From IMG/VR virus record IMGVR_UViG_2648501400_000008: 11,941 bases of DNA; one strand, written 5' to 3'. Made by a program: the position numbers and the translations under genes. Numbering within the stretch: position 1 is the stretch's first letter; each line of letters opens with the position of its first letter. Positions 1-11,941 of this stretch are shown here, piece by piece. The notes beneath the pieces are model-generated. The model did no database searches. It was given only the letters and a program-made list of their open reading frames with translations, and was not told where the DNA came from. The DNA is from a virus. Its lineage: Duplodnaviria > Heunggongvirae > Uroviricota > Caudoviricetes.

Positions 1-7047: not shown

Positions 7048-7308
7048 ATGCAATCACCATTACGGAATGTGCGTAAGGCGCACGGATTTACTTTGCAGCA
7101 TGTTGCTGCTGGCGTTCAGGTCAATCCAGCGACGCTGAGTCGTATTGAAAGACTGGAACAAATTCCATCTATCGATCTTGCAGAACGTCTGGCCAATTTT
7201 TTTAAGGGTGAAATCAGCGAAATGCAGATTCTTTATCCGGCACGTTTTCAATCTAGCCAAAACCAGAATGGGTTTAAACCACAGGAACAGGAGGTAAGCC
7301 GTGGGTAA
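7048..7308 (+). CDS. Cro-like XRE-family HTH regulator (86 aa)
   Basis: GGAGG ribosome-binding site at 7038-7042, 5 nt before the ATG; HTH segment FTLQHVAAGVQVNPATLSRIERLE; divergent from the cI-like gene across the operator region. Confidence 0.8.
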   Translation: MQSPLRNVRKAHGFTLQHVAAGVQVNPATLSRIERLEQIPSIDLAERLANFFKGEISEMQILYPARFQSSQNQNGFKPQEQEVSRG

Positions 7309-7858
7309 TCATCACTGGAAAGTGGAAAAACAGCCTGAGTGGTACGTGAAAGCTGTCAGAAAAACTATCGCGGCGTTGCCGGGGGGTTACGCTGAAGCTG
7401 CTGAGTGGCTGGATGTAACAGAGAACGCATTATTTAACCGCCTTCGTGCCGATGGCGATCAGATTTTCCCGCTGGGATGGGCAATGATTTTACAACGTGC
7501 TGGTGGCACTCACTTCATTGCCGACGCTGTGGCGCAGTCTGCAAATGGCGTCTTTGTGTCTCTTCCTGACGTCGAGGATGTGGACAATGCCGATATTAAC
7601 CAGCGTTTACTGGAAGTCATTGAACAGATCGGCAGTTATTCAAAACAGATTCGTTCGGCAATCGAAGACGGTGTAGTGGAACCGCATGAGAAGACAGCAA
7701 TTAACGACGAGCTGTACCTCTCAATTTCGAAGCTGCAGGAGCATGCAGCACTTGTCTACAAAATTTTTTGCGTTTCAGAAAGTAATGACGCCCGCGAGTG
7801 TGCAGCTCCGGGCGTCGTGGCGTCGATTGCTTCTGGTTGTGGAGAAACTAACGCATGA
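7301..7858 (+). CDS. Prophage early protein in the cII position (185 aa), YmfL-like by position and length
   Basis: GTG start with an AGGAGG site 6 nt upstream (7289-7294); overlaps the cro stop and is coupled to the next gene by ATGA (7855-7858). No catalytic motif recognised; the e14 YmfL comparison is from memory. Confidence 0.6.
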
Positions 7859-8193
7859 ACAGTTTAACAACACACTACCGTCGCTCGCAACTGATTGCGC
7901 TTCCTGTACCGGGTGGAAAAGCGAAGGTGGAGTATTGCTATGCAGTAAATGTACCAGGTGACAGGGAAATTGTAACCCACAGCTTTGCTGAGTGGGCTGT
8001 GGGGGATTTCAACCGGCAGAAGGAGACAGTCCTTTGCGACAAGTTAACCGCTGGTTCAAAGATCACTACGGAGTGCCCGTCAGAGTCATTCGTTGGGAGC
8101 CGGAAACACAACGGGTTATCTACCTCCGTGAAGGCTATGAGCATGAGTGCTTCAGCCCGCTCGAACAGTTTCGTCGTAAATTCAGGGAAATAG
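7855..8193 (+). CDS. Small prophage protein (112 aa), possibly YmfM-like (SOS-associated cell-division inhibitor family); C-terminal half uncertain
   Basis: ATG overlaps the upstream stop (ATGA). The N-terminal 45 aa look protein-like, but the C-terminal part is Ser-rich and low-complexity and overlaps a better-looking alternative frame (see findings). Confidence 0.45.
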
Positions 8194-8202
8194 AGGTCGG
8201 TC

Positions 8203-9144
8203 ATGAGCACTAAATTAACCGGCTATGTATGGGATGGTTGCGCTGCGTCAGGCATGAAATTATCCAGCGTGGCAATTATGGCCCGCCTGGCTGATTTCAG
8301 TAATGACGAAGGTGTGTGCTGGCCATCAATTGAAACCATTGCCCGCCAGATTGGCGCGGGGATGAGTACCGTCAGAACGGCTATCGCACGGCTGGAAGCA
8401 GAAGGCTGGTTAACGCGTAAGGCGCGTCGCCAGGGTAACCGCAATGCGTCGAATGTTTATCAGCTTAACGTTGCGAAGCTTCAGGCAGCGGCATTTTCTC
8501 AACTGTCAGATTCTGACCCGTCAAAATCTGACGCATCAAAATCTGACCCGTCAAAATTTGATGCGTCGAAATCTGGCAAAAAAGCGGGTTTTCACCCGTC
8601 AGAATCTGGCGGGGATCCGTCAGTAAAATCAAAACATGATCCGTCAGATAAAAAACCTTCTCGTCCGGACGCTTCGCAACCGGACACGCAGACGGCTGAA
8701 CAGGATTTTTTAACTCGCCATCCTGATGCGGTTGTATTCAGCCCTAAAAAGCGCCAGTGGGGAACGCAGGATGATTTGACCTGCGCACAGTGGCTCTGGA
8801 AAAAAATCATTGCCCTGTACGAGCAGGCCGCCGAATGTGACGGCGAGGTGGTTCGTCCCAAAGAACCGAACTGGACAGCCTGGGCAAACGAAATTCGCCT
8901 GATGTGTGTGCAGGATGGTCGTACTCACAAACAAATCTGCGAGATGTACAGCCGCGTCAGCCGCGATCCGTTCTGGTGCCGTAACGTGCTCAGCCCGTCG
9001 AAGCTGCGGGAAAAATGGGATGAGCTTTCCCTGCGCTTATCGCCGTCCATCAGCACATACACAGAAAAACGCGAAGACCCGTATTTCAAATCCAGTTACG
9101 ACAACGTGGACTACAGCCAGATCCCGGCAGGATTCAGGGGGTGA
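8203..9144 (+). CDS. Lambda O-like replication initiator (313 aa)
   Basis: N-terminal winged-HTH-like segment (…CWPSIETIARQIGAGMSTVRTAIARLEAEGWL…), a repeat-rich linker, and a C-terminus (…QWGTQDDLTCAQWLWKKI…NWTAWANEIRLMCVQDGRTHKQICEMYSRVSRDPFWCRNVLSPSKLREKWDEL) that matches the lambda O C-terminal domain as I recall it. GAGG ribosome-binding site 6 nt upstream. Confidence 0.85.
   Translation: MSTKLTGYVWDGCAASGMKLSSVAIMARLADFSNDEGVCWPSIETIARQIGAGMSTVRTAIARLEAEGWLTRKARRQGNRNASNVYQLNVAKLQAAAFSQLSDSDPSKSDASKSDPSKFDASKSGKKAGFHPSESGGDPSVKSKHDPSDKKPSRPDASQPDTQTAEQDFLTRHPDAVVFSPKKRQWGTQDDLTCAQWLWKKIIALYEQAAECDGEVVRPKEPNWTAWANEIRLMCVQDGRTHKQICEMYSRVSRDPFWCRNVLSPSKLREKWDELSLRLSPSISTYTEKREDPYFKSSYDNVDYSQIPAGFRG
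8503..8580. repeat. Tandem about-15-bp direct repeats (candidate replication-origin iterons) inside the O-like gene
   Basis: Consecutive units TCAAAATCTGACGCA / TCAAAATCTGACCCG / TCAAAATTTGATGCG / TCGAAATCTGGCAAA plus a diverged flanking copy, followed by more degenerate copies and an A/T-rich stretch (8620-8657). They encode the SKSD-repeat linker. Confidence 0.5.
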
Positions 9145-9146
9145 GC

Positions 9147-9635
9147 ATGAGTCTTTTGAATGACGTTCAGAAATTCATTGAAGCCCATCCGGGGTGTACT
9201 TCCGGAGACATTGCGGATGCTTTTGCAGGTTACTCACGGCAGCGCGTTCTGCAGTCTGCAAGCAAGTTACGTCAGAGTGGGCGTGTGGCTCACCGTTGTG
9301 AAGGAGATACACGCAGACATTTCCCGCGCCTGACTGAGAGAGCGCAGGAGCCGGAACCACAACCAGTTCGTGAAACCAGACCTGTGCGCAATTTCTATGT
9401 CGGCACTAACGATCCCCGGGTGATTTTGTGCCTGACCCGCCAGGCGGAAGAACTGGAGTCCAGGGGCTTATACCGTCGTGCTGCAACGGTGTGGATGGCG
9501 GCATTCCGTGAAAGCCACTCCCAGCCAGAACGAAACAATTTTCTGGCGCGTCGTGAACGGTGTTTACGGAAAAGCAGTAAGCGGGCTGCATCAGGTGAAG
9601 AGTGGTATCTCTCAGGGAATTACGTGGGGGCTTAA
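9147..9635 (+). CDS. PerC-family-like putative transcriptional regulator (162 aa from ATG 9147)
   Basis: AGGGGG ribosome-binding site 6 nt upstream of the ATG at 9147 (the ORF track uses the GTG at 9141). The C-terminal AEELESRGLYRRAATVWMAAF resembles the PerC/Pch motif as I recall it; the N-terminal part looks like a winged helix. Confidence 0.55.
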   Translation: MSLLNDVQKFIEAHPGCTSGDIADAFAGYSRQRVLQSASKLRQSGRVAHRCEGDTRRHFPRLTERAQEPEPQPVRETRPVRNFYVGTNDPRVILCLTRQAEELESRGLYRRAATVWMAAFRESHSQPERNNFLARRERCLRKSSKRAASGEEWYLSGNYVGA

Positions 9636-10288
9636 TGAGTAATAAATATTGCCAGGCGCTGGTGGAACTGCGGAACAAACCAGCCCATGAACTGAAGGAA
9701 GTGGGCGATCAGTGGCGCACGCCGGACAACATTTTCTGGGGAATTAACACCCTGTTTGGCCCGTTTGTTCTGGATCTGTTTACTGACGGTGATAACGCCA
9801 AATGTGCTGCGTATTACACGGCGGAAGACAACGCGCTGGCGCATGACTGGTCAGAACGTCTTGCGGAGCTTAAAGGTGCTGCCTTTGGTAATCCCCCATA
9901 CAGCCGCGCCAGTCAGCATGAGGGGCAATACATCACCGGCATGCGTTACATCATGAAGCATGCCAGTGCCATGCGTGATAAGGGCGGGCGCTATGTTTTC
10001 CTGATCAAAGCTGCCACCAGCGAAGTTTGGTGGCCGGAAGATGCAGACCATATTGCTTTTATTCGCGGGCGTATTGGTTTTGAACTGCCTGCCTGGTTTA
10101 TCCCGAAGGATGAGAAGCAGGTGCCGACAGGAGCGTTCTTCGCTGGTGCTATTGCTGTTTTCGACAAGACCTGGAAGGGACCGGCAATCAGCTACATCGG
10201 GCGCGATGAACTTGAGGCATGTGGTGAGGCGTTTCTGGCGCAGGTTCGCCAGCAGGCGGAAAAACTGGTCAGGGAGATGGCGGCATGA
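9635..10288 (+). CDS. Phage Dam-like DNA N6-adenine methyltransferase (217 aa from ATG 9635)
   Basis: Catalytic (D/N)PPY motif present as AFGNPPYSR; the start ATG overlaps the upstream stop (TAATG at 9633-9637); the stop overlaps the next start (ATGA). Confidence 0.85.
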   Translation: MSNKYCQALVELRNKPAHELKEVGDQWRTPDNIFWGINTLFGPFVLDLFTDGDNAKCAAYYTAEDNALAHDWSERLAELKGAAFGNPPYSRASQHEGQYITGMRYIMKHASAMRDKGGRYVFLIKAATSEVWWPEDADHIAFIRGRIGFELPAWFIPKDEKQVPTGAFFAGAIAVFDKTWKGPAISYIGRDELEACGEAFLAQVRQQAEKLVREMAA

Positions 10289-10611
10289 CGACGTTAACTC
10301 AATGCCAGCAGCAGGTGCTGGATATGCTGATTTCTTATCAGAAAGAACGTGGCTTCCCGCCAACCAATCAGGAGGTGGCAACCATGCTGGGATACCGTTC
10401 AGTGAATGCAGCGGTGGAACATCTTCGCGCACTGGAGAAAAAAGGCGTCATCACGATAAAGCGTGGCGTGGCCCGGGGTATCACTCTTCATACCGCGGTG
10501 AAGGACGACGACAGCGAGGCGGTCGGGATTATCCGCTCACTGCTTGCCGGTGAGGAAAACGCCAGGCTGCGTGCAACCCACTGGTTACATGAGAGAGGCC
10601 TGAAAGTATGA
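10285..10611 (+). CDS. LexA N-terminal DNA-binding-domain-like protein lacking the S24 peptidase domain (108 aa)
   Basis: LTQCQQQVLDMLISYQKERGFPPTNQEVATMLGYRSVNAAVEHLRALEKKGVITIKRGVARGITL closely parallels the LexA winged-HTH domain (…[55 protein letters not shown]…, recalled); there is no Ser/Lys protease domain. Coupled to flanking genes by ATGA overlaps. Confidence 0.8.
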   Translation: MTTLTQCQQQVLDMLISYQKERGFPPTNQEVATMLGYRSVNAAVEHLRALEKKGVITIKRGVARGITLHTAVKDDDSEAVGIIRSLLAGEENARLRATHWLHERGLKV

Positions 10612-10997
10612 AGCTGATCCTGCCTTTCCCGCCCAGCGTGAACACGTACTGGCGACACCCCAACAAAGGGGCATTTGCTGGTAAGAGCCTGATAAGCGCG
10701 GCGGGGCGAAAATTTCAGAGCGCGGCGTGCGCAGCAATAGTTGAGCAGTTACGTCGTCTGCCAAAACCAACGTCGGCACCTGCTTCAGTGGAGATCGTGT
10801 TGTTTCCTCCGGATAACCGGATCCGCGATCTGGACAACTATAACAAGGCGCTGTTTGACGCCCTGACCCACGCGGGTGTGTGGGAAGACGACAGTCAGGT
10901 GAAAAGAATGCTGGTGGAGTGGGGACCGGTTATCCCGGAAGGGAAGGTCGAGATCACTATCAGTAAGTACGAGAAAACGGCGGGTGCAGCCGCCTGA
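10608..10997 (+). CDS. rusA: RusA Holliday-junction resolvase (129 aa)
   Basis: LPFPPSVNTYWRH … RDLDNYNKALFDALTHAGVWEDDSQV … EITI matches the RusA signature including the catalytic Asp cluster; this is the typical position in the lambdoid nin region. Confidence 0.9.
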   Translation: MKLILPFPPSVNTYWRHPNKGAFAGKSLISAAGRKFQSAACAAIVEQLRRLPKPTSAPASVEIVLFPPDNRIRDLDNYNKALFDALTHAGVWEDDSQVKRMLVEWGPVIPEGKVEITISKYEKTAGAAA

Positions 10998-11016
10998 GCA
11001 AAAGGAGAAACGAAGT

Positions 11017-11826
11017 ATGAATAATCTGATGGTCATTGATGGTATTGAAGTTCGTCGTGATGCTTATGGGCGTTACAGCCTGAACGATCTGCATCGCGCA
11101 GCAGTAGCATCTGGTGCAAATGCCAGAACCAAGGAGCCAGGAAAGTTTCTTTCCAGCCAACAAACTGTTGAACTTGTTCATGAATTGACCAACACCCAGA
11201 ATTTGGGTGTTGACCCGGTGAGTGTGATTCATGGGGGAAATGAACGGGGAACTTATGTCTGCAAGGAACTGGTGTATGCCTATGCAATGTGGATCAGCCC
11301 GCCATTCCATCTGAAGGTGATCCGTACTTTCGACATGGTAACCAGCGCACCGGAAAAATTATCCGGGCAGGCTGCTGACAAGATGCAGGCTGGTGTGATT
11401 CTGCTGGACTTTATGCGTCGGGAATTAAACCTGTCTAACTCATCTGTGCTTGGGGCTTGTCAGAAACTCCAGGAGGCTGTTGGCTTACCGAATCTGGCTC
11501 CGCGCTATGCAATTGATGCTCCTGCCGATGCACCCGATGGCTCAAGTCGCCCTACGCTGTCACTGAGTGCACTGCTGAAGCAGTATGGTATCCGCCTGAC
11601 GGCTAATCAGGCATATCACCAGATGGTGAAGCTGGGGATCGTCGAGCAGCGCGAACGATACAGCCGTACCGCGATTAACAACATCAAAAAATTCTGGTCG
11701 CTGACAGCGAAAGGCTGCATGTTCGGCAAGAACATCACCAGTCCCGCAAATCCGCGCGAGACGCAGCCGCATTTCTTCGAATCCCGATTCCCTGAGCTGT
11801 TAAAGCTGCTCGATACCGTTCATTGA
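11017..11826 (+). CDS. KilA-N domain protein (Roi/antirepressor-like, 269 aa from ATG 11017)
   Basis: AAGGAG ribosome-binding site at 11002-11007, 9 nt before the ATG at 11017. The N-terminus (MNNLMVIDGIEVRRDAYGRYSLNDLHRA … GTYVCKELVYAYAMWISPPFHLKV) is KilA-N-like. Confidence 0.75.
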   Translation: MNNLMVIDGIEVRRDAYGRYSLNDLHRAAVASGANARTKEPGKFLSSQQTVELVHELTNTQNLGVDPVSVIHGGNERGTYVCKELVYAYAMWISPPFHLKVIRTFDMVTSAPEKLSGQAADKMQAGVILLDFMRRELNLSNSSVLGACQKLQEAVGLPNLAPRYAIDAPADAPDGSSRPTLSLSALLKQYGIRLTANQAYHQMVKLGIVEQRERYSRTAINNIKKFWSLTAKGCMFGKNITSPANPRETQPHFFESRFPELLKLLDTVH

Positions 11827-11833
11827 GGTGACC

Positions 11834-11941
11834 GTGAGAGCATTACTGACCCCTGAAATTGCCCCGCGTATGGGGATCGTATTGTTCAGACCCGGTTCAG
11901 AGCTGATGCCCCTGTTTATGCCTGTCTCTTATACACAAATC
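11834..11941 (+). CDS. Partial ORF (5' end only), unknown function, running into a transposon-like end
   Basis: GAGG at 11825-11828 then GTG at 11834; the open frame VRALLTPEIAPRMGIVLFRPGSELMPLFMPVSYTQI continues to the window edge without a stop. Confidence 0.25.
   Translation, partial: MRALLTPEIAPRMGIVLFRPGSELMPLFMPVSYTQI
11922..11941. mobile_element. Tn5/IS50-like terminal inverted repeat (transposon end or library-adapter artefact) at the window edge
   Basis: CTGTCTCTTATACACAAATC matches 17 of 19 positions of both the Tn5 mosaic end (CTGTCTCTTATACACATCT) and the IS50 outside end (CTGACTCTTATACACAAGT), oriented with the element body to the right, beyond the window. Confidence 0.35.

Follow-up and report, generated by a model that had tools for sequence, protein, structure and literature searches.

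Several phage genes are known that overlap other genes over long distances in a different reading frame, including E within D of phiX174, L across the coat and replicase genes of MS2, and Rz1 within Rz of lambda. In phiX174 E, activity resides in the N-terminal part of the protein and the C-terminal part is largely independent of its sequence. Phage early operons, in turn, contain chains of translationally coupled genes that are linked by ATGA or short stop/start overlaps. The locus analyzed here lies at positions 7855–8213 of an 11,941-nucleotide stretch of viral DNA (IMG/VR record IMGVR_UViG_2648501400_000008; the whole stretch is referred to as the window) and can be compared with both arrangements. 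Like the overprinted genes, it has two frames in one stretch, one of which holds a conserved fold while the other tolerates almost any sequence, and the pattern of phiX174 E parallels that of the YmfM N-domain and its free tail. Unlike them, its overlap is a 3' read-on of an upstream gene into a downstream gene and not an embedded gene, its relatives display a non-overlapping ATGA state so that the path to overlap is visible, and no lysis function is implied. With the coupled chains it shares ATGA junctions, i.e., between ymfL and ymfM, between the N gene and the DUF4222 gene in Morganella, and between DUF4222 and O in two further loci (L016 and L017), but the e14 type swaps one link for a 52-codon read-through that bypasses the start of the middle gene.

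The ymfM gene (b1148) of the e14 prophage in Escherichia coli K-12 has been reported as the SOS-inducible division inhibitor SfiC (Ansari et al., bioRxiv 10.1101/2020.11.19.390815). The ORF in the window is this very gene: it shows 96% identity to the common form of 112 aa and occupies the same place after ymfL. The two prophages differ further downstream, where the O-like gene is intact in the window prophage and K-12 has an oweE/aaaE fusion instead.

The closest characterized relative of the DUF4222 protein is RgdR (ECs1581), a pleiotropic regulator encoded by prophage Sp7/CP-933C of EHEC O157:H7 that activates LEE1, represses motility, and binds DNA weakly (PMC3378721). RgdR shares the Pfam family DUF4222 (2e-23) and aligns with the window protein at 97% hhalign probability and 43% identity over 46 columns, and its gene likewise lies immediately upstream of, and overlaps, a prophage replication gene, in this case a primase. 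RgdR (...KFMRGDIYRDQYGG...) is 99 aa long, with an N-terminal extension that contains an RGD motif and, at the C-terminus, about 30 aa of basic tail, whereas the window protein has 59 aa and neither feature; the RGD (residues 20–22), which is needed for activity, aligns with V-N-R in the window protein, which ends at residue 59. Moreover, the RgdR prophage is P4-like and the window prophage lambdoid, and no filamentation has been reported for RgdR.

Organization of the locus

The stretch from 7855 to 8213 belongs to the early-right operon of an e14-like lambdoid prophage, with the order cro, ymfL, ymfM, DUF4222 gene, and O-like gene, ymfL and the genes downstream of it being on the plus strand. 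The CII/CP76-family regulator gene ymfL (7301–7858; Pfam PF06892, E 8e-14; named in RefSeq) ends in a TGA (7856–7858) that overlaps the ATG of ymfM at 7855, forming an ATGA junction, and GGAG lies 10 nt upstream of that start. A preliminary description of the sequence had pointed to a 112-aa ORF upstream of the O-like gene, which indeed runs from ATG 7855 to TAG 8191–8193 (7855–8193 in the ORF list; b1148 in MG1655). Its stop codon falls inside the ribosome-binding region of the O-like gene, whose ATG follows 9 nt later in the same frame. The second, overlapping frame noted at the same time is equally present: it is open from GTG 7992, directly after a TGA at 7989–7991, to TAA 8211–8213, includes TTG 8034 with AGGAG 8 nt before it, and its stop overlaps the O start. 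The gene that we place in this frame (8034–8213, −1 relative to ymfM) shares 11 nt with the downstream partner of the overlap, the O-like replication initiator gene (8203–9144; HTH_36, Pfam PF13730, E 4e-11), and ends 8 nt after its start codon.

Throughout the block, no ORF ends more than about 10 nt from the start of the next one. The gene order CII-like, ymfM, (DUF4222), replication gene was kept in all loci compared, and the stop of the N frame was about 10–12 nt or less from the start of the next gene in every tail-bearing lineage examined, with distances derived from translations for loci L006 and L009 and from gene tables for the others (Logan, JGI, ENA). We read the stretch as two independent, separately initiated genes in different frames, a reading of predicted products to which we assign a probability of about 0.88.

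The DUF4222 gene and its start

The product of the second frame matches Pfam DUF4222 (PF13973) at E 3.2e-19 and 68.7 bits, compared with a gathering threshold of 27 bits, and covers model positions 1–52 of 53, i.e., membership holds over the whole model. This is far above chance, whereas the 112-aa frame has no Pfam match; the coding appearance of the alternative frame, remarked on earlier, is borne out. The protein also matches PHROG 1343 (2e-34), RefSeq annotates WP_001250269.1 at exactly 8034–8213, and 139 homologs of 59–70 aa occur across Enterobacteriaceae. The AlphaFold model of the 59-aa protein (pLDDT 83) is a beta-barrel, and the protein is predicted to be a small, SH3-like one. A fold-based search for function gave nothing beyond generic barrels of the SH3, KOW, Tudor, or DUF1653 kind (E above 0.007), and the PDB yielded no sequence relative of DUF4222 or of the YmfM family.

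Two start codons had been offered for this frame, GTG 7992 and TTG 8034. Only the latter held up: the starts of all homologs align with 8034, and the segment 7992–8033 varies non-synonymously in the DUF4222 frame. All 12 lineages that have DUF4222 at this junction show the aligned start (TTG, ATG, or GTG), preceded by a Shine-Dalgarno sequence. In the window the latter is AAGGAG (8020–8025, 8 nt before TTG), which is invariant in 52 haplotypes; other lineages carry a GGAGG-like sequence at the same place. In-frame stops lie 1–14 codons upstream of the DUF4222 start in the lineages compared.

These features bear directly on the possibility of a programmed −1 frameshift, in which ribosomes that initiate at ATG 7855 would shift frame somewhere in 7992–8033 and yield an N-domain/DUF4222 fusion of about 118 aa. 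The geometry is suggestive, as the DUF4222 frame is shifted by −1 from that of ymfM and has 14 open codons ahead of the TTG, a GGGGG run is present at 8000–8004, and databases contain proteins with exactly such fusions (P0059, P0065, P0030, P0052). However, the fusions are singletons or small clusters (1–14 sequences) with differing junctions, almost all from read-assembly collections, which fits errors or rare mutants. The conserved start codon and Shine-Dalgarno sequence speak against slippage, as do the stops that precede the DUF4222 start by 1 codon in L014, 3 and 5 codons in L104, and 6 codons in L010, and the presence of another gene between the two ORFs in L099 and L102. The three elements of a −1 frameshift cassette, i.e., a slippery site, a downstream frame lacking a start, and a stimulatory structure, are all missing: no X XXY YYZ heptamer exists in the window, including 7992–8036, the only homopolymer run (GGGGG) is polymorphic with all four bases found at 8004, and folding of 7985–8075 revealed no stable downstream structure (z 0.22 vs. 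shuffles). A programmed shift is therefore extremely improbable.

By eye, the switch in coding quality in the middle of the 112-aa ORF could also be taken for a sequencing error or a recent frameshift mutation that split or distorted one ancestral gene. This explanation, to which we attach a negligible probability, conflicts with the lack of length variation in 52 haplotypes from 85 loci, with about 1,910 complete E. coli genomes that hold at least 80% of the stretch at 95–99.9% identity, and with the recurrence of the same layout in 10 other lineages, all at saturation for synonymous changes. From the three options originally put forward for the second frame, a genuine small overlapping gene is the one that stands; the shift, which disregards the gene's own start and Shine-Dalgarno sequence, and the error, for which no indel was found among the haplotypes, do not.

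Frame-specific selection

Divergence among lineages and polymorphism within E. coli were used to distinguish the frames. Across 10 lineages, pN/pS in the overlap was 0.45 in the DUF4222 frame vs. 1.25 in the ymfM frame, and in the N region it was moderate in the ymfM frame (0.52) vs. about 1.0 in the other two frames. Variability at the three codon positions was 0.26/0.27/0.43 for the ymfM N region and 0.32/0.29/0.58 for the DUF4222 frame, and variation in the ymfM tail frame peaked at the second codon position.

The population set comprises 52 distinct haplotypes from 85 E. coli loci; it draws on a scan of viral contigs for diverse DUF4222 loci, which gave only near-identical E. coli-type loci. 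Within the overlap, 13 of the 14 variable sites are third positions of DUF4222 (binomial p 6e-6), so that the Ser-rich tail of YmfM is an out-of-frame read. The corresponding changes are 14 synonymous and 1 non-synonymous in the DUF4222 frame, and 1 synonymous and 14 non-synonymous in the ymfM frame. Upstream, in the N region, 14 of 22 variable sites fall on third positions of the ymfM frame (18 synonymous and 7 non-synonymous changes), and the polymorphisms at high frequency do so without exception. Selection was detectable in each frame where coding is claimed, namely the DUF4222 frame and the N region of ymfM, and these patterns show amino-acid selection that acts only on the DUF4222 frame in the overlap and only on the ymfM frame upstream of it. 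Two other ORFs were considered as coding and rejected, a 90-aa antisense ORF (7938–8210), where polymorphic sites fall on first codon positions, and a 91-aa plus-strand ORF (7686–7961), the frame of which has pN/pS of about 1.

A conventional alternative is that the full 112-aa YmfM, including the tail, is a protein whose whole sequence matters, with DUF4222 as a by-product. This is how ymfM is treated in the curated annotation of K-12 and in the paper on its function (bioRxiv 10.1101/2020.11.19.390815), and the length of the ORF is maintained; the ORF is intact in 52 of 52 haplotypes. We nevertheless regard this alternative as highly improbable, given that 14 of 15 polymorphic changes in the tail alter the amino acid, that the tail is predicted to be disordered and is missing from stand-alone homologs, and that Pfam curates DUF4222 as a family, one member of which has been characterized (RgdR; PMC3378721).

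The N-domain of YmfM

The ymfM frame behaves as the code for a conserved small domain only for about its first 58 codons (approximately aa 1–59, 7855–8031), which is the only part of it under purifying selection at the amino-acid level. PHROG 20047, a 63-aa family, matches YmfM 1–61 (E 9e-44), and PHROG 1170 matches YmfM 1–112 (E 3e-70). Protein homologs extend down to 44% identity and as far as Morganella, and form 94 representative clusters, many of which are stand-alone ORFs of 58–68 aa in the same place after a CII-like gene. By profile match and position, directly after a CII/CP76-like gene in a lambdoid early-right operon, the ORF belongs to the YmfM family. The profile of the N-domain additionally gave weak multi-stretch matches to Ig-like repeat proteins (DUF7507, Y_Y_Y), which are not interpretable.

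The opposite extreme to the conventional view, namely that DUF4222 is the sole gene and the ymfM ORF including its N-terminal part is a non-coding spacer that is open by chance, agrees with the RefSeq pipeline (PGAP), which annotates no gene at 7859–8033, with the lack of Pfam or NCBIfam matches for the 112-aa frame, and with the YmfM AlphaFold model, which is of only moderate confidence (pLDDT 56–78 for aa 1–67) and too weak for a structure search. It is very unlikely in view of the third-position periodicity and the pN/pS of 0.52 that are confined to the ymfM frame, the placement of all high-frequency polymorphisms, the wealth of homologs, the retention of the N gene where DUF4222 is deleted, and the ATGA junction with ymfL preceded by GGAG.

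The preliminary description had called the 112-aa frame degrading, and in an alignment of 21 homologs the first ~60 residues align well while the remainder is variable and rich in Ser/Thr. The comparison of both frames in homologous prophages that it had suggested gave conservation of the DUF4222 frame and, for ymfM, of the first ~60 residues only. The description did not foresee that the 112-aa frame has an N-terminal half that is genuinely coding and conserved, nor that the seemingly degraded tail frame would be kept open by selection, as now seems to be the case.

An open frame with free sequence

The tail of YmfM (about aa 61–112; 8035–8193) lies in the +1 frame relative to the DUF4222 gene and is predicted to be disordered, with AlphaFold pLDDT below 40 for aa 68–112. 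Stops in the tail frame are depleted, with 0 observed vs. 21.2 expected in 11 lineages, whereas the controls (n = 4) have 13 vs. 12.2 expected. Risk codons are avoided, although GTG does occur at places where it does no harm, and the lineages are saturated at synonymous sites (pS 0.49–0.89). Since 8 of the 11 lineages were picked for long ORFs, unbiased support for openness comes from the three genome lineages (product of P about 8e-4) and from the bimodal length distribution of N-domain proteins. A general wobble-base bias was rejected as the cause of stop depletion, because pyrimidines make up 0.59 of the third positions of DUF4222 whether the gene is overlapped or a non-overlapped control, and stops occur only in the controls. 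Together, these observations suggest that the tail frame, whose sequence is unconstrained, is kept free of stops by selection. The Ser/Thr content of the tail is above resampled expectation in most lineages; selection on composition was not relied on as an explanation, as C-rich wobble positions are a family trait (C 0.35 in controls).

As a tentative mechanism, in which our confidence is below even odds, the tail may remain open so that the stream of ribosomes from ymfL and ymfM reaches the start of the replication gene, i.e., as a translational relay. Alternatively, a disordered tail of given length and composition could be what is required, for example for turnover. Folding against shuffled sequences indicated no RNA structure beyond chance at either junction (z about 0).

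Separability and origin of the overlap

The two-frame layout recurs in Phytobacter, Raoultella, Morganella, and seven metagenomic lineages, and in relatives the N gene and the DUF4222 gene are separable. In the Morganella locus (L010), a 63-aa N gene ends in an ATGA overlap with DUF4222, and in L100 the overlap spans 17 nt. A KilA-N/ANT gene lies between the two in L099 and L102, and L007 and L008 have kept the N gene and are missing most of DUF4222.

A single base at the junction suggests how the long overlap may have formed. Morganella has TGA where the window lineage has TGC (Cys); the direction of this change is inferred. In the window lineage, ymfM would be translated from ATG 7855, coupled to ymfL via ATGA, and encode the conserved domain of ~58 residues. 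With TGC for TGA at the junction, ribosomes would continue for another ~52 codons, +1 relative to DUF4222, up to TAG 8191, while DUF4222 itself would be translated from TTG 8034 via its own AAGGAG and end 8 nt past the O start codon.

Implications for SfiC and for gene overlap

Annotations of this locus disagree. The MG1655 record lists b1148 as 'cell division inhibitor YmfM', and the curated K-12 record annotates only ymfM here, while the RefSeq pipeline annotates DUF4222 and omits ymfM in thousands of other E. coli genomes; full-text literature searches for 'ymfM' and 'DUF4222' found no paper linking the two, and ymfM is the subject of none of the five DUF4222 papers. These annotations are unreconciled, and ymfM is used as a tool for making filamentous cells. 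Ansari et al. treat ymfM as one simple gene, but the cloned ORF also holds codons 1–53 of the 59 of DUF4222 together with its ribosome-binding site. The published constructs (ORF clone, shotgun clone D1-8E, and deletion) all take in both frames, and a Keio-type deletion removes both products. In every experiment by which SfiC was assigned to ymfM, most of the DUF4222 gene was expressed or removed as well, so that either product may be the inhibitor.

The better candidate for SfiC is probably the N-domain protein of ymfM; DUF4222 is a rather unlikely one. Also unlikely is the reading that SfiC is, or also requires, the 59-aa DUF4222/RgdR-family protein, with the YmfM tail open only as a translational relay. 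The identity of SfiC thereby becomes directly testable, by a few point mutations each of which leaves the protein of one frame unchanged.

If the relay were true, selection would act on a segment of an ORF because it is translated, whatever amino acids it specifies. The locus illustrates neatly, in a natural setting, how long overlaps between genes come about, with a one-base difference at an ATGA junction, and its tail is a reading frame that was apparently selected for openness and not for sequence.

Genomic setting and the two annotations

An e14-like lambdoid prophage carries the overlapping frames in its immunity and early-right region. There, a minus-strand S24 repressor gene is followed by a cro-like gene (7048–7308), ymfL (7301–7858; Pfam Phage_CP76/CII, E 8e-14), ymfM (7855–8193), a DUF4222 gene (8034–8213) and an O-like replication gene with an HTH_36 domain (8203–9144). 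The preliminary description had pointed to a 112-aa frame that degrades and an alternative frame that looks coding. Its reading of the sequence holds: the 112-aa ORF begins at ATG 7855 and ends at TAG 8191–8193, the second frame, −1 relative to ymfM, is open from GTG 7992 to TAA 8211–8213 with a stop overlapping the O-like ATG at 8203, and an AGGAG lies 8 nt upstream of TTG 8034, within the Shine-Dalgarno sequence AAGGAG (8020–8025). From this TTG the second frame encodes 59 aa that match Pfam DUF4222 (E 3.2e-19; 68.7 bits vs. a cut-off of 27), an established and already annotated family. The ymfL/ymfM junction is an ATGA; the O-like ATG follows the ymfM stop by 9 nt and precedes the DUF4222 stop by 8 nt. 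Within the O-like gene, four to five tandem 15-bp repeats (8512–8575; consensus TCTGACCCGTCAAAA) look like origin iterons inside an initiator gene, by analogy with lambda ori within O.

The segment 7700–8400 is present in ~1,900 complete E. coli genomes at 95–99.9% identity, with a food isolate as the top match (99.9%) and the e14 element as its K-12 counterpart. The NCBI pipeline (PGAP) places a 59-aa 'DUF4222 domain-containing protein' (WP_001250269.1) at TTG 8034–8213 and leaves 7859–8033 without annotation, including in a K-12 derivative. The curated MG1655 record (NC_000913.3 1203822–1204160) holds ymfM alone, as a 112-aa 'cell division inhibitor YmfM', and no DUF4222 gene. One of two real genes is missing from each annotation, and what had been observed is explained as a genuine overlapping gene pair.

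Conservation and selection in the two frames

No match to the 112-aa frame was found in Pfam or NCBIfam, and a search with it retrieved 94 proteins. Divergent homologues (112–117 aa, 45–65% identity) conserve the first ~60 residues and then continue as a variable Ser/Thr-rich string, in agreement with the degradation noted earlier; the frame combines a conserved protein half with a half that is read on out of frame. Among homologues the DUF frame is conserved, and the ymfM frame is conserved over its first ~60 residues only. A profile of the first 65 residues (N-domain), run against 1.84 billion representatives, yielded 94 clusters, the divergent ones falling into two main lengths: stand-alone proteins of 58–68 aa and proteins of 108–117 aa with a similar tail. 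The inspected ORFs of 73–100 aa and the odd longer ones were structural variants, fusions or other downstream contexts, none with a tail cut by a point-mutation stop. PHROGs likewise contains both forms (phrog_1170, 112 aa; phrog_20047, 63 aa), and DUF4222 as phrog_1343. Five YmfM variants (P0020, P0021, P0023, P0025 and P0028) share a divergence point near 8119, at residue ~88 ('...SRKHNGL') and within the DUF4222 gene, suggestive of a breakpoint at which recombination or deletion recurs, or of contig ends.

Substitution patterns distinguish the two frames. On codon alignments of 8–10 lineages, pN/pS across the DUF4222 gene was 0.45 in the DUF frame (mean pairwise difference at positions 1/2/3 of 0.32/0.29/0.58) and 1.25 in the ymfM frame, where variation was highest at position 2. 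Across the upstream 58 codons, pN/pS was 0.52 in the ymfM frame (0.26/0.27/0.43) and 0.98–1.02 in the other two frames, where third positions showed no excess and the peak lay at position 1 or 2. A sharper form of the same result comes from the E. coli population (85 loci, 52 distinct haplotypes of 359 nt). Both ORFs are intact and free of indels in 52/52 haplotypes, and TTG 8034, AAGGAG and the ymfM stop are invariant. Of the 14 variable sites within 8034–8190, 13 fall on third codon positions of DUF4222 (binomial p 6e-6); the changes are 14 synonymous and 1 non-synonymous in the DUF frame, and 1 and 14 in the ymfM frame. Upstream (7855–8033), 14 of 22 variable sites, including all high-frequency ones, are ymfM third positions; here the ymfM frame has 18 synonymous and 7 non-synonymous changes, the DUF frame 5 and 20. 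In the overlap, constraint on amino acids rests with DUF4222, and the locus consists of two genes with separate starts. In general kind it resembles overprinted phage genes such as phiX174 E in D and MS2 L, in which one product is sequence-specific only in its N-terminal part. Two further ORFs, an antisense one of 90 aa (7938–8210, minus strand) varying at its first codon positions and one of 91 codons on the plus strand (7686–7961), show no coding substitution pattern.

AlphaFold, from a 25-sequence alignment, predicts for the 59-aa protein five strands and a short helix (mean pLDDT 83). Foldseek returned no significant match to this model, only generic small beta-barrels at TM-scores of ~0.6–0.7 (Spt5/NusG KOW, Tudor, SH3, the KorB C-terminal domain and phage DUF1653 proteins), and neither the DUF4222 nor the YmfM family has a sequence relative among solved structures. 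For YmfM, AlphaFold assigns residues 1–67 a pLDDT of 56–78 (three strands, two helices) and residues 68–112 values below 40, so that the tail is predicted to be disordered. Weak multi-stretch matches (E 1e-11 to 1e-4) of the N-domain profile (7897–8016, residues ~14–54) to large Ig-like repeat proteins carrying Pfam DUF7507 and Y_Y_Y could reflect a beta-rich fold or compositional resemblance only.

Gene order in divergent loci

Divergent loci were collected via the N-domain alone, one genome per species (Phytobacter L006, Atlantibacter L007, Entomohabitans L008, Raoultella L009 and Morganella L010), and via exact-protein look-ups of long and of short forms. Gene order is constant: a CII-like gene, the N-domain gene, usually DUF4222, and a replication gene. 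Where DUF4222 directly follows the N-domain gene, it is always in the −1 frame and its start codon occupies one aligned position, as TTG in E. coli, ATG in L006, L009, L010, L012, L104, L105 and L106, and GTG in L014, L016, L017 and L103, with a GGAGG-like purine tract 5–10 nt upstream. Stops in the DUF frame precede this start by 1 codon (L014), 3 and 5 (L104), 6 (L010) or up to 14 codons (E. coli, L012), so that a frameshift fusion has no conserved space. The GGGGG run is also a poor candidate for a slippery site, as site 8004 within it takes all four bases among the E. coli haplotypes, as expected of a four-fold degenerate Gly codon. The programmed shift offered as one option in the preliminary description is accordingly set aside, and the genuine overlapping gene is retained.

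The N-domain gene of Morganella, 63 codons long, ends in a TGA that overlaps the DUF4222 ATG (GCATGAAA), a classical ATGA coupling junction. E. coli and the other long forms have xTG-C at this position, so that the N frame runs on for 52–55 codons and ends within ~10 nt of the start of the next gene. In L100 the two genes overlap by 17 nt. A KilA-N/ANT gene of 232–239 codons sits exactly between them in L099 (1194–1913) and L102 (1685–2383); it is antirepressor-like, and the four genes remain directly adjacent or share a few bases. Internal deletion has removed most of DUF4222 in L007 (2501–2728) and L008 (2501–2737), where the N-domain gene is intact (75 and 78 aa). These deletions are independent and spare a few first and last codons, thereby keeping the junctions with the flanking genes. 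The N-domain and DUF4222 genes are separable.

The tail frame is probably kept open

When the synonymous codons of each DUF4222 gene were resampled according to the codon usage of the loci, its +1 frame stayed open for 50 codons in just 3–14% of trials, with ~2 stops expected per gene. The 11 tail-bearing lineages, 8 of them chosen as long ORFs, contain no stops vs. 21.2 expected. Four DUF4222 genes without N-ORF read-through (L010, L099, L100 and L102) contain 13 vs. 12.2 expected, indicating a well-calibrated null model. Stops can arise where Val, Leu or Ile precedes a codon starting with A or G; at these sites codons switch among the harmless GTC/GTT, CTC/CTT and ATC, stop-creating ones are never used, and GTG occurs where the following base renders it harmless. 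Shared ancestry is ruled out as the cause by saturated pairwise synonymous differences among the 11 lineages (0.49–0.89), and general composition by a third-position pyrimidine fraction of 0.59 in both sets. Unbiased support comes from the three lineages found via the N-domain alone (product of probabilities ~8e-4) and from the N-domain-only profile search, which found no intermediate-length ORF ended by a point-mutation stop. We consider it probable, at roughly 70%, that selection keeps stops out of the ymfM frame as far as the replication-gene start and is indifferent to its amino acids.

Such selection could act through translational coupling of the ORFs into a chain. With the genes arranged as in Morganella, ribosomes would pass from the N-domain gene to DUF4222 and on to the replication gene through stop/start overlaps; in the e14 layout, N-frame ribosomes may skip the weak TTG start and arrive directly at the O-like start. 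A premature stop in the tail would interrupt the chain, which would account for the two end points of N-domain ORFs, at the start of DUF4222 or close to its end. Alternatively, the protein itself may need a sufficiently long disordered tail, e.g., for proteolytic turnover of a division inhibitor. No RNA structure adding to the coupled chain or to the disordered tail was found. A possible 6-bp hairpin (8019–8034) would pair AAGGAG with the bases just before and including the T of TTG; the fold of the surrounding 91 nt does not exceed shuffled sequences in stability, and other lineages show no evident counterpart of the pairing.

Consequences for SfiC and DUF4222

The long-sought SfiC, which inhibits Z-ring formation independently of SulA and is SOS-inducible, has been reported to be ymfM, based on pBAD24 carrying the ymfM 'open reading frame' and on a ymfM deletion (bioRxiv 10.1101/2020.11.19.390815). 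That ORF (equivalent to 7855–8193) includes the DUF4222 ribosome-binding site, start and 53 of 59 codons, covering nearly the whole Pfam domain and also its last modelled strand. All of DUF4222 is present in the original shotgun clone D1-8E (ymfL 142–185, ymfM, ymfN 1–92; PMC3614548), and the resolution of the UTI89 screen was limited to the ymfN–ymfK region (PMC6206680). No frame-discriminating mutant is described among the published SfiC/ymfM constructs. This demonstrates that the published experiments fail to separate YmfM from the DUF4222 product.

The only characterised DUF4222 member found in the literature is RgdR (ECs1581) of EHEC prophage Sp7/CP-933C, a 99-aa protein that activates LEE1, represses motility and binds DNA weakly and non-specifically (PMC3378721, PMC10877973). 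RgdR belongs to the family by Pfam (2e-23) and hhalign (97% with the family of the window protein). Like the window gene, it lies directly upstream of a prophage replication gene and overlaps it, in EHEC Sakai Sp7 (L107 3720–4019) by 4 nt with a primase gene. The window protein lacks the RGD motif and the basic C-terminal extension; judged by sequence, it shares the RgdR domain, yet is no RgdR orthologue. That DUF4222 directly precedes the replication gene in two prophage types that are unrelated hints at a role linked to replication.

The components of this locus were already known. What is new is the reconciliation of its two annotations, the demonstration that the SfiC experiments leave the YmfM and DUF4222 products undistinguished, and the evidence for maintenance of an open tail frame.

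Follow-up and report, generated by a model that had tools for sequence, protein, structure and literature searches.

A probable replication origin within the linker-coding part of the initiator gene of an SfII/SfIV/CPS-53-type lambdoid prophage

Phages phi80 and P22, like lambda, have their replication origin within the initiator gene. A position inside the O gene is already textbook knowledge for the lambda origin and has been described for the Stx phages (PMC6022878, PMC7466680). Ori-lambda comprises four 18-bp iterons, ITN1-4, and a 39-bp high-AT region, all in gene O (PMC6022878). O dimers bind each dyad iteron, and the O-some thus formed strains and opens the AT-rich region beside it, for whose unwinding two neighboring iterons suffice; the C-domain of O then brings P-DnaB (PMC6022878, PMC7466680). 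The O genes of Stx phages 933W and P27 contain six iterons, a number that varies between relatives, and iterons distal to the AT-rich region matter less than proximal ones (PMC7466680). Here we compare these systems with a repeat element in an 11,941-nucleotide stretch of phage DNA, hereafter the window. From sequence comparisons, we consider it very likely that positions 8503-8660 are the cis-acting replication origin of an SfII/SfIV/CPS-53-type lambdoid prophage, located inside the linker-coding part of its own initiator gene.

The window covers the early region of a lambdoid prophage. A CI-like repressor is encoded on the minus strand (6258-6950), followed by genes for a Cro-like protein (7048-7308), a CII-like protein (7301-7858), a DUF4222 protein (7855-8193), and an O-like replication initiator of 313 amino acids on the plus strand (8203-9144), which was assigned from its HTH_36, PHROG 391, and lambda O BLASTP matches and an AlphaFold2 domain map. 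Directly downstream of the initiator gene is a gene for a PerC-like protein (9141-9635), then one for a Dam methylase (9602-10288), after which come a LexA-like repressor, RusA, and a regulator. The serotype-converting Shigella phages SfIV and SfII carry counterparts of the initiator gene with 99% and 98.5% identity, respectively, and 1,576 of 5,426 complete E. coli genomes contain at least 80% of the gene. No origin feature is annotated in any of the three records checked (SfIV, phiNP, and mEp460_4F5), and the SfIV genome paper names a "replication module" with no mention of an origin. The literature searched yielded no description of an origin for the SfII/SfIV/SfV/CPS-53 group, and an earlier description is possible. 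Phage-sized circular records that carry the module and state no plasmid replicon type have been filed as plasmids, which is at most a weak hint of initiator-dependent autonomous replication like that of lambda dv; plasmid-filed records with the module are entire phage genomes or very large records.

The sequence-only reading had called the gene O-like, and this assignment is well supported: the protein matches PHROG 391, "replication initiation O-like," with an E-value of 1.5e-135 and lambda O by BLASTP with an E-value of 8e-26, its C-domain (amino acids 166-277) being 39% identical to that of lambda O. The C-domain is also 35% identical to that of phi80 gp15, and one relative of the window protein was named "Replication protein 15" by its source. 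At the N-terminus, amino acids 23-70 match the Pfam family HTH_36 (PF13730; 4.3e-11), and PF04492 was not matched. An AlphaFold2 model built from 26 homologues, of medium confidence (mean pLDDT 68), predicts a winged helix at amino acids 1-101, with its recognition helix at 54-66 and its wing at 70-88, a disordered stretch at 102-158, and a helical lambda-O-like C-domain at 165-280. For the N-domain, fold and solved-structure searches brought up nothing more specific than generic MarR-like winged helices, and for the C-domain they were uninformative. By these comparisons, the initiator is an O analogue with its DNA-binding domain swapped. The protein ends in a conserved tail, VDYSQIPAGFRG, encoded at 9106-9141 on the plus strand. 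This tail is found on several unrelated C-domain bodies and was never seen where a lambda-P-like gene follows, and the last 76 nucleotides of the gene are 94-96% identical to those of many other phages.

The predicted disordered stretch corresponds to nucleotides 8506-8676 and coincides with the repeat element, which at 8503-8660 takes up codons 101-153, between the N-domain and the C-domain. The repeats lie at nucleotides 301-408 of the gene, compared with 349-433 for the lambda iterons, so the equivalence of position proposed from the letters alone holds. The repeat units encode (P/A)SKSD repeats within the predicted disordered amino acids 102-158, as expected from the earlier description of an SKSD-repeat interdomain linker.

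Tandem Repeats Finder detected a repeat at 8512-8575 with a period of 15, 4.3 copies, and a score of 86 (period 30 scores 100). This array is the top-scoring repeat of the 11.9-kb window, in which every other repeat scores at most 55. Together with the register, shuffled sequences, and relatives, this result delimits five abutting 15-bp iterons at 8503-8577, starting at 8503 (CTGTCAGATTCTGAC), 8518 (CCGTCAAAATCTGAC), 8533 (GCATCAAAATCTGAC), 8548 (CCGTCAAAATTTGAT), and 8563 (GCGTCGAAATCTGGC). The sequence-only reading had placed four to five tandem 15-bp units from 8521 onwards; the period and the tandem arrangement stand, but the array begins one unit earlier, at 8503, and the count is five contiguous units, one separated unit, and two half-units. 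An 18-bp spacer (8578-8595; AAAAAAGCGGGTTTTCAC) contains an A6 tract and a T4 tract, which possibly form a bend, and its TTTT.AC portion is conserved in the consensus of 35 relatives. Next comes the sixth iteron (8596-8610; CCGTCAGAATCTGGC), which stands apart from the array and proximal to the A-rich segment. It is the best conserved unit, with a third-position identity of 0.92 at 8593-8607, and its CAGAATCTGG is near-invariant across the 35 relatives. All six units share codon phase 0, and their translations read (L/P/A)S(D/K/E)(S/F)(D/G).

The units share a 13-bp core, GTCAGAaTCTGAC, that is dyad-symmetric and absent from the rest of the window; its degenerate form is GTCA(A/G)A(A/T)TCTGAC. 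When the 13-bp cores were compared with their own reverse complements, 6-12 of 13 positions agreed, the best being GTCAGATTCTGAC at 12 of 13. Allowing up to two mismatches, GTCARAATCTGRC occurs in six places, all within 8505-8610, and gives nine matches when both strands are counted, whereas shuffling predicts 1.03 matches and none of 200 shuffles reached nine. The 15-bp period leaves 2 bp between neighboring dyads and places them on different helical faces. We regard the iterons at 8503-8577 as putative sites at which the initiator N-domain binds as a dimer. Their sequence differs from that of lambda (GTCAGAaTCTGAC versus ATCCCTCAAAACGAGGGA), as the sequence-only reading had noted, because the N-domain comes from a different Pfam family, HTH_36 rather than Phage_rep_O. 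Inside the element, no promoter or terminator signal exceeded the shuffle expectation, and the left arm of a minus-strand hairpin in the spacer (8598-8585) is not conserved among relatives.

To the right of the sixth iteron is the least stable segment (8614-8660), a candidate DNA-unwinding element that is A-rich on the coding strand. An A/T-rich stretch had been noted at 8620-8657, and 8620-8659 is indeed the gene maximum at 70% A+T, though the enrichment is modest; over 8613-8660, A+T content is 62%, and the top strand is 42% A. Among the 40-mers of the gene, stability is lowest in the one that begins at 8622 (dG -47.0; gene mean -57.0, sd 3.3), about 3 sd from the mean, and 8.6% of 40-mers in the window as a whole are still less stable. 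In the lambda O gene, this measure puts the least stable 40-mer at 39122, within the known high-AT region. The A/T richness of the element is real but modest. The segment contains two GATC boxes. In box 1 (8614-8623), GATC is followed by the half-iteron CCGTCAG (from 8617), with one base shared; box 2 (8638-8647), 24 bp further on, again combines GATC with the half-iteron CCGTCAG (from 8641), and A-runs come after each box. The first GATC arises from an Asp codon that reads GAT in all 35 relatives, while GAT and GAC are used at about 51:49 elsewhere in those genes. Of the 35 relatives, 32 have two or more GATC sites, and 31 of those 32 keep the 24-bp spacing. For DnaA boxes, three one-mismatch matches to TTWTNCACA were found within 7800-9400, none of them adjoining the element.

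To evaluate conservation at the DNA level, 80 loci were gathered, with one genome per species. We kept 34 non-identical genes whose N-domain is at least 76% identical to that of the window. The 34 genes came from Escherichia, Shigella, Citrobacter, Enterobacter, Kosakonia, Buttiauxella, Pantoea, Providencia, Yersinia, Tatumella, Rosenbergiella, and Erwinia. All 34 carry a 15-bp unit identical in kind and phase to that of the window, in 2.5 to 9 copies. Codons were tallied by linker position rather than by motif match, as raw counts that ignore kinship and mosaic recombination. Serine codons TCT/TCC/TCA/TCG/AGT/AGC number 116/19/156/20/2/13 in the linker compared with 57/108/109/66/80/202 outside it (p 2e-60, kinship ignored), and lysine codons AAA/AAG number 130/2 in the linker compared with 291/183 outside. 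Linker serine and lysine codons are, on this tally, locked to the motif (TCA/TCT/AAA).

Third-position identity, calculated as the mean pairwise value in a codon alignment of 35 sequences, is 0.26-0.59 (about 0.45) over N-domain codons 6-100, rises to 0.61-0.92 over 8503-8667 with its peak at 8593-8607, and is about 0.4 from 8683 on. The block at 8590-8650 is nearly invariant across genera, with the consensus TTTT.ACCCgtCAGAATCTGG.GGgGATCCGTCAGTAAatTCAA.ac..GATCCatcAg..Aaaaaa. Since this block is non-repetitive, its conservation is not explicable by concerted evolution of repeats, although mosaic recombination could have inflated local conservation. Within the alignment, these patterns show that the DNA of the repeat element is under constraint beyond its coding role.

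We then compared O-like genes more widely and found a 13-26-bp tandem array at the matching place in 71 of 83. Unit identity is 0.86-0.88 where N-domains are at least 70% identical, 0.55 at N-domain identities of 45-70%, and 0.37, the background level, below 45%; the Spearman correlation between N-domain and unit identity is 0.69 (kinship ignored). Other lineages have 22-23-bp units containing 13-14-bp dyads of like design, such as CCGCAGAATCGCGG, CGGCTCTTAAGCCG, and GGACAATCTGTCC. With periods of 22-23 bp, peptide repeats are not encodable, so the repetition exists in the DNA only. A sister group whose N-domains are about 62% identical to those of the window group has 15-bp units of the type CCCCCCAAnnATTGA. 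The two groups show fixed differences in 23 of 101 N-domain alignment columns; eight of these differences are at window residues 53-55, 58, 59, 62, and 66, at the start of or along the predicted recognition helix, and further ones are in the predicted wing.

mEp460_4F5 and phiNP separate the contributions of the two domains. The C-domain of mEp460_4F5 is 98.6% identical to that of the window, while its N-domain is different and its repeats are 23-bp units of the GGTCAAAATGAC type. Conversely, phiNP combines a window-type N-domain and window-type units with an unrelated C-domain. Across the sequences compared, this shows that the repeat unit tracks the N-terminal winged-helix domain and not the C-domain. 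A three-way alignment with mEp460_4F5 and phiNP located a mosaic junction zone at 8648-8681, between an "N-domain + origin" module and a C-domain module: similarity to phiNP extends to about 8681 and similarity to mEp460_4F5 begins at about 8648, with the stretch CTTCTCGTCCGGACGCTTCGCAACC shared at 8656-8680. The module boundary is sharp and immediately to the right of the A-rich segment. The alignment thus shows the repeat element and N-domain to be inherited, as far as sequence can tell, as one mosaic module. Natural variants differ by whole units, from about one to about ten, just as iteron number differs between lambda (four) and the Stx phages (six). A 303-aa variant has two units fewer, 318-aa and 323-aa variants have one or two more, and Klebsiella forms have about ten. 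In 282-aa and 287-aa forms, one or two units are left after a between-iteron deletion, and these collapsed forms may be origin-defective cryptic prophages.

The repeats could instead be merely a low-complexity coding linker, its (P/A)SKSD units produced by replication slippage, with the origin elsewhere or replication proceeding by another mechanism. The region does encode a predicted disordered linker of modest A/T richness, the length of the unit is divisible by three, and close relatives vary by whole units, as slippage predicts. However, synonymous positions are far better conserved here than in the flanking structured N-domain, serine and lysine codons are locked to TCA/TCT/AAA, and the non-repetitive 8590-8650 with its two GATC sites is nearly invariant across genera. 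In sister lineages, the 22-23-bp repeats exist in DNA and not in protein, and the unit co-varies with the N-domain. No further replication gene or origin-like element was seen within the window, and we find this explanation very improbable. Even less credible is an overlapping gene or structured RNA, on one strand or the other, as the source of the synonymous constraint. Open reading frames at 8444-8626 on the plus strand and at 8465-8632 and 8592-8861 on the minus strand overlap the element, and one antisense frame runs without a stop in 17 of 35 relatives, but no alternative frame is open in all 35, and the best is broken in 18. Rfam gave no match in the window, convincing promoter or terminator signals are absent, the sole spacer hairpin is not conserved, and the covariation with the N-domain would be left unexplained.

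Covariation and constraint indicate only that DNA is recognized, not what follows from recognition. The N-domain sites could accordingly serve regulation rather than firing, through autoregulation, a transcriptional roadblock in the early operon, copy-number control or handcuffing, or exclusion of related phages. It is well established that plasmid iterons also function in copy control. Cloned lambda ori/O fragments inhibit related phages (PMC3349717). On the other side, a conserved least stable A-rich segment adjoins the sites, as in ori-lambda, the C-domain is of the lambda O type known for replisome recruitment (PMC6022878), and the region offers no alternative initiator or origin candidate. 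Regulation and origin function can also coexist, and a regulatory role in place of firing seems quite unlikely. The comparison with ori-lambda and related phages that had been suggested for the element favors an origin, with layout, constraint, and N-domain covariation all in agreement. The modest A-rich segment, the close packing of the dyads, and the lack of a P-like loader tell against it.

If 8503-8660 is an origin, its firing can be outlined by analogy with known systems. As at ori-lambda, transcription from the early rightward promoter would express the initiator, whose N-domain dimers would occupy the 13-bp dyad in each of the six iterons and form a nucleoprotein complex akin to the lambda O-some. 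This complex would destabilize the adjoining A-rich segment at 8614-8660. The two boxes of GATC plus half-iteron may bind additional initiator or render firing responsive to Dam methylation; judged from oriC and P1 oriR, the initiator could bind them on opened DNA, or firing could be coupled to Dam/SeqA. In many of these phages, the module has its own Dam gene beside it. The lambda-O-like C-domain or the C-terminal tail would then bring the host DnaB helicase.

At the helicase-loading step, this locus departs from the P-dependent scheme outlined above for lambda. No gene for a P-like loader or a helicase was found in the window. Neither this absence nor the sixth unit and the two GATC boxes had been remarked on in the sequence-only reading. 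The PerC-like gene at 9141-9635 was considered as a diverged lambda P and rejected, as it has no similarity to P, and NCBIfam and Pfam give PerC/ANR and HTH signals only. A P-like gene is present at none of the 34 relatives with a window-type N-domain; eight other loci have one, and one is present downstream of the initiator genes of the sister group. As no P-like loader is encoded, we conjecture that DnaB is probably recruited via host DnaC or by direct contact. The C-terminal tail is possibly a host-factor recruitment motif of loader-less initiators. These elements can be joined into a loader-less variant of the lambda origin, in which the P partner was lost and the helicase arrives via the C-terminal [IV]PxGFRG, Dam/SeqA gates firing at the 24-bp-spaced GATC boxes, and the initiator forms a continuous filament on abutting 15-bp iterons, unlike the spaced lambda O-some. 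This combined proposal is tentative, and we consider it rather unlikely.

Compared with lambda, the general design of the candidate origin is the same. Iterons are inside the initiator gene, between a DNA-binding N-domain and a C-domain; they are dyad-symmetric direct repeats with an A-rich segment, the least stable of the gene, on the same flank; the element encodes a flexible linker; the gene belongs to a cI-cro-cII early operon; and the C-domain is homologous to the P-binding domain of lambda O (39% over amino acids 166-277). The differences are in the parts. The N-domain is HTH_36 here and Phage_rep_O (PF04492, 5.7e-36) in lambda O, the units abut with a period of 15 bp rather than 20-24 bp, and there are six, arranged as 5+1, instead of four. 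The A-rich part is 62-70% A+T, compared with 77% in lambda, and has two conserved GATC sites, whereas the lambda region has none there; the P gene is absent here. The Stx phages resemble the window in layout, and the unit adjoining the A-rich part is the best conserved one here, but they use a Phage_rep_O-type O, lambda-type iterons, and P, and only the C-domain matches (39%). With phi80 gene 15, the likeness is in the C-domain (35% identical), while the N-domain is without detectable similarity.

The ori-lambda design is in this way extended to another family of DNA-binding domains, and the textbook picture is unchanged. The element also provides a concrete, testable origin candidate for a very common prophage family. 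The natural pairs of N-domains and iterons, with at least five or six specificities, could help to learn how winged-helix initiators read their sites, and a lambda-O-type C-domain that works without P bears on how phages recruit the host helicase. Beyond phages, the plasmid iteron origins (P1 oriR, F, R6K, RK2, and pSC101) and oriC share with this locus a winged-helix initiator, direct-repeat arrays, and an AT-rich unwinding element next to them. The oriC 13-mers and P1 oriR also have GATC sites where the DNA unwinds. Plasmid iterons, however, are typically 17-22 bp long, recur about every 22 bp, and lie between genes, plasmid Rep proteins contain WH1 and WH2 domains in tandem, and DnaA boxes are usual at those origins, whereas no good one is found in or near the iteron element of this prophage.

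No helicase or helicase loader gene was found to accompany the O-like initiator gene (window 8203-9144). The place immediately downstream of O, which in lambda is taken by the helicase loader gene P, is instead occupied across loci L001-L049 of our O-gene collection either by a small HTH/PerC-like gene (window 9141-9635) or directly by a Dam-type methylase gene. Among the 34 relatives, non-identical genes with an N-domain at least 76% identical to that of the window, none (0/34) was accompanied by a lambda-P-like gene.

The initiator ends in the tail VDYSQIPAGFRG (aa 302-313, window 9106-9141). Across loci L001-L056, the motif [IV]PxGFRG forms the C-terminus of the O-like protein at 26 loci, or about 33 once GFRS and GFRC variants are included, and it is borne by several unrelated C-domain bodies. 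The motif was absent from all eight O-like proteins in this set with a lambda-P-like gene next downstream, which end in WNSPEAWENTL or similar. WNxIWxE..QR forms a third tail class among O-like proteins. Over its final 76 nt, the window gene is 94-96% identical to sequence found in many phages that otherwise differ, among them SfV, mEp460, and Stx2 phages. The [IV]PxGFRG tail may be a peptide that recruits a host factor in place of P.

Two GATC sites lie 24 bp apart (8614-8617 and 8638-8641) within the A-rich segment that follows the iterons, and both are kept across genera at synonymous positions. A phage Dam methylase gene (9602-10288) is located approximately 1 kb downstream, an arrangement also present in 15 of the 34 relatives; SfIV retains the GATC sites without the methylase. 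Through this pair of sites, origin firing may be under methylation or SeqA control. Lineages with 23-bp iteron units carry a second tandem repeat after the iterons, an A/T-rich 12-bp unit, ACAGAGAATACA, in 3 to 5 copies (L003 2476-2513; also L016, L042, L046-48, L050, and L055). Because it occupies the same position as the GATC and A-rich boxes of the window group, this repeat may be an alternative unwinding element.

Natural variants of the initiator gene were also identified. In six protein variants (P0015, P0016, P0018, P0029, P0033, and P0063), most iterons have been lost by in-frame deletion, leaving one or two units. These deletions appear to have arisen between units, and the variants may come from cryptic prophages with defective origins. 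In E. coli ECGI0523 and ECDA1023, the O-like gene is broken at codon 79 (L005/L006 and L052/L056), with codons 1-79 and 79-313 separated by approximately 1.2 Mb on the chromosome, which suggests a rearrangement with its breakpoint within the gene. Two circular, phage-sized records filed as E. coli plasmids, NZ_CP081716.1 (37,667 bp) and CP085522.1 (41,492 bp), carry the N-domain and origin module. The features seen in NZ_CP081716.1 are phage genes, and no replicon type is given for it in PLSDB. Both records may represent excised or replicating phage genomes caught in assemblies.

In the leftward early region, a 531-aa ORF on the minus strand (337-1932) matches PHROG 9198, a family of unknown function, over its full length, and its central part (aa 235-456) is dCMP deaminase-like (E = 8e-23). 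This ORF lies next to a dNMP phosphatase-like gene (3640-4203).

Immediately right of its high-AT region, lambda carries TTCGTCAGAGAATTCTGGCGAATCCTCTGAC (39159-39194; 860-895 in our lambda locus, L084), which is similar to the window iteron CCGTCAGAATCTGGCG (8596-8612). The Providencia relatives L013, L015, and L017 carry TCGTCGCAGAATTCT(G/A)(A/G)CGAATCC after their own A-rich part. This likeness between lambda, Providencia, and the window may be a vestige of common linker ancestry, or it may be due to chance.

Follow-up and report, generated by a model that had tools for sequence, protein, structure and literature searches.

In phage lambda the replication initiator O has a partner, P, which binds the C-terminal domain of O and is essential to the phage. 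Lambdoid modules with an O homologue and no loader are already described in the literature as an unsolved problem: 34 of 314 lambdoid phages encode an O homologue alone, and the replication of these O-only phages is stated not to be understood (Genome Res 2025, PMC12315714). The Eru survey of Stx phages also reports HTH_36 proteins in replication regions that are not of the lambda type, with a mechanism described as unknown.

The second group of systems to be considered consists of the PerC and ANR regulators. Pch proteins activate LEE1 through displacement of H-NS, StpA and Hha from DNA (PMC4764244), and Fukui et al. report that H-NS was not co-precipitated with PchA. PchA, PchB and PchC act in LEE1/ler activation and relief from H-NS, whereas PchD and PchE barely activate ler and have a minimal effect on it, so that activity is not uniform within the PerC family; overexpression of PchE lowers csgD and curli expression and raises flagellar expression. 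Among the ANR proteins, which act by protein contacts, Aar binds AraC-family regulators directly (PMC4983702), and the literature also mentions an action of Aar on H-NS. PchD (89 aa) is encoded in SpLE1 after ibrA/ibrB-like genes and PchE (90 aa) in Sp7, and both consist of the PerC domain only. We note that in Sakai Sp7 (26104-27045 of our locus L177) pchE directly follows a primase gene, a small hypothetical ORF and an SSB gene, and that a head-gene block comes next; with capsid genes of its own, Sp7 resembles a capsid-forming satellite, and it offers a second instance of a PerC-family gene within a replication cluster. Only two weak matches to PchE were found among phage genomes by tblastn.

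The window analyzed here, by which we mean the whole stretch of 11,941 nucleotides of viral DNA, belongs to an E. coli lambdoid prophage of the SfII/CPS-53 type and takes in its immunity, replication and nin region. From 7000 to 11941 the sequence shares 96.8% identity with Shigella phage SfII, and 95-98% with mEp460, SfIV, several Stx2 phages and phages of many E. coli isolates. The + strand carries, in this order, cro, cII/YmfL, a hypothetical gene, the O-like initiator, yfdN, Dam, a LexA DNA-binding-domain-only gene, RusA and KilA-N, with cI on the opposite strand (Table 1). No promoter- or terminator-like site was found on the + strand between 7825 and 11330, and the block is therefore taken to be one pR-type transcription unit. 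The initial annotation had drawn attention to a 162-aa gene lying between the O-like initiator and a methyltransferase, and both the ORF and its neighbors stand as described. The ORF runs from the ATG at 9147 to the TAA at 9633-9635, with an alternative in-frame GTG start at 9141 that would give 164 aa. The O-like gene stops with TGA at 9142-9144 and the yfdN ATG lies 2 nt further on, while the yfdN stop and the Dam start overlap by 1 nt (TAATG, 9633-9637).

Table 1. Features of the window, with positions counted from its first nucleotide
Feature	Coordinates	Strand	Description or basis
531-aa protein	337-1932	-	PADLOC dCTPase E=2.7e-164; Pfam cytidine/dCMP deaminase domain
Leftward operon: yfdR (HD 5'-deoxynucleotidase), yfdQ (DUF2303), yfdP	3640-4203, 4304-5128, 5194-5742	-	
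Immunity and early region	6258..8193	both	Pfam Peptidase_S24 and HTH, HTH_3, Phage_CP76; NCBIfam YmfL
cI	6258-6950	-	Immunity region
cro	7048-7308	+	Early region
cII/YmfL	7301-7858	+	Early region
Hypothetical gene	7855-8193	+	Early region
O-like replication initiator, 313 aa, without partner loader	8203..9144	+	PHROG 391, HTH_36, lambda O BLASTP
Iteron array (putative origin) inside O-like gene	8505..8650	.	Palindromic units with 15-bp period
O-like C-terminal tail, DNVDYSQIPAGFRG	9100..9141	+	GF[RK][GSTV] tail
yfdN-type gene, 162 aa	9147..9635	+	Winged helix, linker, PerC-type three-helix domain, conserved tail
YfdN winged helix-turn-helix, residues 1-60	9147..9326	+	AlphaFold2 pLDDT ~95
YfdN linker, residues 61-89	9327..9413	+	pLDDT ~60; length and sequence variable across the family
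YfdN PerC/ANR-type three-helix domain, residues 90-143 (A..LE..GLYRRAATVW...RR..C)	9414..9575	+	PF06069, PchE likeness, pLDDT
YfdN disordered tail, residues 144-162, motif WYLSGNYVG(A)	9576..9632	+	Low pLDDT; conserved motif
Phage N6-adenine DNA methyltransferase (Dam)	9635..10288	+	Pfam Dam 9.6e-46; TIGR01712 255.6 bits
LexA DNA-binding-domain-only protein, 108 aa	10285..10611	+	Pfam LexA_DNA_bind 2.9e-19; no S24 peptidase domain
RusA Holliday-junction resolvase	10608..10997	+	Pfam RusA 6.1e-15

The gene is yfdN of the E. coli K-12 prophage CPS-53 (98.8% nucleotide identity), where it is intact in a degraded prophage whose upstream O gene is cut to 122 aa. Among complete E. coli genomes, 2670 of 5426 carry it under the annotation "PerC family transcriptional regulator", and tblastn recovers it in 57 phage records, including SfV, SfII, SfIV, mEp460, ST64B and Stx2a/Stx2c phages; the protein matches PHROG 1324 ("transcriptional activator") end to end (1.3e-78). 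In published work the K-12 gene was deleted merely as a precaution. Both yfdN and its arrangement belong to an already known and well-sampled prophage module.

Two further genes of the window deserve a remark in their own right. The 531-aa protein near the left end is, judged from its domain matches, a prophage-borne dCTP deaminase anti-phage defense gene, and the 108-aa protein with a LexA DNA-binding domain only could be a non-cleavable competitor of LexA at SOS boxes.

The O-like protein belongs to PHROG 391 ('replication initiation O-like', 1.5e-135). Its N-terminal domain is HTH_36 (PF13730), with no assignment to Phage_rep_O (PF04492), the family that lambda O itself matches at 5.7e-36. 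A C-terminal domain of the lambda-O type had been assigned to it in the initial annotation, and a BLASTP comparison with lambda O bears this out (8e-26, 31% identity over 216 columns, residues 70-277), with a well-conserved block at about 175-277. The putative origin within the gene comprises five to six copies of GTCAxAxTCTGAC with a 15-bp period, together with two more distant copies, and iterons thus lie inside the initiator gene here as they do in ori-lambda inside O.

The absence of a P- or DnaC-like gene, also pointed out at the outset, holds for the eight larger ORFs that the window contains beyond the block from O to RusA, in which Pfam detects no P, DnaC or DnaB domain, and for the complete SfII genome, in which none of the three is annotated. 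YfdN itself contains none of the loader domains sought in Pfam (DnaC/IstB AAA+, DciA, DnaD-type, P PF06992), and PerC is the sole family matched at E<=1. Comparison with lambda P gives a BLASTP E value of 0.2 over 8 residues and, at the family level, an hhalign probability of 0.07%, and the AlphaFold2 model has a winged helix and a three-helix bundle with no nucleotide-binding fold. A loader fragment or a divergent P, for which a profile check had been proposed, is rejected on the basis of the Pfam, BLASTP and hhalign results. YfdN is unlikely to be a helicase loader, and has the appearance of an optional regulator-like add-on.

The AlphaFold2 model, built on 34 diverse relatives, has a mean pLDDT of 86.6. 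The winged-helix-like N-terminus proposed from the sequence is recovered in it with high confidence (Table 1), and the helices of the second domain, at residues 90-105, 109-122 and 126-143, have pLDDT values of about 97. The family is real but narrow: a HMMER search of 1.8 billion representative proteins yielded only 99 matches, of which about 30 are full-length two-domain proteins at 25-47% identity. The family alignment retains a winged helix followed by a linker of variable make-up, then the core A..LE..GL.RRAATVW..AF....R....RR..C, and last the C-terminal motif; in the tail G157 and G161 are nearly invariant, and (W)YL[AS]G[NR][YF]VG is kept in most clusters.

A PerC relationship had been proposed from the motif ESRGLYRRAATVWMAAF, which is present at residues 104-120, and profile searches now place YfdN in the PerC family. 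With Pfam PF06069 (PerC), for which the gathering cut-off is 22.6 bits, residues 98-149 reach 36.1 bits (E=7.7e-9), and all 34 of the diverse two-domain relatives match this model at E<=0.01; the family profile aligns with PchE at an hhalign probability of 97.5%, and residues 94-145 of YfdN share 40% identity with residues 1-52 of PchE. The match to YfdN covers only positions 5-56 of the 90 in the PerC model, whereas PchE matches positions 1-89 with 152.8 bits, and YfdN, with 162 aa and an added winged helix, is not a small single-domain protein of about 90 aa. The NCBIfam ANR model NF033650 scores 23.6 bits on residues 96-142 (E=3.4e-5), below its cut-off of 32. In a comparison by eye that allows one residue to be skipped in the loop behind helix 2, the ANR signature positions A10, E14, A22, W26, A29 and R47 and the consensus cysteine C51 line up with YfdN A100, E104, A112, W116, A119, R136 and C139, and the position of ANR W43 is occupied by F132. 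PchD and PchE were considered as O157 orthologues of YfdN and rejected, both being PerC-only proteins of about 90 aa in other elements.

To place the gene among its relatives we collected 170 YfdN-like loci, which form 15 clusters at 70% identity and extend down to 24% identity to the window protein; the scan of genome contigs contributed 6 loci only. An O-like initiator, recognized by its tail, lies directly upstream in 164 of the 165 loci with upstream sequence, and the upstream ORF overlaps the called YfdN-like ORF by 4 nt in 158 of these 165. Placement directly after O extends to all 15 clusters and to the most distant members, while the downstream gene varies. The initial annotation had noted that the gene occupies the loader position and had considered a divergent replication accessory factor; a loader-like role is not supported by two samples of loci centered on O, bearing in mind that many of the viral contigs are defective prophages. 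Among 78 scorable loci with an LLS-type (Phg_2220_C) O protein, 75 pass directly from O to a methyltransferase; among 73 scorable loci with a lambda-type C-terminal domain, 37 do so and 36 have a YfdN-like gene. The stretch between O and the first gene of the nin region may or may not contain a YfdN-like gene, which is an optional insert there. In phage LLS, which forms plaques, the right arm contains no YfdN-like ORF, even when the HMMER filters are switched off, and 716R3 and HannyBb are further O-only phages without YfdN; we note that the K-12 host of LLS carries its own yfdN, which could in principle complement LLS in trans.

The matching N-terminal domain of the LLS O protein, with another C-terminal domain and no YfdN, prompted the idea that YfdN is passed on together with a lambda-type C-terminal domain of O, just as P goes with the O C-terminal domain in lambda. 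This idea was rejected, because YfdN-like genes also follow O proteins of the Phg_2220_C and mEp460 types, because 716R3 and HannyBb have C-terminal domains of the lambda type but no YfdN, and because near-identical O C-terminal domains are paired with different YfdNs: O proteins whose C-terminal domains are 90-99% identical to that of the window are followed by YfdNs of 47%, 65% or 100% identity. Conversely, a single 70% YfdN cluster is found after five O clusters, which represent at least two C-terminal domain types (lambda and mEp460) and four N-terminal/iteron types. As judged by these comparisons there is no co-variation of YfdN with either O domain. The fixed gene order of lambdoid phages is enough to account for YfdN always following O.

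Downstream of the YfdN-like genes (loci L093-L172) there is mostly a DNA methyltransferase, drawn from non-homologous families that include Dam (PF05869), fusions of C5 (PF00145) and D12 (PF02086) domains of 607-761 aa, MT-A70, and PAPS_reduct with D12; in about 20 loci a RusA or LexA-DBD gene takes its place. The slot after O, or after O and a YfdN-like gene, is itself conserved and filled by interchangeable methylases. The large ORFs (591-761 aa) after distant YfdN-like genes were considered as helicases and set aside, being methyltransferase fusions.

A feature that does accompany these initiators throughout is their C-terminal tail. GF[RK][GSTV] occurs in the last 12 residues of 164 of the 165 upstream O-like ORFs, the one exception being an artifact of ORF calling, and all of the loader-less O sequences that we inspected (including L003, L084, L085 and L173-L175) end in ...(V)DYSQIPxGFRG or ...D(T)xIPxGFRG. 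The IPxGFRG tail is independent of the type of C-terminal domain (lambda, Phg_2220_C or mEp460) and of the presence of YfdN; it occurs in the O-only phages LLS, 716R3 and HannyBb, which have no YfdN, and is absent from lambda O, whose partner is P. We regard this peptide as a candidate docking site for some replication factor of the host. The tail of YfdN, with its pattern of a hydrophobic residue, a small residue, two variable positions, an aromatic residue, a variable position and Gly, loosely resembles the O tail IPAGFRG, a likeness that may be either a coincidence or a shared docking motif.

The leftward operon of the window offers a second observation on the host helicase. YfdR contacts DnaA at Phe46, with a moderate inhibitory effect on the interaction of DnaB with DnaA at oriC, and multicopy yfdQRST blocks initiation at oriC (PMC4776307). 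Both SfII and LLS have a gene annotated as deoxyribonucleoside 5'-monophosphate phosphatase at the matching position, and LLS also has yfdP- and yfdQ-family genes. Together with the O tail, this suggests an arrangement in which the O protein would itself recruit host DnaB-DnaC and YfdR would free DnaB from oriC.

Taking these results together, we tentatively regard YfdN as a regulator, accessory and optional, of the rightward early operon in lambdoid prophages of the SfII/SfV/mEp460/ST64B type, and not as a helicase loader; if so, it is probably a DNA-targeted anti-silencer of the PerC/ANR type. Its gene would share a transcript with the O-like initiator once the prophage is induced or a cell infected, and its translation would be coupled to that of the initiator. 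The N-terminal winged helix would anchor the protein to DNA, or possibly to a protein partner, and the PerC/ANR-type domain would provide a protein-contact or anti-silencing module that loosens complexes of the H-NS/StpA/Hha type or contacts regulators, at phage promoters and possibly at those of the host, as has been described for Pch and Aar. Helicase loading at the in-gene origin would be left to host DnaB-DnaC, recruited by the O-like protein itself. That the winged helix binds DNA, that the protein relieves silencing, and where it would act are all inferred from homology.

That the gene strictly follows O, whichever of the 15 clusters it belongs to, counts against this regulator reading to some degree, since a role at the origin would fit it too. 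As a replication accessory factor YfdN might bridge O to host DnaB-DnaC, or clear nucleoid proteins from the iterons and the AT-rich region, and its exact P position, its tight junction with O and the constancy of O upstream while the downstream gene varies are all in keeping with such a role, as are the lack of a loader in the window or in the SfII annotation, the statement in the literature that O-only lambdoid replication is not understood, and the position of pchE in the replication cluster of Sp7. We consider it unlikely. Most of the sampled O-only modules, including that of the viable phage LLS, have no YfdN; the protein co-varies with neither O domain and resembles PerC and not P; the fixed lambdoid gene order already accounts for its placement; and the yfdN copy of Stx2a_WGPS2 (AP012537, the Eru6 reference phage; hits H91/H92) is split by an IS element, a natural sign of dispensability if that phage is inducible. 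The evidence against a replication role is stronger than that for it.

A regulator acting on the host is improbable to a similar degree. According to this explanation, which the initial annotation had raised with virulence regulons in mind, YfdN resets adhesion, motility or virulence regulons in lysogens or cryptic prophages in the manner of PchABC and PchE. It draws on membership in the PerC family, on the repression of csgD and curli and the rise in flagellar expression upon PchE overexpression, on the intact state of yfdN in the degraded CPS-53 although O is truncated there, on its occurrence in about half of complete E. coli genomes, and on an altered glycogen content upon ASKA overexpression of yfdN. 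However, yfdN lies within the early operon that cI represses and lacks a promoter-like site of its own, which sets it apart from a typical moron; PchD and PchE, which have been studied, are PerC-only proteins encoded elsewhere, in SpLE1 and Sp7; and the literature reports no host phenotype for a yfdN deletion.

More doubtful again is the proposal that YfdN proteins are optional boosters of P-independent origin firing, and that the virulence regulators PerC and Pch descend, domesticated and without the winged helix, from this protein of the phage replication module; the winged helix would then tether the protein and the PerC/ANR domain clear H-NS-type nucleoid proteins from the iterons and AT-rich origin, or YfdN would alternatively dock on a host factor also bound by the O tail ...IPxGFRG. 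Least probable of all is a control of the timing or level of expression of the downstream DNA methyltransferase, like that exerted by the C proteins of restriction-modification systems, as the order of O then methylase is identical where YfdN is absent, about 20 loci have RusA or a LexA-DBD gene next instead, and the overlapping genes leave no intergenic operator, even though a methyltransferase, from one or another of several non-homologous families, is usually the next gene.

What the analysis mainly contributes is negative: at the P position of loader-less lambdoids lies a gene that does not appear to be the missing loader and that many of these phages lack. SfII, SfIV and SfV, which convert the serotype of Shigella, belong to the O-only group together with several Stx2 phages, and the question that this group poses is how the host helicase is recruited; the presence of the O-tail peptide (...IPxGFRG) and YfdR in the same phages may make that question easier to test. 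Likewise, the combination of a winged helix with a PerC domain provides a route into the mechanism of the PerC/Pch virulence activators.

Comparison with known systems sets the accessory-regulator reading in context. With lambda P (PF06992) YfdN shares only its gene position, after an initiator with a lambda-O-type C-terminal domain; there is no sequence or profile similarity, the size and fold are different, and YfdN is optional in its type of module. The replication module of LLS is an O-only module that lacks the gene: its O protein has the N-terminal domain seen in the window (79% identical over 168 aa), with iterons of the same type, and the O tail, but a Phg_2220_C rather than a lambda-type C-terminal domain, and no YfdN follows it. 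A parallel for the position of yfdN is given by lambda ren and the first nin genes, which are also non-replication accessory genes lying directly after the replication genes in the pR operon, and in HannyBb the gene after the O-only initiator is annotated as Ren-like (DUF977); Ren and YfdN are nevertheless not homologous, Ren being related to exclusion and not a PerC-type regulator. The free-standing ANR proteins Aar and Rnr have a similar three-helix module of about 50-60 residues, with A, E, A, W, A, R and C positions that seem by eye to match, but are about 60 aa long and act on AraC-family regulons, whereas YfdN is a winged-helix fusion encoded in a phage early operon. Finally, PerC and PchA, B, C, D and E share with YfdN a homologous three-helix core and are all encoded on prophages or prophage-like elements; YfdN differs from the single-domain PchD and PchE in having a winged helix, a linker and a conserved tail of its own, and from the Pch proteins generally in its location in the early operon after O, the pch genes being found elsewhere in the prophage-like element.

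Follow-up and report, generated by a model that had tools for sequence, protein, structure and literature searches.

A LexA-type DNA-binding domain without a protease domain, encoded in the nin region of lambdoid prophages

A chain of overlapping genes

The window analysed here is a stretch of 11,941 nucleotides from a virus record (IMGVR_UViG_2648501400_000008), and the locus under study within it is a lambdoid nin region, from a prophage of the SfV/mEp460 type. Three plus-strand genes, encoding a Dam methyltransferase, a 108-amino-acid protein and a RusA-family resolvase, occupy positions 9635–10997 and, as the first-pass annotation had described, they are chained by start-stop overlaps, both junctions reading ATGA in the sequence. 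The features referred to below are:

6722..6741, no strand: canonical SOS box TACTGTTTTTACATACAGTA within the gene for the cI-like repressor, an exact CTGT-N8-ACAG that also fits the full TACTGT-N8-ACAGTA
9141..9635, + strand: PerC/YfdN-family gene (Pfam PerC, E = 7.9e-09; phrog_1324; sequence)
9635..10288, + strand: phage-type DNA N6-adenine methyltransferase (Dam), 217 aa; start ATG at 9635, stop TGA at 10286–10288 (PF05869, E = 9.7e-46; TIGR01712; PADLOC MTase_II; sequence)
10285..10288, + strand: ATGA stop/start overlap of the Dam and LexA-DNA-binding-domain (LexA-DBD) genes (sequence)
10285..10611, + strand: LexA-DNA-binding-domain-only protein, 108 aa, PHROG 362; start ATG at 10285, stop TGA at 10609–10611 (PF01726; phrog_362; 1lea/3jso; sequence)
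10285..10491, + strand: winged helix-turn-helix, residues 1–69 (AF2 model; Foldseek to 3jso)
10402–10440, + strand: recognition helix, residues 40–52, with which S39, N41, A42, V44 and E45 are listed (AF2 model)
10504..10593, + strand: C-terminal helical hairpin, residues 74–103, with helices 74–88 and 93–103 (AF2 model)
10608..10611, + strand: ATGA stop/start overlap of the LexA-DBD and RusA genes (sequence)
10608..10997, + strand: RusA-family Holliday junction resolvase, 129 aa; start ATG at 10608, stop ending at 10997 (PF05866, E = 6.1e-15; phrog_34; tblastn identities; sequence)
11017..11826, + strand: KilA-N domain protein, the next gene of the same operon (PF04383, E = 6.2e-22)

The linkage is not peculiar to these three genes, however, as the chain continues upstream, where the PerC/YfdN gene overlaps the Dam gene by TAATG (9633–9637) and the replication gene overlaps the PerC/YfdN gene by GTGA (9141–9144). 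Since no plus-strand promoter or strong terminator is predicted from cro to the end of the window, the three genes belong to a single long early operon that runs rightward; by domain searches, cro/cII lie upstream of the LexA-DBD gene and an S24-type cI lies opposite it. Dam scores well beyond the curated cut-offs (156 bits versus 28.1 for PF05869, and 255.6 versus 97 for TIGR01712), as does RusA for PF05866 (56.4 bits versus a gathering threshold of 22.8). This RusA belongs to a divergent subfamily that is ~40% identical to phage 82 Rus by tblastn, and its translation contains DLDN and EDD, which we take to be the acidic catalytic motifs.

A LexA-type winged helix with a helical tail

The middle protein had been described as having the winged-helix domain of LexA and no other part of it, and the domain searches agree: PF01726 (LexA_DNA_bind) covers residues 1–65 of the 108 (E = 2.9e-19), Peptidase_S24 (PF00717) has no match in the protein, and TIGR00498 (lexA) gives 70.8 bits, under its equivalog cut-off of 110.95, with model positions 1–91 of 203 matched. 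The S24 search was sensitive enough, since it does detect PF00717 in the cI-like protein of the same window. The protein ends at residue 108 and lacks Ser119 and Lys156, the S24 Ser-Lys dyad. Given the missing S24 domain and the sub-threshold TIGR00498 score, RecA-stimulated self-cleavage is not expected, in agreement with the earlier proposal.

Alignment to the LexA N-terminal domain gave ~50% identity between the winged helix and residues 2–69 of E. coli LexA, and the E. coli LexA structures 1lea and 3jso were matched at E ~1e-15. Foldseek against 3jso (the DNA-bound LexA N-terminal domain) returned an rmsd of 1.0 Å over 68 residues, again with 50% identity, and the secondary structure of the AF2 model consists of helices 6–22, 28–35 and 40–52 and strands 56–58 and 66–68. 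A PADLOC match to a CARF-like model was marginal (E = 3.6e-4) and was disregarded.

LexA contacts its DNA through S39, N41, A42, E44 and E45 (PMC3091678), and the corresponding residues of the window protein are S, N, A, V and E, so four of the five contacts are kept. No part of the protein is better conserved than the DNA-contact residues; across 189 distinct family sequences S39, N41 and A42 are nearly invariant. E44, however, is kept in none of those sequences, and at position 45 the main Klebsiella clade has L and some of clade C has A (clades are defined below), from which it follows that specificity is not uniform in the family and need not be for the SOS box.

The last ~40 residues had been called unrelated to LexA. 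This stands insofar as Pfam has no match to the tail (residues ~70–108), but the start of the tail shows a weak alignment to the hinge and cleavage-site stretch of LexA; HMMER and BLAST both carry the LexA alignment to residue 90, and A88-G89 aligns with LexA A84-G85. We considered a conserved relic of the cleavage site and rejected it, as the dipeptide is VG or AN in relatives that are 86–88% identical, is lost in distant ones, and lies in a segment predicted to be helical. Structure prediction of the tail gave a confident helical hairpin (residues 74–103; AF2 pLDDT about 88–90 for the two helices, with a low-confidence linker at 71–74), for which Foldseek found no match in the PDB. Relatives as distant as ~40% identity keep the hydrophobic pattern of the tail, and A97 and L101 do not vary. 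The hairpin would most likely be a dimerisation element.

The gene is a member of a known but previously unstudied phage family, PHROG 362, which it matches over its full length (residues 1–108 against profile positions 1–106 of 106, E = 1.1e-59); our literature search turned up no work on the function of this enterobacterial family. The name "transcriptional repressor" attached to PHROG 362 and to the NCBI "LexA family protein" was given by homology only, and the public annotation "LexA repressor and protease" is wrong for this protein. Near-identical proteins (95–100%) are encoded by SfV (orf42), SfII, SfIV, cdtI, mEp460 (mEp460_046) and Stx2a/Stx2c phages, the gene is carried by phages and prophages only, and 2673 of the 5426 complete E. 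coli genomes have a match to the three-gene stretch. Full-length relatives down to ~40% identity occur in several prophage lineages and are of constant size, about 105–135 aa.

SOS boxes, gene context and the possible role of the protein

IMG/VR loci of three clades were compared, 73 of clade A, 105 of clade B (Klebsiella-type) and 77 of clade C; these loci are highly redundant, and their counts are not counts of independent events. In clade B a canonical SOS box lies 440–600 bp upstream of the LexA-DBD gene in 96 of the 105 loci, where it follows a terminator and overlaps a −35/−10 pair, with dinI (PF06183, E = 8e-26) usually coming next. The clade B promoter has the form TTGAAC-N17-TACTGT plus the SOS box. 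These SOS-box promoters occur in 58 distinct 70-nt contexts that include several visibly different promoter versions. No SOS box was found within 1.5 kb upstream of the clade A or clade C loci. The mEp460 genome, which has SOS boxes at 23255, 23283 and 41021, contains five CTGT-N8-ACAG sites where 0.68 are expected, and among spacings of 0–20 only x = 8 shows enrichment of CTGT-Nx-ACAG. In the window, the arms of the box inside cI, a site that the first-pass annotation had singled out, are kept in cI alleles that are only ~70% identical, and this box (6722–6741) is a candidate target of the protein. The SOS boxes do not in themselves point to the LexA-DBD protein, since Kp4873-4, a related Klebsiella phage that lacks the gene, also carries good ones; on this phage we rejected the idea that the boxes track the presence of the gene, in what is a weak test that compared four full genomes. 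With four of the five contact residues kept, and with SOS-box operons that include dinI in clade B, an SOS-related DNA-binding role is nonetheless plausible from the sequences.

The reading that we tentatively prefer, while giving it somewhat less than even weight, is that the protein is a LexA-derived, non-cleavable and probably dimeric DNA-binding regulator, likely acting at SOS-box-like operators as a RecA*-proof surrogate of LexA. Its LexA-type winged helix would be joined by a short flexible linker to a hairpin of two helices that most likely makes the protein a dimer, and it would be made while host LexA is undergoing destruction. In prophages of the window type it would appear once the S24-type cI repressor is inactivated and the rightward early operon is turned on, a timing that fits the overlapped gene chain without an internal plus-strand promoter and the S24-type cI opposite it. 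In the Klebsiella-type relatives the gene would be driven by a LexA-repressed promoter of its own, usually along with dinI. We infer its dimerisation, its DNA target and the direction of its regulation: it would most likely bind CTGT-containing SOS-box-like operators on host DNA, phage DNA or both and, not being removable by RecA*, could re-impose or reshape repression during lytic growth. Induction of Gifsy-type prophages depends on LexA-repressed antirepressors (PMC3121763), and a stronger version, to which we give somewhat less credence, has the dimeric protein re-occupying SOS boxes after LexA cleavage on the host chromosome, on its own phage at the dinI-like promoter, the box inside cI and the late methylase, and on co-resident prophages of the Gifsy kind, so that SOS functions would be shut down and competitors blocked in the course of lytic growth. 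In Klebsiella-type prophages the protein and DinI would then make up an SOS-inducible negative-feedback pair.

The most serious alternative, unlikely in our judgement but well worth keeping in view, is a phage transcription factor of the kind known from GIL01 gp6, in which the winged helix has shifted its binding to a private operator and activates or represses phage genes, for example late, lysis or accessory genes, with no action on the host SOS regulon. GIL01 gp6 itself is a known instance; the family-wide replacement of E44 and the variation of position 45 between sub-clades are what would be expected if specificity diversifies, and the limitation of the gene to phages and prophages fits as well. 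However, the base contacts in the window's clade are four-fifths identical to those of LexA, no enriched non-SOS palindrome was found, CTGT-Nx-ACAG being enriched at x = 8 only, late control in these phages is already exerted by Q antiterminators, and the overlapping genes leave almost no intergenic room for a nearby private operator.

The neighbouring genes bear on a different proposal. The first-pass annotation saw in the three genes a module linking methylation and recombination, and an obligate Dam/LexA-DBD/RusA module is contradicted by the comparison. Of the 73 clade A loci, about 48 have Dam upstream and about 19 have PerC as the gene directly upstream, Dam being absent in about a quarter; none of the 77 clade C loci has Dam upstream. 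RusA immediately follows the LexA-DBD gene in every one of the 150 loci of clades A and C, while in clade B only about 5 of the 105 loci have RusA and ~95% have the LexA-DBD gene without it. In Salmonella phage 118970_sal3, vB_EcoS-716R3 and YeP3, moreover, a RusA 60–81% identical to that of the window follows a methylase directly, without a LexA-DBD gene between them. A RusA partnership looked strong at first, RusA being the following gene in each of the first seven divergent loci, and was weakened by these phages and by clade B. The LexA-DBD gene is thus an optional accessory of the nin region with a fixed slot between the replication/methylase genes and RusA/DUF968, and its tie to Dam or RusA is positional, not functional.

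For the same reasons we regard as improbable a DNA-binding accessory of RusA or DUF968-HNH that targets or modulates junction resolution. The constant RusA neighbour in clades A and C would suit such a role, as would the ATGA by which the gene's end overlaps the start that follows, seen in 272 of 275 loci, and the presence of DUF968 downstream in all clades; but RusA does without the gene in the three methylase-RusA phages and in the canonical phage 82/DLP12 type, which has no LexA-DBD gene upstream, the gene does without RusA in most of clade B, and lambdoid nin regions usually have a fixed gene order anyway.

More improbable still is a decoy that acts by protein contacts and not on DNA, sequestering LexA or RecA*. 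The weak alignment of the tail's beginning to the LexA hinge and cleavage stretch, with its A88-G89, might be read in this way, as might the co-expression in clade B, predicted from gene context, with the RecA* modulator DinI. However, the LexA C-terminal domain, the carrier of LexA dimerisation (PMC3091678), is missing, which leaves the earlier suggestion of an anti-LexA factor without support; in addition, the dipeptide is not conserved in close relatives, the tail is predicted to be helical and not strand-loop, and it is the DNA-contact residues that are conserved most. That the gene is a decaying, functionless remnant of a captured lexA is barely credible, in spite of numerous truncated or frameshifted copies in the databases, given the constant-size relatives that share the tail pattern to ~40% identity with key residues invariant, and the evident purifying selection.

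Should the LexA surrogate be confirmed as binding SOS boxes, the SOS response that follows DNA damage would be rewritten by a prophage gene of very wide occurrence, and SOS output would be strain-dependent, as about half of the complete E. coli genomes contain a match to the stretch and Stx2 phages carry the gene; this would bear on antibiotic-triggered induction of Shiga-toxin phages, on mutagenesis and on competition between prophages. If the protein instead serves a private operator, it would be the second independent phage reuse of LexA's DNA-binding domain, after GIL01 gp6.

Comparison with known systems

The closest characterised relative is gp6 of the Bacillus thuringiensis tectivirus GIL01, a DNA-binding regulator of transcription, encoded by the phage and made up of the LexA-DBD only (Fornelos et al. 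2018, PMC6182141). The two have in common a phage-encoded LexA winged helix without the protease/dimerisation domain, and both are early genes expressed after the loss of LexA. By hhalign they are related with a probability of 96.7% (E = 3.8e-10, 33% identity over 63 columns), while BLASTP gives no alignment at E ≤ 100, so that the homology shows in profiles only, by way of the LexA domain common to both; the lack of a BLASTP alignment is consistent with separate origins from Bacillus and enterobacterial LexA. At 66 aa, gp6 has no C-terminal hairpin, whereas the 108-aa protein does. The recognition helix of gp6 also differs, K38 being critical, and its site is GaCACAnnTGTGaC and not a LexA box, with activation of a late promoter (PMC6182141); unlike gp6, the window protein keeps the LexA contacts and sits in a lambdoid nin region with a Q antiterminator. 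For late-promoter activation of the gp6 type, from a site that overlaps the −35 element, the analysis turned up no candidate site here.

With host LexA of E. coli (1lea, 1jhh, 3jso) the protein shares the N-terminal winged helix and S39, N41, A42 and E45, but it lacks the S24 domain and a conserved Ala-Gly site, it has Val for E44, and its hairpin occupies the place of the LexA C-terminal domain. Its content is the same as that of the N-terminal LexA cleavage fragment (residues 1–84), namely DNA-binding domain plus hinge. That fragment has a weak affinity for DNA and is quickly broken down; the window protein differs from it by the extra conserved hairpin, which could restore both dimerisation and stability.

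Gene order and spread of the LexA-like gene

The first-pass annotation had described Dam (a phage N6-adenine methyltransferase, PF05869), a 108-aa protein with a LexA-type DNA-binding domain (LexA-DBD) and RusA as linked by ATGA start-stop overlaps, and this is correct: the junctions lie at 10285-10288 and 10608-10611. Inspection of the sequence and domain searches show that head-to-tail overlaps run on the plus strand through 9141-11826, and the genes of the run are as follows:

8203-9144, plus strand, HTH_36 replication protein; GTGA overlap with the next gene at 9141-9144
9141-9635, plus strand, PerC/YfdN-family gene; TAATG overlap with the next gene at 9633-9637
9635-10288, plus strand, Dam; ATGA overlap with the next gene
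10285-10611, plus strand, 108-aa protein; ATGA overlap with the next gene
10608-10997, plus strand, RusA; 19-bp gap to the next gene
11017-11826, plus strand, KilA-N protein; last gene listed in the run

Genes for Cro and a CP76-type cII lie 5' of the run, with an S24-type cI repressor on the opposite strand, and neither a plus-strand promoter nor a convincing terminator was predicted within it. The ATGA links are a property of this longer early-right (nin-region) operon and no signature of the trio. The prophage region also holds a defence gene, a 531-aa anti-phage dCTP deaminase at 337-1932 on the minus strand (NCBIfam NF041025, 466 bits vs a cut-off of 400; PADLOC dCTPase, E = 2e-164).

The region is 97-98% identical to vB_EcoM-689R6, 1720a-02, mEp460, SfV and Stx2c phages. 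Of 5426 complete E. coli genomes, 2673 match the 1363-bp three-gene stretch; 1661 of these hold at least 80% of it, and one matches at 100% identity. A tblastn search places the 108-aa protein in 63 phage records, among them SfV (orf42), SfII, SfIV, cdtI, mEp460, Stx2a and Stx2c phages, mEp390 (47% identity) and Klebsiella phages. Its public names vary and include "LexA family protein"; several phage records misname it "SOS-response repressor and protease LexA", "RecA-mediated autopeptidases" or "LexA repressor". RefSeq phage records likewise misname the PF05869 methyltransferase, as "phosphoadenosine phosphosulfate reductase"; phrog_33262, whose C-terminal part it matches, itself bears that name. 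The PHROG 362 profile covers the 108-aa protein over its full length. The gene is real and very common, a PHROG 362 member and one of a broader, already known kind, the phage-encoded truncated LexA homologue; our literature search found no functional study of this family.

The genes adjacent to it were classified in 274 IMG/VR loci retrieved for four family members.

Neighbours of the LexA-DBD gene, for loci with sufficient upstream DNA (redundancy among them is high, and counts represent lineages, not independent events)
Clade A (window type), 73 loci: upstream Dam in ~48, PerC directly in ~19; downstream RusA in all
Clade C (mEp390 type), 77 loci: upstream no Dam; downstream RusA in all
Clade B (Klebsiella type), 105 loci: upstream typically DinI, then a small ORF; downstream a 67-aa ORF and DUF968, RusA in ~5

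In Salmonella 118970_sal3, vB_EcoS-716R3 and YeP3, whose RusA proteins are 60-81% identical to that of the window, the methylase gene overlaps RusA directly and the LexA-DBD gene is absent (confirmed by hmmsearch). An ATGA overlaps the stop codon of the LexA-DBD gene in 272 of 275 loci, irrespective of the gene that follows. The LexA-DBD gene is thus inserted optionally, always at the same position, and genes of this operon are in general coupled to the one downstream. The proposed link to methylation and recombination control is not supported, since Dam or RusA is often missing and methylase-RusA pairs exist without the LexA-DBD gene; gene order does not imply such a functional link.

The winged helix and the C-terminal tail

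That the protein is a LexA winged helix-turn-helix without an autoprotease was borne out: Pfam LexA_DNA_bind spans residues 1-65 (E = 2.9e-19), and Pfam gave no Peptidase_S24 match. Identity to E. coli LexA residues 2-69 is about 50%, and an AlphaFold2 model based on an 18-sequence family alignment (mean pLDDT 83) has three helices and a two-strand wing at residues 6-68, this winged helix superposing on DNA-bound LexA (3jso) at 1.0 Å over 68 residues. Against the NCBIfam lexA equivalog the protein scores 70.8 bits (cut-off 110.95) and matches model positions 1-91 only. It is not a LexA, since three defining LexA features were tested for and were absent.

LexA contacts DNA through Ser39, Asn41, Ala42, Glu44 and Glu45 (PMC3091678). 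The window protein has S, N, A, V and E there, which makes it LexA-like at four of the five positions. In a comparison of 189 distinct sequences of the family, hardly any deviate at S39, N41 or A42, and none has Glu at position 44. At position 45, Glu is found in clade A, in most of clade C and in half of sub-clade B2; sub-clade B1 has Leu and part of clade C has Ala, so DNA specificity may differ between sub-clades. Four metagenomic proteins of ~160-220 aa (P0132, P0152, P0156 and P0163) have two tandem LexA DNA-binding domains and no protease domain; they could be single-chain "dimers".

Structure prediction of the tail, as proposed in the first-pass annotation, gave two helices, 74-88 and 93-103 (pLDDT near 88-90), after a low-confidence linker (71-74); the tail has no PDB counterpart. 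The LexA alignment (HMMER, BLAST) reaches residue 90, crossing the hinge and aligning A88-G89 with the LexA cleavage bond. We rejected A88-G89 as a cleavage site because the dipeptide is VG or AN in relatives 86-88% identical, is lost in distant ones and lies in a segment predicted to be helical. An exhaustive HMMER search showed that hydrophobic positions 80, 83, 86/87, 97 and 101 are kept down to ~40% identity, A97 and L101 being invariant. The tail may be a dimerisation element, judging by its two short amphipathic helices and by how many of their hydrophobic positions are conserved.

SOS boxes in the window and its relatives

The SOS box noticed earlier exists and fully matches TACTGT-N8-ACAGTA; the number of exact CTGT-N8-ACAG matches expected over the whole window is only ~0.14-0.18. 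This box and those of mEp460 (L012) are:

Window 6722-6741, SOS box TACTGTTTTTACATACAGTA, consensus match, within the linker-coding part of the S24-type cI-like gene (6258-6950, minus strand)
mEp460 23255-23302, tandem SOS boxes in front of a dinI-like gene adjoining int
mEp460 41021-41040, SOS box where a late-region DNA methylase gene begins

In ~70% identical cI alleles from phages of E. coli, Shigella, Salmonella and Klebsiella, the arms of the cI-internal box are kept but the residues encoded between them vary, so we take it to be a real operator. The minus strand there keeps TTTAC(C/A)-N17-TACTGT, a layout with the geometry seen in clade B SOS promoters. It is conceivable that an SOS-controlled internal cI transcript yields a repressor fragment consisting of the C-terminal domain only; we found no literature on such a transcript from a box within a cI-like gene. 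The mEp460 genome has five CTGT-N8-ACAG sites vs 0.68 expected, enriched only at spacing 8, with two before the dinI-like gene, one in cI and one at the start of the late methylase; the dinI-like and methylase boxes recur in one Stx2c phage. Good SOS boxes also occur in a Klebsiella phage that lacks the LexA-DBD gene, so host LexA is sufficient to account for these sites, and they are no proof that the LexA-DBD protein has a role.

A canonical SOS box lies 440-600 bp 5' of the LexA-DBD gene in 96 of 105 clade B loci, directly after a terminator and overlapping the promoter -10 (for example TTGAAC-N17-TACTGT, or TTGCAA-N17-AATAAT followed by the box), in 58 distinct 70-nt contexts with several visibly different promoter versions. 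The conserved order is terminator, promoter with SOS box, DinI, ~80-aa ORF, LexA-DBD protein, 67-aa ORF and DUF968-HNH, as in these loci:

L021, 10395-11400
L006, 3500-4610
L009, 3468-4360
L031-L144

A DinI homologue (PF06183, E = 8e-26) usually comes first, the ~80-aa ORF is of unknown family with the motif GYAxxRCxDG (neither it nor the 67-aa ORF has a Pfam match), and the LexA-DBD protein carries a 25-60-aa N-terminal extension. These promoters, together with DinI, place relatives of the window protein under putative LexA control alongside a RecA* modulator. For the window clade, expression is predicted to come from the early-right operon, the phage repressor being an S24 autoprotease, and in both settings the protein would appear while host LexA undergoes cleavage.

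Candidate functions and comparison with GIL01 gp6

We are much more confident that the 108-aa protein is a sequence-specific DNA-binding regulator than we are of any fuller statement. Our preferred reading, to which we give somewhat less than an even chance, is a non-cleavable, LexA-derived, probably dimeric regulator that would be made during SOS or induction and would most likely act as a LexA surrogate at SOS-like CTGT operators; the clade B SOS-box/dinI operons lend this uncleavable-mimic idea circumstantial support. A private regulator like gp6 of GIL01, with operators of its own, is its nearest competitor, somewhat unlikely in our estimate. An accessory of recombination is improbable. 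A decoy acting through protein contacts, in a family with such conserved DNA-contacting residues, is very improbable, and a dead remnant scarcely credible.

The closest known system is gp6 itself, a 66-aa LexA-DBD-only activator of a late promoter of this Bacillus thuringiensis tectivirus. It binds a non-LexA palindrome, lacks the C-terminal tail of the window family, and is homologous to that family at the profile level only.

Follow-up and report, generated by a model that had tools for sequence, protein, structure and literature searches.

The right end of the window (the whole 11,941-nt stretch of DNA that was analysed) is the genuine left end of the insertion sequence ISEc13, inserted in an accessory gene of a lambdoid Escherichia coli prophage, and we put the probability of the whole explanation, i.e., an ISEc13 insertion in a DUF968 gene together with a contig break at the repeat, at roughly 0.97. 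An exact-protein look-up with the KilA-N protein of the window identified the window as the entire contig JHSW01000081.1 (11,941 bp; assembly GCA_001266175.1), a complete short-read contig whose right end lies 20 nt inside ISEc13. In the best explanation, ISEc13, an element of the IS50 subgroup of the IS4 family, entered codon 30 of DUF968 in the same orientation as the gene, between the KilA-N gene and the gene for the Q antiterminator, and duplicated the 8-bp target GTTTATGC in doing so. The transposition was probably of the cut-and-paste type, to judge by homology to Tn5, on whose model cut-and-paste through hairpin intermediates is expected. The event itself is ordinary, being one more copy of a catalogued insertion sequence, and the points of wider use are the target motif and the adapter mimicry only. 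Features of the window and of its junctions are listed in Table 1.

Table 1. Positions of the main features in the window (position 1 is its first base).
Feature	Position	Strand	Remarks
ISEc23 end (IS66 family, tnpA-proximal, GTAAGCG...)	1..100, exact terminus about 98-100	-	100% identity to multicopy ISEc23 ends
KilA-N domain gene, intact	11017..11826	+	Pfam KilA-N 6.8e-22; PGAP annotation of relatives agrees
5' 88 nt (29 codons + 1 nt) of DUF968 gene (YdfU-type, HNH-like), GTG start	11834..11921	+	Truncated by the insertion
CCCCT, left half of the target consensus	11909..11913	+	AGGGG half on the partner contig
8-bp target GTTTATGC, left copy of the target-site duplication	11914..11921	+	Second copy after the ISEc13 right end on JHSW01000055.1
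First 20 nt of ISEc13, transposase-proximal, IS50-outside-end-like terminal inverted repeat CTGTCTCTTATACACAAATC	11922..11941	+	20/20 identity; element continues beyond the window

The window ends with ...GAGCTGATGCCCCTGTTTATGC followed directly by CTGTCTCTTATACACAAATC. Bases 11922-11940, CTGTCTCTTATACACAAAT, agree at 17 of 19 positions (two mismatches) with the Tn5 mosaic end (ME) CTGTCTCTTATACACATCT and, likewise at 17 of 19 with two mismatches, with the Tn5 outside end (OE) CTGACTCTTATACACAAGT. The oligonucleotide table of PMC3347997 confirms both reference sequences, ME and OE. The match points out of the window, at whose extreme end it lies, and 200 shuffles of the window yielded no ME-like or OE-like matches. 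Bases 11922-11941 agree at 20 of 20 positions with the left ends of all canonical ISEc13 copies that were inspected (the copy in IMG/VR contig L004 and eight copies annotated by PGAP), and CTGTCTCTTATACACAAATC carries the residues C1, T2, T9, C13, A14, A16 and T19 of the end consensus of the IS50 subgroup. An earlier note on this DNA had described the outward-facing 17/19 match of the last bases to a Tn5 end, which is correct for both ME and OE, and had called the end Tn5/IS50-like; the likeness stands, while the element is ISEc13 and not IS50 or Tn5 itself. The range that the note gave for the feature, 11828-11941, is too wide on its left side, as the element begins at 11922 and positions 11828-11921 hold an intergenic spacer and the first 88 nt of DUF968. 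A perfect 11-bp hairpin, CACAAATCCCC-ACCC-GGGGATTTGTG, is located at nt 12-37 of ISEc13 (6925-6950 of L004), and overlaps the left terminal repeat in its inner part, with the window holding just the first 9 nt of the hairpin (11933-11941). A variant element, described below, retains a hairpin at this position with a different loop (GAATCC).

The last 942 bases of the window align over most of their length with 2,122 chromosomal records of E. coli and with 45 phage records, and every alignment listed ends at query base 922, i.e., at window position 11921. Beyond this position the uninterrupted gene reads AGGGGCGTG...; for example, the uninterrupted relative in strain L3Cip3 reads on as AGGGGCGTGTCC..., the body of a 329-aa DUF968 gene. 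The ME-like sequence starts exactly where native prophage sequence ends, and such an abrupt junction alone fits both transposition and tagmentation. For this very genome, both junctions, the duplication and the empty site are documented. Contig JHSW01000055.1, from the same assembly (GCA_001266175.1), opens with precisely the final 100 nt of ISEc13 (100/100 identity), including the C-terminus of the ISEc13 transposase, and continues with a second copy of GTTTATGC, with AGGGGCGTG... and with the remaining 301 codons of DUF968, followed by a 113-aa Q, two small genes, a holin and a lysozyme. The 301-aa remainder, whose initial Met lies within the target sequence, has the accession WP_052906757.1 and is encoded by JHSW01000055.1. 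Joining 2,000 nt of flank from the window to 2,000 nt of flank from the partner contig, minus one copy of the duplicate, gives a sequence that is identical at 4000 of 4000 positions to the uninterrupted prophage of GCA_040253905.1. The same 8-bp duplication, GTTTATGC, is present in L004 and L061.

Three observations can be held against the ISEc13 reading. The window holds no more than 20 nt of the element, which leaves slight room for a truncated or rearranged copy; the repeat is entered by 20 nt here versus about 100 nt at the other two boundaries of the assembly; and the junction occurs in none of the 5,426 complete RefSeq E. coli genomes, in which both orientations were searched. The full structure rests on draft assemblies plus one NCTC assembly (L061), which was found through the fusion open reading frame described below. 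The central stretch of about 1,430 nt of this genome's own ISEc13 copy lies outside the assembled sequence at both junctions in GCA_001266175.1 and is presumably intact.

The structure of the element itself is known from complete copies. A scan of IMG/VR with a 25-mer across the junction returned four contigs, one of which, L002, is an adapter artefact; the other three read ...CTGTCTCTTATACACAAATCCCCACCCGGGGATTTGTG..., with bases 17-20 as in the window. L004 runs through a complete 1,550-bp element to the right end AGATCTGATCAAGAGACAG, then GTTTATGC and then AGGGGCGTG, i.e., a simple insertion between direct repeats of 8 bp. This same-site element is 100% identical over 1,550 bp to copies that PGAP names 'IS4-like element ISEc13 family transposase', and canonical copies of ISEc13 are also 100% identical to each other. 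About 30 copies are found in E. coli O127:H6 EPEC E2348/69, and 874 of 5,426 genomes carry full-length copies. The transposase (WP_000244358.1) is a protein of 457 aa with the Pfam domains Tnp_DNA_bind and DDE_Tnp_1, and Dimer_Tnp_Tn5 scores 24.1 bits, under its gathering cut-off of 26.7; residues 6-453 align with the crystallised Tn5 transposase in the PDB (E = 6e-84). In L004 it is encoded by a single unframeshifted 457-aa DDE open reading frame with the Y-2-R-3-E-6-K signature ...YERRWLIEEYHKAWK..., as read in same-site copies and not in the copy of this genome. Members of the IS50 subgroup measure 1350-1550 bp, have the ends CW------Y---CA-A--W- and make an 8-9-bp duplication (Table 1 of PMC2266710), and ISEc13 fits this subgroup by its size of 1,550 bp, its end consensus and its duplication. 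The duplication is 8 bp long in six of eight ISEc13 genome copies and in further IMG/VR copies, and 9 bp in one copy. The full same-site copies and the partner contig bear out the proposal in the earlier note of a real IS4/IS50-family insertion in the gene after KilA-N. Of what the note had expected beyond the window, the transposase gene, the second inverted repeat and a target duplication are all present, the last of these being 8 bp long instead of 9 bp. End identity, both junctions, the duplication, the empty site, the structure of the element and recurrent use of the site (see below) have thus all been observed.

Both ends of the contig are insertion sequence boundaries, and the contig is the unique DNA between two repeats. 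Positions 1-100 match the ends of the multicopy ISEc23 at 100% identity, with 8,369 places in E. coli genomes, and homology to the prophage integrase begins at position 98. The ISEc23 end adjoins the last 29 codons of the prophage tyrosine integrase gene, the remainder of which lies outside the window. The insertion is situated downstream of the presumed catalytic motif of the integrase, ...LGH...VY, as read from an alignment. This second insertion near the integrase 3' end shows that erosion of the prophage by insertion sequences is under way, which falls short of proof of inactivation. Next to the integrase end lies a gene for a 531-aa deaminase-domain protein (337-1932, minus strand), which in near-identical prophages is annotated as 'anti-phage dCTP deaminase' and, going by that annotation, is a putative prophage-borne defence gene. 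At the right end, the contig presumably stops because ISEc13 is multicopy and the assembler was unable to cross the repeat, and many draft contigs in IMG/VR likewise end 77-201 nt inside ISEc13. The assembly reaches about 100 nt into the repeat at two boundaries (window 1-100 and L054 1-100) versus 20 nt at the left end of ISEc13. The shorter reach at this adapter-like end may come from the way in which adapter trimming or screening treats junction reads; contig JHTH01000112.1 of a sister assembly (L062) reaches 96 nt into a variant element whose end is just as ME-like.

The interrupted gene is a DUF968 (YdfU-type) gene of the nin region and not a late regulator. Its GTG start at 11834 is preceded by a GAGG Shine-Dalgarno sequence, and the reading frame runs as VRALLTPEIAPRMGIVLFRPGSELMPLFMPVSYTQI to the edge of the window without a stop, as the earlier note had it. 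The note had also suggested a disruption of the late-regulatory region; Q and the late genes follow intact. The intact 329-aa homologue, encoded between KilA-N and Q, matches Pfam DUF968 at 6.8e-81 and HNHc_6 weakly. The start of DUF968 and the adjoining insertion sequence together form a 48-aa fusion open reading frame, which is on record as EFR18203.1 and as other hypothetical proteins (in DEC2B, 2362-75 and others). At the other end of the element, the stop codon of the transposase is followed after 15 nt by an in-frame ATG that comes from the duplicated target and opens the remaining 301 codons of DUF968, and this 301-codon frame is called by gene callers in every carrier. The replication/nin region of the window also encodes a PerC-family protein (9141-9635; Pfam PerC 7.9e-9), named yfdN in relatives; PerC homologues are regulators in EPEC.

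To examine the target of ISEc13, the flanks of its ends in eight annotated genome copies and in IMG/VR contigs were compiled, a non-random sample made up of prophage contigs and best hits. CCCCT is found at -13 to -9 in nine of 25 distinct left flanks exactly and in 15 with at most one mismatch, and AGGGG at +9 to +13 in seven of 21 distinct right flanks exactly and in 12 with at most one mismatch. Relative to a uniform-base expectation this corresponds to a binomial P < 1e-16, and the motif signal peaks sharply at that offset. Judging from these flanks, the target of ISEc13 is a symmetric CCCCT-N8-AGGGG, of which the 8 bp are duplicated; no description of a target preference for ISEc13 was found in the searchable literature, passing mentions of the element aside. 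The DUF968 site, CCCCT-GTTTATGC-AGGGG, matches the consensus perfectly; an uninterrupted relative has just two such sites in 19.8 kb, this one included. The other, at window positions 2193-2210 (CCCCTCATTTTAGAGGGG) in the early-left region, carries no insertion sequence.

At the DUF968 site, 10 further loci have the left junction and 11 have the right junction, and the carriers differ in background and in element. The prophage in the window has canonical ISEc13, a 113-aa Q and flanks that are 100% identical over 4 kb to the empty-site prophage. Carriers in DEC-type strains also have canonical ISEc13, with flanks 97% identical to those of the window and a 250-aa Q, and a third background, with no more than 129 nt in common upstream, is represented by L003. 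In L019 the same 8 bp hold the element the other way round. The element in L061 and L062 is a variant of 1,564 bp with 95.7% identity, and its left end reads ...ACACAAGTCCCCGAATCCGGGG. The opposite-orientation and variant-element events are unable to share an origin with the others, and so at least three independent insertions have taken place at this site. A further contig, L043 (IMGVR_UViG_2648501110_000014; 4,071 bp), has inward-facing ISEc13 right ends at both of its ends, one at the DUF968 site and one at a second recurrent phage site, CCCCT-CCGCACAG-GGGG, which is also used in L027, L028, L035 and L042. Because it is bounded by two ISEc13 right ends, two copies of ISEc13 bracket the DUF968-Q segment in one prophage.

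Two other origins of the terminal 20 nt need to be weighed, of which the earlier note had raised one, Nextera-type adapter read-through. Under this reading the 20 nt are a Nextera/Tn5 tagmentation adapter with two sequencing errors, and the first 16 nt are indeed identical to the mosaic end, at a contig end and after an abrupt junction. Genuine read-through exists in public contigs as well: L002 (IMGVR_UViG_3300003474_000008), a chance match that served as a control, ends in real Nextera sequence (...CTGTCTCTTATACACATCTCCGAGCCCACGAGAC..., positions 5253-5296). The adapter reading was nevertheless ruled out, with a residual probability close to nil. Bases 17-20 of the end are AATC, as in ISEc13, versus TCTC or TCTG in the adapter, so that in place of an exact CTGTCTCTTATACACATCT followed by CCGAGCCCACGAGAC or GACGCTGCCGACGA the window has mismatches at positions 17-18. 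The same junction recurs in at least 10 contigs of other assemblies, where it continues past the left end as CCCACCCGGGG and runs on into the transposase gene, and the complementary right junction, with its target duplication, is on another contig of GCA_001266175.1. An end of Tn5 or IS50 proper, or of an engineered Tn5 derivative such as that of a laboratory transposon mutant, would account for the 17/19 match to OE and ME, and the right end of ISEc13 is identical to the IS50 inside end, CTGTCTCTTGATCAGATCT. IS50 and Tn5 proper as well as a laboratory mini-Tn5 were also rejected, and their probability is just as negligible: the OE match is inexact against 20/20 for ISEc13, the duplication is 8 bp and not 9, full copies have no resistance gene between their ends, and the partner contig carries the C-terminus of the ISEc13 transposase, a protein that is only a homologue of the Tn5 transposase.

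With the end assigned to ISEc13, what the insertion means for the prophage and how the recurrence arose are each subject to an alternative. The earlier note had it that the insertion would lock the prophage as defective, which could come about by polarity on Q or by loss of an essential function. DUF968 is cut after 29 codons, the early-right operon is now 1.55 kb from Q, and ISEc23 also sits inside the 3' end of the integrase gene, a sign of ongoing decay driven by insertion sequences. A polar reduction of Q expression is possible. Inactivation nonetheless appears unlikely, and nothing was found in support of a locked prophage: the transposase gene points the same way as the early-right operon, a consensus scan predicted no terminator-like sites inside ISEc13 on the transposase strand, the duplicated ATG reopens the DUF968 frame just past the transposase stop, and Q and the lysis genes (holin, lysozyme) are intact downstream, as are the terminase genes in L061. 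As nin deletions in lambda show, lytic growth in the laboratory does not depend on genes in this position. As for the recurrence, one ancestral insertion could have spread by descent and prophage recombination in place of repeated insertion at a hot spot, given that lambdoid prophages are mosaic and recombine, that the canonical copies are 100% identical, and that several carriers (the DEC strains and 2362-75) are probably related. This we regard as highly improbable in view of the inverted orientation in L019 and the 95.7% variant (1,564 bp) in L061 and L062, all at the same 8 bp. The flanks of the window point the same way, being 100% identical to the empty-site prophage versus 97% to the DEC-type carriers with their different Q, and the DUF968 site fits a consensus found at unrelated loci.

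Repeated insertion at the DUF968 site invites a more speculative proposal, to which we give little credence at present. The strong symmetric preference of ISEc13 and its close variants may make codons 24-33 of the widespread prophage gene DUF968 a recurrent hot spot, where, in the common orientation, the duplicated ATG and the close transposase stop recreate a translatable remainder, so that the insertion would be tolerated, or might even be selected as a modulator of read-through into Q, rather than acting as a simple knockout.

The insertion is of wider use in a few respects. The left end of ISEc13 contains 16 consecutive bases of the Nextera mosaic end, and because of these shared bases, trimmers, contamination screens and human readers can mistake a mobile-element junction for an adapter or clip true junction reads. 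The target motif, together with at least three independent insertions at the same 8 bp, is useful for the prediction of insertion sites, and the recurrent site in DUF968 helps to interpret prophage decay in EPEC-type strains rich in insertion sequences.

Compared with known systems, the insertion is closest to ISEc13 itself: the end of the window is the left end of this element, ends, size and 8-bp duplication are shared, and only the location, in a prophage DUF968 gene, is specific. ISEc13 resembles IS50 and Tn5 in having an outside-end-like repeat by the 5' end of the transposase gene and an inside-end-like repeat with GATC sites at its 3' end, and in a transposase that is homologous over its full length (E = 6e-84) and carries the YREK signature. 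It differs from them in its left end, which agrees with the exact 19-bp OE CTGACTCTTATACACAAGT at only 17 of 19 positions, and in its duplication, which is 8 bp here and in most ISEc13 copies as against 9 bp in Tn5; IS50 is 1,534 bp long versus 1,550 bp for ISEc13. The target differs as well: the consensus for Tn5, reportedly described by Goryshin and colleagues in 1998 (cited in PMC2266710), is weak, A-GNTYWRANC-T, and ISEc13 has its preference in the 5 bp that border the duplication on either side (CCCCT/AGGGG). The Nextera mosaic-end adapter shares 16 nt and an abrupt junction at a contig end with the sequence seen here, but differs at bases 17-18, and no index adapter follows. IS231A, from a different subgroup of the IS4 family, has the target GGG-N5-CCC, and with other symmetric-target elements of that family it has in common with ISEc13 a palindromic, G/C-rich motif that is symmetric around the staggered cut, although motif and spacing are unlike the CCCCT-N8-AGGGG of ISEc13.
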